Virus record (IMG/VR): IMGVR_UViG_3300029746_000001
Direction: 5' to 3' (one strand)
Source: a virus
Taxonomy: Duplodnaviria > Heunggongvirae > Uroviricota > Caudoviricetes
Length of the DNA: 64,000 nt
Below are positions 1 to 64,000 of the stretch, in pieces (positions within the stretch are counted from its first letter, which is position 1; every line of letters starts with the position of its first letter). The translations under genes and the position numbers were made by a program. The notes below the pieces were generated by a model. The model worked only from the letters and a program-made list of their open reading frames with translations. It did no database searches and was not told the DNA's origin.

Positions 1-2136
1 CATCTGACCTGCTATCATATCAGACACTCTACTGTTTTTCTCAGCATATCTTAGCTGGGTAATAGTTAATGGTTCACCTTCCTGATAATCTTTTAAATCT
101 ATATCACCATCCTTATCTATGGTCATATAATCAGATATATTAAAATCAGGATCGCCGTTGAGTTTCTTCATTCCATTAATAAGAGCTAATGTACCAGTAG
201 AGGAACCATTATTCTCGCCTGTAATAGCATCAAATATGTTTTTCCCCAACTTGCCGGCACTCACATTAGCCCCTGGTGACGGAGATGTAGCACTATGAAT
301 ATCTATTCCTCTTGAAGAGTCCATCATGTATTCTCTGAACCCTACGGCATCAGATACACCAGTTGTTATGGCTGTGGCGAGCAGGAAGGCTCCAGCCTTA
401 TCATCTGTATCGGTAAGATTTATAAAAGAATTTCCTCTCATAAACTTAGCATTACGAACTTTACTGATAATATCCTTATTTTTTTTAGTAACTATATTAT
501 CTATTTGATAATCAGTTATGTTATTTATAGCCTTTGTGGCTCCATTTGCCTTAGAATCAGAAAGAAGTAAAGCATCATAAGCTTCAGACAATCTGTTATT
601 TCCTTGTCCAAAATATCCGTTTTTCTGACCTCCATTATTTTTTAAATAAGAATATATCCGTTCTTCAGGAGTCATATTAGCATACAATCCTGGGTCAGTT
701 TTTTCTTCTTCGTATGATGCTGCAACGATATTACTTCTGTCTGTAGGAGATAATGAATTATATAATTTCAATAAATTTGCTCTACGCTCTGTGGAAAAAG
801 ATGTGAGTTGTTCATAAGGGATATTAGCCAAATTAACAGATCCTATCTTACCCGTTCCAGAATTGATAGCCGTAGGCCCGTCCATAGGAGCCATCGGCAC
901 TCCTACACCGCCTGCTCCTCTTGTGCCTCCGGATGAGCTTTCAGTGCCCATCTTGGAACCGTAAGTACGCATGTATTCGGTTTCAATCTTAGCCTGTGCA
1001 AGTTGCTCTTCTGCCAACGATATTTCAACCATAGACTTAGCATTATCAGTCAAAAACTTTTGCTGAGCCCTATCCTCTGCCAACCTTGCAAAATAAAGAT
1101 CATCTTTCTTCCTTTCAAAACTTGTATTGTCGTATCTCCATGCATCAGTCATCTTATCGAAAAGATTATTGGTAACAACAAAATTAGCAGCCGCTACCTG
1201 ATCTGATGAAGCTATTATCATATCTGCCTCCCTCTTGGCTTCTGCTTTCTGATTTTTAGCTTCCTGTATCTGACTGTCAATACGATCAATAATATCCTTA
1301 TTATCCCCTACTGATTTCTTTTTTGCTTCCAATGCTCCTATGTGCCTATCGTATCTTTCGACATAAGACCCAATGTATTGACTAACCAAATCTGGATTAC
1401 TGAACACCGGATTGGTAGCTGCCATGTATGATGCTTCTATTCTCATCTGATTCCTCATGTTTTCAGATAAGTTAGCAGACACAAAATTCCTTATCTGGGA
1501 ATCAGTAAGCTCATCTACGTTGACTTCTATGATTCCACCAGTAGGATTACCTTTAACATCATATTCTGTTGTCTGAATCTTCTTGCCTTCGTTGTTTTTC
1601 CTAAAATCACTGACCAGCTTATTTATCTCCTTAGTATAATCGACATAAGGAGAATAATGAAGACCTCCCAACCTTGATCCTGCTTTACCATCTGACCTCC
1701 ATTTGTAATAAGGGTCCAAAGCATGCCATTCATTAATAGGAGAATAAAGTTCAGGATGATTCTGTTTTATAGATTCTATTTCCTTCATAACCCTCTTGCC
1801 TTCTTTTGTGCCGGCAATCGCGTTAATGACCGTATCATCCAACACTGAACTGATCTCTCCTTGTATGGCTCTCGTAACACCATCAGAAGAAAGATCCACG
1901 CCTTTGAATTTTTGATTGATGTTAGCAATCACACCTGACATCTTATCTTCCATATAAGCGCGGGCTTCAGGCTTATCTATCTCTTGACCCATAAGATAAT
2001 CTACCTGGGTATAGATCTTTTCACGAGCAGCATCAACCTTCTGCTGTTTGTACATCATGACGTCCTTAACAAGATCTATGTTGTAAGGACTAACATACGG
2101 GGCATATTGCCTTAAAATACTATACTGTGAAGCCAC
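1..2136 (-). CDS. Putative internal virion/ejection protein, running off the window start
   Basis: Manual translation from a GTG at 2136 that overlaps the upstream TAG: MASQYSILRQYAPYVSPYNIDLVKDVMMYKQQKVD... It is absent from the ORF track, consistent with no stop before the window edge. It lies downstream of the other cargo-like gene. Confidence 0.6.
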   Translation of the reverse strand, partial: MASQYSILRQYAPYVSPYNIDLVKDVMMYKQQKVDAAREKIYTQVDYLMGQEIDKPEARAYMEDKMSGVIANINQKFKGVDLSSDGVTRAIQGEISSVLDDTVINAIAGTKEGKRVMKEIESIKQNHPELYSPINEWHALDPYYKWRSDGKAGSRLGGLHYSPYVDYTKEINKLVSDFRKNNEGKKIQTTEYDVKGNPTGGIIEVNVDELTDSQIRNFVSANLSENMRNQMRIEASYMAATNPVFSNPDLVSQYIGSYVERYDRHIGALEAKKKSVGDNKDIIDRIDSQIQEAKNQKAEAKREADMIIASSDQVAAANFVVTNNLFDKMTDAWRYDNTSFERKKDDLYFARLAEDRAQQKFLTDNAKSMVEISLAEEQLAQAKIETEYMRTYGSKMGTESSSGGTRGAGGVGVPMAPMDGPTAINSGTGKIGSVNLANIPYEQLTSFSTERRANLLKLYNSLSPTDRSNIVAASYEEEKTDPGLYANMTPEERIYSYLKNNGGQKNGYFGQGNNRLSEAYDALLLSDSKANGATKAINNITDYQIDNIVTKKNKDIISKVRNAKFMRGNSFINLTDTDDKAGAFLLATAITTGVSDAVGFREYMMDSSRGIDIHSATSPSPGANVSAGKLGKNIFDAITGENNGSSTGTLALINGMKKLNGDPDFNISDYMTIDKDGDIDLKDYQEGEPLTITQLRYAEKNSRVSDMIAGQM

Positions 2137-4964
2137 TATTTGGTCCTCCTTCTTCTTTTAGTTTCATCATCTTCTTCATTTAAACTTCTCAAGTAAGGTG
2201 TAGAATAATCACCCATATTCATCACATCCTGATTACCTTGAACGTAAATAATTTGGCCACTTGGAAGCATTCTCATATTCGGAGCTATGGAAGCTATGGT
2301 ATTCAACGATGTACGAACATTGAACTTATTCTGTATTTCGCTGTTTATGCTATCATAATAACGAGCAAGATTTTCATCCCTTATAGCCATAGCCTTCAAT
2401 AACCCGGATTCATAACGTTGCCTTTCCGCTATGTTCTTATCGTCTGTCTGAACATAAGCCATTTCATTGAATCTATCAGCTTCGTTTATTTGCCTTGCGT
2501 TATTGAAATTTACTTCGTTAATGTACTTGGCTATATTGCTTCCGGCTATGGCGTTCATATTAGCCAGAATAGCGGAGCGCTGGGAGTCGGGCACGTCACC
2601 TACTGCGTCCAACTGAGCCGATGTCGCGCGGTTGAGCTCGTTGATATACTGATCAGCAGATTGAAGAACTGGGTCTATTCTCGGAGCCTGATGTCTTTCC
2701 AGACCTTCTATCTCCAAGCCTGTATCGAGCGTTCTCAGCATCTCCGGGAAGATAGGACCGAACGCCGCCGGTCTGCCCTGCCCTTTAGGTCCGTTGTCTT
2801 CAACCACCTCCTCTGTATCGGTGTCGGTTGCAGTCGTAGGCGTACTTGCTTTCGGTTTTACCTCTACCCTTCCAGGAGATCCAATCTTAGGCGGTGTAAG
2901 GCCTGGGGCCTCAATAGGCTTCATTTCTGGTTTAACAGACTCAAGAACGAAGTCTATTTCCGGCATTAACCCACTATCTCTTAAAGCAACAAACTTATTA
3001 TAATCGGAGCCCAGAATCTTCTTAGCGGCATCAGATTTATCACCAAATAAGTCAACATAATTCTTTATCCCTTTTTCGTTTAACAATCTTTTTTGCTCTG
3101 CCGAAACAACGTCCAACCCATAATAAGAACGAGTAGCTGTTGTCTGACCAAACTTATCATCTACGGCAAATGAATTATAAGCCTGATTCCCTCCGTAGCT
3201 TCCGGCGTCCTGGCCCCAGAATCCGTATTCATCTCTGAATTTCTTGGCTGCATCAGCATTCGTAATAGCGCCTACATCAGCTAACGCCCACAATGCATTT
3301 AATTGCCTGTTGTATCCTTTCTGGAAACCTTCTGTATCAAAATCACCATCCGTATTGTACTTGTTAGCCCATCGGTTTACGTCGAGCAAATTAGATACCG
3401 CCTTATCGTTTACCCTGCCGTATCCTAAATTGCTTCTATGTTGGAGATTCTGATTGGCATTGACACTGGAATCAGGATTAAGAATCTGCTCACGACCACT
3501 AACATCAGATACAGTCATATTAAGAGTTCGTCCAAATAACTGATTGATAAGCTTATTGTAGCCGATAGCATTCTTTCTAAGTTCCTCCAGCTCCTTCTGA
3601 GTAGGTCCACCTTCAGCCATTTTTCTGGTTTGCTTAACATACTCGTCATATATCCAGTTCTTAGCATCTGATTCTGCAATATTAAAAGCCTTAGCTTGTT
3701 TCTTTACCTGATTCAGATCAACAACCCCGCCATCCCTGAAAAAAGCATCCATCTTCTCGTTACGCTTAGATTCTTCCTGTTTGCCATAAACGATTTCAGC
3801 GAAAGAACGAAATTGTGCTTCAAGCTCGTCTATCTCTTTCTGGTTTTCATTGACGTACTTGGAAAGAATAGAAGCATTAAGATTAGATGTGTTTTTGTCT
3901 TTTACTTCTTCATTTTTCTCTAATCTCTTATATACACGCTCCTGATCTTCGTACTTATCAGACAAACCTATCTTTTTCTTATATCGATCAAGGAGTGTAG
4001 CATACGTATCTTTTGACGTTGCCTTAATACCATAATTTTCTCTAACGTAAGAGGCAAACTCATCATCTATCTTACGATAATCGGAAACAATATAAGCCTC
4101 TGGCAAATCAACCGGAGTACCACCATTTTCATGCCTGTCCCCTTTGGCTTCCATAGGCCCTACGGAGTCAGGAGTCAGCACGTACTCGCCTTTCTCTATC
4201 TCTACATTCGCAGCATCTTCCATAGACTTGGGAAGAGGATAAATATATTCTCCGGTCATATCAGACGTATCCATCTTCTGACCGTTACCTAAATTCACGC
4301 CACCACCTTCACGTTCCCACTTGATGAATTGCTGACGACGCTCCTTGGCAAGTTTTTCCCTCGCTGCCTGCTCGTCTCTGCTGGCTGCATACGCAGCAGA
4401 TGAAGCTCCCATGATATTACGGGTAAGACCTAATCCTAAACTAACACCAGACAAGGCAGCTTGAGCCACATTAGCACCGACCTTATTACCGGCTCTTATC
4501 CGACCAAGACTTGTACCGAACATTTGAGCTCTGCCGGTTAGATCGGGTGAATAATATGGGGTAGTCATAGGATCCAGAGGATTACCATCTTGGGAACGTT
4601 TTTCTTTAGAGGAATCAGAATCAACACCACCTAAATTCATTGCATTATCAACGACTGATTTCTCTACGTTTTTAACCATGCCCCTATTATCAGCGAGATA
4701 TCCTGCATATCCTGCATCATGATTTTCAAAAAACGGATCGGATGTAGGCATACTACTAAATGGATTTATCTCCCCCTCCTCTGTTTCTAAAGTCACATCA
4801 GAAGGCATATATATATTCTGAATATCAGATTCACCCCATTTATTAACAGGCGTTCCATAATCAAGAATAGGCTGAGTAGAGGATACATTAATATCCTGTT
4901 TCTTATCCTGAACACTACCGCCAGGAGCGAATATCGGACGATTTTTTATGATTCGTAATTTCAT
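2136..4964 (-). CDS. Large putative internal virion (cargo/ejection) protein
   Basis: About 940-aa ORF with an EIEKGEYV...GDRHENGG motif, Ala/Gly-rich and coiled-coil segments and repeated xxGG motifs. The ATG at 4964 is preferred because a promoter overlaps the track's 4979 start. Confidence 0.6.
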   Translation of the reverse strand: MKLRIIKNRPIFAPGGSVQDKKQDINVSSTQPILDYGTPVNKWGESDIQNIYMPSDVTLETEEGEINPFSSMPTSDPFFENHDAGYAGYLADNRGMVKNVEKSVVDNAMNLGGVDSDSSKEKRSQDGNPLDPMTTPYYSPDLTGRAQMFGTSLGRIRAGNKVGANVAQAALSGVSLGLGLTRNIMGASSAAYAASRDEQAAREKLAKERRQQFIKWEREGGGVNLGNGQKMDTSDMTGEYIYPLPKSMEDAANVEIEKGEYVLTPDSVGPMEAKGDRHENGGTPVDLPEAYIVSDYRKIDDEFASYVRENYGIKATSKDTYATLLDRYKKKIGLSDKYEDQERVYKRLEKNEEVKDKNTSNLNASILSKYVNENQKEIDELEAQFRSFAEIVYGKQEESKRNEKMDAFFRDGGVVDLNQVKKQAKAFNIAESDAKNWIYDEYVKQTRKMAEGGPTQKELEELRKNAIGYNKLINQLFGRTLNMTVSDVSGREQILNPDSSVNANQNLQHRSNLGYGRVNDKAVSNLLDVNRWANKYNTDGDFDTEGFQKGYNRQLNALWALADVGAITNADAAKKFRDEYGFWGQDAGSYGGNQAYNSFAVDDKFGQTTATRSYYGLDVVSAEQKRLLNEKGIKNYVDLFGDKSDAAKKILGSDYNKFVALRDSGLMPEIDFVLESVKPEMKPIEAPGLTPPKIGSPGRVEVKPKASTPTTATDTDTEEVVEDNGPKGQGRPAAFGPIFPEMLRTLDTGLEIEGLERHQAPRIDPVLQSADQYINELNRATSAQLDAVGDVPDSQRSAILANMNAIAGSNIAKYINEVNFNNARQINEADRFNEMAYVQTDDKNIAERQRYESGLLKAMAIRDENLARYYDSINSEIQNKFNVRTSLNTIASIAPNMRMLPSGQIIYVQGNQDVMNMGDYSTPYLRSLNEEDDETKRRRRTK

Positions 4965-5032
4965 ACTATCTTTTTTCACAAAGATAAGAGAAACGAACGA
5001 GAAAATCCAACGTTATGGGATACGTTTAAAAA

Positions 5033-6052
5033 TCAGGGACGTATGACAGACAAACCGCCCGAATCAGGGTCGTACTTAAGACCGCATGCCCGGCGATAGT
5101 TCTTAAGCGCTCTCTTGTACAAAAACAGCACCGTCTTGGAAACTATTTTCTTCATAGATTTGGTTAAAACCTCTTCTGTTGAAACAGACATCAGACAGCT
5201 ATTCAAGAACGACCTGACATTGAAACCGAACAAAGTCTTCACCATTTTTCTAAACGTTCTAAAAAGATATGATGCAGAAAGAGCCTTTAATCCATTGCGA
5301 ACCAGTCTCTTATTCAAATACGAAACAGCCTTGTCAGATAAACATATCCTATTCTTTCCTTCGCTGTCTACCTCTGATGAAAACCAAGAATACAAGGTGG
5401 TAGGATGTTTCTTGAGATGGTTGATGAAAGAGGTTATTATACCTTCTTTTAAAGCCCTTTTGTGGGCTACGCATGCAGCAATCTTCTCTTCTCTTTTCAA
5501 AGAGCTGTCAAGGCACCTAAACACCGTCCTATCGTCTCCGATGAAATACTGAGGACGTTCTTCCTTAAACTTAGCCCGGTATGCAGCATATCCTTCCTTA
5601 CGAAGCATGTCTATCTGAGACCGGATATAGAACCTTACACACTTTTCTTCAGCCTCTTGCACGCTTTTAAGATAAGGAACTGACTTTCTCCCATATCGGA
5701 GATAATCATAAACCATAGCCTCAATAAAGTCATTGTACGGAAAGAATCTTCCAAAACCAAAGTTCCAAACTATGAAACATCGCACTCTATCTTTCCAGTA
5801 ATCAGATATGAGAAAGTTGCTACAATATCTCAACTTCCTGTCTTTCTGATAGAAATGATGAGTATGTTTGTCATAAAATAGATTAAAATATCTCAAATTG
5901 CCTAAACACTGACCGGCTGGACGGCGTACTACATTGTACCCTAAGTTGCTGAAGCTATTGTATATAACTTCTATCGGAGAGACCTGCTCTTTCTTGAAGA
6001 GCTTGTCGTGTAACTTGTGAGGATTCATTATTTCAGTTATTTTTGTCTCCAT
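5033..6052 (-). CDS. Basic hypothetical protein, possibly DNA-binding or replication-initiator-like
   Basis: 339-aa Lys/Arg/aromatic-rich ORF with its own promoter (6073-6080), adjacent to a hairpin-rich 750-bp intergenic region. Function is inferred only. Confidence 0.4.
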   Translation of the reverse strand: METKITEIMNPHKLHDKLFKKEQVSPIEVIYNSFSNLGYNVVRRPAGQCLGNLRYFNLFYDKHTHHFYQKDRKLRYCSNFLISDYWKDRVRCFIVWNFGFGRFFPYNDFIEAMVYDYLRYGRKSVPYLKSVQEAEEKCVRFYIRSQIDMLRKEGYAAYRAKFKEERPQYFIGDDRTVFRCLDSSLKREEKIAACVAHKRALKEGIITSFINHLKKHPTTLYSWFSSEVDSEGKNRICLSDKAVSYLNKRLVRNGLKALSASYLFRTFRKMVKTLFGFNVRSFLNSCLMSVSTEEVLTKSMKKIVSKTVLFLYKRALKNYRRACGLKYDPDSGGLSVIRP

Positions 6053-6369
6053 ATTGTTTTTGTTGTTTAGTGCAAATATATGATTTTACATAAAAAGAAA
6101 AAAATGCACTGCCTTGTATCCGGTTTGAGAGAAATAGGATACAAGGTTTTTTATTTTATGACGGTTTGGATAAGAGACGGGAAAATGACCCTGAACGTAA
6201 CCGTCTGACCGTCAGGGGTGGGACAACAAATCTTGAATTAAAACTACGCCTATGAATAGTCTCCGTTTTCCTTAATATTAAGACCATTTTCAATGATCTT
6301 ACTCATTATATTATTTATATTATTTTATATACTTTACCATTTATTCATATAATTGTTTACAGTGAATAA

Positions 6370-6543
6370 ACTTAACGACCGAAGGGAGTTAAGTGAGTGA
6401 ACGGATTGACAAATTTCTTTTTCCGTCATTGTATTGTTCGCCTAATTGTGTTAAAAGATTGAGTATCGTGACCGAAGGGAACGATGCGAAAGAACTTATA
6501 ATATTTAAAAACGACTGAACCTATCGACTGAAGGGAGATAGGT
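6370..6543 (+). repeat. Three hairpins with different stems and a conserved GACYGAAGGGA loop
   Basis: acttaac-GACCGAAGGGA-gttaagt (6370-6394), gtatcgt-GACCGAAGGGA-acgatgc (6463-6487), acctatc-GACTGAAGGGA-gataggt (6519-6543). Confidence 0.85.
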
Positions 6544-6803
6544 GATGGAGTGACGTTAATAGTTATATTAGGTAGCCAGTGGAGAATTAGGCAGGCTGGT
6601 AGGCGAGACGGGCGTCCATGCCCGTCAGGACAGTGGAGGTACGTAGGTCTGTTCTGTTAAACCAAGGCGATGATAGTTCCATCCTTCACGAAATCGCACA
6701 AAAAAGCCGGATTATCTTGATATCGTTCTTCAACCTTCGGTATCCGCATAACAAGTCTCAAATCCGGCTTCGCTTTATTAATATGAGAAATAAAATAATT
6801 GTT

Positions 6804-9212
6804 CTAATTATCAGTGACGCCTTTAATGCGAAGCTGAATATTGGGAAGCACGGCATTAATCAAAGCCATTTTCTTATCCTCTTCGCTTTCTTTTTCATGC
6901 TGTTTATACATCATGCTGTAATCACTGTCATCACCATCCTTTTTCCCGTCTAACGTCAGTAAATGATTTATGATGTCCTTACCATACGTTTCAGTCCATG
7001 TACGGAATCTCTCTTCCTCGGACTGTCTCTCCTGGGACGGGACTTCCGGGTTAGGAAGGGCGGCTACCACTTCTACCTCTGGAAGTGTTACCGATGCTGC
7101 TATTTCAGCATCATCTCCGAATCCCATTTGACCATACGAAGATACGGAATTTTCTTCAATTTCCAAACCAAGATTTTTAGCAACCTCCATAGCATAATTA
7201 TAACGGTCATCGTTTCTTATAACACTCTTATGAGGACGTCCTGCTCCTTGGTTCCAAGCTACTACAGCATCTTTAAGGTTATCGGCGTTCATGAAGTCCT
7301 GCCGGCTGTAGTTGTAATACCCTGGTCCTTCTTTTCCTTTTCTTGTGTATAAGAAATTAGAATATCCGGTTTTCCCTTCGTATTCATCAGCTAAGAACTC
7401 AAGTTGGTCTTTGAATGTTGGTGTAGAATGACCTTTCTTTTTGGCGTGCTTGAATAGCTTATCCATGCGCTCATTATGCCATTGCTGTATGCCGTATGAT
7501 GTTCTGTTGTCTCCGTATATGTCATCTTTAAGACCGGATTCAGCCATGAGATTACCTATGATAGCAAGCGCCTGTATCTTAGGCATGCCTCTTTTATTAG
7601 TAAAATATTCATATGCTTCACGCTGTTTACCAACCACGCCACCTTCTTTCTTGATATTGGTATTGTATCTCTTTCCATTCCACGTAAATTCCTTAAGACC
7701 TCTTTTCCTGGCTTCTTTAAAGGCTTCGCCTCTTGTAGTGGAAATAGAGTCTTGTAGCTCAAGATCATTTTTTATTCCAAGAATAGCATCAACAATAGTA
7801 TTATCATTATCCTTTTTATCAACATTATCCAAAACATAAGATTGGCTTATCAAATTTGATACGCTCTTTCTATTTTCATAAGTTCCTTCTTTATCTGATG
7901 GAGCTTCAAAAGCATACACAAGTGGATACGAATAATCCGTATCTGGATCTTCTGACATAAATTCGTTTACTGCATGAATAGCTTTTTTGTATTTAGTATC
8001 TTTTATACTATACTTCCCAGCATCTTGAACATGATCATAAAATCTGTCTATCATATAGTTGATATATCCACGCTTATCGCTCTTAAATCTCTCTTTATCT
8101 CTTTCAAACTCTTTTGGCGGATATCTTTTGTAATATTCTTGAAAAAGTCCCCTAAATTTTCCATCCTCAGATACAGCGTAGGGGTTTCCACCAGATTCTT
8201 CAATAATATTTCCAAGTACGGCTTCTATCTGGCGTTGATTAAAACCTTTATCATATAAAGCATCATAGATCATATTCATCCCTTCTACGTCCATAGTACG
8301 ATGCTTACCCTTACCCACACGCTTCATATTTTCATATTTGGATTTGAATAAATCCCAATCTATTTCCGGCTTAGAAGAATCCCCTCCTTGTTTTTTGGAT
8401 CTTATCTCCATCCTTTTATCCAAATCATTCTTTGAATCAATAATGGATCTAAACAGGATCTTGTTTGGATCATTTTCTTCGTATGGGATTTTATCTTCTA
8501 CATAATCCCTTATTTCAAAAGGATATCCTATTGTATCAAGAGTCTTAGTAACAACCCCAACACCAAAAGGTTGATCGCTTCTATAAAAATCGTACTTATC
8601 TTTCACAACCATCCTACCTCTATCATCACGGTACATGGTAAAACTTGATAAGCCTGATAAATCATTTAAATCTCCGTAAGCATCCGGTATAAAATTATAT
8701 TCGTTAAATACCTGATGTTCTCCGGTTCTGGCTTTTTTTAAGAGATCTATACCCTCTTCTACCATTCCAAGTTTCCTACTTGTTACATCCCTTAACTCCT
8801 CCAAATCAGATACGTCCTTGCCTGCAACTTTTCCATCAATTATCTTATTATCTAATGAATCAAGCTCCTTTCCATATTTTTTAGCCATTTTCTCCCATCC
8901 ACCATTTATCCTGTCAGATATAATGGATTTAATATTGTCTGGTATTCTAACAATCCCGTTTTCCTCTTTCAGGTTATTTGGTTGGTTTAAGAATCTAAAC
9001 CAAAGATTCTGACTAAAATCATCTACATTGGCTTTCGGAACATCTTGACCAAAAAATTCCATTATTTTGGTTTTTAATCCTCTTTCATTAGCATACACGT
9101 CAGGTGTTATATTAGATGCCAGATATTCTCTAAGTTTTACAAACGGACCAATTTTATTCCATAATGTTTTTGGTTGTTTGTCTCTTACATAATTTTTAGT
9201 CTTCTTTGCCAT
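6804..9212 (-). CDS. Virion protein with two phage tail-lysozyme-like domains
   Basis: Two copies of the tail-lysozyme motif: QIEAVLGNIIEESGGNP and QALAIIGNLMAESGL...SYGIQQW. Likely start is MAKKTK at 9212. Confidence 0.75.
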   Translation of the reverse strand: MAKKTKNYVRDKQPKTLWNKIGPFVKLREYLASNITPDVYANERGLKTKIMEFFGQDVPKANVDDFSQNLWFRFLNQPNNLKEENGIVRIPDNIKSIISDRINGGWEKMAKKYGKELDSLDNKIIDGKVAGKDVSDLEELRDVTSRKLGMVEEGIDLLKKARTGEHQVFNEYNFIPDAYGDLNDLSGLSSFTMYRDDRGRMVVKDKYDFYRSDQPFGVGVVTKTLDTIGYPFEIRDYVEDKIPYEENDPNKILFRSIIDSKNDLDKRMEIRSKKQGGDSSKPEIDWDLFKSKYENMKRVGKGKHRTMDVEGMNMIYDALYDKGFNQRQIEAVLGNIIEESGGNPYAVSEDGKFRGLFQEYYKRYPPKEFERDKERFKSDKRGYINYMIDRFYDHVQDAGKYSIKDTKYKKAIHAVNEFMSEDPDTDYSYPLVYAFEAPSDKEGTYENRKSVSNLISQSYVLDNVDKKDNDNTIVDAILGIKNDLELQDSISTTRGEAFKEARKRGLKEFTWNGKRYNTNIKKEGGVVGKQREAYEYFTNKRGMPKIQALAIIGNLMAESGLKDDIYGDNRTSYGIQQWHNERMDKLFKHAKKKGHSTPTFKDQLEFLADEYEGKTGYSNFLYTRKGKEGPGYYNYSRQDFMNADNLKDAVVAWNQGAGRPHKSVIRNDDRYNYAMEVAKNLGLEIEENSVSSYGQMGFGDDAEIAASVTLPEVEVVAALPNPEVPSQERQSEEERFRTWTETYGKDIINHLLTLDGKKDGDDSDYSMMYKQHEKESEEDKKMALINAVLPNIQLRIKGVTDN

Positions 9213-9609
9213 TTTTTTCTTCCTCCTTCTTAAATTTGTGGTAAGCACCACAAACCTTATCAACTAACCATCCCATCAGACAGGCGGCATGCTCATCTCC
9301 TCCGACTTCAAAACCGTAATCCATATTAAGATACTTACAATAAATAGAAAGACCGTGCAGACATTCGTGTCCTATTGTTCTAACATCCATATCAGACAGC
9401 GAATGAAATAAGAAACATATTTCTTTCCTGTGATTGGTTCGGTTTCCTACGAAAATAGTTCTGCCACCATAATCATCAGTCCACCCCTCCCAGCTCTGAT
9501 CTTCTACTTCCAGGTTGGCGAACGTCTTAACTATATATTCTTCATCTGCTCCAAGCAATACCCTTACATTGTAGGGGTATATATCATTTTTATATAATAC
9601 TTGTTTCAT
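9196..9609 (-). CDS. Small HExxH zinc-metallopeptidase-like protein
   Basis: IGHECLHGL motif with a downstream DEHAA. A promoter at 9627-9634 favours the MKQVLY start. Confidence 0.55.
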   Translation of the reverse strand: MKQVLYKNDIYPYNVRVLLGADEEYIVKTFANLEVEDQSWEGWTDDYGGRTIFVGNRTNHRKEICFLFHSLSDMDVRTIGHECLHGLSIYCKYLNMDYGFEVGGDEHAACLMGWLVDKVCGAYHKFKKEEEKNGKED

Positions 9610-9733
9610 AACAAACTGTTTTTCAACAAAGGTAAATAAAAAAGCCGAAGATATACTCACGTACTTCTTCGGCTATACCTTTAAAGCTAAAACTTGTTTA
9701 CTATGGAAATTACAATTGAAGCAAAATCAATGA

Positions 9734-11368
9734 TTATATTTTTATTTTCTTAATTTCTTCAATCATATTCTTATATCCGCAGAACTTGCTGTTAATAACA
9801 TCGAAGATAGATTCTGACCAGCCAGCTATGTTCAAGATATTAGATCCTCTGTAAAACATCTCACTTCCATATCCTTGAATAGAAATAGAAACGATTTTGC
9901 AATTTGGATTCACTTTTTTAAACCCTTTCAAAAGTTCGGCGAATTTACCATATTTATAATTGGAACTTTTCTCCCATACAACAGATTCACCGTCTCCTAT
10001 CTGCATATCTGAAATAACGTACAAGTTATCTACTTTGATCTTATCTTTAACGCACTTATCCAAGAATGCAAAAAGACCGTTTTCAGTGGCACCACCGCAT
10101 TCTCCTCCGGCAGTAAAAGATTTTTTGTTATTCCATAAAACACCTTTACTTCTATCATATTCGTAATTGATAAGTTTGTCACCAAACATACCAATAAATA
10201 CGTCAGGAAGCACAGAAGCAATCATACAGCCAAACAAGTTACCAATGACAGCCGTATTTGTTTTGCTAAAGGCAGACACTTCAGAAGACCCTCCCATATC
10301 TCCACGTACAGAGCCAGAGTGGTCAATCAGGATAGCCGACCGCCCCTCCAATACCGGCAAGTTCTTGCAGGAGATGGTTATGGCTTTCTCCAACGCATCT
10401 AAAATCTTATATTTATTACGCGCTGTTAATTTAGCTCGTTTTTTATCCGACTCAAATACAATATCATTATCGGAACCATCAGTGCCCATATTTTCAACCT
10501 CTTTGAAAGCTGAAGCAAAACGGAAAGGAAGCATCTTCGAATTAAGTACCTTCTCTTCTATTGTAAGCTGCCTACAAACTTCATCTATTTGATCAGGCGC
10601 GTATTTGATTATGTTTACAAGGTTACGAACCATATTAAAAATAGGCATGCCTTTTACATTAGAAACCACGTCCCGAATAGCGTCACCTAAAGCTTCTTTC
10701 TTTTCCTTATTGTCTTTCTTATCCTGTCCGGCTTTAGACATCTCTTTTTCAAGAATCTTGCTTTCGTATAATCCAGACAAAGACCGACCTTCTATAAGGT
10801 ACTGGAAAGCCATTTTATTAGCCTGATTGCCTTTAGGGTGAAATAAGTTTACTAAGTCAACCATAGTAATGACCCTACTGTCCATCTTATACTTATCAAT
10901 CCGGTACGGATCAAGACCTTCCAAAGCCGTCTTAAATCCTTTCTTAATAGCGCTGGATATTCCTCTTAACTTCTTTGGATTTTTGTCGTTAAGAGCCGCA
11001 TAACAGCCAAGGATTTCGCTCATATCATCAGGACGCATAATGATCTTGTTATAGAACCTTGAAGCCCATTCCTTACCCGATGCTTTGCTGGCAAGGACAG
11101 AAGCCATAAGATGCGTTACCGACCTAAGCTTTCCTTCTTTCCTGACATACAATGCTGTTTGTGCTCCGAAATACGGATCTACCTGATCCATAAGGTTCTT
11201 AATTCTTTCTACTTTATCTTTTTCTTTCTCATAATAAGAATCGGATAACATAGTAGTCATTACCGTAGCTACCAACTCTTCTTCTGCGTTAGGCTTATAC
11301 GCCTTCTCGCCCATGTGATTCACGATCGTAGGTTTAACACCTTCATCCTTTTTGTTAAACTTTCCCAT
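9734..11368 (-). CDS. Ro60/Rsr-like TROVE-domain RNA-binding protein with C-terminal vWA domain
   Basis: TROVE-like motifs (NHMGEKAY, SYYE, ALYVRKEGKLRS, KYK...DLVNLFHPK, MLPFRFASA) followed by a vWA MIDAS (LIDHSGS), ISDMQ and IAGWSESIF. Confidence 0.92.
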   Translation of the reverse strand: MGKFNKKDEGVKPTIVNHMGEKAYKPNAEEELVATVMTTMLSDSYYEKEKDKVERIKNLMDQVDPYFGAQTALYVRKEGKLRSVTHLMASVLASKASGKEWASRFYNKIIMRPDDMSEILGCYAALNDKNPKKLRGISSAIKKGFKTALEGLDPYRIDKYKMDSRVITMVDLVNLFHPKGNQANKMAFQYLIEGRSLSGLYESKILEKEMSKAGQDKKDNKEKKEALGDAIRDVVSNVKGMPIFNMVRNLVNIIKYAPDQIDEVCRQLTIEEKVLNSKMLPFRFASAFKEVENMGTDGSDNDIVFESDKKRAKLTARNKYKILDALEKAITISCKNLPVLEGRSAILIDHSGSVRGDMGGSSEVSAFSKTNTAVIGNLFGCMIASVLPDVFIGMFGDKLINYEYDRSKGVLWNNKKSFTAGGECGGATENGLFAFLDKCVKDKIKVDNLYVISDMQIGDGESVVWEKSSNYKYGKFAELLKGFKKVNPNCKIVSISIQGYGSEMFYRGSNILNIAGWSESIFDVINSKFCGYKNMIEEIKKIKI

Positions 11369-11394
11369 TTGTTGTTTTCTTTAAAATATTATAC

Positions 11395-11425
11395 AAAAAA
11401 AGCAGTGATATTACTACCACTGCTT
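11395..11425 (-). terminator. Intrinsic terminator between the Y-RNA-like array and the TROVE gene
   Basis: Minus strand reads AAGCAGTGGTA-GTAA-TATCACTGCTT followed by a T run. Confidence 0.8.
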
Positions 11426-11453
11426 GAAAAAAAATATATCAAAATGAATACTC

Positions 11454-11583
11454 AATGAGGGAAAAGCTGAAGTTAGTGTAAACAATGAAATAATGGATTT
11501 GAACCATCGACCTATACTTTAAAAGAGTATCGCTCTATCCATCTGAGCTAAATTCGAAGTAACTAACCCCATCACCACTCATT
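11454..11583 (-). ncRNA. Y-RNA-like ncRNA with unpermuted tRNA-like domain, Lys(UUU)-type anticodon loop
   Basis: Outer stem AATGAG..TGGGGTTAGT / ACTAACTTCA..CTCATT encloses a D arm GCTC-AGATGGATA-GAGC, anticodon arm ATACT-CTTTTAA-AGTAT and T arm GATGG-TTCAAAT-CCATT. The acceptor stem is short and there is no CCA. Confidence 0.82.
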
Positions 11584-11601
11584 AGTTTTTATATATTTCA
11601 A

Positions 11602-11728
11602 ACAGAGGAAAAACGGAGCCGGATCTAAAATGAAAATATTGGATTCGAACCAATGAAAAGTATTTTTACAGAATACCGCATTATCCACTATGCTAATTTT
11701 CGAAGTAACCGAACTCCTCACCATCTGT
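11602..11728 (-). ncRNA. Y-RNA-like ncRNA with unpermuted tRNA-like domain, Tyr(GUA)-type anticodon loop
   Basis: Outer stem ACAGA..GGAGTTCGG / CCGGCTCC..TCTGT encloses acceptor GAAAAT/ATTTTC, D arm GCAT-AGTGGATA-ATGC, anticodon arm GTATT-CTGTAAA-AATAC and T arm ATTGG-TTCGAAT-CCAAT. Confidence 0.82.
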
Positions 11729-11741
11729 ATATTTTATTAAA

Positions 11742-11875
11742 ACAGGGAAAACCTGGAATGTGTTTTGATATGAAAGGAGGTTTTGATCTACCAACTGATC
11801 TAATTTTTCTTGCATGAAAAATATAGGACTCGAACCTATGACACAAACCGAAGTATCACCTTCCATCACCACTGT
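11742..11875 (-). ncRNA. YrlA-like Y RNA with circularly permuted tRNA domain
   Basis: After the outer stem the order is GGTTT, T arm ATAGG-TTCGAGT-CCTAT, acceptor stem closed by a loop ATTTTTC-ATGCAA-GAAAAAT, D arm GATC-AGTTGGTA-GATC, then AAACC. It sits upstream of a TROVE gene, as YrlA RNAs do. Confidence 0.88.
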
Positions 11876-11905
11876 CTTATATTACAATCTCTCTTGATTA
11901 CGATG

Positions 11906-11936
11906 CAAATATAGACACTAAAATATGATTTACAAA
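11906..11936 (-). promoter_or_regulatory. Bacteroidota primary-sigma promoter for the Y-RNA-like array
   Basis: TTTG (11933-11936), 19-nt spacer, TATATTTG (11906-11913); matches TTTG-N19-21-TAnnTTTG. Confidence 0.75.
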
Positions 11937-11970
11937 TTAAAATGATTTAAAATGTATTAATTTGAATAAA

Positions 11971-12723
11971 TTATTTTAGAGTCATAATTGGATTACCCCA
12001 TCTCTTTTTCCACTCTTTACCTAAATACATTCTTAATTCTTCGAATGAATGAACAAACTCTCCATCGATTATAGCTCCAACTGCATTCTCTATTGATATT
12101 ATTTCATTTAACTCATTCTTCGTTGCAAAATTTCTAATCCCATCTTCATGTTTATTAAAAACAATAAAATTTATGGCTTTGGCTACTATTTTTATCTTAT
12201 CAGATAATTCGCTTTTGTTTTTTATTAAAGAGGAAACAGATTTGCACATCTTAATGTAAGCTTCACCAGCTATATTTCTATTTTCTATAAAATTGTCGGT
12301 AAGCCATAATATAACCTTAGCATATATTTCAGGATCTAACTCTAAGGCTATCATAACGAAAAAATACGGATTAACAAACCATTTTTGATCTTTTCCTTTT
12401 CCTCTCCTGTATGCCATCCCGTATTTCTTCAAATCAGTTAATTTGCTTATATTCAATGAATTATCTTTGAGTGTACGATATCGTACAGTACAAGTCAATT
12501 CATTGATATTCAATTCTTTAATTAATGCATTCATTTTCTCTTGAAAAGACGACGTAGACATTAAATGGTCGAGTCTTTTAGGCTCCAACCCCATAGCCGC
12601 TCTTTTCTGTGACAATACATCCATAACCTCTGTTATACACACAAAACCATCTTTTGACATAACAGAAATGTTTCTACCTAATAATTCTCTACTTTCTGAT
12701 TGTAATAATACGTTACTTTTCAT
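11971..12723 (-). CDS. KilA-N domain DNA-binding protein
   Basis: N-terminal SKDGFVCITEV and RRGKGKDQKWFVNPYFFVMIALELDPEIYAKVILW, typical of Bacteroidota phage KilA-N proteins. Confidence 0.7.
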   Translation of the reverse strand: MKSNVLLQSESRELLGRNISVMSKDGFVCITEVMDVLSQKRAAMGLEPKRLDHLMSTSSFQEKMNALIKELNINELTCTVRYRTLKDNSLNISKLTDLKKYGMAYRRGKGKDQKWFVNPYFFVMIALELDPEIYAKVILWLTDNFIENRNIAGEAYIKMCKSVSSLIKNKSELSDKIKIVAKAINFIVFNKHEDGIRNFATKNELNEIISIENAVGAIIDGEFVHSFEELRMYLGKEWKKRWGNPIMTLK

Positions 12724-12859
12724 AATTTTACACCGTTTTATTGTTAATAAATAAGCGCCTACCTGTCCGCGATGGATCGATAGGCGCTACAAGTATATTC
12801 AACTATTATTAAATCACAAAATAAAAACTACTTATTTTCAACTTGTTAAATATTGTAAT

Positions 12860-15800
12860 TTATCTATTCTTAATCTTATCTTCAGAAATCAACCACTGGA
12901 ATATGATTTTCCGGTTACTAATTACTTTCTTTATCCTCATCAGCATCCAACTTCCCCTTAACCTATCCAGCCATGACCGTCTGAAATTAAGAGCATCAGG
13001 ATTAACTGACTTATTTATATCGTTATCGTCCTTGATCCAGATAGGTGTTTCAGATCGGTCATCGTCAACCCTGTTGAAGAAGTCATTTAACTTATGTCTT
13101 CTATATACCTCAGTATCCAGGACCTCAGTATAGTCGCCTACGATTTTCGGATACGATATACGTTGCGCTAAATTATTCTTTTCTTCTGGAACAAGATGAA
13201 TTTCACCTGAGTTGTTTGTGTCGTTGTAGATAGTTATCGTATCTAAACCTACTTTCCTGTCAAGAGTGTAATTCACATCATCGACGTATTTCCTTGCATC
13301 AAGCTCATACTCAACAGAAGCCAGCGTAGAACCGTTATATTTCTCTTTTATCGGCACTTCTAATATAAATGGATATGTTGCTCCGTAGAATGTCTGGAAG
13401 CTCTTATTCGTCAGCAAATGGCTCCATAAGCCGCCTTCTTCGTCTGATGTCGGGAAGTTTATTCCTGTCTGAAAATATTGTTGCTGTTCTATATAATAGT
13501 CAGGACAGAACGAATAATAAGAAATCCATTCTTGCTTCAGACACGAATATCCGATAGTGAACGACACGTCTTTAAAATACTGTTCGTCTTTTAAAGATAT
13601 TTCCTTATCGTTTGACAGTACCTCTGTTTCATTGTACAAGAACCTTCCACCATCATATTTATAATATGCTGGGTTCTTAACAGGTATATAATCTTTTTTC
13701 GTGATAAGTACCCTCTTATACCGATTATCCCATCCAAGAGACAGACCAAGACCGATAAATTTATTGTCTGTATCTTCTTCTGTCATCTCTGTACCGGTTA
13801 AGATATTAGTTATTCCGTATCTAAGAATCTTAAACGGAAGATGACGCTTGAGCCAATGTCTGATACCTACACTAAGTTCCTTGAGATTACGTCCGTTCGG
13901 ATCGGTCATAAATACCTGTGCTCTTTTAGTATCTACCCAGAAGTGACCAAATTCTGAACTAATTATTTCAGTACTCTGGGTTCCAGAATAACCGAGGTCG
14001 GTCGTGTTGTACTCCAGAGGTCTGGACGCGAACAGACCGCCGGTGCCCATCTCAGCCTGCCCAGGGGAGGTGCGCTCCTTGATTACGTCTATGGCGTTAT
14101 GGAGTGAAACCTGATCCTCGAACCTGACAAGAATCTGATCGGATTCAATACGCTTCATGTGAATAAGCTTCCCGTTGCTGGTTGGGAACTCATGATAGTC
14201 CATAGGCTTGTACGTTAGCCACGGATCTGTTTGACTGTTTTCAGATACGTCAGCCCTACTCCATATAACACCATTAGGTCGCTGGTAAGCACAATCATAA
14301 AAACGACGTTCGTATGTTGCCGGCAATACATTAGGAGTTAATGTCATCCTCGATGAATAGATAGGACTTATCTTGTAATCATTGTCCCTATGGATAGACA
14401 CGTTCTTTTCTTGTGTCCACCAAACAAAATCTCCTACTTTTGGATAGAATAATTCATGAGGCTGAGGGCCCTCTAATCTGAAATTACAATTTATTTCAGA
14501 TTCTACAAGGAACTGAGGAATGCCATAGAACCATGTATAAAATCTGCCATCTACATACTTACCGGAGGTGTCACCGTTCAATTCATACAAGCTCTTCCTA
14601 TTTGGGTAAAAAGCATATCTTCCTTTATTAGACGATGTCCAACTATTGAAACGTTCGTTATCCGTGGTTTCAAGCGCATCTTCCCCTGTATCATAATTAA
14701 CAAAATATCTTGGATATCCTACATTTCTATAATCCATGTAAGGGAAAGGTATCATATCTCCAATACCAAAAGCACTATTATAAAAAACAGGAAATTTTCT
14801 CTTTAATGAAAATCTGGTTATCACCGTATCACCACCGAACATCAGTTTCTTTTCATTAGTGAAAAATCCACATCCACCTATGGAAATCCATTTTATATCT
14901 TCTATTTGACCATATTGATCCGGCCTATATCTCATAAGCCTCATATACGGAGAACAGATGTATGAAACTGATTTGGATTGCTCGAATGTTCTTCCTGCTA
15001 CAACATCTCTTCCAGCAATAACCGAATCATCTATACGGCTACTGTCGTAGTTGTAGACATAGTTCGGATATTCCAATAAATATTTCGATTTACCATCTCC
15101 TTTTTCACCTGGATCACCAAATGATAAAAATAACGAAGATTCACGATCTATATTATTAACAAATAAGAATCGTCCCTCATTATCGTTTTTACCGGTTCCC
15201 CATTTAGATGACATGCTGGCATCCATCATAGGATATACACCAGACTTCATGTACTTAACAGAAGATAAACCACGAGCAAAATTTCGTTCATACTTATCCT
15301 GGTCTGTTATACCTATCATTGAATTATATAATCCTACAGAAGTATAATACCATGCATGATTACGTCTCGGTCCATTGTTTATAAACGTATTAAGCCAATC
15401 ATAACGGTACTTACCGTACAATATCGGGCCCTTAGCAAGAGTTTGACTGATGGTTGACACCATTGAAGAAAACAGCATGGCTACACTTAAATTCGTTAGG
15501 AATCCTCCTCCGGTAAGACCGGCCGACCCTCCTATGTATCCAGACTGAGCCCTTATCTGAAGCTCTTCTGCTATCATAGCGGCTATTGTGGCACTTGATT
15601 CAACTGCGGCAAGTGACGCAGCCATCGTATAAGCAGCAGGACCTAAGATAGTCCATTTTGGATGATCTTCTACAGGCACAAAACTGCCTACAGACATTCC
15701 TCTTTGGAACCCGTCTATACATACTTCATTTGGAAGTTCGGGCTTGTTAAAATAAATATCAGGCGAACAAAATGAATACCACACGTTTCCTCCTTTGTCG

Positions 15801-18800
15801 AAAGGATGGGATATAAACTCGTCTCTTTTGCCAGACGTATAATTATATTGATCCTGTGATAGGTCATTATATGGGTAATTAGGATAGATATTTACATTAC
15901 CATCGTCTCCTATGTATCTAAGCATATCGTAGGCCAATCCTGAAGCCACAACCGACCTATTTAGCCTCCTATCTCCACGATACAGTTCATATCCTACAAT
16001 CGTATCTCTTTGTTGTTGCGTAATCAAACCAGAATCCACCGCAAAATCCAAAAATACTTGTATGGTGTTCTCATCCACCATAATACCTACCGGATATATT
16101 TCAGAAGCTATGTCATATCCACGTTCATCACTGTTCATAAAAGGTATATGCTTGTTATCTGGGAACCGGTAATGACGTATAGGTTGTTGGCAAAATACGG
16201 TAGAAGTATCTACTCCTCCATAAGAATGGCCCTTGAAATAAGATAATCCATTTTTGTCTGACAAAGGAGCACCATAATATTCTGTTAACTTATTCATAAT
16301 ATTAGAATAAGCTTCTGTTTTTTTTGGATCATCATAAGATCTACCTGTGTCTATTTTCATCCTACTACTATCATAAAGTTCAAAATTAGCAGGATATTTC
16401 TCAGATGATTCCCAATATGCAAAATCCCCGTATTTATAAGGACGAGGCTTGCAATTAATAGGCCTATCTCCACATGTCTGACATTTAGATGCAAATAAGA
16501 CAGTTGATCTAAGTGTTATAGAATCCACAGACAAATCAATCTTATTTACCTCCTTTTCTCTTACACCAAAAATATACGGATATATAGTTTTACCTGTAGC
16601 AAAAGAAACGCCTAAAATAGCACGAGACGGTTTCTTGCTTGGTTCCTCCTCCTCGTCTGGAGTATCCTTATTCTTATATTCACAAAATTGTATTTGTCTG
16701 AATGTCATTATCCAAGGAACAGCTACAACCGGAGATTCTATTGTTACATAAAAATAATCTTGTTTTATCGTTTCTTTAAAGAATTTATCATCTATAGTTC
16801 CCCATGCGGGTCTTGCTATATTGATAATAACCGAATGTCCTGAAGCATGTTCCGGCCTATCGAAATCTACTGGTATTATGCCAAGTGGATTCCATGTCTC
16901 TATATCCTTCCAAAAAGAAACACGAACGTAATTGGTAGACACAGCATCCATTATACCATCTATCTTCCCAAGGGCTTCAAGATAAAGGACCTTATTTTCT
17001 TCCTTATATCCTTCTATATCCCATTCCTCCGGCCTATTGATTCTAATAAACCTGGCATTGGTCATTACATTCCTCACAAACTTGCGTACTACAAATTCAG
17101 AAGCAAATCCTATATTAAGTTTATCTCCAGTAGGATTTTCAAATGTTGCATTATTTACATACCCCTCAAATTCCCAGTCCGTTTCAGGTATGCCAGTGTC
17201 CGCATTTTTGTATATCATATCCTGGAGCTTCTTGGAAGCATCAGGCCAGAACTGTTCAATGCAATATTTCGGTCCGTTCTTTGATCGGTATTGATCATTT
17301 ATTACCGTACTCGTTGATCTTCCAGCCCTCCAATTACCTTTTCCATTTATCTCTTGACTCCACCCATCTATATGTAAAATATATCCTCCAAGGATGTAAT
17401 TATTGTTTTGAAAGTTATTATAATCAGACCTTGAAACAGTAGGATCCGAACAATAATTTTCAATATAACAACCACATGTACAAGGCATTGTATCAAGAAT
17501 ATATATTGCATCTGACACTGTTTTTAATATACTCCCTGGTTGTAAATACGGATAGAACTCAGAACAAAGATGCCGTTCGCCATCGCCGGATACCTTACCT
17601 GCGTCGTCACCAAAAAATGCTTCATCCATCCATTCAGACAAAGAATCCATTGTATCGTAATTGAATAGAACAGAATACTTATTCTGGTTCTCACCTCCGG
17701 TTGTATATAAATAGTCGGTAGACACGTGCTCCATGTCTTCTAATTCTTTATATATATAGTCCTCTACAATACCAGTTATTAAAGGAACTGGAGCTGACAA
17801 TATAGATTCTTGACGATGAGGTACTTCGCAGTCTCCTTCCATTTCTGGTAACCTAATATGATCAATTGGCTCCATATAATCCTGTGTTCCATCTTCTCTG
17901 TATTTGGTAGCTATATCACATATCTGTCTTTCATTGTTTCCATTCTCCTTATTATTACAAGCTACAAGACCTATATTTTCAGACAAATAATTTATAGGGG
18001 TTCCTACAATATCATCATAATCGATAATAAATCTTGATTTCCCTTTAAAAGTAGCGAAATTGCTTTCCACTATAACAGTTTGACCTACAGTAGCCGGGTT
18101 GTTACACTCTTTCTGTTCTTCATCTATAACAACCGCATCGTCGTCAATCAATACCCCATCTCCTGCCGTATTGCTATACTGCCATACATATTTCCTTTCC
18201 ACTCCTGAACAATCCGGAGCATATGCGTTTATAGACTGGTATGGGATACTGTCTTTGTTCATTTCCTCTCTTGCCTTATCAGAAGGTGGGGGGATAAGAA
18301 CGAATGCTGGAGTTTTATAACCAGTAGATGTCTTAAACGAGATAGAAAACGGATACACTTCATTCCTCATATATCCCACATACAACGAACAAGCATTACC
18401 ATCCTTATATAAATCTTCGTGGGCTACAGACGCCTGCCATTTCAAGAAATGACCCATGAGGGAAACTACAGGCTGTAAATTCCATTCTTTTTCTGCCGTA
18501 AGACCATATTGAAGAAGACGGTTTCCAACCGATACTATTCCTCTTGATGTATTATATATGGCTCTTTTTAAAGAAATATGTTCAAATGTTGTCCTCTTAT
18601 TATTAAGATCAGAATAATAGTATATGGTCTTCTCTGTAATAGGATGAATACCTTCTATAAAATAATCAACTACAGGTTGTGTTTCACCATTGTATCCTAC
18701 AGTATTCTGAATAACAGCCACCTTGTAATGGCTGACTTGCCTATCCAGATTAGACACCTTAAGTCTTATACCAAGATTAGTTCTTTCTCCCCATTTACCA

Positions 18801-19633
18801 TCATTTATCCTGATATATTGCTCATCAAATACATGAACAGGGTTAGTTAATGAAGTATAGTTAGTTTTCTCGTTACCAAATTCATCGCACAAGGCCACAG
18901 CAAACTGATACACGCCCGCACGCAGGCTGCCCCCGTACTCTATCTGTACCGGCTCTACACATGGCTGGTCCAGTAGTGGAAACACCCTAAGTTTCTCACA
19001 TGCCAGAAAACAACCATTTTCCTGCATGAACTTTTTCCTATCGTATTCTTTATCGCATATCTTATACCCATGATAATGATACCATATATCACCTTCATCA
19101 TCAGGAGTCAGAGCCTTGTCTACAATAACATACCTGGGAGGATTATAATCGTCAGTCCAGTAAATACATTTCCCACATTTCTCTGTCTTTATTTCTATGG
19201 TTTTTATAGGATGGTAGATAGAGAACTTAAGGCACGGATCTTGCTCGTTGTCTTCAAGCAGGGTTTTCATGCCAGAACACAACGACTCCGATCCTTCTAC
19301 CATAGATTCTATATCAGAATCAGACAAGATACTTGTATCGGATTCAGGCTTGAAATAAGTTATTTTAGATACGCCTGTTTCAGGATTTGTTATAAAAAAA
19401 TAGATATTGCCCGAAGTAAGATCATTCTTATAACCAATAACTTTAAACCCATCGAAATCAATGCATTTAAGATTACTGTGCTCGTTAGATCTCATTCCAA
19501 CATTACCATCCTCGGATTCGATGTTGGCATTCAAGGCAAACGTATAATGCTGATCCGTAAGACTCGACGGATGCAGATCGCGATTCATACCTGTTTGAGG
19601 AATCGCTATGTTTCTGTTATCTTCTAATGCCAT
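12860..19633 (-). CDS. Tail stabilisation/nozzle (muzzle-like) protein
   Basis: 2257 aa. N-terminal GMNRD...YTFALNANI and C-terminal SEFGHFWVD and WISYYSFCPDYY motifs resemble crAss-like stabilisation proteins. Confidence 0.7.
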   Translation of the reverse strand: MALEDNRNIAIPQTGMNRDLHPSSLTDQHYTFALNANIESEDGNVGMRSNEHSNLKCIDFDGFKVIGYKNDLTSGNIYFFITNPETGVSKITYFKPESDTSILSDSDIESMVEGSESLCSGMKTLLEDNEQDPCLKFSIYHPIKTIEIKTEKCGKCIYWTDDYNPPRYVIVDKALTPDDEGDIWYHYHGYKICDKEYDRKKFMQENGCFLACEKLRVFPLLDQPCVEPVQIEYGGSLRAGVYQFAVALCDEFGNEKTNYTSLTNPVHVFDEQYIRINDGKWGERTNLGIRLKVSNLDRQVSHYKVAVIQNTVGYNGETQPVVDYFIEGIHPITEKTIYYYSDLNNKRTTFEHISLKRAIYNTSRGIVSVGNRLLQYGLTAEKEWNLQPVVSLMGHFLKWQASVAHEDLYKDGNACSLYVGYMRNEVYPFSISFKTSTGYKTPAFVLIPPPSDKAREEMNKDSIPYQSINAYAPDCSGVERKYVWQYSNTAGDGVLIDDDAVVIDEEQKECNNPATVGQTVIVESNFATFKGKSRFIIDYDDIVGTPINYLSENIGLVACNNKENGNNERQICDIATKYREDGTQDYMEPIDHIRLPEMEGDCEVPHRQESILSAPVPLITGIVEDYIYKELEDMEHVSTDYLYTTGGENQNKYSVLFNYDTMDSLSEWMDEAFFGDDAGKVSGDGERHLCSEFYPYLQPGSILKTVSDAIYILDTMPCTCGCYIENYCSDPTVSRSDYNNFQNNNYILGGYILHIDGWSQEINGKGNWRAGRSTSTVINDQYRSKNGPKYCIEQFWPDASKKLQDMIYKNADTGIPETDWEFEGYVNNATFENPTGDKLNIGFASEFVVRKFVRNVMTNARFIRINRPEEWDIEGYKEENKVLYLEALGKIDGIMDAVSTNYVRVSFWKDIETWNPLGIIPVDFDRPEHASGHSVIINIARPAWGTIDDKFFKETIKQDYFYVTIESPVVAVPWIMTFRQIQFCEYKNKDTPDEEEEPSKKPSRAILGVSFATGKTIYPYIFGVREKEVNKIDLSVDSITLRSTVLFASKCQTCGDRPINCKPRPYKYGDFAYWESSEKYPANFELYDSSRMKIDTGRSYDDPKKTEAYSNIMNKLTEYYGAPLSDKNGLSYFKGHSYGGVDTSTVFCQQPIRHYRFPDNKHIPFMNSDERGYDIASEIYPVGIMVDENTIQVFLDFAVDSGLITQQQRDTIVGYELYRGDRRLNRSVVASGLAYDMLRYIGDDGNVNIYPNYPYNDLSQDQYNYTSGKRDEFISHPFDKGGNVWYSFCSPDIYFNKPELPNEVCIDGFQRGMSVGSFVPVEDHPKWTILGPAAYTMAASLAAVESSATIAAMIAEELQIRAQSGYIGGSAGLTGGGFLTNLSVAMLFSSMVSTISQTLAKGPILYGKYRYDWLNTFINNGPRRNHAWYYTSVGLYNSMIGITDQDKYERNFARGLSSVKYMKSGVYPMMDASMSSKWGTGKNDNEGRFLFVNNIDRESSLFLSFGDPGEKGDGKSKYLLEYPNYVYNYDSSRIDDSVIAGRDVVAGRTFEQSKSVSYICSPYMRLMRYRPDQYGQIEDIKWISIGGCGFFTNEKKLMFGGDTVITRFSLKRKFPVFYNSAFGIGDMIPFPYMDYRNVGYPRYFVNYDTGEDALETTDNERFNSWTSSNKGRYAFYPNRKSLYELNGDTSGKYVDGRFYTWFYGIPQFLVESEINCNFRLEGPQPHELFYPKVGDFVWWTQEKNVSIHRDNDYKISPIYSSRMTLTPNVLPATYERRFYDCAYQRPNGVIWSRADVSENSQTDPWLTYKPMDYHEFPTSNGKLIHMKRIESDQILVRFEDQVSLHNAIDVIKERTSPGQAEMGTGGLFASRPLEYNTTDLGYSGTQSTEIISSEFGHFWVDTKRAQVFMTDPNGRNLKELSVGIRHWLKRHLPFKILRYGITNILTGTEMTEEDTDNKFIGLGLSLGWDNRYKRVLITKKDYIPVKNPAYYKYDGGRFLYNETEVLSNDKEISLKDEQYFKDVSFTIGYSCLKQEWISYYSFCPDYYIEQQQYFQTGINFPTSDEEGGLWSHLLTNKSFQTFYGATYPFILEVPIKEKYNGSTLASVEYELDARKYVDDVNYTLDRKVGLDTITIYNDTNNSGEIHLVPEEKNNLAQRISYPKIVGDYTEVLDTEVYRRHKLNDFFNRVDDDRSETPIWIKDDNDINKSVNPDALNFRRSWLDRLRGSWMLMRIKKVISNRKIIFQWLISEDKIKNR

Positions 19634-19745
19634 GTTAATAACTGTTTGTCACAAAGATAGCAAAAGGGATTTAATAATGGATTTCTAAAGTAGGTGAAGA
19701 AAAGAAATACATTTTCAGTCTCCTACTTTATCGACCACGCCTACA

Positions 19746-21094
19746 GGTGATTATATACCACTTTACACCAGAAATGTAAAATAGTATATATTTATACAGA
19801 AATACGTACCGGGTTCCACCAAAACCCTCTACCTTCTGGTAACATCGTTACATCAAAGGATTCTTTTTCTGATTTTCTAATGATGTTAAAAGCACCATTG
19901 ATATCAGCATTAATAGTCCTACCAAACGAGGTTTTAAACAATCCTCGTTTGGTCCTTCTTCCTTTGTAAGATTCATGTTTACAAATCCGTTCATTATCCA
20001 AAAAGCTACATTTTGAAGTATAAGATTCTTCAACAATCTTAACATTAATACCTTCTAATGTTGCTTTATAAGATATCATTGAGATAAATACATTAAAAGG
20101 AATAGATACAAAGTTCTGATTATTTTGTTTTCCGATATTGATCTCTTGTTTCCAGCATTTGTTATGACCGATTATGATCGTATTAATACCATTGGAAACT
20201 ACGTGATTAACCAATATCCTACTTGCCTTGTGAAGATAATCTTTGATCTTATTATTCCTTTTGTTAGTTAATGACCTAATTTGTTTTGAAGTATGTTTAT
20301 TATCTTTTAATTTAGATTTTAAGAATGCTAATCTTTTATTATAATATTGGTTGATAGACTTTAGTGGTCTACCATTGATGATAAAACAAGAACCGTTGTT
20401 TGAAACACAAGATGCTAAATTATCTAATCCTATGTCGATACCAAGATAGTTCCCATTATCGGACATAAGATCTTTTTCCTTCTTATTGTAAACTATTTCA
20501 AGAACAATATATCCATTCTTAGGAACGAATCTAAGTTGTTGAATATTTTGTTTATTGGTTCTTGTGGTAAAGGAAAACTGTTTAGGTAACTTAACAATAC
20601 CTTGTTTTATCCATTTTTGAGAAAAAGATGCGGTCGTAAAAACAGCAGGAAACAAACCGTCTTTGTTAAGATACTTAGGCATTCTAACAAATTCGGAATA
20701 CTCACCTCTATTCTTTTTATTAAAGAGATTGAAGAAAGATTTAAAGTTCCTATCAACCATCATCAACACCTGTTGAGCAACCGGTGCTGGTAAAGCACGA
20801 TAGTCAACATCATTTTCTGTTTTCAACACTCTTTCGAGAGAATAATAGTTGAGGTATTTATACTTTACAGTATTATCATTCTTGTATTGAAAGTAGTGTT
20901 GTCTAACAACATACAACCCTTTATTGTATAAGTTTTTACACTTATGCAATAGGTCTTGAAGCTCATTGTAATATATTGAACTTTGTTTGATTATATGTTG
21001 TTCAACTAATCTCATGACACAAATATAGGAATTATTATTTATATATAAAAAAACAATTTCCTATATTTGTGGTGTAAAGTTGTATATAATCACC
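19746..21094 (-). mobile_element. tnpB-only element with terminal inverted repeats and 5-bp flanking direct repeat
   Basis: Ends read GGTGATTATATACCACTTTACACCAGAAATGTA (from 19746) and, reverse-complemented from 21094, GGTGATTATATACAACTTTACACCACAAATATA: 30/33 identical. CTACA lies on both outer sides (19741-19745, 21095-21099). Confidence 0.85.
19792..21015 (-). CDS. tnpB: TnpB-family RNA-guided nuclease, rearranged RuvC-II type
   Basis: LGIDIGLDN (RuvC-I), IIIG in place of the canonical Glu, alternative VEESYTSK, NADINGAFNI (RuvC-III). The zinc finger is degenerate. Confidence 0.9.
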   Translation of the reverse strand: MRLVEQHIIKQSSIYYNELQDLLHKCKNLYNKGLYVVRQHYFQYKNDNTVKYKYLNYYSLERVLKTENDVDYRALPAPVAQQVLMMVDRNFKSFFNLFNKKNRGEYSEFVRMPKYLNKDGLFPAVFTTASFSQKWIKQGIVKLPKQFSFTTRTNKQNIQQLRFVPKNGYIVLEIVYNKKEKDLMSDNGNYLGIDIGLDNLASCVSNNGSCFIINGRPLKSINQYYNKRLAFLKSKLKDNKHTSKQIRSLTNKRNNKIKDYLHKASRILVNHVVSNGINTIIIGHNKCWKQEINIGKQNNQNFVSIPFNVFISMISYKATLEGINVKIVEESYTSKCSFLDNERICKHESYKGRRTKRGLFKTSFGRTINADINGAFNIIRKSEKESFDVTMLPEGRGFWWNPVRISV

Positions 21095-21188
21095 CTACAA
21101 TATTATCCCATTGAAATTGACTCCCTTCCATTACAGGAGAGAAACAATTACCCATCACCATATTAACATTTTCAAATCTTCGTCTCAT
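21095..21188 (-). pseudogene. 5' part of a short MRRR-start ORF interrupted by the TIR-tnpB element
   Basis: MRRRFENVNMVMGNCFSPVMEGSQFQWDNIV runs into the element. Removing the element and one CTACA gives ...DNIVGVVDKVGD* (39 aa). Confidence 0.4.
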
Positions 21189-21197
21189 AACATTTAC

Positions 21198-21980
21198 TTA
21201 CGATTTATATTTTTTACCCCTAATTAACACAGTACCATCACCGCCGGTTCCTTCCGAGCCGCATCCGCCTCCTCCGTAACCACCACTTTTTCTGTCTCCT
21301 CTTCCGATTCCACATCCTTCATCATAATCGGATTCACCTCCCATACCACCATCTCTATTTCTATCAGCTCCACCACCTCCGGCATTTCTTTTACCCGTCG
21401 GTTCTCCAAAATCTCTGGTTGTATATCCTTGACCTTTTCCTCCTCCATATTTCGTTCCAGGTGGGTGATATATCCCATTACCGTCTGTTATTCCAGGGGC
21501 ATCAGATCCATCCGATCCAGCGTAAAACTCATCACCTGATTGATCTACAGATCCTCCACTTCCACCATTTCCTCCAGTATAAGGACCACCTGTTGAGTTT
21601 TCTCCGTTAAGAAGACCATTACCAGAAGGATTTCCACCATCTGCTCTGTAAGATGAGTTCATAAATTGAGAGAATCCTCCCTTCTCAGGATAGCCATAAT
21701 ACAGACCTTCTCCACCTTTTCCTACTATGATCTTAATTTCTTGACCTGGTGTTACAGATATTTGAGAACCTTGTTTTATTCCTATATTGTTTCTTTTGTA
21801 GGTCTTGGTATATCCACTTCCGGCGCCAGAACCGTTTCCACTTCCACCACCTCCACCAACAAGAAAAACATCCACCTCGGTACAACCACCAGGGACTACC
21901 CATGTGTAATTGCCGGCCGGATAAAACCTTATGATAAAGTCTTCAAGTTCCCTATTTTTTTGCAATAAACGACGTCTCAT
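21198..21980 (-). CDS. Glycine-rich domain protein, tail-fibre associated
   Basis: YTWVVPGGCTEVDVFLVGGGGGSG...GGDGTVLIR is the typical glycine-rich domain frame. Confidence 0.7.
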   Translation of the reverse strand: MRRRLLQKNRELEDFIIRFYPAGNYTWVVPGGCTEVDVFLVGGGGGSGNGSGAGSGYTKTYKRNNIGIKQGSQISVTPGQEIKIIVGKGGEGLYYGYPEKGGFSQFMNSSYRADGGNPSGNGLLNGENSTGGPYTGGNGGSGGSVDQSGDEFYAGSDGSDAPGITDGNGIYHPPGTKYGGGKGQGYTTRDFGEPTGKRNAGGGGADRNRDGGMGGESDYDEGCGIGRGDRKSGGYGGGGCGSEGTGGDGTVLIRGKKYKS

Positions 21981-22056
21981 AACATACTAAGGATTACCCC
22001 CCCCCCTATATATAATAACTTACTGTAAATCATATAATTATATTTAACATACATAA

Positions 22057-22518
22057 TCAAACAAATACAAAGAAAGAATCATTAGAATAAAGACTGGTAT
22101 CCTGCGCGTATGTCATACAATCAACATCCTCATCTGCGTTTTGTATAAGGTCACTCTTGCCGTCATAATTGTTAGAAAACATAAAAACATATTTTTTATT
22201 GTTTATCTGAAACCTATATATAATGCCATGTTGTTCACTTGGAGCAGGAGTTGGATTAAATTTGATAAATATAGCATTACTTCTCTTTTCTATAACCTCA
22301 AAAGAAACTGTACTCTGAGTATGAATGTTAAAACATGATCCTTGCCTAAGCTGATTCAAGACATTATTCACCTTATCTGGGCTAATTGTATCTGATTCAT
22401 CTTTACTCATTAAATCAAGTACCTCAAAACGATTATCATGATCGGTATCGATTTCAACACAATGATAAATAGCTCCATTACCAGATCTCTGTTCCTCAAA
22501 ATATCTTTTCCTACTCAT
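22057..22518 (-). CDS. Hypothetical protein
   Basis: 153-aa ORF, co-oriented with and overlapping the upstream gene. Confidence 0.6.
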   Translation of the reverse strand: MSRKRYFEEQRSGNGAIYHCVEIDTDHDNRFEVLDLMSKDESDTISPDKVNNVLNQLRQGSCFNIHTQSTVSFEVIEKRSNAIFIKFNPTPAPSEQHGIIYRFQINNKKYVFMFSNNYDGKSDLIQNADEDVDCMTYAQDTSLYSNDSFFVFV

Positions 22519-22972
22519 GATAATACTCCTTCCCGTAATATTTCAAGAAGCTAAATCCTTTCGACTCCTTCCTCAAAACATCATGCTTATTCCAATACTT
22601 TTCTAAGTCGAAAGCCTCTCTTTCAAATACGATATTGTGATATGCCTTATCGTGATTGCGATATATGCACAACCTAATCAGGTACTCAATTAAATACCAT
22701 GAATAGTATAAAAATATCGGAATAAGAGACAGCCACAACATCCACCACCCTACATTACCGAATAAGAGACACAATCCTATTGTAAGCAAAGACACGAACA
22801 TACCAAAATTAAATAACGTATGATACTGATTGCAATGTGCTTCCTCATGATATTCGGTTCTCAATGATACAGCATCGCCTTCGGTAAATACGGCTCCAAA
22901 CAGCATAATCGTTTTGTAGCCGTCAATGAACGTAAACAACTTAGCTATTTTTGATTTATAGTATATTTTCAT
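22511..22972 (-). CDS. Membrane protein with HExxH motif
   Basis: YHEEAHCNQY, two hydrophobic segments, and AYHNIVFEREA. Confidence 0.6.
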   Translation of the reverse strand: MKIYYKSKIAKLFTFIDGYKTIMLFGAVFTEGDAVSLRTEYHEEAHCNQYHTLFNFGMFVSLLTIGLCLLFGNVGWWMLWLSLIPIFLYYSWYLIEYLIRLCIYRNHDKAYHNIVFEREAFDLEKYWNKHDVLRKESKGFSFLKYYGKEYYHE

Positions 22973-24089
22973 TGTCAAAAATCATTTTATACCAATTGCA
23001 CAAAATCAAAAACTCAATAGGAGAATTAACTCCATCCCATTCCCATTTTTCAAGATAAGATTTTAACTTACTTTCATCAACATCTTTATAGTCTTTAAGA
23101 AAAACAAGATGCGGCATAAACAATTCTCCCCCTTCCAAAGACTTATTAAATTTCTTAATTAACCTCTTTTGGAATTTAGGACCATACCATGATTTTTCAT
23201 TTGTGGATCCAAGACAATAGTAAGAATTGTTCTTAACCTTAATACCGAACCATTTACATATGTATGGATGATATACCCTATCTGCTAAGAATATAAATGG
23301 CTTATACCATAGGCAGTGCCAGAATGTACTACACTTGCCACCAAACTTCTTAAACGCCCATCTGAACCCTCCAGAGAAGTACCAGTTGTTAGCACCTCTC
23401 TTAACCTTAACTTTGTATTTAAGATTCTTATTCCGGTTGCTAACCCTATCCCACGGCTTAACCTTATCGGTATCCATATCAGGAAGGAATGTCCAATGAT
23501 GAAGCAAGGCGCTGTAATAAGGATTGTATATCTTGTGTCCGTTTCTGATAACGTACTCAAACATATCGTATCCTACTTGCCCGGCTTCTTCAAATCCTTT
23601 TTCTGACAAGAAAGCTAATATAGGAGCCAGATTCCAGATCTGATCTTGTGAAGTGAATGGGGAGAAGCATGGATCTTCGTCTTTTAACTCTATACCATTA
23701 GTGTACCCGGAACTTATCTTGGTAAGACCGAATTTGCTTGCATCTTCGCTATGGATATCGTCTCTTAAGAAAAATCCTTTTTCGAATTTGAAATAAATAC
23801 CTTTGTTGTTATTAAAAAATAGATCATAAGTAGTATCGGCAAGACGGGTAAGCACCAGTATGGCATTACGAACATCATCTTCTGTCTTATTACCGAGAAT
23901 CATTTCCGTATATACAAACTGAAGGTACTGAGCCAGGTTGATGGTTCCGTCGCCGACCCAGCCTGCCCCGTTCTTCACCGACGACAGTGGGATGCACGAG
24001 GCCTGCTCTGTGTAGCTGGAATCATAAACAAAATCCCGGTAAAACACCTCCTTAATCCTACTGTATTTATCCCAAAGACCTTCCATCAC
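22956..24089 (-). CDS. Hypothetical protein
   Basis: 377-aa aromatic-rich ORF in the operon. Confidence 0.6.
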   Translation of the reverse strand: MMEGLWDKYSRIKEVFYRDFVYDSSYTEQASCIPLSSVKNGAGWVGDGTINLAQYLQFVYTEMILGNKTEDDVRNAILVLTRLADTTYDLFFNNNKGIYFKFEKGFFLRDDIHSEDASKFGLTKISSGYTNGIELKDEDPCFSPFTSQDQIWNLAPILAFLSEKGFEEAGQVGYDMFEYVIRNGHKIYNPYYSALLHHWTFLPDMDTDKVKPWDRVSNRNKNLKYKVKVKRGANNWYFSGGFRWAFKKFGGKCSTFWHCLWYKPFIFLADRVYHPYICKWFGIKVKNNSYYCLGSTNEKSWYGPKFQKRLIKKFNKSLEGGELFMPHLVFLKDYKDVDESKLKSYLEKWEWDGVNSPIEFLILCNWYKMIFDNENIL

Positions 24090-24090
24090 C

Positions 24091-24819
24091 TTAACCTATA
24101 ACAATAACACAATCACGCTTTTCCTTATTATAAACCATCGTACCCATCTTAGTGTACAAACCTTTTATATTTTGGTAATTGGTTTCACCATGAGCCGAAA
24201 CGTTAGTAGTAATGCTGTCGGAGTAAACTTCCGTACCTCCTTCATTAATGAAATTAAATCCTTGTTTAACCATCTCTCCTCCAAGGTAGGCTGTAAAAGA
24301 CACAACAACATTTCCTCGTCCTCTATTTCCATACCAATTACCATAGATGTCGGCATTGATATTAGGTTCTGACTCGTCCATACCTGGCGCTGACAACAAG
24401 GTCTTCATCTTAATAAGCGCTCCTTCAAGACCAGACTGCATGTTATCACCACCATAAATAAGGTAATCACCCACCTGTTGTTGGGTGGTAGCCCACTGCT
24501 TACTCCATCCCACAAACTTATTATCTACTTCTGATATGCCTGTATTTATAAAACCAGTTGCAGTATCAAAATCGGAACCGTCTTCTGATTCCCATCCGTA
24601 CCTAAGAACAAGATAATCGAACTCAGGAATTACAACGACCTGCTCGCCGGCAGCTTGTGTTATTGTGACGTTCTTACTCTCTCCACCAGCCGTTACCTTA
24701 GCTACGCCACGGCGATCTTCGGCTACCGGATTAGGTCCGGCTGTGAAGATGATGTTTGCCGGTCCTATGCCTCTCATTTTGTCGGCGGTTACTATTTCGC
24801 TTGCTTTAACCTCTAACAT
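24091..24819 (-). CDS. Structural protein with N-terminal BACON-like domain
   Basis: FTAGPNPVAEDRRGVAKVTAGGESKNVTITQAA resembles a BACON/Ig-like end motif. Confidence 0.55.
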   Translation of the reverse strand: MLEVKASEIVTADKMRGIGPANIIFTAGPNPVAEDRRGVAKVTAGGESKNVTITQAAGEQVVVIPEFDYLVLRYGWESEDGSDFDTATGFINTGISEVDNKFVGWSKQWATTQQQVGDYLIYGGDNMQSGLEGALIKMKTLLSAPGMDESEPNINADIYGNWYGNRGRGNVVVSFTAYLGGEMVKQGFNFINEGGTEVYSDSITTNVSAHGETNYQNIKGLYTKMGTMVYNKEKRDCVIVIG

Positions 24820-24984
24820 CTTATTTCATTTTAAATATTTCAAATACATATATCCAGCTCAACAAAAATACTACCGGGCAGTACATTGTCTCTACCAAAC
24901 TCGCATCTCCTTTAAATTGCCTGATTGACCAAACAATCATAGATGCAATAACGCCAGACAAGTATATAAATAAAACTACCTCAA

Positions 24985-25881
24985 TCATACCAATTTAAGT
25001 ATATTATCAATTACAGGATATGCCTTAGAATAAATCTCAAACTCGGCATGACGCCGCCTAAGAGGTTCGTACATGCCTTTTAATGTCATACCCATCATCT
25101 TAAGTTCGGTCTTAGCATTTTTCAGCTTAACCAAATCTTGCTGTGCATACAACTTAAACAAATCGGCTGCTCCTTGCGCTTCTCCATTATACATCAGTTC
25201 CTCAAAGAATCTCATCTTTACAAAATTATCCACATAATCCAATACCAGACCTTGAGGCGTGTCTGGTATAATTATATTAGATTCTCCGTCAAATGGAAGA
25301 GACCGGTACTGCATGTAAATAGGACCATCGAAATTAGCATACAAGAATCCGTTTACGATATTTATCTCATACGGACTATCCTTGATTACCTTATTCCGGC
25401 ATTTACTCAAACAAGAATCACGAAGCATAGGCTTAGCAAGACCTAACATTACCGGCCGGTCATAATAGCAACGAACTTCATGATCGCGATCATGAACATT
25501 GATATAAAATTTTTCAACTATCACCTTCTCGCATTCTTCTTTACAACATTCGTTGCACGAACACCATCTATAGCTTCTTTCGGTACGTTCTTTCCAAGCT
25601 ATTGTATTTTGAAGCTCTGGTATCACCTTATCACCTTCAGGCACCTCATATCCTTTAAAATCGCATTTGAAAGCCAGAATAAGATCAAAGTAATCACCAG
25701 GCATACGGGCCTGCCCTCGCTTGACATCCACTACCGCTTCTTTGCGCATAGTAATATCACCTCCAAACTTCTTCAGGGCAATTTCTACCCATTTGTAGAT
25801 GGACACCTCATCTATCAGATCACGCTTGTCAAATGATCTTAAAGACGATTTTAACTCTATGATATAATTTTCGACTGTCAT
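24985..25881 (-). CDS. Putative tail ring/tubular protein
   Basis: 298 aa with ARMPGDY and YEINIVNGFLYANFDGPIYMQYRSLPFD...IIPD, similar to crAss-like ring proteins. Confidence 0.55.
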   Translation of the reverse strand: MTVENYIIELKSSLRSFDKRDLIDEVSIYKWVEIALKKFGGDITMRKEAVVDVKRGQARMPGDYFDLILAFKCDFKGYEVPEGDKVIPELQNTIAWKERTERSYRWCSCNECCKEECEKVIVEKFYINVHDRDHEVRCYYDRPVMLGLAKPMLRDSCLSKCRNKVIKDSPYEINIVNGFLYANFDGPIYMQYRSLPFDGESNIIIPDTPQGLVLDYVDNFVKMRFFEELMYNGEAQGAADLFKLYAQQDLVKLKNAKTELKMMGMTLKGMYEPLRRRHAEFEIYSKAYPVIDNILKLV

Positions 25882-25964
25882 CTCTTAAAAAAAATGGAGG
25901 ACAGGAAACAAACCTGACCTCCACAAAGATATGAATAATATGTATAACATCCTATTTTGTGTTT

Positions 25965-26915
25965 TCAAAAGTTAGGATCTTCAAACTTACCATACTTCAA
26001 GAAAAGGCTCCTACACTTTTCCTTTATCCCCTTAAGTGTAGCCTCATATCCGGCTCCTGTCATGTAGATGGTTTGCTGATTAACTCTTTCCCCAGAATAC
26101 TTATCCACAAAATAAGATCGATAAACACCAAATTTGTTTTTAACAATGTCACTGTATAACTCCCATCTACCCTGCCCATTCCTGAACATGAACTTGACTT
26201 CCTCAAGAAACAAACGGAGATTCTTTTCGGCGATGATGATTCCATTCTGCTCAAGCTTCTTCGCCACATCTCTAATCAACCACATGTTTTCATGATCAAC
26301 TTTCTTGAACGACTCCGCAAACTCCACATCGGGACGCTGCTCTTCTATGGTCTTTATCGCCTGCTGTCTCTCCGCCTCTGCTTGCGCTCTCTCGGCTATG
26401 GCTCTATTTTTAGCATCAATCTCGTCAGCTAATGCTCTTAATGCAGATGGATAGTCTTTCGGTGTTATAGAATAGGAACCCGTTTTTCTTATAGAGGGGA
26501 GAACCTCGGATGTTACCCATCGTTTAAACTTCTTTGCCGATTCTAATTTTGATGACAAAACAAGAGAATATAACCCAGATTCATTAATTACACGTATGCT
26601 GTCTAACTCATTGATTTCCAATGGAGCCCAAAACGAGCCCCTCTGAAAATCAGACAGTTGCAAAAGAATGGTATCTTCTTCATCAACATGTCTTTTTATC
26701 GGATTTTTAGGCGTAGCATAGCCAAGTGATCGAGCTACATCTATAGCCACGAACCACACATCTCCATTTGGATCTACTATGGTTCTAATATCTCCAAATT
26801 CTGAATTTTTAAAGATTGTTACGCTCCCGTTTGTTTCCGTTTCGCTGGATTTTTGCGTCAAAATAATGTTACTGTTCTTCGCATTGTTTTGAAAATTGTT
26901 TACCTTTGTTCCCAT
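25965..26915 (-). CDS. BRO-N / antirepressor (ANT) protein
   Basis: FKNSEFGDIRT, WFVAIDVARSLGY, INESGLYSLVLSSKLESAKKFKRWVTSEVLPSIRKTGSY, and a C-terminal PDVEFAE...IRDVAKKL...TIYMTGAG. Confidence 0.9.
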   Translation of the reverse strand: MGTKVNNFQNNAKNSNIILTQKSSETETNGSVTIFKNSEFGDIRTIVDPNGDVWFVAIDVARSLGYATPKNPIKRHVDEEDTILLQLSDFQRGSFWAPLEINELDSIRVINESGLYSLVLSSKLESAKKFKRWVTSEVLPSIRKTGSYSITPKDYPSALRALADEIDAKNRAIAERAQAEAERQQAIKTIEEQRPDVEFAESFKKVDHENMWLIRDVAKKLEQNGIIIAEKNLRLFLEEVKFMFRNGQGRWELYSDIVKNKFGVYRSYFVDKYSGERVNQQTIYMTGAGYEATLKGIKEKCRSLFLKYGKFEDPNF

Positions 26916-27016
26916 AATAGGAATGATTTTTTTATATCCGCCAGCCTGAGAAGGTAGACGGATATAAAAAAGTAGCGATTATCCTATATCTACAAAGGGT
27001 GATCGCTACTTTTTTT

Positions 27017-27511
27017 CTATGACTTTCTATGTCCTAATTCTTTATCTTCGAAAACTCTCTTAATCTGGAAATCTTTAAACACCCTTCTTTTGGCAAGTAT
27101 TTCATTGTACATAAATCGGTATCTTCGTCCTTTATTCATTTTAACCCTTAACTTCTTTTTCAAGCTATCTTGTATTACAAAATGGTAATATCTTTTAGAG
27201 TCTGCGAAATCCATAGCCAGGTGGTTGTAGAGGTAGCCGTTGGTTCCGAGCCTGCTCACGATGTCCAGGTCCCGCCTGACGGCAAAGCGCTGCCCCGGTA
27301 TAAGTACATGGCATAAGTATCCTACGTTATCTACGTAAACACCGGCATCAGCTTCCACATAATGTTCTGATACGGTTTTCCATATAATAGACAACAGCCT
27401 TAAAACCTCCCCTCTGTCTCTTATCATGCCTTTCTTAAAACCATTCTTTCTCTTCATAAGACGATGGTAGTAAGCTGCAAAATACGGTGATTGTATTGAT
27501 GTTCTTTTCAT
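27017..27511 (-). CDS. Basic hypothetical protein, possibly HU/IHF-like
   Basis: 164-aa basic ORF between ring-like genes; GVYVDNVGYL segment. Confidence 0.45.
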   Translation of the reverse strand: MKRTSIQSPYFAAYYHRLMKRKNGFKKGMIRDRGEVLRLLSIIWKTVSEHYVEADAGVYVDNVGYLCHVLIPGQRFAVRRDLDIVSRLGTNGYLYNHLAMDFADSKRYYHFVIQDSLKKKLRVKMNKGRRYRFMYNEILAKRRVFKDFQIKRVFEDKELGHRKS

Positions 27512-27581
27512 GTCACTAAGTTATATAAAAATGGGTCTTGGTTTCACAACTAAGACCCAAATAAAGATAAATAATATTTTG

Positions 27582-28286
27582 TTATTGAACAATTTGACTT
27601 TTCTGATTGGAATCAAGATTCGGATTTTCATCGACAGGAATCTGTAGCCTGAACGCTACTTCCTTTATCGTCTCTGCCACTACATATTCGATCAATTTAA
27701 TAGGGCAAATAAATTCGTATTCCCATTCAGACTCACACCCTTTAGGTGTAGGATCGCAGGCCATTAACTCCAGCGCCTTCTTTCTTCTTGTTGTAAAGAA
27801 CTCTACGTTAATAAGCTCTATATGAAAATCCGGTATATAAATATAGTCGTTTTCTACATAATAAAAAGGACGCCGTTCTTTAACGTATTTAGCATACGGT
27901 CTTTTTTGTTCATTACGATACGACTTTATTTCAGCGAACTTAAAAAATATGGTGTTATCTACGTTAGTCACCTTGGTAATAGCCGGTCTAAGGGCAGAAT
28001 AAAGGAGTCCTGGAAGTTTATGCTTTGACCGCATAAGTGTATTACATAACGCAAATTCGGCATCGCAGCAAACTATTTTATCAACTTCAATCATCTCCAG
28101 GCAAGTAACGTAAGTTAGGAGCCGGTGGTCGCCAAGTAACGTCCCGTCATCCCACCTCTGGGCTGTATAAGATTCGGCTTTAGTTCTACCGATATTCAAT
28201 ATCCATCTCCGACTAACATGCGAATCTTTGTCAAGGGCATGAATACCGTTTACGACTCTTGATACAAATTCACCATTAGTGATCAT
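27582..28286 (-). CDS. Putative tail ring/tubular protein
   Basis: LMRSKHKLP, FYYVENDYIYI and EFICPIKL motifs, in the structural context. Confidence 0.55.
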   Translation of the reverse strand: MITNGEFVSRVVNGIHALDKDSHVSRRWILNIGRTKAESYTAQRWDDGTLLGDHRLLTYVTCLEMIEVDKIVCCDAEFALCNTLMRSKHKLPGLLYSALRPAITKVTNVDNTIFFKFAEIKSYRNEQKRPYAKYVKERRPFYYVENDYIYIPDFHIELINVEFFTTRRKKALELMACDPTPKGCESEWEYEFICPIKLIEYVVAETIKEVAFRLQIPVDENPNLDSNQKSQIVQ

Positions 28287-28672
28287 GCTCCCCTCCTTTC
28301 TTTTGCTCTTGATTCTCTTGATTTAGCATTCAAGATCCTCATATAAATATCTCTTTCACTCATGCCGGATATGGTTTTTATAGCCTCATCCAACATAACT
28401 TTCGTATATAAAGGTTTAGGGAATCCCTTTATCTTAACCAGATCAGGAACTAACTTCGCCTTCCGATATTCATAAAATCTTTTAGAAGTTACATTAAGAT
28501 AAGAAACAGCCTCTTCTCCGGTATAGTACTTAGCCGGATTAGCAAGCTGCGTCCATGTCTCAAGATCGTTGGCTGTGAGATGATCGCATTCCCCGCTTAA
28601 AAACATCTCCTTTATCTTATCGCATACCGCCGCACCGCTTTTACGCAGCGTCTCTGTCAGAATTTCTTTCAT
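28283..28672 (-). CDS. Small HTH-like DNA-binding protein
   Basis: YTGEEAVSYLNVTSKRFYEYRKAKLVP is an excisionase-like HTH pattern. Confidence 0.55.
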   Translation of the reverse strand: MKEILTETLRKSGAAVCDKIKEMFLSGECDHLTANDLETWTQLANPAKYYTGEEAVSYLNVTSKRFYEYRKAKLVPDLVKIKGFPKPLYTKVMLDEAIKTISGMSERDIYMRILNAKSRESRAKERRGA

Positions 28673-29057
28673 TTTCAAAACATCCTGTTTTAAATCTTAA
28701 AACAATAGAGGCAATGATTATCAAAAGAGTAACAGCCATAACAGACCACACTACGATATTGTGTTCAATAGGCATCTCAATATTAACCGTAACCCATTCT
28801 ACACAGATATTAAAAATCATGCTATAGATCAATAACCTATGCCATATACAAAACCTGAACATTCTTGAAAAAGCCAAGAGAAATAGGTCCCATGATAGAG
28901 GATGACCTAATATCGGATACAGCCAATTAGTGATACTAAAAGGATAAAACTCATCAAAAATGCTGGCTAACATAATAACCTGCATCAACACAGGATAATA
29001 CTTCACAAACGTCACACAGACATTCCTTTGCCCTTTACTAATAAAATTGTTGCTCAT
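28641..29057 (-). CDS. Membrane protein
   Basis: 138 aa with three to four hydrophobic segments. Confidence 0.6.
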   Translation of the reverse strand: MSNNFISKGQRNVCVTFVKYYPVLMQVIMLASIFDEFYPFSITNWLYPILGHPLSWDLFLLAFSRMFRFCIWHRLLIYSMIFNICVEWVTVNIEMPIEHNIVVWSVMAVTLLIIIASIVLRFKTGCFENERNSDRDAA

Positions 29058-29119
29058 AATATGTTGTTGTTATGTTACTAAAATGGGGAAGGCGATCAGC
29101 ACCTTCCCCTGGTTTTCAA

Positions 29120-29242
29120 TCACTTTTTAGTGCTCGTCTTCTTTCTTTTCATCTCGCCTCCAACACTACCGCCTTGGCGCATTTTAGGTTTGTCTTTCTT
29201 ATCGACTTCACCACCCTGACGAGCTTTCTTTTTACAAGCCAT
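29120..29242 (-). CDS. 40-aa basic peptide with two RQGG motifs (below the ORF-track cutoff)
   Basis: MACKKKARQGGEVDKKDKPKMRQGGSVGGEMKRKKTSTKK*, followed by a hairpin (ggggaagg/ccttcccc, about 29085-29109). Confidence 0.6.
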   Translation of the reverse strand: MACKKKARQGGEVDKKDKPKMRQGGSVGGEMKRKKTSTKK

Positions 29243-29371
29243 GATACTAAAAATTTAAAATTGAATGATGTGCAATATTAATCATTTTTATTCTAATAGA
29301 CAATACTTAAAACACAATATTATAATCTAAAATATTCAAGGGGAGAGAACTAAATTCCCTCCCCTTGCTAA

Positions 29372-32300
29372 TTATGCTGGATTAAGATCCATTTGAGAAT
29401 AAGCGTATTTCAAAGTACCATTTTCATCACCACACTCAGCTCCATCTACGATAAAGTTGTAAGAAGCAGGAGATTCATTATATACATTGAAAACACCACC
29501 TTTCTTGGAGATATTTTGTTTTTCATACTGCCTAACAGTAGCGGTCTTATACACTTTGCCTTCGTAAGACACGTTTATAGTTCGTATATACCATGTAGTA
29601 TCTCCATTCTCATCTCCAGAATGAACATATCCTGCCAATATACCACCCCTTACAGCCCCGAAATACGAACAAGAGCTTCCGGATTGTTTTCTCTGGGTTG
29701 TTGTTCCGATGCTTATAGTAGCTCCAGATATCTCACGATAATCAGCATCCACCACCTTAATATCACAGGTGTAGATTCGGATATTTCCATTTTCATCACC
29801 AGTCCATTCGAATCCGGCAATACACTTACCGACGCCAGGATTAGAAGAAACATTATCCCTCCTATATGTAGCCCAAGAGCCGTTTTTCAATGTAATATGC
29901 GCCGGAACAGGTTTAGCCTCTGCCTTTCCTTCTTGGTTGACTGTTATGTTAACAGTCTTCCCAGACTCATTTTGCTTCAATGTCACAGTGCCACTTCTGG
30001 AAGATGAAGAGCTGTTTGCGGATGATATTATTACAAATGAATAATCATAACCTGACAAAGTAGGACAACTTACTCCTGATGGTTTTTCTGTAACTTCTGT
30101 AACCCAACTTGGTTTAGATGATACAGCGTATCCTATCTTACTTCCATTTTTCTTACTTTTTAATTGAATACATAAATATGAGTTATTTGCACCTCCATTT
30201 GCATCGGCATTCCAAGTGTTTTGGTTGGTACTAAATTCGTAAGTAACTGCAACATCTTGTGTGATGCTAAGAGTAACAGTCTTTCCAGATTCATTTTGAA
30301 CAAAAACAATGTCACCAGATCTGGAAGAAGATGTTGTATTGGCAGATAATGTCACCACAGCCTTCATGCTTTCAGACGTCTGGTCTCTGTAATCAACAGA
30401 ACACCAAGAAGGTTTCGATTTAACAGAATATCCTATATATGAATCATTCTTAGTACTTATGATAACTTCTTCAATATCCTGAGATTCTCCAGTTACAGAC
30501 CTTGACTTGCTCGTTCTTCCATCATGGAACTGAAATTTATATGGTGCATATCCGCAACTTCCAATAACATACTCTTCTTTAGTATCAGAATTTCCGCAAT
30601 CATCGTAACGAATAAACTTAGTTTTGGTTCCATTACATCCATTTTCTTGCCAAGAACCGTAAGATCCGCAATTACAGCAATTTCTACAACTTACAGAATA
30701 TTGACGATCTACGCTACCAGAGCAACTATCACGATAAGCATTGTACTGAGTATGACCTACGCAGTCTCCTGTTCCATAGTAAGACCAGTCAGTACAAGAC
30801 TCTCCACCTCCATTAACCCATCTTGTGTCGTTATAAGAAGAAGAGCATGGATTGGTGTCACGTTGTTGCTTCTGAGACGTACACCCGTCACAACGGGTGC
30901 TTCCGGTATCCGACCAAGAAGGTGTTGTGCTATCAGGCAAGCAATCAGCATTCTTATTAGCTACTGCCTGACCTTGGGAATTTACAGCATCTTGAGCCTT
31001 CTTATTGGCATCAGCTTGACTGATATTGGACGTAAATGGACCACCTACTTGATCTTGGGTTACGGTAACAGACGAACCATGCTGGCAGCTTCCGCAATTG
31101 TCTTTTGTGAATACCTTACTTGCCTTACCGGTCCAGGTACAAGTTCCCTGCGCGTCAGCAAGAGCCTGTCCCTGCTGTTCGACGGCAGCCTGAGCCTTGC
31201 TATTTGCGTCTTCTTGACTTACGGTAGACGTAAAAGGACCGCCGGTTACATCATCTTGGTCTATGGTAACCTTAGATCCGACACCTCCATCAGCACACTG
31301 TTTTGTAAATTGCTTGCTATATGTTCCGGTCCAGGTACATACCTTATCTCCACCTTCTACCCAGCGTTCATCTGCTCCACCATAACATTCGTTGGTATTG
31401 ACTTGCTTCTTATAAGATTTGCCTCCTTCACATTTGGTTTCAAGTGGTTCAGAATCTACCCATACAGGATCGGTGTTGTCCATTTCGCATGTCCCGTTCT
31501 TGTTAACATAAGCCTGACCTTGGGCTTCTACGGCTTCCTGAGCCAGCCTATTTGCCTCTTCCTGACTTTCATTGGAATAGAACGGTCCGCCTACCATATC
31601 TTGTGTTACACTCATCGGAACACCATGATGACATGATCCGCAATTGTCTTTTGTAAACTGCTTGCTATATACGCCTACAAACCTACATTTACCTTTTTGG
31701 TTAGCAATAGCCTGTCCTTGAGCTTTAACAGCTTCCTTGGCCTTATTATCAGCATCCTCTTGACTTACGAAAGAAGTAAAAGGATTGCCTTCAACATCAG
31801 CTTCACTTACCTCTACTTCTGTTCCTGAATCCGGTATTTCACAGTCGTTCTTTTGGAACGTTTCTGAGTAATGACCGGTCCAGCTACAAACTTTGTTCCC
31901 ACCATCTACCCAACGTTCTTGATTGTGGGTTTCAGAACATTCGTTGGTATCATGTTGCTTTTTCTGAGACTTACCTTCATTACATCTAAGTTCTTCCGGA
32001 ACAACGTCTTCCCATACAGGATCGGTGCTAAGTGGCGTACAGTTGCCGTTTTTATTAACATAGACCTGGCCTCCTTCTTCTACGATCCTACGAGCTTCTG
32101 CGTCTGCCGCATCCTGGCTTTCTGTAGACGTAACAGGACTACCATTAACCATTTCGGCCGTAACCTCCATTTCTACACCCTTATGGCAAGCTTCACATTC
32201 AGGAACGAATCTCTTGCTGTAATGACCGGTATAGACCGTCATATTCTCACAATTACCCTTACTGTTAGCAATAGCCTGTCCTTGTTCTTTGACAGCAGCT

Positions 32301-33883
32301 TTAGCCTTGTTATTAGCATCATCTTGACTCACGGTAGATGTGAAAGGAGCACCAACAACATCTTGTTCGGTTACAGTAATCTTAGACCCTACCTGACCTT
32401 CATTACAATCGTTTTTGGTAAATTCTTCACTGTATTTACCAGTCCACGTACAATGGCCGTCCCGGTTGGCTATGGCCTGGCCCTGCTGCTCGACGGCAGC
32501 CTGAGCGAGCGCGTTAGCCGCCTCCTGGCTTTCGTATGAAGTAAAAGGACCACCGGTTACATCATCTTGGTCTACTGTTACCTGCGAACCTACGCCTTCT
32601 CCGTCGCAATTGTCTTTTGTGAATACCTTGCTATATACACCAACAAATTGGTTTTTATCTATGCAAGTGCCTTTCTTATTTGCAAGATCCTGTTTCTGTT
32701 CTTCCATAGCAGCCTGAGCGAGCGCGTTAGCCGCCTCCTGGCTTTCCCTTGATACAAAAGCATCCGGGTATCCAGCAAGATCCTTTTCAGTTAAATCGAC
32801 AAAGCTTCCGGTCTGAGATTCAGCATCGCAATCATTTTTCTGAACACGAGCCGAAGCCTTTCCGACGAAATAATTTGGATCAGTAACGCATTCTCCATTC
32901 AGGTTTGCCTGATCCTGACCATTTTTCTCTATATCATCAAGAGCTTTCTGATCAGCATCTTCTTGACTTACGTCTGATGTGTATTTACCGGCTTCTACCG
33001 TGTAAGTGTAAGGTGCTCCGATAAACCCATCTTCGCAGTCATTCTTATAAAATACTTTCGACTTCTCTACGTTATACCATAAATTGGTTTCACAGGTGCC
33101 ATGCTCATTAGCATACCCTGGACCTTCAGCTTCCAAGGCTTCCAAAGCCTTCTGATTAGCATCTTCCTTAGAAACAGAAGAAGAGAAACGGCCGGCTTCT
33201 ACAACGTACTCTACCATAGATCCAACTTCAGTTACCTCACAATCTGTCTTTTGGAACATTTTGGATTTCCTGTCGTTGTACCATTTTATGGTATTGCAAG
33301 TGCCATGAGAATTAGCATAGTCTTGACCTTTGGCATTCAACTCGGCTTCAGCCTTACGGTCAGCATCCTCTTGGCTTATGGAAGAAGAGAACTGCCCGGC
33401 TTCGATCGTCATCGTAACCAAACTTCCTTCTTCGGTATCAGGATCGCAGTCGTTCTTTCTAAACGACTTTGATTTCTTGACATTGTACCATAATATGGTT
33501 ATACAACGACCATGCTCATTAACCCAGTTCTGACCATTTTGCTCAATGTCTCTCATAGCCTTGTCATCAGCATCAGACTGAGATATGATAGACGTGTATT
33601 TTCCGGCCTCAACAACGTACTCAAGCTCTTCCCCTTTCTCTGTCTCAGGATTACATCCTTCTTTTGTGAAAAGAGCCGACTGCCTTTTATTTCTATAAAC
33701 TACCTGTTCTTTTTTTTTATGAACTAACGTACATTCTTCAGATACGCTACCGTCCCTGGAAGACACCCTTATCTTGACACTTCTGTTGGCACCAGTATCA
33801 TTTTCATCAAAGTAAATATTAACCTTACTGTTAAGACCGCCTTCTTTCTTATCTATGTTCGCCCAACAATTATCTACTTTCAT
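29372..33883 (-). CDS. Large Cys-rich repeat protein (DUF5977-like repeats plus BACON-like domains), putative fibre/spike
   Basis: More than ten repeats of FxKxDC...SQEDAxxKA...GQxxANxxGxC, then two SKPSW...RSGxxxxxQNESGKTV BACON-like units. Confidence 0.75.
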   Translation of the reverse strand: MKVDNCWANIDKKEGGLNSKVNIYFDENDTGANRSVKIRVSSRDGSVSEECTLVHKKKEQVVYRNKRQSALFTKEGCNPETEKGEELEYVVEAGKYTSIISQSDADDKAMRDIEQNGQNWVNEHGRCITILWYNVKKSKSFRKNDCDPDTEEGSLVTMTIEAGQFSSSISQEDADRKAEAELNAKGQDYANSHGTCNTIKWYNDRKSKMFQKTDCEVTEVGSMVEYVVEAGRFSSSVSKEDANQKALEALEAEGPGYANEHGTCETNLWYNVEKSKVFYKNDCEDGFIGAPYTYTVEAGKYTSDVSQEDADQKALDDIEKNGQDQANLNGECVTDPNYFVGKASARVQKNDCDAESQTGSFVDLTEKDLAGYPDAFVSRESQEAANALAQAAMEEQKQDLANKKGTCIDKNQFVGVYSKVFTKDNCDGEGVGSQVTVDQDDVTGGPFTSYESQEAANALAQAAVEQQGQAIANRDGHCTWTGKYSEEFTKNDCNEGQVGSKITVTEQDVVGAPFTSTVSQDDANNKAKAAVKEQGQAIANSKGNCENMTVYTGHYSKRFVPECEACHKGVEMEVTAEMVNGSPVTSTESQDAADAEARRIVEEGGQVYVNKNGNCTPLSTDPVWEDVVPEELRCNEGKSQKKQHDTNECSETHNQERWVDGGNKVCSWTGHYSETFQKNDCEIPDSGTEVEVSEADVEGNPFTSFVSQEDADNKAKEAVKAQGQAIANQKGKCRFVGVYSKQFTKDNCGSCHHGVPMSVTQDMVGGPFYSNESQEEANRLAQEAVEAQGQAYVNKNGTCEMDNTDPVWVDSEPLETKCEGGKSYKKQVNTNECYGGADERWVEGGDKVCTWTGTYSKQFTKQCADGGVGSKVTIDQDDVTGGPFTSTVSQEDANSKAQAAVEQQGQALADAQGTCTWTGKASKVFTKDNCGSCQHGSSVTVTQDQVGGPFTSNISQADANKKAQDAVNSQGQAVANKNADCLPDSTTPSWSDTGSTRCDGCTSQKQQRDTNPCSSSYNDTRWVNGGGESCTDWSYYGTGDCVGHTQYNAYRDSCSGSVDRQYSVSCRNCCNCGSYGSWQENGCNGTKTKFIRYDDCGNSDTKEEYVIGSCGYAPYKFQFHDGRTSKSRSVTGESQDIEEVIISTKNDSYIGYSVKSKPSWCSVDYRDQTSESMKAVVTLSANTTSSSRSGDIVFVQNESGKTVTLSITQDVAVTYEFSTNQNTWNADANGGANNSYLCIQLKSKKNGSKIGYAVSSKPSWVTEVTEKPSGVSCPTLSGYDYSFVIISSANSSSSSRSGTVTLKQNESGKTVNITVNQEGKAEAKPVPAHITLKNGSWATYRRDNVSSNPGVGKCIAGFEWTGDENGNIRIYTCDIKVVDADYREISGATISIGTTTQRKQSGSSCSYFGAVRGGILAGYVHSGDENGDTTWYIRTINVSYEGKVYKTATVRQYEKQNISKKGGVFNVYNESPASYNFIVDGAECGDENGTLKYAYSQMDLNPA

Positions 33884-34649
33884 TCCTAATCCTCCATCTT
33901 AAATTTTCAGGATTTGTACTTACGTTGATTACCTCCGATGATCCATCTGAATCAAGATCAACAACATCCTTGTCCAGGTGAATCTCCTCCTTATCCACAG
34001 ACTCGCATTCAACTATTTCAATAACATAATCTTTTATATTACTTTCTATACTTAACTGCGTGCTTGTTTCATCACCCTCAACCTGTTCAAATTCCTTATC
34101 CAATTTAATGTAAGGAACGACCTTTCCAGGCTGATAAATAGGAATCAGTACACCATTTATAGTTATGTTCTCATTAACTTCATTCCCATCCTCATTGCCA
34201 GGCATGGAAACAATCATCGAAACCTGGAACGTGTCTTCAAGACCCGGATCACCAGGGAAACCATAATCAAGCCTAATATCATTGACGTCAATATTAAGAC
34301 CGGAAGCGGTGGTAAATGCTTTTATGACACCCTTTATATCTTTCTCACCCGTAATAAGGGCATTGATAGAAGCGGCGTTGGTAGTAATAAGGACCTGCTT
34401 ATCTCCACCAGATATAGGGAACTCCAGCCTACTAACCGACACTTCTGTGATCTTAATACCTTTTTGCTTGAAAGTAATGGCTTTCATGCTTTCGGTATCG
34501 GACTTCTTCACAATTCGGATAGTGATCCTGTCTTCCCTCCCTTTCCAAGATGGAGCATCGAAATTCATTTTATCACGACCGACACCTTCCTTCTTGTCCG
34601 AGGTAAGCCAAGAACCATCATCCATCTTATATATTTTCTCTCTCGACAT
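33870..34649 (-). CDS. Structural protein with BACON/Ig-like segments
   Basis: LEFPISGGDKQVLITTN and related beta-rich repeats. Confidence 0.55.
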   Translation of the reverse strand: MSREKIYKMDDGSWLTSDKKEGVGRDKMNFDAPSWKGREDRITIRIVKKSDTESMKAITFKQKGIKITEVSVSRLEFPISGGDKQVLITTNAASINALITGEKDIKGVIKAFTTASGLNIDVNDIRLDYGFPGDPGLEDTFQVSMIVSMPGNEDGNEVNENITINGVLIPIYQPGKVVPYIKLDKEFEQVEGDETSTQLSIESNIKDYVIEIVECESVDKEEIHLDKDVVDLDSDGSSEVINVSTNPENLRWRIRNESR

Positions 34650-34665
34650 AATTATCCTCCCTAAT

Positions 34666-35052
34666 TTAAAGTGTCAACTCCCATTCAACTCCATCATCGA
34701 CAACCACCTGAACCGTAGCCGTACCTCCTGTAGCTTCAAATGTTATGTCAGTAGGAATAACGTCGAATATCTCTTGTACACCTACACATCCTAAGCCGCA
34801 GATAATGTCCTTAAACCATTCCTCTTTAGCATATTTTTTAAGAACCTCTTTAAAGAACTCACGAAGCCAATCCGAATCAATGGATTCCTTAAGTATGGTT
34901 TCTATTATTTCCTTAAGCCAAGATTCGTGCATTTCCTCTTTCAGAATCTCTTTAATAAGCTCGATAATGGTTTCTTTATCTAACTTATCAGAAGGCACAG
35001 AGCCATCAACGAGATTACCCCCACATATAAATCCTTTGCATTTTTCTGCCAT
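34666..35052 (-). CDS. Hypothetical structural protein
   Basis: Helical WLKE repeats and a C-terminal ITFEATGGTATVQV. Confidence 0.55.
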   Translation of the reverse strand: MAEKCKGFICGGNLVDGSVPSDKLDKETIIELIKEILKEEMHESWLKEIIETILKESIDSDWLREFFKEVLKKYAKEEWFKDIICGLGCVGVQEIFDVIPTDITFEATGGTATVQVVVDDGVEWELTL

Positions 35053-35068
35053 TTCTCATCCTCCTAAA

Positions 35069-35491
35069 TTAACAATGGAACCCATAAGAACTATTTGCCT
35101 CTTCTCGGTACACGACCCTCACTTCAGCAAATTCATCTTGTTGACACATATCCCGGCAGAACCTAACAGTACGGCCCTGGACTTTATACATATCAGAAGG
35201 CACGACACCTCCGCAATAAGACACAAGCAAAATCTCTGCCGGATCTTTCTTTAGAACCACATGAGAAGTACCGTCAAACACTTCTGTATTGACAGATCCA
35301 CTTACGTTAATACCCCTTGAAACGTATTTGGCTAAATTAGCCAAAGCCCTGTCTAAAGGCATACCATGATACAAACCAGCTTCTTCTATAGTTTCTCCAT
35401 CATAGAATATGTTAGAAGAAGGAATATTGCAATGATGCGGGCGTTCGCACCCACCATGACTGCCAAAACAACCGTTACCTGTTATTGCCAT
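35069..35491 (-). CDS. Cys-rich hypothetical protein
   Basis: 140-aa ORF in the operon. Confidence 0.55.
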   Translation of the reverse strand: MAITGNGCFGSHGGCERPHHCNIPSSNIFYDGETIEEAGLYHGMPLDRALANLAKYVSRGINVSGSVNTEVFDGTSHVVLKKDPAEILLVSYCGGVVPSDMYKVQGRTVRFCRDMCQQDEFAEVRVVYREEANSSYGFHC

Positions 35492-35753
35492 TGTTACTCA
35501 AAATATTTATTTTTTGTTTTAAAAATTCTATTTCCCTATCCTGGTATTCCATACGGCATATCATTGCATTGATTAAAGCCGTAAGATCAGATTTCTGAGC
35601 CAGACTGAAGTAGCCAGCGTTGATGCCGTCAGCGCAGTACACGCAGTTCGTGCAGGTGTATCCGTCCGGGCATGGCACCGGCGTCTCGTCCACATGTGGA
35701 ACATATACGTGTTTGCCACTTAAAGCCTCACCAATTTGTGCACTCTTTTCCAT
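35475..35753 (-). CDS. Cys-rich hypothetical protein with coiled-coil end
   Basis: CPDGYTCTNCVYC followed by a heptad-like C-terminus. Confidence 0.55.
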   Translation of the reverse strand: MEKSAQIGEALSGKHVYVPHVDETPVPCPDGYTCTNCVYCADGINAGYFSLAQKSDLTALINAMICRMEYQDREIEFLKQKINILSNNGNNR

Positions 35754-36081
35754 TTTGAAGTTGTTTTTCAAGTTTTTCAACCCTTTGTTTTAAAAGCGTA
35801 TTTTCTTCAACCATCCTATCCAAAAACTTATCTATGTTTTCAAAAACCAGTTCTATATTATGCATAACCTCATTATAAGGCATACCTGGAGTTAATTTGG
35901 ATATGAATGTCTTGCATCCTGTATAATGAATGCAATGATCGCTTAAATGACCATACGGGCAATCGCATTCTTTTGGAAGAATTTCGCAATTGTCCGTACA
36001 GTCATTACACGGATCAGACCCGATACAGATATTAGATCTCAGAATATCAGGTCTGTCATCTTTACAAGTGTTACAATTCAT
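35728..36081 (-). CDS. Cys-rich hypothetical protein with coiled-coil end
   Basis: Likely start MNCNTC; CDCPYGHLSDHCIHYTG. Confidence 0.55.
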   Translation of the reverse strand: MNCNTCKDDRPDILRSNICIGSDPCNDCTDNCEILPKECDCPYGHLSDHCIHYTGCKTFISKLTPGMPYNEVMHNIELVFENIDKFLDRMVEENTLLKQRVEKLEKQLQNGKECTNW

Positions 36082-36140
36082 GACTTTCTTTTTTTTTGGT
36101 GCAAGATAATAATTTTCATTCACACCATCACAATAAGAAG

Positions 36141-37559
36141 TCAATCAATGTATTCCAAGCGGTTAGTGCTGCCTTTAAAAACGTATCCGCATCTGTTTTC
36201 TATCTCTACATCGGTAATAGGGAGAATAGCATCTTTGCTATAAGTAAGTTCGCATTTTGAAATAAAATTTACTATACCTTGATAATTACCATGAAATTCC
36301 CTTGCGAGTTTCCTACCGGTAGGAATCCCTTCTTTATTGGTTTCAGGAATACCTATCAAGCACTTTATCCAGTTTGGTTCATTCTTGTTGTTGCTTCGTA
36401 TTTCATAGTTCACGATATCAAATACAATACCTTCAAGGTTCTTGACATCGATGTTGTCCGCATCCATTTTCTTATCAATACGAATCGTGCTTGTTAAATC
36501 TCGTAATTTCATGATATTTTCTATTTTTGACATTAATGAATAACTGTCACAGTGTTTTAAAAGACCGAAGTAAGAAGACCAGCTTTCATTTGTAATACAC
36601 TTCTTCGCGTCTTTGGCTACCCTCTTCCTTATTGTCACATAACCTTTATTGTGTCCAGATACGCCTTTGTTATTACGGTGGAAAACATACCCGCAAAAAT
36701 CAAGAGGTCTATCCATGTCTGTTATAATACAAGTATGCCTTTTAGATCTTATCTTAAGCTCATACCACCAATAATTCTTAATCCTCCATTTGGCAGTATT
36801 AGCATCCTCCTTAGTATAGAAAGCAAGGAAATTATCGTCGGCATATCTCAATGAAAAAGGAGCTATTCTCTTTGCGAGATCATCAAAATCTTTCATAAGG
36901 AGATGATGAATGAAAGGGCTTGTAGGGGTTCCTATAGGTAACTCTCCAGATACGAAACTTACGTCTATTACAAAATCTATAAACTTTTTATTTGAAATAA
37001 AGTTCTTAAGTACTTTTCTAAATACTTTGTCTTTTACATGGTTATAACATTTACGTTGATCTATAACCAGGCAATACTTCAAATCAAGTCTATCATAATA
37101 AACATGCTTTATCTTTTTAATAAGAGACCTTGATTTAGACGATGCTGTTATGCCAAATCCCGGCTTACAATTAAGACCATTCATATTATCCTTCTCATAA
37201 TACAAAGGACCTAACTTTACTAAAACAAGATGCTGATAGATTCTGGTGGTAAGATCCGGGCTGTTTATTTCACGAACCTTACCATTCTTGTTTTCTTTTA
37301 CAAGTTTGCGATATTTGATTTTGCTAACATAAGTACCATCTAAATACCATTCATACAATTTTAACGAATTACCATCAAAATCAGAATTGAAATTAACAAC
37401 ATCATTCTTTTTAGAATGGTTTTTAAATGCCGCTTCGCATGCTTCTCTAATATCATCCAAACTTACATCTATATAGTTTGAAACTGATTTCAGTTGTGGG
37501 CTAATGACGGGCTTACGACCGTCGCGCATCTCTATCATATTTTTATCATATAACCTCAT
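36141..37559 (-). CDS. DGR reverse transcriptase with C-terminal extension
   Basis: GKVREI, RIYQH, IDQRKCY, LPIGTPTSP, LRYADD and LDFCGY motifs. Lies directly downstream of the template repeat. Confidence 0.93.
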   Translation of the reverse strand: MRLYDKNMIEMRDGRKPVISPQLKSVSNYIDVSLDDIREACEAAFKNHSKKNDVVNFNSDFDGNSLKLYEWYLDGTYVSKIKYRKLVKENKNGKVREINSPDLTTRIYQHLVLVKLGPLYYEKDNMNGLNCKPGFGITASSKSRSLIKKIKHVYYDRLDLKYCLVIDQRKCYNHVKDKVFRKVLKNFISNKKFIDFVIDVSFVSGELPIGTPTSPFIHHLLMKDFDDLAKRIAPFSLRYADDNFLAFYTKEDANTAKWRIKNYWWYELKIRSKRHTCIITDMDRPLDFCGYVFHRNNKGVSGHNKGYVTIRKRVAKDAKKCITNESWSSYFGLLKHCDSYSLMSKIENIMKLRDLTSTIRIDKKMDADNIDVKNLEGIVFDIVNYEIRSNNKNEPNWIKCLIGIPETNKEGIPTGRKLAREFHGNYQGIVNFISKCELTYSKDAILPITDVEIENRCGYVFKGSTNRLEYID

Positions 37560-37632
37560 ACGCTTGTCTTTTATTGATTATCCACTCCTGGGAAAGATTA
37601 AAAAGAATATACCCAATTTTTTAGCCCACACA

Positions 37633-37742
37633 GGGCAAGGCCGCAATTGTTGCGATTCGTATTAGAAGTGGCGTTATTCGCATTCAGATTACGAGGCGAG
37701 CAATTGCCATTGTTCGCATTACCGCCGAAACGAGCAGCCAAT
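37633..37742 (-). repeat. DGR template repeat (TR)
   Basis: 110-nt non-coding copy of 38097-38206, rich in AAY codons (conceptually LAARFGGNANNGNCSPRNLNANNATSNTNRNNCGLA). Confidence 0.95.
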
Positions 37743-37884
37743 TCTTTTTAACCTTTTTCTCAACCGTTATTTGCTATTTCAGAGGTCAGATCCCAATGTA
37801 AGACTTGTTAGCAGACTAACGGATTTCATTGAATAAATTTTTATTGTTTATAATGTTAACTATCTCTGTTGTCTAATGACATTG

Positions 37885-37916
37885 CAAATGTATGTATAAT
37901 ATTTTATAGCTACAAA
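37885..37916 (-). promoter_or_regulatory. Promoter for the TR-RT transcript
   Basis: TTTG (37913-37916), 20-nt spacer, TACATTTG (37885-37892). Confidence 0.65.
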
Positions 37917-37969
37917 ACAATTTGTATTAAATATTTTAAATTTTTGTTTTGTAGCTATAAAATATTATA
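37895..37969. repeat. Perfect 26-bp inverted repeat with 23-bp spacer
   Basis: tataatattttatagctacaaaacaa (37895-37920) / ttgttttgtagctataaaatattata (37944-37969). Confidence 0.9.
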
Positions 37970-38061
37970 TTAACAAGATACGGCTGCGCCGTGATATAGT
38001 ATATAAGGCTGCGCCTTATCGCTGCGCTTATGATGGCTGCGCCATCAATGGGTTGCACCCA

Positions 38062-40119
38062 TCAAACCTGCGGTTGACTGACGTCTAATAACAACTGGGC
38101 AAGGCCGCAATTGTAGCGATCCGCAGTAGAAGTGGCGTGAATCGCAAACAGAGAACGAGGCGAGCAAAGGCTAGTGAGCGCATAACCGCCGAAACGAGCA
38201 GCCAATCTACTCCTTAAGCCGATAGCTGAAGCCCAGTGGCAATTGTCCCATGTATAAAAACATTCTCCTGTTCCGATACTTCCCCCTTTTTTATCCTTCC
38301 ATCCGGTATAAGGAATACGGTGTAAAGCAAAACTATCTCCTAAATTCTGGGTAGTTGCTATCTTTTTATATTTAGATTCAAAATTAAAAACCTCACCATT
38401 ATTTATAGTAGACCTTTTCTCATATGTCCATTTCTTTTGATCTGGCTCTATATAGATATCAATAGTATTACCTATACGAGTAACATTAGGGTCATTTAAA
38501 CAAGTTCCTACCTGTTCGTATCCTCCTCCACAATACCTAAAGACATCTCCAGACAAATTCATGCCATCGTACAAAGACATCCTTAAAATAACTTCCAAAT
38601 CAAATTCTGCCGGTTCGTCATTTTCGTTTAAGGCTGATATAGTGCCGGTCATTTCCTTAAACACAATAACATTCATATGACCTTCAACCATACTCTTGGC
38701 TCCCTGGACGTTCTTATACCAATATTTTCCTCCATAAAAATCGAACTCCAATCCTTCCTCTATTCCTGCCTCAAATGCAAAAGAAGCCGCCATCTGGCTT
38801 TCCATGCACTGTTCTTTAGGATATTCTGAATTTATGAGGTAAGAAAAATGAGTTTTTTTAGTAGGTTCATAATGTATAATAGAAGAATTTGTAGCCCATG
38901 ATCCATACAACCATGTCTCTTCTCCTTTTTTACGATACTTTACACCTCCGTATTTGCGATAATTAACATCATTACCTACTCCGGAGTTACTTGATATCCC
39001 TGATCCAAAAGTATCTGGATTAGCTAAGTATTTAGTACCGTACAGCATTTCAAGGTATATGATATAAGCATTCAAGGTCAAAAAACCACCTTCAGAAAAA
39101 GGATAAGAAGATTCAGGATCTACGTTATTAACCCTCGAATACTTAGCTATATTGATTTGATTTACATCATTGCTTCTCGGATAAGTTCTTCCATTTAAAA
39201 ACATCGTGCAGGCGTTACCAACTCCGGCTCCGGATTTACAATTTGTTTCTCCTTCATACAAGAAAAAGAAAGATCTTGCCTTGGAGTCTACTGTACATAC
39301 CGGTCCAGGAGATAAGGCTGTGGGCGGAAGCACAGGGCACGTCTGGCGCAGGTCAAGTCCGTCCAGCATAGGAACCGTGTCTGCGTCGTACACCCCAGAC
39401 CATATTTTCCCACTTTTTCCAACTACCTTATCAGCTACATACAGGCTCTTGCTACATCCTAAGAATATGCTATAATTCTTTGAAGTAGTCTCCCAAGGTC
39501 TTAAAATCCTTACCTCTGACCCTGATACATTATAAAGTTTTTGATCAATACCATACTCTTCGTAAAAAGCCTTGGCGTCAAATGCTCCGGCATCACAATA
39601 CTTATTTTTATGACCGTTATCCAAATACAGTTCCACATCGCATTCGGCTCTCATTTCCTCGGTTATACCTACCGTAGGAGCAAAATCTCCGTTTTCAAAT
39701 CTAAGGAGATTATTCTTACGAAGCTTTCCTACCGGACGCACTTTGTCTCCGGTATTTTGAGTCATGTCTATAAGGTAAAAATCCCAAGAAGGGAGAAGGC
39801 TTTTGTCGCCAACTGATTCTGTGGCTCCTGGAGGAAGCTGATCCTCAGCCCAAGCGGATGCCGATCCCGAAGCACCTTCTTTAAGAACGTTGAAAGTATT
39901 ACCATCAGACAAAACAAAAGGCTCAGATTCCTCCCCTTTCTTCGATAAAAACTTTTCCCTTTTACCAACTTGATTAACGACTATGTTCTTCTTAGCCTTA
40001 TTCCCTTCATCGGAAATAGTGTAATTCAAAGTCGTATCAAGACCTTCATTTATTTCAGAAAACACCGACACCAGTTTATCATTCTCACCTTCTGTCGGAT
40101 TAAATTTTACGTTGCTCAT
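38062..40119 (-). CDS. DGR target protein, putative receptor-binding protein with C-terminal CLec-like variable domain
   Basis: NLSGDVFRY and ARFGG motifs; the C-terminus contains the variable repeat. Confidence 0.88.
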   Translation of the reverse strand: MSNVKFNPTEGENDKLVSVFSEINEGLDTTLNYTISDEGNKAKKNIVVNQVGKREKFLSKKGEESEPFVLSDGNTFNVLKEGASGSASAWAEDQLPPGATESVGDKSLLPSWDFYLIDMTQNTGDKVRPVGKLRKNNLLRFENGDFAPTVGITEEMRAECDVELYLDNGHKNKYCDAGAFDAKAFYEEYGIDQKLYNVSGSEVRILRPWETTSKNYSIFLGCSKSLYVADKVVGKSGKIWSGVYDADTVPMLDGLDLRQTCPVLPPTALSPGPVCTVDSKARSFFFLYEGETNCKSGAGVGNACTMFLNGRTYPRSNDVNQINIAKYSRVNNVDPESSYPFSEGGFLTLNAYIIYLEMLYGTKYLANPDTFGSGISSNSGVGNDVNYRKYGGVKYRKKGEETWLYGSWATNSSIIHYEPTKKTHFSYLINSEYPKEQCMESQMAASFAFEAGIEEGLEFDFYGGKYWYKNVQGAKSMVEGHMNVIVFKEMTGTISALNENDEPAEFDLEVILRMSLYDGMNLSGDVFRYCGGGYEQVGTCLNDPNVTRIGNTIDIYIEPDQKKWTYEKRSTINNGEVFNFESKYKKIATTQNLGDSFALHRIPYTGWKDKKGGSIGTGECFYTWDNCHWASAIGLRSRLAARFGGYALTSLCSPRSLFAIHATSTADRYNCGLAQLLLDVSQPQV
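38097..38206 (-). repeat. DGR variable repeat (VR)
   Basis: 17 differences from the TR over 110 nt, 16 of them at TR adenines on the coding strand. Confidence 0.95.
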
Positions 40120-40121
40120 TT

Positions 40122-40760
40122 TCAAAAATCAAATTTACATTCATCAACAACAGGCTCGCATTTGGTATTTTCATTAACCCATTTCATGCCCTCTTCTTCC
40201 AGTATCTTCTTAGCCTTTTCATTGGCATCATCAACGCTAATGAAAGACGTTACGGTACCAGCGTATATCCTCCTGTATTTCTCAGGGGCCTTCCATCCTT
40301 CCTTACAACGTTTACTAAACCAACCATGTTGATCTTCGTTGTAATAAACGGTTTTACATACTCCAGATTCGTTAGCGGCAGCCTGCCCTTCTTGCTCAAG
40401 AATCTTCGCAGCTTCGTAGTTGGCTATTTCGGTACTGAACTTAGACCATACACGCCCGGCCTCTACCACGTGATGTGTGGGTTGTTCTTGTTTTTGACCA
40501 TCAGGACAATCATTTTTAAAGAAATCCCCTTCCTGTCTTGTGTTATAATATACCTCGCAACAGCCACCTACTTTATTAGCATACAACGGACCTTCTTTCT
40601 CCGCAAACTCTTCCGCTTTCCTATCTGCATCATCCTGGCTTATATCCGAACAAAATTCAGCCTCATGAACGATAAACGTTTCTTCAGAACCAAGATCTTC
40701 CGGACAGTCAGATTTCTTGAAAGCTTTTCTGTATTCCTTGTTGTAATACATCTTTTTCAT
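40122..40760 (-). CDS. DUF5977-like repeat protein
   Basis: Three repeats of the same type as in 29372-33883. Confidence 0.7.
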   Translation of the reverse strand: MKKMYYNKEYRKAFKKSDCPEDLGSEETFIVHEAEFCSDISQDDADRKAEEFAEKEGPLYANKVGGCCEVYYNTRQEGDFFKNDCPDGQKQEQPTHHVVEAGRVWSKFSTEIANYEAAKILEQEGQAAANESGVCKTVYYNEDQHGWFSKRCKEGWKAPEKYRRIYAGTVTSFISVDDANEKAKKILEEEGMKWVNENTKCEPVVDECKFDF

Positions 40761-41008
40761 GACAAGATCTTATTAAGTTCCTCTTTAAATTTCTGAATCT
40801 CGTCCGGGCACAACCCGCATTCCCCTTCACATACGATTCTTTTCATACGATCTATTTTAAGAACCGTATCTATATCAGGTTTTATACCTACCTTATACTT
40901 ATGATATTGTAAATACTGATCAGCCTTACATGCTATAAAACGATCAGCACACTCACATAAGTAAGATGAAGGGAAAAGAATTTGCTGTGTACTTCCGGTA
41001 GCTGCCAT
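40757..41008 (-). CDS. Small Cys-containing hypothetical protein
   Basis: 83-aa ORF coupled to its neighbours. Confidence 0.55.
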   Translation of the reverse strand: MAATGSTQQILFPSSYLCECADRFIACKADQYLQYHKYKVGIKPDIDTVLKIDRMKRIVCEGECGLCPDEIQKFKEELNKILS

Positions 41009-41009
41009 A

Positions 41010-41336
41010 TCACTTTGACGTAAAATACCTGGCGTATTCTTTATTTATGTATTCAGAATAAGTAGCAAGATCATCCGGATCCGGACACTCGTTCTTCAAA
41101 TTAACAATCCAGCCTCTTACCAGTTTTTGAATATCAGCATACCTTTTACTTACACCTCCTACAAACCTGAACTTGCGATGAAGGTCTATGATTTTCTTGT
41201 CCAATACAGCAAGTTCATCGTATTTCTGAATACAAGCCGCATTAGAATCAGCTTTAGGTGTCGTATTCGACTGAGGCTTTATAGCCCTATTTCTATTAAC
41301 AGAAGTAATATTACTTCTTCCACATCCACATCCCAT
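41010..41336 (-). CDS. Hypothetical protein
   Basis: 108 aa, starting MGCGCG. Confidence 0.55.
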   Translation of the reverse strand: MGCGCGRSNITSVNRNRAIKPQSNTTPKADSNAACIQKYDELAVLDKKIIDLHRKFRFVGGVSKRYADIQKLVRGWIVNLKNECPDPDDLATYSEYINKEYARYFTSK

Positions 41337-41357
41337 AACTTATTTATATTTAATTAA

Positions 41358-42236
41358 TTACATTTTGCAACCACAATTCTCACAATTATTGAGAACGTAA
41401 ATCAATTTAGATACCTTTTCGTATAATTGTTTTACGTTTTCAAAATTCCCTAATCTCATATTGGCCTCAGCCGCAGCCAGCAGAAACTCTATTTCTTTTA
41501 TTTTGTCAATAACGTCATCATCCTCATGATCACACAATACGGTTGACCTGGCCCATATCTTATCTATGTTAAGACGAATCAGATCGGTTTTTAAATACTT
41601 TCTGTTAAATGAATAAGATGAAGGACTACCTTTTATGGTAATATCGTATATACCATCTTTTAGGTTTTCAAAATCATTTCCACGACCGGGATTTATGCCA
41701 AGGGTCTTACTGTTGAATACATTCAACTGATTCTTACCAAGATAATAAACATACTTATTTTCATCTTCAGGTGGCACAATCTCTATAATAGCCGGTCTGT
41801 CTGCAAGTATCCCCCATTCCGACTGATCGGCTATGCGAAGCGTTTTAGGGTTGTTGGTGCTTATAACCTCAAAATCAAGATGGATGTTGTTCATACTCTC
41901 CTCCCATCCCATTCTGGTAAGGGAATCATCGTATCTGGCTGTTATATCAGCTCCCTCTACCTCAGTGCTATTAACACGTACCTCGGTACCATTTATCTTG
42001 ACTCCTACTATTTGGGCCACCAATGACTTAGCCATACCAAACATAGGAACAATGATTTCTCCGTTGTAATCAGTTCCTTCATTTGGATACTGTACTACTT
42101 CCGTCTTGTACAGGCCATCATTTCTTCTGGCTACTATTCTAATAACCATCTGATTTTCCACATCGTAGTCGGTCATTACTATCCTGACATAGAAAATGTT
42201 ATTTCTTATCTGTGGTAAAATATCGATATAATTCAT
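41358..42236 (-). CDS. Putative structural protein
   Basis: 292 aa with LKDGIYDIT and a C-terminal CENCGC. Promoter at 42253-42260. Confidence 0.55.
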   Translation of the reverse strand: MNYIDILPQIRNNIFYVRIVMTDYDVENQMVIRIVARRNDGLYKTEVVQYPNEGTDYNGEIIVPMFGMAKSLVAQIVGVKINGTEVRVNSTEVEGADITARYDDSLTRMGWEESMNNIHLDFEVISTNNPKTLRIADQSEWGILADRPAIIEIVPPEDENKYVYYLGKNQLNVFNSKTLGINPGRGNDFENLKDGIYDITIKGSPSSYSFNRKYLKTDLIRLNIDKIWARSTVLCDHEDDDVIDKIKEIEFLLAAAEANMRLGNFENVKQLYEKVSKLIYVLNNCENCGCKM

Positions 42237-42319
42237 AACTTACCTTTTTCCACAAAGATAAGTAAATGGGGTGATAAAAGTTTAAAATGTTGTGTATTAA
42301 ATAAAATAGGACGTGATTA

Positions 42320-42772
42320 TTACCATATCCGATAATAGATTCCAGCGCCTAAGTAGGGGGAGAAGCCCTCGCGTCCAACCCCATACCCTGCCGTCAGTCC
42401 TATGCCCCAGCGCCGGCTCTTTTCGTATATTATTTCTTTTTTGTGGTAGATGATCATCGTGTCTAAATTAGGTCTGTATCCGCTTATAACAGCCCGATAA
42501 TCATCTGTGTTGTATGTTTTTCTTTGTATAGGAATATTGATATAAACAGTGTCTTTTATCGTATCTTTTTCAACTATAGCATCCATAGGGAAAGGTATTT
42601 CTACCTCCCCTACGTCAACTATATACTGAGGAACAGGAACAGGTTGGATAATGGTATCTATTACAGTATCTATTTCTATATCGTGTATTATTTCTTGTTT
42701 CTTGCATGTTTTACCAAACAAGAAAGATATAAAACACAGTAGAAGAACTCCTAACACATGCCTGGCTCTCAT
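42320..42772 (-). CDS. Putative spanin-like lysis protein
   Basis: N-terminal hydrophobic anchor, DT-rich middle and C-terminal amphipathic beta strands ending in Trp. Lies directly downstream of the holin and endolysin. Confidence 0.55.
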   Translation of the reverse strand: MRARHVLGVLLLCFISFLFGKTCKKQEIIHDIEIDTVIDTIIQPVPVPQYIVDVGEVEIPFPMDAIVEKDTIKDTVYINIPIQRKTYNTDDYRAVISGYRPNLDTMIIYHKKEIIYEKSRRWGIGLTAGYGVGREGFSPYLGAGIYYRIW

Positions 42773-43356
42773 TTTTTGCAAACACATCTTTTACCCTCCT
42801 TATCTTCGTCTAAAAGCTCTTGTATATCACCGTTGTTAATACCTTCTTTAAGTTCTTCTCCGAATGGAACCTTCTGCCACCAACTTACTTTGCTAAAGAA
42901 ATACTTAACACCTTTTACTATCATCAAATCAGGTGCAAGGTCGCCGAGGCGTTTGAATGCCATTCCACCGTATAATATTAAGGCGAATATCGTAATCCAC
43001 TGAAGAAGCATGTCTATAAACTCTGGGGATTTATGCCCTCCCATAGACATAATAAGATCCATTCCGGATATGGTAAACAGCCCGAAAGAGCAGGCCGCGA
43101 ACTCAAGAAGGATTTTCAAAACTCCAATTTCGCTTATGCATGTCAATATCTTAAAAGGCCTCTTTCTCTTTCTTCGGATATAGCAGTGTTTGATACTTTT
43201 TATAGTAGCTAGCAAAAGATTTATAGCTAATATAAACAATATAGAATATATAAGGTGGTGAATCTCCTGGAAATTCATCCACAATGCTGATAATCCGGAA
43301 ATGAGAAAAGCCCAGAAACTTTCTAAATTCATCCTTCCTACAAACCTGTAAGCCAT
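42769..43356 (-). CDS. Putative holin
   Basis: Multiple transmembrane segments, adjacent to the endolysin. Confidence 0.6.
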   Translation of the reverse strand: MAYRFVGRMNLESFWAFLISGLSALWMNFQEIHHLIYSILFILAINLLLATIKSIKHCYIRRKRKRPFKILTCISEIGVLKILLEFAACSFGLFTISGMDLIMSMGGHKSPEFIDMLLQWITIFALILYGGMAFKRLGDLAPDLMIVKGVKYFFSKVSWWQKVPFGEELKEGINNGDIQELLDEDKEGKRCVCKK

Positions 43357-43357
43357 A

Positions 43358-43819
43358 TTAGAACATAGTTACTTTCTTGCTACTTCCAAGAGAGTCATAT
43401 ACGTCAATATGGACCCAATTGGTACCTGATTCTAATCTAATGGGACAAGGAAGTAGATCCTGCGACTGAATTATTTTATTCCTTGTCTCTTCTGCCGTCA
43501 TACCCTTGGCATCAAAATCGATGGCTGCCCCAAGCATATGAGGACTGATATACAAAGACCCTGATACGGTCTTGGATTTTACTATGTCTGAGATATTGTT
43601 CCTAAACCCACGCTCATCAAACCTTCCGCCCGACTTCCAGGTATTAACCGTCATCGGAGTTTTCAAAATGTCTTTTCTTAAAACCAGTATCGTGTGAAGC
43701 AACTCAGTTCTTAAATACCTCCAGCAAAGATCTTTGTCTCTACCGTATTCTTTAGGACCAACTAATTCAACAATACTAAAATACTGACTCAATTCTTTTA
43801 TAATATCACTTCTTTCCAT
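43358..43819 (-). CDS. Endolysin, peptidase M15 family
   Basis: RGFR, SPHMLGAAIDF and WVHID zinc-binding motifs. Confidence 0.8.
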   Translation of the reverse strand: MERSDIIKELSQYFSIVELVGPKEYGRDKDLCWRYLRTELLHTILVLRKDILKTPMTVNTWKSGGRFDERGFRNNISDIVKSKTVSGSLYISPHMLGAAIDFDAKGMTAEETRNKIIQSQDLLPCPIRLESGTNWVHIDVYDSLGSSKKVTMF

Positions 43820-43950
43820 AACTTAACCTTTTTCACAAAGATAATCCGAACATTACCTATATGAAAAATAAGTAGAGTCGGGATTAAAGAAAAACCCCTG
43901 CATAAATAAATATACAGGGGTTATCCATAACATTAACAACAAATTACGAC

Positions 43951-45063
43951 CTAAACAACCCTTACATATCCGGCTGATACAAGATCAGAAAGGTTCTCGT
44001 AAGCCAAAGGGATGCCTGAATCTCTTATGCAAAGATACTTAATTTCTTTGTCAATGTAATACTTTCCATTCTCTAAAATAGAATTATATACCCAAGGAAT
44101 AGGATCGTCTATCGTACCTGAATGCTTTTCTTGAACAACCATATACAGGCTTTCAGTTCCACCTCCCTGACCAGGGACCCAGTCGGCTTGGAGATTGTGA
44201 TTTTGCCTTACTTCAAACAGAGTCCAATCCAAATCCGAAGGTTTGTTTTTGCTACGGAAACGCTGCCCTTTTACAACAGCCGTGCCCATAGGAAGACCTT
44301 TGTCGCCGTAAACTCCATCCTTGTCCCAGATAGGGTACAACCCCTTTATCTTAAGAGCAAGATTCTGGTCAGTGTTTTCCAACATAGCCGGCGTGTTGAT
44401 CATCGCCCTCATGTACATGGCTGTAGCCTTCTCTGGATCATTGGCTTCAAGGATCTTATTTTTTTCTATGATCTGATCCTTTGTCCTTACCAACTTCTCA
44501 GGATAGCCTTCATCTACTTTCATAGACTCAACTTCACTCCTGTCGGTTTTAGAAGCTATTTCCTTTTCTATGGCAACAGTACGATCGTTGCACTCAGATT
44601 CATATACATGCATTTCATTCATTGCCGTATTAGCAATATCAAGCTCGTATTCTGAATCTGCTACGGATACGGTGTATATCCCGCTTCCTTTTGCTGCGTC
44701 AATATCGTTTTTAACCTTCTGTCTCATGCTGCTGTTATACCATATCTGTTTACCATCCAAACTATAAGAACGGACAACATCAGAATAAGCATATTCCCTG
44801 GCCTCAGAAACTTTCTTGTCCTTAGCCTTGGCAAGCAACTCCTCTTCAGTTGGTCCAGGAGGCTCCGGGTCAAGCTGCATAGCAATAACTTCTTTCACAC
44901 TCGCATCAGGATTGTTTTGATGGAATTTTTCTTGATCGGAGTCAAGTTGAACCCATTTACCATCTAAGAAATCTTGGTAAGAATACCCTACTTCGTAAGA
45001 AGAGGAGTCCAACTCGTATCCTTCCCAATAAAAACCTTTTATATTCTTATTTACATAAAGCAT
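43951..45063 (-). CDS. Tail-fibre-associated protein
   Basis: ELLAKAKDKKVSE-type assembly-protein segment and C-terminal HNLQADWVP...GTIDDPIPW. Confidence 0.55.
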   Translation of the reverse strand: MLYVNKNIKGFYWEGYELDSSSYEVGYSYQDFLDGKWVQLDSDQEKFHQNNPDASVKEVIAMQLDPEPPGPTEEELLAKAKDKKVSEAREYAYSDVVRSYSLDGKQIWYNSSMRQKVKNDIDAAKGSGIYTVSVADSEYELDIANTAMNEMHVYESECNDRTVAIEKEIASKTDRSEVESMKVDEGYPEKLVRTKDQIIEKNKILEANDPEKATAMYMRAMINTPAMLENTDQNLALKIKGLYPIWDKDGVYGDKGLPMGTAVVKGQRFRSKNKPSDLDWTLFEVRQNHNLQADWVPGQGGGTESLYMVVQEKHSGTIDDPIPWVYNSILENGKYYIDKEIKYLCIRDSGIPLAYENLSDLVSAGYVRVV

Positions 45064-45078
45064 ACTCTATCCTTTCTA

Positions 45079-46140
45079 TTAAGCTTGTTCACCTACTCTG
45101 ATAACCAACTTATCATTGATATACCAGATACTTAATTCTATAAAACTGTTTTTAGGTACTATTACGCTATCGCCTGACATACTCTGGAACTGGCCAGAGG
45201 TAGGAAGTGGCTGTGTGATGTCTATGCCGGTGGTGTTGTTGACCCGCACCTGCCACTCCCTCCCAACATACTCAGAAGATGCGGTCATAGACAGATTCGT
45301 AGCAGAAGCTACGTTGGCTATAATATTATGAGTGTCTTTAGGAAGATTAACCAATGTCGTAACAACCCTGGGAGCTTTAGACATAAACCTCAGATAAGAC
45401 ATCATAGTATTAGACAACGTAACCATATTGCTCAATACCTTATAAGCCTTATCTTGAGTAACAGTATATGTTCCTACATGAATCTCTATATCAGATTTAG
45501 ATACGCCTTCTCCAGTATTGGTATCTGAAAATGAAACAAATACAATCTTTAATTCAAAAGCACCTTCAAAATCCCTACCTTCTAAAAAATAATCCAAAGA
45601 ATAGTAATTGCCAGCTAACTTTCCTAACGTAATTTTATTATTGTAAGCATCCAGGACCTTCCCAAACGAAGCTTCATCAAGTGTTCCTGAATTACCTGAA
45701 AACATAGATAGATCAAGATAATTCGAATCTACTCCTGTACTTACCATACCAAGCGATTCAAGCACCTTAGTTCCACCTTCTTCAGTAACCAAAATATATT
45801 CGTTATACACGTTTTTGGTTTCTGTAGATGCCACATCATCTTTTACAAGATACATGACATTATCCTTCGCCTCTTCAACAGTAGGAAGTTTGCTAACAAT
45901 CTGCTTCTTCCATCCTGCTGCCGATACAGCATCATCTATGTACTGTTTTGTTACATGATCTCCCCATGTCATGTTACTAAGAAGAGTCTTGCTACCGTCT
46001 TGACTTCCAGCAGGGGGAGCCGGGATGAGGCCTCCCTTGCCCGACTCCGAACCTGTTCCAGGAGCAGCCTGCACCACATTCTCAAGTCTGGAATCAACCT
46101 CCCGACCTTCGAATTTACTGTTATAACCTACTTCTGCCAT
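45079..46140 (-). CDS. Putative tail fibre protein
   Basis: GLIPAPPAG, VTKQYID and IVSKLPT...YLV...YNEYI fibre-like motifs. Confidence 0.6.
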   Translation of the reverse strand: MAEVGYNSKFEGREVDSRLENVVQAAPGTGSESGKGGLIPAPPAGSQDGSKTLLSNMTWGDHVTKQYIDDAVSAAGWKKQIVSKLPTVEEAKDNVMYLVKDDVASTETKNVYNEYILVTEEGGTKVLESLGMVSTGVDSNYLDLSMFSGNSGTLDEASFGKVLDAYNNKITLGKLAGNYYSLDYFLEGRDFEGAFELKIVFVSFSDTNTGEGVSKSDIEIHVGTYTVTQDKAYKVLSNMVTLSNTMMSYLRFMSKAPRVVTTLVNLPKDTHNIIANVASATNLSMTASSEYVGREWQVRVNNTTGIDITQPLPTSGQFQSMSGDSVIVPKNSFIELSIWYINDKLVIRVGEQA

Positions 46141-46283
46141 TTTTTTTTATTTCTTGTTAATTTTATCCAACAATTTCTTGATCTGGTCTACGATGTCCAT
46201 CACCGCGCCAACCTTGTTTTTTACGTCCTCAACCTTCTGATCAATCTTAGAATCCAAAGCCTTTAAACGGTCTTCGTTTTTAC

Positions 46284-47573
46284 GATCTTTAACAAAGCCC
46301 CTGCTTTTAAATAGGGGATCAATGATTCTTTTGTTTATATATGTATTTTTAATAATTGATTCTAATATACACCCAAAAGTTATTATTATATTCACGCTGT
46401 AAATGTAATTAAAAAAATGATTTCATACAAATACAACATCTATCATTCAAAGAAAACAAAGTATCTCGATAAGATGCTGCGTGAATGCTGTTTCGTATGG
46501 AATCATGCTTTAGCTCTACAACGTAGATACTACAGACTGTTTGGGAAATACATACCAGTTGGTAAGATGCAAAAGCATTTTGCAAAAAGGGTAAAAAGAA
46601 TCCTACTTCATTCCCAAACAGTACAAGAAATCCTTCAAAGATTAGATTCTGCATACAATCGTTTCTTTAAGAAATTATCTAAACGTCCACCTAAGTTCAA
46701 AAGATCAGATTGTTTCAACTCTTTTGTTTTTAGACAAGGAGGGTTTACCCTGAATGGAAATTGTCTAACAATTAACAAAGGAAAGAAAAGATTTAGATTC
46801 TCATACAGTAGAGTCTACGAAGGTAATGTTAAACAAATTAGAATAGTTAAAGAAACCTGTTCCCGCTTTAGTTTGATTATAGTTACAGATCATAATCATT
46901 CAAACTCTTATAGAAAGACACATGATGGTGCATCGATAGGATTGGATTTTGGCCTGAAAACTTATCTAACTAAAAGTGATGGTAGCAAAATTAATTCTCC
47001 TCTATTCTTCAAACGATATCAAAACAAGATTAGAAAACTAAACAAACGGCTTTCTAATACAAAGAAAGGATCCAACAATAGAAGAAGGAGATTGTTTGAA
47101 CTACAACAAGCGTATCGTAAAATAAAAGATCTTCGATCAGACTTTCAATGGAAATTAGCTCATCAGTTATGCAAACAGTATGATTATATTTTTATTGAAG
47201 ATCTAAACATTGAAGGAATGAAGCGTTTGTGGGGAAAGAAAGTTTCCGATCTCAGTCATTCTTCTTTTATTAACAAACTTACGTATGTTGCTTCAAAGTA
47301 TGGAGTAACGATACATAAGATTGATAAATGGTATCCTTCTTCCAAAACTTGTGAATGTGGCTGCATTAATAAAGGTCTGTCGTTACGCGACCGCACGTGG
47401 GTGTGCCCAGCGTGCGGCGCGATCAACGACCGTGATGTTCTTGCAGCCCGTAATATACTTCGGAAGGGCATTTCCGAATTGGAGAGCAAGAGTAATTCCA
47501 GCGATAATAATATCGGGGTTTCTTGCGCTTGCATCCAAGAATCCCATTTGCTTTAGCTATGGGAGTATGTCAA
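46284..47573 (+). mobile_element. Non-autonomous IS200/IS605-family (IS1341-like) element
   Basis: Inserted 3' of TTAC and ends in TCAA. Subterminal hairpins cccctgcttttaaatagggg and tcccatttgctttagctatggga. No tnpA. Confidence 0.88.
46417..47556 (+). CDS. tnpB: TnpB RNA-guided nuclease with canonical RuvC and zinc finger
   Basis: IGLDFG, FIEDL, SKTCECG...CPACG and DRDVLAARNI. Confidence 0.93.
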   Translation: MISYKYNIYHSKKTKYLDKMLRECCFVWNHALALQRRYYRLFGKYIPVGKMQKHFAKRVKRILLHSQTVQEILQRLDSAYNRFFKKLSKRPPKFKRSDCFNSFVFRQGGFTLNGNCLTINKGKKRFRFSYSRVYEGNVKQIRIVKETCSRFSLIIVTDHNHSNSYRKTHDGASIGLDFGLKTYLTKSDGSKINSPLFFKRYQNKIRKLNKRLSNTKKGSNNRRRRLFELQQAYRKIKDLRSDFQWKLAHQLCKQYDYIFIEDLNIEGMKRLWGKKVSDLSHSSFINKLTYVASKYGVTIHKIDKWYPSSKTCECGCINKGLSLRDRTWVCPACGAINDRDVLAARNILRKGISELESKSNSSDNNIGVSCACIQESHLL

Positions 47574-47740
47574 GATACACTAAATACAGGGCTAAACCGA
47601 TGATTGCTATCGTAAGGATATTAGCCAAAACGCATCCGATTATTATCTGAAACATGATGATTATATGGTAGATAACGCTACCACACGCTTTAATTATTTA
47701 ACTTTTCACAAATATAGCAATTGTCCCAACCATAACAAGA

Positions 47741-48013
47741 TCAAAGACGCTCGTCATTAACATCAGACACCCATTCTTTAGATGAAAGAACAGATTCAAA
47801 CTCAGAAGAAGGGCTGTCATATACCGGATACGGATATTGAGGATCGTCATCAGCCTGCGCGTCTAAAGACTTAAATAGATGGTCATAATGTTCTACGTGT
47901 AAAATAACCCAAGAGCCGTCTACGCTCGCTCTTGGGCTACCTGTTCCTAATTCACGTTTCTTTTCTTCAGATACGGAATCATATACTTCTTTTGGTATGA
48001 TAATGAATTTCAT
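47741..48013 (-). CDS. Hypothetical protein
   Basis: 90-aa ORF coupled to the upstream fibre-like gene. Confidence 0.6.
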   Translation of the reverse strand: MKFIIIPKEVYDSVSEEKKRELGTGSPRASVDGSWVILHVEHYDHLFKSLDAQADDDPQYPYPVYDSPSSEFESVLSSKEWVSDVNDERL

Positions 48014-48014
48014 A

Positions 48015-50111
48015 TTATTTTGCTTTTAAAGTTTGTAAATAGTTATATGCTTTGATACAGTCGTCTTTGGATAAATTCTGGTTGTTGTAAAAGCTTAAGT
48101 TTTTGAAAGCCAAACTTGTATAAACGTTACCTAAAATACCAATTACCAATGTTCCAACACTTTCATTTACGGTTTGTTGTTTTGAGTCTATTATTTCAGT
48201 CCAATCATTCAGATAGATTCTACCATCTGAACAGATAGCATTAACAGAGCGAATGTCTTTAAGTTTAAAAAAATTCCAAGCATCATTTATAGATATATTT
48301 AACCCATCAACACTATTGTATATGAATAAGCTGTTTTGTTTAACAATCCCAGATGACTTATTAGCTTCAGGCTGCAACATCTTCCAATTGCCAACAATCG
48401 TCCAATTCTTATTAAGTGTAAAGGAGCTGCTAGTAACTCTATCATCCACCCCATCAGTAACCAGGTATCCTTCGTATTCGGGGATTTGCTCTATGGTGAT
48501 ATCACAGGTTTCTTGTATTTTATCTAATGTAAATCCATACCAATCTCCATTTGCTTTAAATAAAAAAGACGGTAATGTATAAATTCCATCTTCTGATATT
48601 TTGTATATCTGTTGTCCTTCAGAAGTTACTTGTTTATAGGATAGAGTTTGACCATCTTTCAGTCCATAAACTTTTATCTTATAAGAAGGAACTGTAAAAG
48701 AAGGTTGTTCAGGATAGGATTGATAATATAACTGTGTAGACGCAACTTTAACTGAAGTTATATTTACAGAATAACTCGTCCAAGTTAAATCCGCTCTATC
48801 AGTAGATTGAACCCATCTACCACCAGCATAATTCTCAGCATACAACCCATACCCGCTCCCTTCTGCAAACCCAAAATTCGACAGCACAAGATTATTACCA
48901 TTGCCTGTAATGTTGGCAATAGTAGCACGATCTTCGTCCTCGTTGGTTTTGCCGGTGACTGTCCATGCTTGGTCGGGGAAGAGCCAGGGATAGGTTTTAA
49001 CGAAGTAGTCTTTGATATTGGTCAGTTCTTCTTCGGTGGCGTCGTGATCGAGAAATACAAGTTCCCAGATAGCAGCGTTAATACAAGTTCCTACATTAGT
49101 TGGAGCTAATTTCCCAACATGTAGCACATCTGTTCCTTCAAAATTACCAGTTGTAATCGAAACACCATTATAACTTTTAGATGTCTGATAAGTAAGGATG
49201 TGTGGTAAATCATTTTCACTCCCTATTGCTCCAAAAGATATAGGCTTATTAAGATGCTCGGCTTGTATATTTCTATATTCTAACAAGAAGGCACCATCCT
49301 TGAGCCAATTCTTTACATTAGATACTAATCCTTGGGCTATTTCACCCCTTGTAATCCACTGTCTCAACGCCACAACCGTATATCCCTTTTCCTTAGTCAG
49401 AATAGGGAAGTTATCACAGGTACCGTAATCATCCACTCCGTCAAAAACGAGTGCACCGGGGTAGAGGGGAAGTTGTTCGATGGTAAGTTTAGATCCATAC
49501 CATCTTTCAGGATATTTTTCTATAGATAAATAGAGAGCTTCTGCCAAAAAGTTAGACGGAATTATTTCATACACACCATCTTCTGACATGTAAAAACGAT
49601 TGCCCAATCGATCATCCAAAAAAGCATCGCAACCTTCTGGTATGCCTGTTACTTTTAAAACGCAAGATTGACGTAATTTTATATTATGGTACAATAAACC
49701 CAATGAGGCATTTTCTTTAAATGTTGCTGTTATTTTAATGCTGTTTCTTTCAAAATAAGCCGCCGTTGAATCTGTGCCCCACTCATCTATATCTGCAACA
49801 TACCCGCCAATTCCGGACATCCCCTTCCAAGAGAAGTTTTTCAACTGTAGATCGTGTCCATTGCCCGTCTTATCAACCCATACGGGATTGGCAGCCATCT
49901 GCTCATTAGTGAGACCGGAAGCGGAATATCTGGCTACGATACCTTCTATATCTGGGAAGGAATCAGCTTTACATGGCAGGTCTAATATCATTTTCGCATA
50001 CTCTTTAAAAGGTATGGAAGTAGGTACATCATACCCTTTGGATATAAGGGCTTGCCTTATATCCTCCTTGGTGCTGATGATCCTCATTAACTTATCTGAT
50101 ATGGTTCCCAT
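48015..50111 (-). CDS. Putative receptor-binding protein with duplicated LamG/lectin-like module
   Basis: Two copies of GNGxxLxLxNF...TIEQxPxYxGxLVxDGVDD. Confidence 0.6.
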   Translation of the reverse strand: MGTISDKLMRIISTKEDIRQALISKGYDVPTSIPFKEYAKMILDLPCKADSFPDIEGIVARYSASGLTNEQMAANPVWVDKTGNGHDLQLKNFSWKGMSGIGGYVADIDEWGTDSTAAYFERNSIKITATFKENASLGLLYHNIKLRQSCVLKVTGIPEGCDAFLDDRLGNRFYMSEDGVYEIIPSNFLAEALYLSIEKYPERWYGSKLTIEQLPLYPGALVFDGVDDYGTCDNFPILTKEKGYTVVALRQWITRGEIAQGLVSNVKNWLKDGAFLLEYRNIQAEHLNKPISFGAIGSENDLPHILTYQTSKSYNGVSITTGNFEGTDVLHVGKLAPTNVGTCINAAIWELVFLDHDATEEELTNIKDYFVKTYPWLFPDQAWTVTGKTNEDEDRATIANITGNGNNLVLSNFGFAEGSGYGLYAENYAGGRWVQSTDRADLTWTSYSVNITSVKVASTQLYYQSYPEQPSFTVPSYKIKVYGLKDGQTLSYKQVTSEGQQIYKISEDGIYTLPSFLFKANGDWYGFTLDKIQETCDITIEQIPEYEGYLVTDGVDDRVTSSSFTLNKNWTIVGNWKMLQPEANKSSGIVKQNSLFIYNSVDGLNISINDAWNFFKLKDIRSVNAICSDGRIYLNDWTEIIDSKQQTVNESVGTLVIGILGNVYTSLAFKNLSFYNNQNLSKDDCIKAYNYLQTLKAK

Positions 50112-50395
50112 TACACTTCCTCCCCATTTATGTAATCTAATACCTTACCTATATCTCCGATGTCTGATTTTATTGACTCTCCTTGAGAATGTATTTCAAT
50201 AAGTTTCTGATATAAAGTGTTATCCCCTATACGATTCTTATCTGTAACTTGTTCTTCGATTTTGGCTATCGTATCAGGATCTTCGTACTTAACACCATCA
50301 GGACCATACCATTCGTCTGTTAAATTCGTGTATTTATGACGGACTGGAGTCGGTTTAGACTCCAGTGTTACTAAAAAATATTCGTTACAGCTCAT
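50111..50395 (-). CDS. Hypothetical protein
   Basis: Likely start MSCNEY; coupled to the downstream gene. Confidence 0.55.
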   Translation of the reverse strand: MSCNEYFLVTLESKPTPVRHKYTNLTDEWYGPDGVKYEDPDTIAKIEEQVTDKNRIGDNTLYQKLIEIHSQGESIKSDIGDIGKVLDYINGEEV

Positions 50396-50406
50396 GACAA
50401 TAAGAT

Positions 50407-52149
50407 TTAGTGGTTGCAACAATTACATCTACAAACTGTTTTCACATAGCCAGAGGGAATGGCAGCCAGCTCCATCCCTACGGCTATCGCTGGGTCAGTG
50501 CTTTCCATGACCGTCAGCGCCATCTTGTCCACGTCAAGGTCATTGTCGTAAACAATTTCTCCCTCAACGTAAATGCTCCCTGCATCAGAAACGTAGCAGT
50601 TTTTCACCTGTCTTATATGACGCTGTGTAGCTGACGCAAAATCACACTCGATACTTAACCACCCTACCGGTATCTGATCGATATTGGATCCGATATTGTA
50701 ATCAGGGTCGGTTGTTTTAAGAACCATATGTCTCAATTCCCTTGTATTTCCGTATCCGTCCATTGTTATGTATGTCCGGATCTGAACCTTGCCCTTTTCT
50801 GTCTTATAACAGTTTTCTACTATTTCTGTGTCAGATGTAGTAGCATCGGGGAAATCACAAACAATACGCTGCCATCCTTCTTGTATTTTGCTGAATGTGG
50901 CGCCTCTTTGTATATCAGGGTCGGTCGTTTCTAAGACAATAAGATACTCGTCCCGGACTCCTATTATGCTATCTACCGACCTGTATCCACCAAGATGTAT
51001 TTTACCACCAGGAGTAGTATAACATTCATCTACAGACATAATATGTCTTTCCGTAAGATCAGGGAAGTCGCATTCGGTTTTCGTCCATTCGTTAGGTATC
51101 TTATCTATTCTTGTCCACTGAGGATAGGCGGCGTCCGTTGTCTTAACAATATAATAATACTGTTCCCTTACACCAAGAACGGCATCAATAGCTTGATAAC
51201 CTTTTATATTGACCTTACCACCATCTGTCTTGTAGCATTCGTCTACTTCAACAATTTCCCGGTCCGTCATGTCAGGAAAATCACAGACCATCCTCACCCA
51301 ATCTTCGGGAATGGAATCCAGCACGGCCCCTACCTTAATATCAGGATCGGTTGACTGAAGGACGGTGTAGGCCTCTTCCCTGGCTCCAAGGATGTTATCT
51401 ATGGCTACCAAACCTTCTACTTGCACTTTTCCTTTTTTAGTAGTGTAACATTCAAGAACGTAAGTTACGTCTCGTTCTGTCATGTCAGGAAAGTCACAAA
51501 CCATTCGAACCCAATTCTCTGGAATTAGTTTAAAAACATGGCCGGCAGGGAAATTATCGTCAGTCGACTGAATAACGGTATAAATAGACTCCCTGATATT
51601 TATCTTATCATCTATGGCTTCTAATCCTTCTATTTCAACCTTACCATCCGGAGTTTTATAACATCTGTTGACGAACGTAATGTCGCGTTCTGTCATATCA
51701 GGAAGATCACAGTCGATCATAACCCACTCGTCCGGTATTTTAGTAAGAACTTTACCTACCGGATTATCCATGTCGGTACTGTCGGTAATTCTATGGGTTT
51801 CTTTAAGAACATCCATCTGATCGTTAAGAAGATACCAACTCCATACTTCAACCTTTCCACCAGGTGTACGGTAACAGGTTTTGAAATCTTTGATAACTTT
51901 CTCAGCTATGTTAATCCACTCCCATTCGGTTGTGGCCGGAATACCAGAAACAGGATGCTTCTTACCTTCTTCGTCAAGATACCAATAACAGCCATTTAAG
52001 GACACAACCACTTGGTAGATTTTGTCCCCTATTTTTATACCGGATTTGCTGTCATCTACCGGTTGGGAGGAACCCCATTTTCCAACTATGTTGGTTATTT
52101 TATCAATGCCCCTACCTAAGGCACCGACTAAAGAATCCACGCCGTTCAT
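50407..52149 (-). CDS. Tandem-repeat structural protein (about seven repeats of about 71 aa)
   Basis: Repeating CYxTxxGKV...STD...IPxxWxxxxCDFPD unit. Confidence 0.7.
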   Translation of the reverse strand: MNGVDSLVGALGRGIDKITNIVGKWGSSQPVDDSKSGIKIGDKIYQVVVSLNGCYWYLDEEGKKHPVSGIPATTEWEWINIAEKVIKDFKTCYRTPGGKVEVWSWYLLNDQMDVLKETHRITDSTDMDNPVGKVLTKIPDEWVMIDCDLPDMTERDITFVNRCYKTPDGKVEIEGLEAIDDKINIRESIYTVIQSTDDNFPAGHVFKLIPENWVRMVCDFPDMTERDVTYVLECYTTKKGKVQVEGLVAIDNILGAREEAYTVLQSTDPDIKVGAVLDSIPEDWVRMVCDFPDMTDREIVEVDECYKTDGGKVNIKGYQAIDAVLGVREQYYYIVKTTDAAYPQWTRIDKIPNEWTKTECDFPDLTERHIMSVDECYTTPGGKIHLGGYRSVDSIIGVRDEYLIVLETTDPDIQRGATFSKIQEGWQRIVCDFPDATTSDTEIVENCYKTEKGKVQIRTYITMDGYGNTRELRHMVLKTTDPDYNIGSNIDQIPVGWLSIECDFASATQRHIRQVKNCYVSDAGSIYVEGEIVYDNDLDVDKMALTVMESTDPAIAVGMELAAIPSGYVKTVCRCNCCNH

Positions 52150-52240
52150 ATGAAACTAACTTATTTCAAATTGTTTTATTACAAAAAAGGGGGTGGAGGA
52201 CCAGCCTCCTCCCCCTTGGGATATATAGAAAAAAGGAAAA

Positions 52241-54229
52241 TCAAATCTTGCAGGGCTTGATATTTGCCGAAGCAGCTAACAAGTCCATAAGGTCTTGAAT
52301 GCCTTCGTGAGCGCCATACGGTACATGGAAGTGTACTGTAATGTGATCATCAATTACCCTACCGAAGCCGTTAGAGTAACGTGCCGGCTTCAGCGTTACT
52401 GAATAATCAGCATACGGAGCCAACAGGTCTAATCGAGTTTCTTCGTTGGTAAACATCCGTTCCATAAGTTCCTGGTGAGTCTTACGGAAATCGAAGAACA
52501 TGCGTTGTTCACGTTCCTTATCCAGCAATTCAGCGCCGAGGTGAGTACGCGGAGCCCAGTGCTGTTTGTATTCGGTATGGATCGGGTTGAAGTACGTGCT
52601 GATAGCCTCGCGCTGTTCATCCGGATAACCACCATTTACGGCAATACGAACAGAACCTTCTTGGAATGTCAGACGGTCAATCAAACAGTCAGACGGAGAA
52701 ATCATGTAGTCGATACCACGGAATAAGATACCACATTTGCAGTTCTTAGGAAGCGGATCGGCGATAATGGACTGATCTCCTGCTACGGCACCCAAACGTT
52801 TCCAGTTACGTCCACGATAAGATTCGGGAGCTTTAGATACGAAGAAGTCTTTGAAGATTTTATCGCATTCGTCGCAAACCATGTTAGTAACGACCGTTGT
52901 TTTGAATTTGTGTTGACATCCACCAGGTGTACCGTAATCTTCGATTGTCAGATACGGGAATGCTGCCTGCAATTCTTCTTTAGCACTGTTACCACATTCA
53001 TCGTCCGGCAACGTGATTTCATAAGCTTCTTTCGAAATCTTACAAGAACCACATGCTTCCCAGCTAACGGTAGTAACAGCAGGATTGCTACACATATCTG
53101 CTGTTTTAGCAACGAACGTTACTGTAGCAGTCGGATTAGTTTCTACAAATGCATCGATATCAGCCTTCGTCAGTTTCTTGCTTACGGCCACAGTGTACAT
53201 ACCTACGCCGCCATCTTGGGCTGCTGTTTTCTCGGCAGTGCTACTAACGGCATTCTTAATGCTTTCTACTACAGTAGACTGATCAACACCATCATCCTCT
53301 AACGTTACGGCATAAATCAAACCGCCGTCTACCTTAGTATATCCGTCAGGGCACTCTTCGCAGCCTTTCATGATAGAAGACAGCTTTTGAGTATAATCAG
53401 AAGGCTTACCACCTTCTTTCATCACCTGATATTTAGATGTAGAAAGATGACGTCCAACTCTCTTGATATCCAAACCAGGATAAGCAGCCTTAAGCTGAGC
53501 CAGGGCATAAGCATCACCGGTATCACACATTTCCATACAATAGAAATTCATGTCGGTTTCCACCGGAGCTTTTTCCAACTCATCACAAGAATGGATAGGA
53601 TGGATTTCTACAAAATCACCCACCTTTCCACCACCTGCAATCGGCTGATTCTTGATACGTTCGATTGTTTTCAAGATAGCAGCCAAAATATCAACATCTT
53701 CACAAGGATCACATTCTGAACACATATCCTCACGACCTGGACAGTTTTCGAAAATGATGTAATCATCGATATTTACCTCACCCATCGGATAACCACGAAG
53801 CTCGAACAAACGTCCTGTCAGCTTAATATGGATAGGAATACGATCGCCTTTTCTTGCTGTAATAGCGGTATTGTCGTCAATTCCGTTGTAACCGAAAATA
53901 ACTTCGTCTACCTTAATCTCTTTGCTCTTCGGAGCAGAAGCATACACTTCTATGATTTCATCGATAGCAAACGTAGGTGTAGAGAATGATTTATCATCAG
54001 ATACACGATCGTTCACCATCTCATTACGTCCGATTCTGATCTGGAAACGTTGTTCGTCCTTACGACATCCTTTCAAGTCTTTCAACGCTTTCAAACCATC
54101 TTTAGTCTGCTCACCATCCAAATCATAGATAGCGATCTGACCTTCTTGAAGCAACAAAGAATCTACGTCCGCCAACTTAGCGTGCGGAGGACAGATAATG
54201 TGTCTGTCATACGGTTTATGGATAGCCAT
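52241..54229 (-). CDS. Putative abundant structural protein (auxiliary capsid or head associated)
   Basis: 662 aa, Cys-rich, near the MCP, followed by a strong hairpin at about 52186-52218. Confidence 0.5.
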   Translation of the reverse strand: MAIHKPYDRHIICPPHAKLADVDSLLLQEGQIAIYDLDGEQTKDGLKALKDLKGCRKDEQRFQIRIGRNEMVNDRVSDDKSFSTPTFAIDEIIEVYASAPKSKEIKVDEVIFGYNGIDDNTAITARKGDRIPIHIKLTGRLFELRGYPMGEVNIDDYIIFENCPGREDMCSECDPCEDVDILAAILKTIERIKNQPIAGGGKVGDFVEIHPIHSCDELEKAPVETDMNFYCMEMCDTGDAYALAQLKAAYPGLDIKRVGRHLSTSKYQVMKEGGKPSDYTQKLSSIMKGCEECPDGYTKVDGGLIYAVTLEDDGVDQSTVVESIKNAVSSTAEKTAAQDGGVGMYTVAVSKKLTKADIDAFVETNPTATVTFVAKTADMCSNPAVTTVSWEACGSCKISKEAYEITLPDDECGNSAKEELQAAFPYLTIEDYGTPGGCQHKFKTTVVTNMVCDECDKIFKDFFVSKAPESYRGRNWKRLGAVAGDQSIIADPLPKNCKCGILFRGIDYMISPSDCLIDRLTFQEGSVRIAVNGGYPDEQREAISTYFNPIHTEYKQHWAPRTHLGAELLDKEREQRMFFDFRKTHQELMERMFTNEETRLDLLAPYADYSVTLKPARYSNGFGRVIDDHITVHFHVPYGAHEGIQDLMDLLAASANIKPCKI

Positions 54230-54371
54230 AGCCTTATAATATTTTAAAAATTAATATTCTGTTATCTGTCTCAAAAATAGTGATAGTCATATAAGCAACA
54301 AAAAGCATTATGAATTAATTAATTCTTAATGCTTTTTGATAGTCTTTAATTTAGGATACGCCTTTCTTCTG

Positions 54372-55046
54372 CTACAAAGGAGATTGGACGTTGTTTGAAT
54401 CTATTTGATAACGTCCGTATTCGCTTTCATTCAAAGCAAATTGCTTTTCAATCATGTTAAGGATAACACCAATTAATTTATCATCTAATTCAGGATCTAT
54501 ATCGGTTGAATTAGAACCATCGGATTTAATATATCCTTCGATGTCAACTTCCTTCGGATAGCGGTAATATGTAAGGTAAACGGTGTCTACATCAAAACCA
54601 GACTTATACACCCTTACCGAATCTTCGCCTATTGTATAGAACGTTTCCCTAAAATCAAAATCAGGTTTGTTAAAAAAGTCGGCAAGAAGCTCATGCGGGT
54701 TTTCGTTCTTAGCCTCCCACATGGTAAAATCAGTGACCGTGCATTCACCTTCGGTAAATACGCCTGATATGTTTGAAAAAGAAAAGAAATCAGAAGGCAA
54801 TGAAAACAAAGTACTTTCCGGATTATCTTTATCTTCTTTTTTATCAAGTTCTTTTGAGTACACAACCAACTTTTGTATATAACGTATATCCTCTTCGTTT
54901 TTCTTATCAAGGATATAACGAACAAGGCGGTTTTGTTCGTCATTAAAAAGCTGAACAAAACGTGCCTTGTCGAGTTTTATACCACCGTTGGTCATGTTTT
55001 CTTCAGCCTTCTGTAGGGCCCGAAGATAACAATCAACGATTTTCAT
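54372..55046 (-). CDS. Putative head-tail adaptor/ring protein
   Basis: FSLPSDFF, YLTYYRYPKEV and DPEL motifs, in the position typical of crAss-like ring proteins. Confidence 0.6.
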   Translation of the reverse strand: MKIVDCYLRALQKAEENMTNGGIKLDKARFVQLFNDEQNRLVRYILDKKNEEDIRYIQKLVVYSKELDKKEDKDNPESTLFSLPSDFFSFSNISGVFTEGECTVTDFTMWEAKNENPHELLADFFNKPDFDFRETFYTIGEDSVRVYKSGFDVDTVYLTYYRYPKEVDIEGYIKSDGSNSTDIDPELDDKLIGVILNMIEKQFALNESEYGRYQIDSNNVQSPL

Positions 55047-55049
55047 AAA

Positions 55050-56138
55050 TTATTCCTTTTTATCAGCGTATTGATCAACATCAAAACCTTTTTCGTCTTT
55101 CTTTTTCTTCTTGTCAGACTTAGCGCCTTCTATTTTTTTATGCTTGTTCTTTAAAGCATTATACGCTTCCAGAACACGTGACTTGGTTTCTAACATCGAC
55201 TTATTGGAAGCAAGAGCCATAGATGCAGAGATGGCGTCGGCGCCCAGGAGCTCGCCATTCAGATACAGTCCGTCGGTGTTGACGGTGACAGCCAAGCCCT
55301 CAATCATTTCCCTGATCATACGATGGAATTTAATCACCTGCATCCCTTCGGAAGATTCGTCGTCAGATAAAAACCTTGAGCTTGCTTCTTTATACATGTC
55401 AACGTTCGTATTCTTGGCGTCAATCCAATTAGTGAATATGTATTGAACCATGCTCTGATCAAGCTCTACGCTGTATATGATGTCAAGATACAAAAGCAGA
55501 TCGTAGATGCTTTTTCTTTCAGCCTCAGATCCTTTCAGTTTGTTCATGAACTCATATAAAATATCAGCCTTGTCAATCTGACGTTGTTTCCTGATATCTA
55601 CGGCCGTAGTCTTGTCTTCTACACAATAATAAGATTCGACATACATCGGATTACCATCTTCCTCTTTAGGAGTAAGAGACTTGGACAAAATAGCTATATA
55701 CAACTCAAATAAATCACGAACGTCATTAGTGTAGAACAAACGACCATCATACAAGTCTATTCTGTAAGAATCCCAGAAATCGAAATTCTTTTGGTCCAGG
55801 TCCTCATTGACAGTTTCTTCAAACGGATACCGAATATTCTTAATACGCATATCCATTTCATTCTTCTTGTCTTCAAGTGAGTAACCTTTATAACATGCTG
55901 AATTGATGAAGAAACCGGTATCATACACCCTAAGATCCTTATCCCATCCACAACAAGATACTGTCTTGTTCCCAGGGAAAGGAGTCTTGGAAATGCCTCT
56001 TTCCTGATATCCGGAAGGAGCTTCTTCATCCATCTTACCTGTTATAACATAAATAGAGTCGGAATATATCTTCATTCCTCCTACGGTAGCCAGCAGTTTC
56101 TTAGACTCATGGCTTTCTTCAAAAATCTTTTTTCCCAT
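55050..56138 (-). CDS. Hypothetical protein downstream of MCP
   Basis: 362-aa ORF in the head module. Confidence 0.6.
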   Translation of the reverse strand: MGKKIFEESHESKKLLATVGGMKIYSDSIYVITGKMDEEAPSGYQERGISKTPFPGNKTVSCCGWDKDLRVYDTGFFINSACYKGYSLEDKKNEMDMRIKNIRYPFEETVNEDLDQKNFDFWDSYRIDLYDGRLFYTNDVRDLFELYIAILSKSLTPKEEDGNPMYVESYYCVEDKTTAVDIRKQRQIDKADILYEFMNKLKGSEAERKSIYDLLLYLDIIYSVELDQSMVQYIFTNWIDAKNTNVDMYKEASSRFLSDDESSEGMQVIKFHRMIREMIEGLAVTVNTDGLYLNGELLGADAISASMALASNKSMLETKSRVLEAYNALKNKHKKIEGAKSDKKKKKDEKGFDVDQYADKKE

Positions 56139-56213
56139 CTTTTATATATCCTATGAAAACAAAATTTGCGGCCGGTTTTAAAGCCGACCGCAAGTTAATA
56201 TTAAAAGTTATGA

Positions 56214-57914
56214 TCACAAAGAACTTGGTAACAATTCAATTGTTACGAACCGGCTGGTATCTTTTACCCAACAAGCCGATACAGAGTGGCACCAGAATTG
56301 TTCTGACATACGAGGATGGCTGGATACAATTTCTTGAGCCGATACTCTGGATGACCATCTACCTTGTTCGTAACCCCACCACATAGAACCGATATCAGGC
56401 TTAACGTAGAATACGTTGCTGTTGATATTACCAATACGAGCTTCGGATGAAGCAGGAATACCGGCGAATGCATTGGAATATTCAGGAGCGGTCAAGTCTT
56501 CCATAATACATGAATATGATGTGATAGGAGTCATGCCGTCTACCAACTGGCTTCTATCTACCATATCAACGTAATCCAAAGAAGGTTCGTGTTCTACAAT
56601 GACCTTACCAATACCCGGAATAGTAACACCCTTGATCTTTACAGGTCCTAATTCAAGAGCATCGTTTGATCCTGTTACCGGGTTATTGATGATACGTTCT
56701 GTACCCATAAGAGGAGCCAAAGCACCTAATTGATTGAAGAACTCATCACGGAAGATTTCAACGATGTTCTTATAAGCCATAGCACCTACCTTGAATTTCA
56801 TTACACGATTTTCAATCGGCATATCGCTACGACCACGGAAAATATAGTCGGCAGCAGCCAGGAAGTGTTCACGCTTGATACCGCCCGGACGTGCATATGA
56901 GATAACGAAACCACGGCGAAGTTGATGGTACAAACCTTCGTTTTTCATCAAAACACCATTATGACCCTTGACTCTACCTCCACGCATGAACATAAGTTCG
57001 TATGCTTCCATCTTAGCCAATTCAGCCAAACAGAACAAAGACACTGTATTGGCTACACGAGCTTTACGCATATCAATGCTTCCGTCACCAAGACGAGAAC
57101 CGATGATAGCATAACTTGCATCACCTCCTCTGATTTCAGAAAGCTGACGAACTTTCTGGTAAGCCTTGTCGATGAAATTCTGTGTACGTTCGTCCGCATA
57201 AGCCAAAGACTTAATACCAGCGTACATAGTCGTTTCACCTTCAACACCACGGTGTCCACCAAGCGTAAATTCACAAGTCATAGAACCAGCCTTAGAAGCA
57301 CCTCCTACACCAGAGAACTGAGTAGAGAACTCACCAAGAACGTTTGTTACCTTCCAGTATTTAATACCGGCACGAAGCATGTCTTTCGGGAAGTATTTAG
57401 CACGAGAACGACCCCACAGCTTACACCAGTATCTCCAGTTTTCACCTTCTTGTTTAGGAGGACGCTCTGTAGAGATAAGAGCCTGGCAACCGTTAATCAC
57501 ATCGTAAGTAATAACATCTCCTTGTTTAAATTGTGCATTCAACACAATTTCGAAGAAGCTTTCATCAATACCAGGTTTTGCATATTTCAAAGACGTGTCT
57601 TCTACTGTAACCACCTCATACGTTTCTGATACCGGAAGATCATAACGGAATGAACCATTGATACCATTTACGGTAATAGTAGCATCCTGTTTGATCATAC
57701 CCATATACATAGGCAGAGGATAGTTTGTAATGTTAGAAAACAACTCAAGCATACCCAGATGGTTCTTATCCGGATCTTCGTAGTACCAATCTTCTAAAGA
57801 GCTAAGATCGTGTTCTACGATACTTTGCTTAACGACTTTAGCGTCGGTATATCCAATCACCGTGTCACCATTCATGGTGGCCGGGAAATTTTTTGTTAAA
57901 AGTACATTAGCCAT
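56214..57914 (-). CDS. Major capsid protein
   Basis: 566 aa, two genes downstream of the portal, with EGLYHQLRRG and a terminator-like hairpin at about 56166-56193. Assigned from synteny and resemblance to crAss-like MCPs. Confidence 0.75.
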   Translation of the reverse strand: MANVLLTKNFPATMNGDTVIGYTDAKVVKQSIVEHDLSSLEDWYYEDPDKNHLGMLELFSNITNYPLPMYMGMIKQDATITVNGINGSFRYDLPVSETYEVVTVEDTSLKYAKPGIDESFFEIVLNAQFKQGDVITYDVINGCQALISTERPPKQEGENWRYWCKLWGRSRAKYFPKDMLRAGIKYWKVTNVLGEFSTQFSGVGGASKAGSMTCEFTLGGHRGVEGETTMYAGIKSLAYADERTQNFIDKAYQKVRQLSEIRGGDASYAIIGSRLGDGSIDMRKARVANTVSLFCLAELAKMEAYELMFMRGGRVKGHNGVLMKNEGLYHQLRRGFVISYARPGGIKREHFLAAADYIFRGRSDMPIENRVMKFKVGAMAYKNIVEIFRDEFFNQLGALAPLMGTERIINNPVTGSNDALELGPVKIKGVTIPGIGKVIVEHEPSLDYVDMVDRSQLVDGMTPITSYSCIMEDLTAPEYSNAFAGIPASSEARIGNINSNVFYVKPDIGSMWWGYEQGRWSSRVSAQEIVSSHPRMSEQFWCHSVSACWVKDTSRFVTIELLPSSL

Positions 57915-57936
57915 GAACGAAAAAATGTTTTAATTT

Positions 57937-59103
57937 TTAATCTATACTGATTTCATCGAACTTCACACCTTGAACTTGATCACCTTTATCATCTACCGGA
58001 GCCACCCTCTTGTCTTTATTTGTATGGCTGATGAGCTTATAAATTTTCTTTTTCTCATCAACTACAGCTTGATTCGACTTCTGTTTTATGAACTCTCCTG
58101 GGTTCATAAGAAACATAATCAAATCTGGCGCTTCTTCCGGATTCATCATCATCTCCCTTACCCTATTAAATGCTTTGGTAATTCCGGGATTCGATTCAGA
58201 AGGTTTTAGGGCAAAATCAAGAGCTTTAGATACCATAGTGTCATTTAGCTGATACTTTGCCTGGATAGAAGACTTAAGGTCTTTCTTATACCTTCTAAAA
58301 TCTTCTGCATCCTTCGCCTTCTTTTCGGCAGCCTCTTTAGTACGTTGCTGGATAATATCATCCATTCTCTTATCAAGCTCAGCTTTATACTTTGTAGCCT
58401 TTGCCTCAACATACTCTTCTCCTTTATTGATAATGCCTTTGAAAAACTCATCAGCTTCATCTTTAGGCAACCCAAGAAGATCAACATAATGGCGAACGAT
58501 CTTAATCTGATCTGCTTTGTTTCCAATGTCAAGCTTTTCTATAGGAGCGACATTCGTATCATATTGCTTAAGAATATCAACGATATTCGCGCCGGCCTTA
58601 TCAGCCTGGATAAGCTTCTTAGTAATATCAGAAACAGAGGTAACATCTATCTTATCCTTAACAATGTCCTCTTTCTGGCTTTCAAGGACTGTGGATAATA
58701 TGTCACACAACGAATCTTCTTTACTAAAATCAAGATCATTGATAGTAATCTCTTCGCCGTTTTCACCGCTAAACACCACATCTTTCAAATCGGGAATGAT
58801 TCCCCTTGAAGAAAGGGCATCCAATACTTTTCTGTAATTGACAACCGGAGTCTCTACCTGATCCTGATTAACATCAACTACATTCTCTTCTCCTTTTTTA
58901 TCCTCTTTAGGATCAGGAGTAGGATCAACAACCAGCTCTTCTTTAATTTGAGAACCTTCTTCTACAGGCTTCTCATCTTTTTTAGCCGGTTCATTACCAT
59001 TAATAGGCAGAATATCTTCTTCCCTATTATAAACATCATCAACCGGACCGATACTAAAAATATCGTCCAATTCTACTATTCCATTTTTTTCTAATTTTCC
59101 CAT
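57937..59103 (-). CDS. Putative scaffolding protein
   Basis: Acidic N-terminus and helical/coiled-coil body, between portal and MCP. Confidence 0.55.
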   Translation of the reverse strand: MGKLEKNGIVELDDIFSIGPVDDVYNREEDILPINGNEPAKKDEKPVEEGSQIKEELVVDPTPDPKEDKKGEENVVDVNQDQVETPVVNYRKVLDALSSRGIIPDLKDVVFSGENGEEITINDLDFSKEDSLCDILSTVLESQKEDIVKDKIDVTSVSDITKKLIQADKAGANIVDILKQYDTNVAPIEKLDIGNKADQIKIVRHYVDLLGLPKDEADEFFKGIINKGEEYVEAKATKYKAELDKRMDDIIQQRTKEAAEKKAKDAEDFRRYKKDLKSSIQAKYQLNDTMVSKALDFALKPSESNPGITKAFNRVREMMMNPEEAPDLIMFLMNPGEFIKQKSNQAVVDEKKKIYKLISHTNKDKRVAPVDDKGDQVQGVKFDEISID

Positions 59104-59165
59104 ACTGCAAAAATATTTAAATACCTATATTTCAGATAAAAAACTTATAAGTGTTTAATCTTCAC

Positions 59166-59232
59166 TAAAAATTAAATATCCCCAAATTTCATTAGAGATT
59201 TTCTAATGAAATTTGGGGATATTTAATTTTTA
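59166..59232. repeat. Perfect 31-bp inverted repeat with 5-nt loop at the portal stop codon
   Basis: taaaaattaaatatccccaaatttcattaga-gattt-tctaatgaaatttggggatatttaattttta. Confidence 0.9.
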
Positions 59233-61989
59233 ATTCTTATTGATTCCGGCTACATACCTTTTGGTGGCATCTTCCCTCGCTCGTTGAGCAAGCTCTTTGG
59301 ATTTTAATTTTAACTCTTCCATTTTCATTCTCATTTCATCATCATGAAGTTTGGAATCGTTTTCAATTTTCTTATCCTCTATCCTTTCCTTGCTTTCTAT
59401 ATCAGCTTGCCTTACGGTCTGATCTGAAACAGAAGCCAGGAAGTTGAGGGAGGTGGCGTCGCTCTTGGCGTCTGCCGCCCTGCCTGCCGCCTGGATCTTC
59501 TCTTGAAGTATCCTGTATTGACCTTTCTTGTCTTCCAAAGCAAGTTCATGCTGACGTTGCTTATCCTTCTCAGCAGCTTCAGCTTGTATCTGTTGCTGGT
59601 TAAGCTGCATCTGATTCTGTTGTTGCTGCTGCATCTGACGCTCGTTGTATGCCCGAGTATTCCTTGCATTCTGTATAAGTTCCACCATAGAGTCTGATGT
59701 GAAGATAGATGCAAGATCGTAAATATCGCCTCCGGCCGTATTTAGCTGCAACATGAAAGTCTTAAATTTCTCAAGCTCATCCCTTTTCTTGGAATTAGAT
59801 AATGCCTGAACACCAAGATGCCTTAGACTAAGACCGTCGGTTCCTATAGATAAAAACGCCCTGGTAAGATCACTTTTTGTGTACATTACAGAAATATCCT
59901 TTCCTTCTTGCTGGCATTGTTGAGCGACAGCCAGATGAAGATCAAGAGCGCGTTTCTTGAAGTAACCGAAGTTATCAAAGTATATCTGTGTTTGTAACAT
60001 AGATGCCGTAACGCCCTGCTGGACCCCAGTGGCGGTCTCATACCTGTTGGGACCGTTAATTACTTGAGGCGTGATACCAACCATTTCAAAACACTTCATC
60101 CTCGACCATTCAGCAAGCTCCATTCTTGTTTTAAGCTGCTCTGTCTGCGACAAATCATAGACGGCAAACTGGTTGAAAGGAACACCTCCTTTCGTGTTTT
60201 GAGATGAGGTATCTAATGTCAGAGCACCTACAGACTTAGCTACATCAAGAAGATTAGCCCATATATCAGCCACATCTTCACCCAAATCCTTGTATTCACT
60301 TGGAACCAGATTTATATCCCCTAAGAAGAATTTACCGATCTCCTTTTCAAGAATATTGTTTATCTGATTTATGGAGAAATTATAAAATATTTGATACGGC
60401 TGAATCCTGTTAGCCATAGAAGTACCGATATATCCGGCAACGGGTAGAACAAAGTCATAGATATTGCTATCCCCTTTTATCTGGTGATCGATAGGTTCTC
60501 CATCCAGATACAGGTTGTCCTGAGCGAGAGCCCCGCCACTGATCTTAACTCCGTACCTCACCTGTGGAACGTAATCTACGAAATAGGTATTAATCTCCGG
60601 GTTCTCCATTCCCTTACTCATGGTCCTGGTAATTTTCTTAATACCATTTTCCTGTAAAAAGTCTTGAAGAAGCTCGTCGGTTACCATTTCAGTAGTTACT
60701 AATCCGGTTTCAGTTTGGTAGGTAATTACATACACCTGAGCCGGGGATACCCAATATGATTCAGTTACCTGATACAAATCACTACGAACATGCTCGTCGC
60801 TCAAACTCTGGGCGCGGTTATAATAATTACCATGCTCTAAATTTGGCATGAATCTGGTTCTGTGATATTCGTTGCCATTACTATCGTATCCGGTATATGT
60901 GCCGGCTGGAATACCGTAATAATCCTCATAAGCTTTTATAGAAGCATAATCATTATATCCTTTCCAAGGTATTACCTTATTCTGATATAACATCCCTACA
61001 CTCGCCGATTTGGATAAACTTACATAGCTTCCATTATCACCATTGTTATAAGTGCCATTGAAATTATCAGCACCTCCTATAAGCTTTTGCTTGTCTTTTG
61101 CCGTAAGAAGATGCCCCCACCTTACTATAATATCATTGGCAGTATAATAATGAACACGACCAATATAATCCCCATATTGAGGATACTTGCTATCTAATGT
61201 CTTAGAATAAAACGTATTCAACGGAGACCACCTCTCCGGCTTATAATAGTCGTATCCTACATGATAATTTCTAAAGCAACGACCGGTAAGAAGATAGTCA
61301 ATGAAATTCTCGGTGTCTATCTCATCCATGTAAAAACGCCCCCTGTCTGCTTCAAGCGTATGAGAACCCCATATAACCTCAGCAGTCTTCCATTTTGTAT
61401 TCATGAAGTTCTCTATCTCAGGAGGGGTCATAGATGCTTTCACCTCTTGTATCTGCTGAGCATAAGCCTGCTTTTCTTCTTCGCTGGCAAAATTATTATA
61501 ATCCGGATCCAATCCTCTATTCAATAACTCTTGTCTAACCCTTCTGTCCAATTCCTCTCTAATGTAATTATAAAGAAGATTTTCCTTCGTGGCAGAATAC
61601 TGATTCACTTCAGATTCGTCCAATCCAACTACATTATACTTGTCAGAAAGATTGCCCAACCATCCTACAAAAGCGTTTACGATCGTACCTATTATATCAT
61701 AATGACGTAAGAATGATGGAATGTTTACGTTGTCCCTTATAGACTGAACATCCTTAAGATAAGGAATTACATCTTTCAGCTCCATAAAGGATAACTTACC
61801 TTCCATCATCCTATAAAAATCCTTGAACTTCTGGTTCTCATCAAGCTGCTTCAAACCAATCAATTCAAGAGAATCCATAGTGGCTTTAAACCACTCCTTG
61901 GTTTTTCTCTTAGTAGGTATCGCCTGCACCGGCAACCCTGAAAATACTCCTCTGGCCGGAAAAGCCTGATCTCTATTGAAATATTCCAT
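59230..61989 (-). CDS. Portal protein
   Basis: 919 aa directly after TerL, with KTKEW, LRHYDII, VGITPQ...ETATGVQQ and a Gln-rich coiled-coil C-terminus. Confidence 0.85.
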   Translation of the reverse strand: MEYFNRDQAFPARGVFSGLPVQAIPTKRKTKEWFKATMDSLELIGLKQLDENQKFKDFYRMMEGKLSFMELKDVIPYLKDVQSIRDNVNIPSFLRHYDIIGTIVNAFVGWLGNLSDKYNVVGLDESEVNQYSATKENLLYNYIREELDRRVRQELLNRGLDPDYNNFASEEEKQAYAQQIQEVKASMTPPEIENFMNTKWKTAEVIWGSHTLEADRGRFYMDEIDTENFIDYLLTGRCFRNYHVGYDYYKPERWSPLNTFYSKTLDSKYPQYGDYIGRVHYYTANDIIVRWGHLLTAKDKQKLIGGADNFNGTYNNGDNGSYVSLSKSASVGMLYQNKVIPWKGYNDYASIKAYEDYYGIPAGTYTGYDSNGNEYHRTRFMPNLEHGNYYNRAQSLSDEHVRSDLYQVTESYWVSPAQVYVITYQTETGLVTTEMVTDELLQDFLQENGIKKITRTMSKGMENPEINTYFVDYVPQVRYGVKISGGALAQDNLYLDGEPIDHQIKGDSNIYDFVLPVAGYIGTSMANRIQPYQIFYNFSINQINNILEKEIGKFFLGDINLVPSEYKDLGEDVADIWANLLDVAKSVGALTLDTSSQNTKGGVPFNQFAVYDLSQTEQLKTRMELAEWSRMKCFEMVGITPQVINGPNRYETATGVQQGVTASMLQTQIYFDNFGYFKKRALDLHLAVAQQCQQEGKDISVMYTKSDLTRAFLSIGTDGLSLRHLGVQALSNSKKRDELEKFKTFMLQLNTAGGDIYDLASIFTSDSMVELIQNARNTRAYNERQMQQQQQNQMQLNQQQIQAEAAEKDKQRQHELALEDKKGQYRILQEKIQAAGRAADAKSDATSLNFLASVSDQTVRQADIESKERIEDKKIENDSKLHDDEMRMKMEELKLKSKELAQRAREDATKRYVAGINKN

Positions 61990-62031
61990 CCTATTATCCT
62001 ATTTTTCACAAAGATAAGGAATTTGTTCTCG

Positions 62032-64000
62032 TCACCTCATTTTGTATGGGTTATGTCTTCTTACCGTAAATCCTTTAACCTGCTCTGTCTTCCTACGTTC
62101 TCTCTTCTTTTGATTCTCCTTTTGAGTCGTACTTTCAGGCATGTAACCCATATCATCATAGTACTTAGCCAGAAGAAGAGCGTGGCCGAAGGCTATGATA
62201 CGGTCGGTGTTGGTCCCAGGACCGAAGGCTATGATCTCATCAAGAAGTTCTATATCAGGGATACGGTAAATACCTTTCTGTGTTATTTCATTACCATCAT
62301 CATCATACCCAACAACAACATCCTCCCAGCAATATTGAATAACGGTATTGAAAAGCATGCGCTGATTGGGAACCGTAGGAGCCAAACCGAGCTTGTTGTT
62401 CTGACGGGCGCCAGCACGGATAATCTTACCGGCAAGACGTTCGCCATCTTCCAGCAACATAAGCTGCTTATTTCGTCTCGTAAGATAAAATTCATACATT
62501 CGGTCGGCATTCTCCATAAGACACTTGGCCCCATACGCTTCTTGAAGTATTTCACAATTCCTACAAAAATCATCAGAAGATGGAGGACGTGATGCGTATG
62601 ATGCTACTATGCAATAAGCAAATGGATCGTTGATTTTTACATATCTTTTAAGTACATAAAACGAACCAACAGAATCAGTATCAGCCTTGTCAGATTTATA
62701 GGGGTCAAGCGATGAAACATAAGTGTAATCAAAAACACCTCCTTCTTCTGGTGGATCCTCATATATAACAACAGGAGAATCTATGTTACCACCTTGAAAC
62801 GGATAATCAGCAAGCTGCTTATCGCTAAAATTATACCCCATTTTCATGCCGTCTATCTGATAAATATCCACTGTTTTACCAGGCCTACCTTCTTCAAGAA
62901 GACGGCTTTTGTGCTTCAACGCATCTTCTACAGGGAACCTATTTACGTTCGTATTAAGGAAACAATCATCTATAGACAAAGGGAATGCCATTCGTTCCTG
63001 GACGTATAAAGCTCTATCCTTTTTGACAAGTTCATCAAGACGAGATTTTATCTTCTTAGTATTATCATCAAATTTTGATACCTGAATATCTATTTTCTTA
63101 AGACCTGTAGCTTTCTCTATTCCAAGGTACTTATCTAAGGTTGTTGTTTCCTTATCATAAGCATGAGACATCTGAGCAGGAACAAAACAACCGGATTGAC
63201 TAATACGCCAAGTTGGTTTTAAACAACGTTTATTAAGCAGATCATAATTCATGACAATAAACCCGTATTCAGCAGGGTTATTCATCACTTTTTGAGCATC
63301 TTGAGACTTTTCAACGTTACCGCCAGTGTTATGAGTTATAATACCATTTGCTATATAAGTGTGAGTATCTGATGCAGTGAGGTTGTAAACAGGCTTAATT
63401 CCTATATACTCTATCTTATCTATCCTTTCTATTATCACTCCATCTATATACTTTGATCTAAAAGATCCAAATGTGCTAAAATTAGAACTGAATTTCCTTA
63501 TAGAGTCAAGTTTCTCTCCTCTATACCCTATATCTGTTCCAATTATATCACAATATTTAAGCATGGATAATTTATCCAATATATTACATACATATGAATC
63601 AAGAATAATTGATCTATCTGCTGGATTTTTAGATGGGCTATAAGAAATAGTACTATGTATTCCAAATTTAAAAAGAACATCCTTTACTTCTTCAAGAAGA
63701 TGCCTATTACAAGATCCTAAACTTATACGATGATCCCTATTATTGTTATTAGAATAAAAAGTAGCATCAGCATCAAAATACCCCCTAATCATCATAATAA
63801 CATCCTCTCTCCTATATGAATGTATATTTAAAGGAAGTGTTTTGTTTTTTTTAGTCTGACCATATATACCAAGTTCCCTTAACTCATGGCATATACCTTT
63901 TATTCTTATTTCCCTATAGTCTTTTCCGTCCTTATTCTTATACTGTTTCTCTATACAACATTCATATTTAGATCGTATATAATCATACACCTCATTATCA
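62032..64000 (-). CDS. terL: Terminase large subunit (5' end beyond window) containing an intein
   Basis: The C-extein has TGG, SLDPYKSD...DSVGS, LMENA and NTDRIIAF nuclease-domain motifs. Confidence 0.88.
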   Translation of the reverse strand, partial: DNEVYDYIRSKYECCIEKQYKNKDGKDYREIRIKGICHELRELGIYGQTKKNKTLPLNIHSYRREDVIMMIRGYFDADATFYSNNNNRDHRISLGSCNRHLLEEVKDVLFKFGIHSTISYSPSKNPADRSIILDSYVCNILDKLSMLKYCDIIGTDIGYRGEKLDSIRKFSSNFSTFGSFRSKYIDGVIIERIDKIEYIGIKPVYNLTASDTHTYIANGIITHNTGGNVEKSQDAQKVMNNPAEYGFIVMNYDLLNKRCLKPTWRISQSGCFVPAQMSHAYDKETTTLDKYLGIEKATGLKKIDIQVSKFDDNTKKIKSRLDELVKKDRALYVQERMAFPLSIDDCFLNTNVNRFPVEDALKHKSRLLEEGRPGKTVDIYQIDGMKMGYNFSDKQLADYPFQGGNIDSPVVIYEDPPEEGGVFDYTYVSSLDPYKSDKADTDSVGSFYVLKRYVKINDPFAYCIVASYASRPPSSDDFCRNCEILQEAYGAKCLMENADRMYEFYLTRRNKQLMLLEDGERLAGKIIRAGARQNNKLGLAPTVPNQRMLFNTVIQYCWEDVVVGYDDDGNEITQKGIYRIPDIELLDEIIAFGPGTNTDRIIAFGHALLLAKYYDDMGYMPESTTQKENQKKRERRKTEQVKGFTVRRHNPYKMR
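63328..64000 (-). mobile_element. Intein with LAGLIDADG homing endonuclease (C-terminal part)
   Basis: IRGYFDADA endonuclease block. VYNLT...HTYIANGIITHN splice end followed by Thr. Confidence 0.92.

Follow-up and report, generated by a model that had tools for sequence, protein, structure and literature searches.

A tnpB gene in a transposase-less IS1595-type element of crAss-like gut phages: a candidate homing cassette

We analyzed a 64,000-nucleotide stretch of phage DNA (the window) in which a tnpB gene is the sole gene of a 1,349-bp non-autonomous element of the IS1595 type (19746..21094, minus strand). Our best explanation, to which we give a probability of about three in four on the basis of sequence comparisons, is that the element is a transposase-less IS1595 cassette that is moved in trans, and that its TnpB cuts empty alleles into which the cassette would then be copied by repair (homing). 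This reading is built on ends in common with autonomous IS1595 elements, 8-bp target-site duplications (TSDs), an intact nuclease, a covarying hairpin, and a junction motif specific to the nuclease.

The element, its phage, and its IS1595 partner

The window phage is a gut crAss-like phage. Its tail ring protein matched PF24228, which marks it as crAss-like, and one of its structural proteins shares 98.9% identity with the counterpart in crAssE-Sib (GenBank OR575929), described as an epsilon crAss-like phage (PMC11054128). OR575929 also carries a 99.9% copy of the element with the same left junction as in the window, and copies of 1,341 to 1,353 bp were found at many sites. The element is bounded by terminal inverted repeats (TIRs), the left-end TIR at 21062..21094 (minus strand) and the right-end TIR at 19746..19778 (plus strand), which are identical at 30 of 33 positions, in agreement with the imperfect 33-bp repeats claimed in an earlier sequence-only reading of this DNA. 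They form the longest inverted repeat within 19 to 22 kb of the window, and exact copies of a TIR 13-mer occur in the window only at these two ends. A single long open reading frame (ORF) lies between them and encodes the 407-amino-acid TnpB (19792..21015, minus strand), as expected from the claim that tnpB is the only content; 46 bp separate its stop codon from the element end. An AT-rich hairpin with 27-bp arms (21018-21071) lies between the start of tnpB and the left TIR; its pairing is weaker in other element copies. A promoter scan returned 9 sites, compared to 9.5 expected by chance. The insertion truncates a small phage ORF, annotated in OR575929 as a short hypothetical CDS, and its 5' remnant spans 21090..21188 (minus strand).

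A 307-amino-acid IS1595-family protein was found in three of the TIR loci (PF12762, E value of 3e-42; NF033547, E value of 5e-57; weak zinc ribbon match, PF12760). This transposase has 237 IMG/VR relatives, for which 80 loci were fetched, and the nearest relatives lie in elements of 2.4 to 5.5 kb with passenger genes. In the autonomous elements L132 to L171, the passenger ORFs are shuffled, and several have lipoprotein-like N termini. The first 25 bp of the window's left-end TIR are identical to the right end of two autonomous elements, L135 and L137 (25/25 bases), and the right-end TIR, which doubles as the predicted 3' end of the guide RNA scaffold, is identical to the left end of L137 at 23 of 24 positions. 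The TIRs begin with GG and are common to the element and the autonomous partner. The TSD of the IS1595 family is 8 bp long (PMC8101967), and a perfect 8-bp TSD was present in 6 of the 26 autonomous flank pairs, with the remaining 20 lacking a perfect one.

The sequence-only reading had taken the element for a DDE-type TIR element with no transposase of its own and had named a Y1 or serine TnpA in the autonomous partner as evidence to the contrary. The same phage group does contain a partner with these ends, and it encodes an IS1595-family DDE transposase rather than a Y1 or serine TnpA. Partner and tnpB element occur together on at least six IMG/VR contigs (locus listings compared by hand). 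None of the 80 transposase loci had tnpB and the transposase within one element, and no IS1595 transposase was found in the element, in the 64,000-nucleotide window, or in OR575929; for this reason, it is from the common ends, the TSD length, and the co-occurrence that we infer mobilization in trans, likely by the IS1595 transposase of related phages. In some genomes, this would require a co-infecting phage.

Miniature elements of 51 to 452 bp with the same ends were also seen (L142:8238-8288, L040:2501-2551, L109, L218, L082, and L056, with further loci L030, L053, L140, L516, and L009). The 51-bp form is close to what certain tnpB copies have as their right-end hairpin; the 98- to 102-bp forms are internal deletions located at tnpB insertion sites. 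A Tannerella locus (L292) has a weaker TIR pair without a TSD. Among 401 genomes of the same order, the TIR pattern gave single matches with one or two mismatches in 7, and no transposase or TnpB match lay within 1.5 kb of these.

Target-site duplications, empty alleles, and right-end deletions

Searches with the TIR pattern returned at least 131 viral loci, and searches with a pattern from the tnpB 3' end returned 87 metagenome loci and at least 119 viral loci. Merging of redundant loci left 63 distinct flank pairs among the matches listed, 19 with a perfect 8-bp TSD, 3 with a 7/8 match, and 41 without a TSD. These counts stem from the stricter clustering, which gave 19 perfect TSDs, the TWA motif described below at 17/22 TSD sites, and the motif at 10/25 left junctions without a TSD; looser clustering gave 18, 17/21, and 6/21, respectively. 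For the 19 perfect-TSD sites, 18 different 8-mers are listed. The element family therefore makes the 8-bp duplication of the IS1595 family, which at the window copy is gone through deletion.

The pentamer CTACA, which directly flanks the element in the window, had been interpreted as a 5-bp TSD. Its presence at 19741-19745 and 21095-21099 was borne out and its role as a TSD was not, the true TSD being 8 bp. At 19741..19745 (plus strand), CTACA is native phage sequence at a deletion end point, and in element-free alleles it lies 393 bp from the insertion site. A 5-bp repeat was found at one flank pair only, that of the window; by chance, the 41 pairs without a TSD would give about 0.2. CTACA is absent from the junctions of other element copies. 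Empty alleles had been predicted to have a single CTACA at the junction; instead, the element-free alleles run for 393 bp from the left-end 8-mer to the window's right flank. Because of these 393 extra bp, the 39-codon ORF that results from excision, which was thought to restore a continuous frame, fits no natural empty allele seen. In the empty alleles, the small ORF continues in frame, with a 99-amino-acid form in L053 that is itself ended by a miniature element. Other TIR copies were expected to have different duplications of 5 bp, and such copies lie at many sites with differing duplications, the length of which is 8 bp. The combination of a 5-bp TSD and ORF restoration was thus rejected by the 393-bp gap in the empty alleles and the 8-bp TSDs elsewhere.

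Of the original 8-bp target, one copy remains at 21095..21102 (minus strand; TATTGTAG on the element strand), and the right-side copy is deleted. Among the 78 loci fetched with the neighboring gene, 46 were empty at the window site and 5 were filled. The filled alleles have lost 336, 342, or 393 bp on the right side (393 bp in the window), and the right TSD copy is missing in all filled alleles seen at this site. The right flank of OR575929, unlike that of the window, is the 336-bp deletion form. Since the window and the 336-bp form have private flank changes in common, the window allele likely arose from the 336-bp form via a further deletion of 57 bp that started exactly at the right end. 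Deletions anchored at an element end are a product of intramolecular transposition.

About 110 bp away, at 21200-21215, the window contains a second insertion site for the same element in the opposite orientation, which is occupied in phages of the L017/L214 type as well as in runs X1 and X2. At L002 and like loci (element at 2501-3847), the two flanks adjoin each other in the free allele without a duplication, which is the pattern that precise removal of one TSD copy would leave.

The TnpB nuclease, its predicted guide RNA, and the junction motif

The window TnpB matched PF01385, PF07282, and NF040570 (E value of 1e-53) and has a TNB domain and an intact RuvC D-E-D triad (D194, E330, and D371). 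The triad is kept in 85 of 86 distinct 407-amino-acid CDS, an ORF of at least 396 amino acids is present in 158 of 169 full-length copies, and the median pN/pS among 80 divergent tnpB copies is 0.12. At the sequence level, the catalytic residues are intact and the gene is under purifying selection. A search of solved structures with TnpB gave no match at an E value of 0.001.

Close homologues are abundant at 80 to 96% identity; the next one is 69% identical over its full length, and the rest are below 60%. The 80 best GTDB loci (identity of 52% or less) include 12 with a serine recombinase upstream, and all seven of those recombinases tested scored as IS607 transposase. No Y1 transposase was found among the 51 upstream ORFs scanned at these loci. 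The nearest genome relatives of the window TnpB include IS607 elements. Only tnpB and not the element ends are of IS607 kin: IS607 elements have a serine TnpA and neither TIRs nor a TSD, whereas the window element has no TnpA and belongs to a family with TIRs and 8-bp TSDs. An IS607-type GG core at the junctions was also considered and was rejected by the 19 sites with variable 8-bp TSDs. Elements of the IS200/IS605 type (IS1341 group) have subterminal hairpins without TIRs or a TSD and a Y1 TnpA. The element family differs from them in its TIRs and TSDs and in the absence of Y1 from the relatives' scanned upstream ORFs.

The window contains another TnpB, of 379 amino acids (46417-47556), which is near the IS200/IS605 profile and shows no match to these TIRs. 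On a bacterial contig assigned to an uncultured Akkermansia (L369), a 42%-identical TnpB lies in a 1,457-bp element (around 3501-4730) with different, perfect TIRs and an 8-bp direct repeat.

The 3' part of the predicted omegaRNA scaffold covers 19745..19832 (minus strand). It consists of a stem (19811-19827), a small hairpin, a terminal hairpin (19752-19790, minus strand) with the TIR as its 3' arm, and a predicted pseudoknot (minus strand) in which the loop GGTGG (19816-19820) is complementary to the last five bases of the TIR (19746-19750). The z score of the fold is -3.09. In a set of 29 sequences of one length that we chose, the terminal hairpin showed two-sided changes at 5 pairs (18 cells), a value reached in 1 of 500 shuffles; the hairpin is thus conserved with compensatory changes, and it is absent from the autonomous IS1595 end. 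The pseudoknot showed no two-sided change within the element family, where its loop is fixed by the search pattern. The IS607 relatives show the same geometry in different letters: the final codons form a stem-loop, the loop of which pairs with the end of the element, and one T follows. A comparison with Rfam gave no family and three chance hairpin matches below the gathering scores.

The first base outside the right end is T in 84 of 87 right junctions. In ISDra2, too, a single base separates the pseudoknot from the guide (PMC10097598), and the scaffold of CboIStron finishes on the same bases as its TAM (PMC10690162). In our model, the scaffold would run through the end of the TIR and take one further base, a U, from TSD base 1, and the guide would start at TSD base 2. 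At the window copy, the predicted last scaffold U (19745, minus strand) comes from the first flanking base, and the predicted 16-nucleotide guide (19729..19744, minus strand) was created by the 393-bp right-side deletion; TTA|T precedes it in element-free alleles. A guide fixed inside the TIR is unlikely because the TIR end falls at the right-end position of the IS607 relatives.

Across the start of the 8-mer, the TSD sites (including 7/8 matches) have TWA|T in 17 of 22 cases among the matches listed, compared to 3 of 21 at the mirror position. In element-free alleles, the right junctions of the window TnpB lineage have TWAT in 35 of 53 cases and AAAT in none of the 53 (a free allele was available for 53 of 90 junctions, and a few of the 53 rows that are filled copies were kept). 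A second TnpB of 402 amino acids, near the IS200/IS605 profile and 27% identical to the window TnpB over 153 amino acids, occupies 1,331-bp elements with the same IS1595 TIRs and 8-bp TSDs at 30 loci (L576 to L605). At its right junctions, the element-free alleles have AAAT in 11 of 12 cases and TWAT in none (free allele available for 12/19 junctions). Autonomous ends have TWAT in 2/21 and 0/21 cases, and the background frequencies are 1.7% for TWAT and 0.9% for AAAT. Since the motif tracks the nuclease, with TWAT at one TnpB, AAAT at the other, and neither at autonomous ends, these junction motifs are likely the TAMs of the two nucleases. The predicted TAM is TWA or TWAT; a T lies outside the equivalent autonomous end in 21 of 24 cases, and the outer T is partly the transposase's own preference. 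For the original insertion in the window, the predicted TAM would be TAAT at 21102..21105 (minus strand) and would include base 1 of the 8-bp target. In L577, one of the elements with the second TnpB (around 2001-3206), a canonical-looking GTCAA end was seen about 30 bp inside the right TIR.

Right junctions made by deletions have TWAT in 20 of 27 cases, compared to 10 of 25 left junctions never seen with a TSD (P = 0.024). Three of the 27 rows are artifacts that were kept (two match another filled copy, and one is off by one base); without them, the count is 20/24. Two of the 27 are 7/8 TSDs.

In ISDra2 TnpB, about 12 TAM-proximal bases matter (PMC10097598). A free allele that combines the TAM with a perfect 12-nucleotide seed was present for only 23 of 45 sites. 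At the left junction, the self-match run is 7 nucleotides at 19/19 intact sites, and two of these 19 sites reach 10 matches within the first 12 guide positions. The seed showed no surplus of escape changes (35 versus 22 substitutions, P = 0.11) and behaved like the controls; an enrichment in the first count, which had included alleles with nearby junctions, was not significant after filtering. The predicted guide of the window matches perfectly only three element-bearing parental alleles, and of the 42 empty alleles scored, 32 have one seed mismatch and 10 have more.

Proposed mechanism, rival explanations, and known systems

In the mechanism that we propose, an IS1595 transposase would insert the cassette and make the 8-bp TSD, and a transcript reading past the right end would supply a guide from TSD base 2 onward, with TWAT as the TAM and its last T as TSD base 1. 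An empty allele in a co-infecting phage would then offer the TAM and a full match and be cut, and repair from the filled genome would copy the cassette across. The filled site would escape at its left junction, which has the TAM and only 7 contiguous guide matches, and at its right junction, which has the guide match without the TAM. Right-end deletions made by the transposase would give a new guide, and those landing on a TAM would spread; the window copy would be the product of such a right-end deletion onto a TAM. A broader version, which we advance tentatively and at somewhat less than even odds, is that in epsilon crAss-like phages IS1595 shells may twice have captured unrelated TnpBs and become self-reprogramming homing cassettes. 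Their guide would be rewritten with each right-end deletion, only TAM-ending deletions (TWAT or AAAT) would spread, a variant could target its own parent allele, and the region would be eroded stepwise (0, 336, 342, and 393 bp).

The motif might instead arise at insertion, rather than through later homing selection, if a TnpB-RNA complex bound near the right end steered the transposase and placed insertions and deletions at the TAM. Steering would agree with a motif that follows nuclease identity and with seeds that lack an escape signature, and the 17/22 primary insertions with the motif are many for selection alone, given that the transposase's own rate is about 6/26 or 5/37. Yet steering should mark left junctions without a TSD and deletion-made right junctions alike, and the richer motif content of the latter favors selection on the guide, if only modestly; the catalytic residues are also kept, as expected if cutting matters. 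We consider steering unlikely. We regard it as quite unlikely that TnpB serves only phage competition, cutting rivals without copying, or is carried along as an idle passenger, while the cassette spreads only via transposition and ordinary phage recombination. The varied passenger genes of the autonomous relatives, the persistence of tnpB-less miniatures with the same ends (13 flank pairs), and again the seeds without an escape signature would fit this, and identical insertions in different phage backgrounds could be ordinary mosaicism. A pure passenger leaves the purifying selection and the nuclease-specific motifs unexplained, although cutting without homing fits both equally well.

That the element is an ordinary tnpB-only member of the IS607 or IS200/IS605 type, with CTACA (or its GG) as a recombination core, is highly improbable. 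The serine recombinases upstream of tnpB at 12/80 GTDB loci point that way, and a 6-bp reading of the direct repeat would contain GG on the element strand, but the variability of the 8-bp TSDs (19 sites and 18 different 8-mers listed) refutes this reading, the ends are those of an IS1595 transposase element, and CTACA does not recur at other copies.

In a 2026 review, the purpose and the mode of action of TnpB in cut-and-paste transposons are described as unclear; the TSDs of such transposons vary and their excision is not scarless (PMC13565253). The homing cassette that we favor would give a concrete and testable answer: one TSD base is common to the TAM and the scaffold, seven TSD bases start the guide, and the nuclease's own motif filters the insertion sites. 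The presence of two unrelated nucleases in the same type of IS1595 shell provides a natural control. The family would also supply two small nucleases, whose TAMs are predicted to be AT-rich, and would represent a selfish force behind gene loss in phages that are abundant in the gut.

Altae-Tran et al. (2023, PMC10691335) described six DDE-associated TnpB branches (DDE-1 to DDE-6) with inverted terminal repeats, as well as solo TnpBs whose ends hardly differ from those of transposase-bearing elements and for which trans-mobilization was proposed. The window element resembles these in its TnpB between TIRs, in a tnpB 3' end close to the transposon end (<250 bp), and in solo copies with partner-like ends. 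It differs in its partner, which is IS1595 here and IS630 in the main text of that paper, and in having no element with both genes, a TSD of variable 8-mers, and two unrelated TnpBs that use one type of shell. IS1595 does not occur in that main text and is a profile-list row in one supplement file, and the partners listed in the 2026 review are ISL2, IS630, and IS1031, with IS1595 absent (PMC13565253). The main text of the crAssE-Sib paper does no more than note two TnpB-family genes and contains neither "inverted" nor "insertion sequence" (PMC11054128). No link between IS1595 and TnpB was found in the openly accessible literature listings searched. The arrangement has been known in outline since 2023, and IS1595 as the partner was not found in print within that literature.

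As in the IS1595 family, the TIRs begin with GG and the TSD is 8 bp, and the partner has an N-terminal zinc-finger region and a DDE_Tnp_IS1595 domain (PMC8101967); unlike that family, the window copy lacks a transposase, carries a predicted RNA-guided nuclease, and has a scaffold predicted to use the TIR. With the IS607 TnpB of CboIStron, for which homing and retention were shown, it has in common relatives behind IS607 serine recombinases and, by prediction for the window element, a last scaffold base that is the last TAM base (PMC10690162). IS607 elements have no TIRs or TSD, and their transposase and TnpB recognize the same fixed motif (PMC10690162), whereas the window element has DDE-type ends and a predicted TAM that overlaps a variable TSD by one base. 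The sequence-only reading had proposed a prokaryotic parallel to Fanzor-carrying TIR elements; the TIR element is real, and the parallel was overstated, since prokaryotic TIR TnpBs with DDE partners, and solo copies mobilized in trans, had already been reported (PMC10691335). Like the Fanzor1 TIR transposons, the window element places a TnpB-like nuclease in a DDE-type TIR element (PMC13565253). In Fanzor1, which has lost the pseudoknot, the 5' TSD is part of the TAM and the 3' TSD part of the scaffold, and these two take up the whole TSD (PMC13565253); in the window element, by contrast, only TSD base 1 would belong to the TAM and scaffold, the guide would open with the other seven TSD bases, and a pseudoknot is still predicted.
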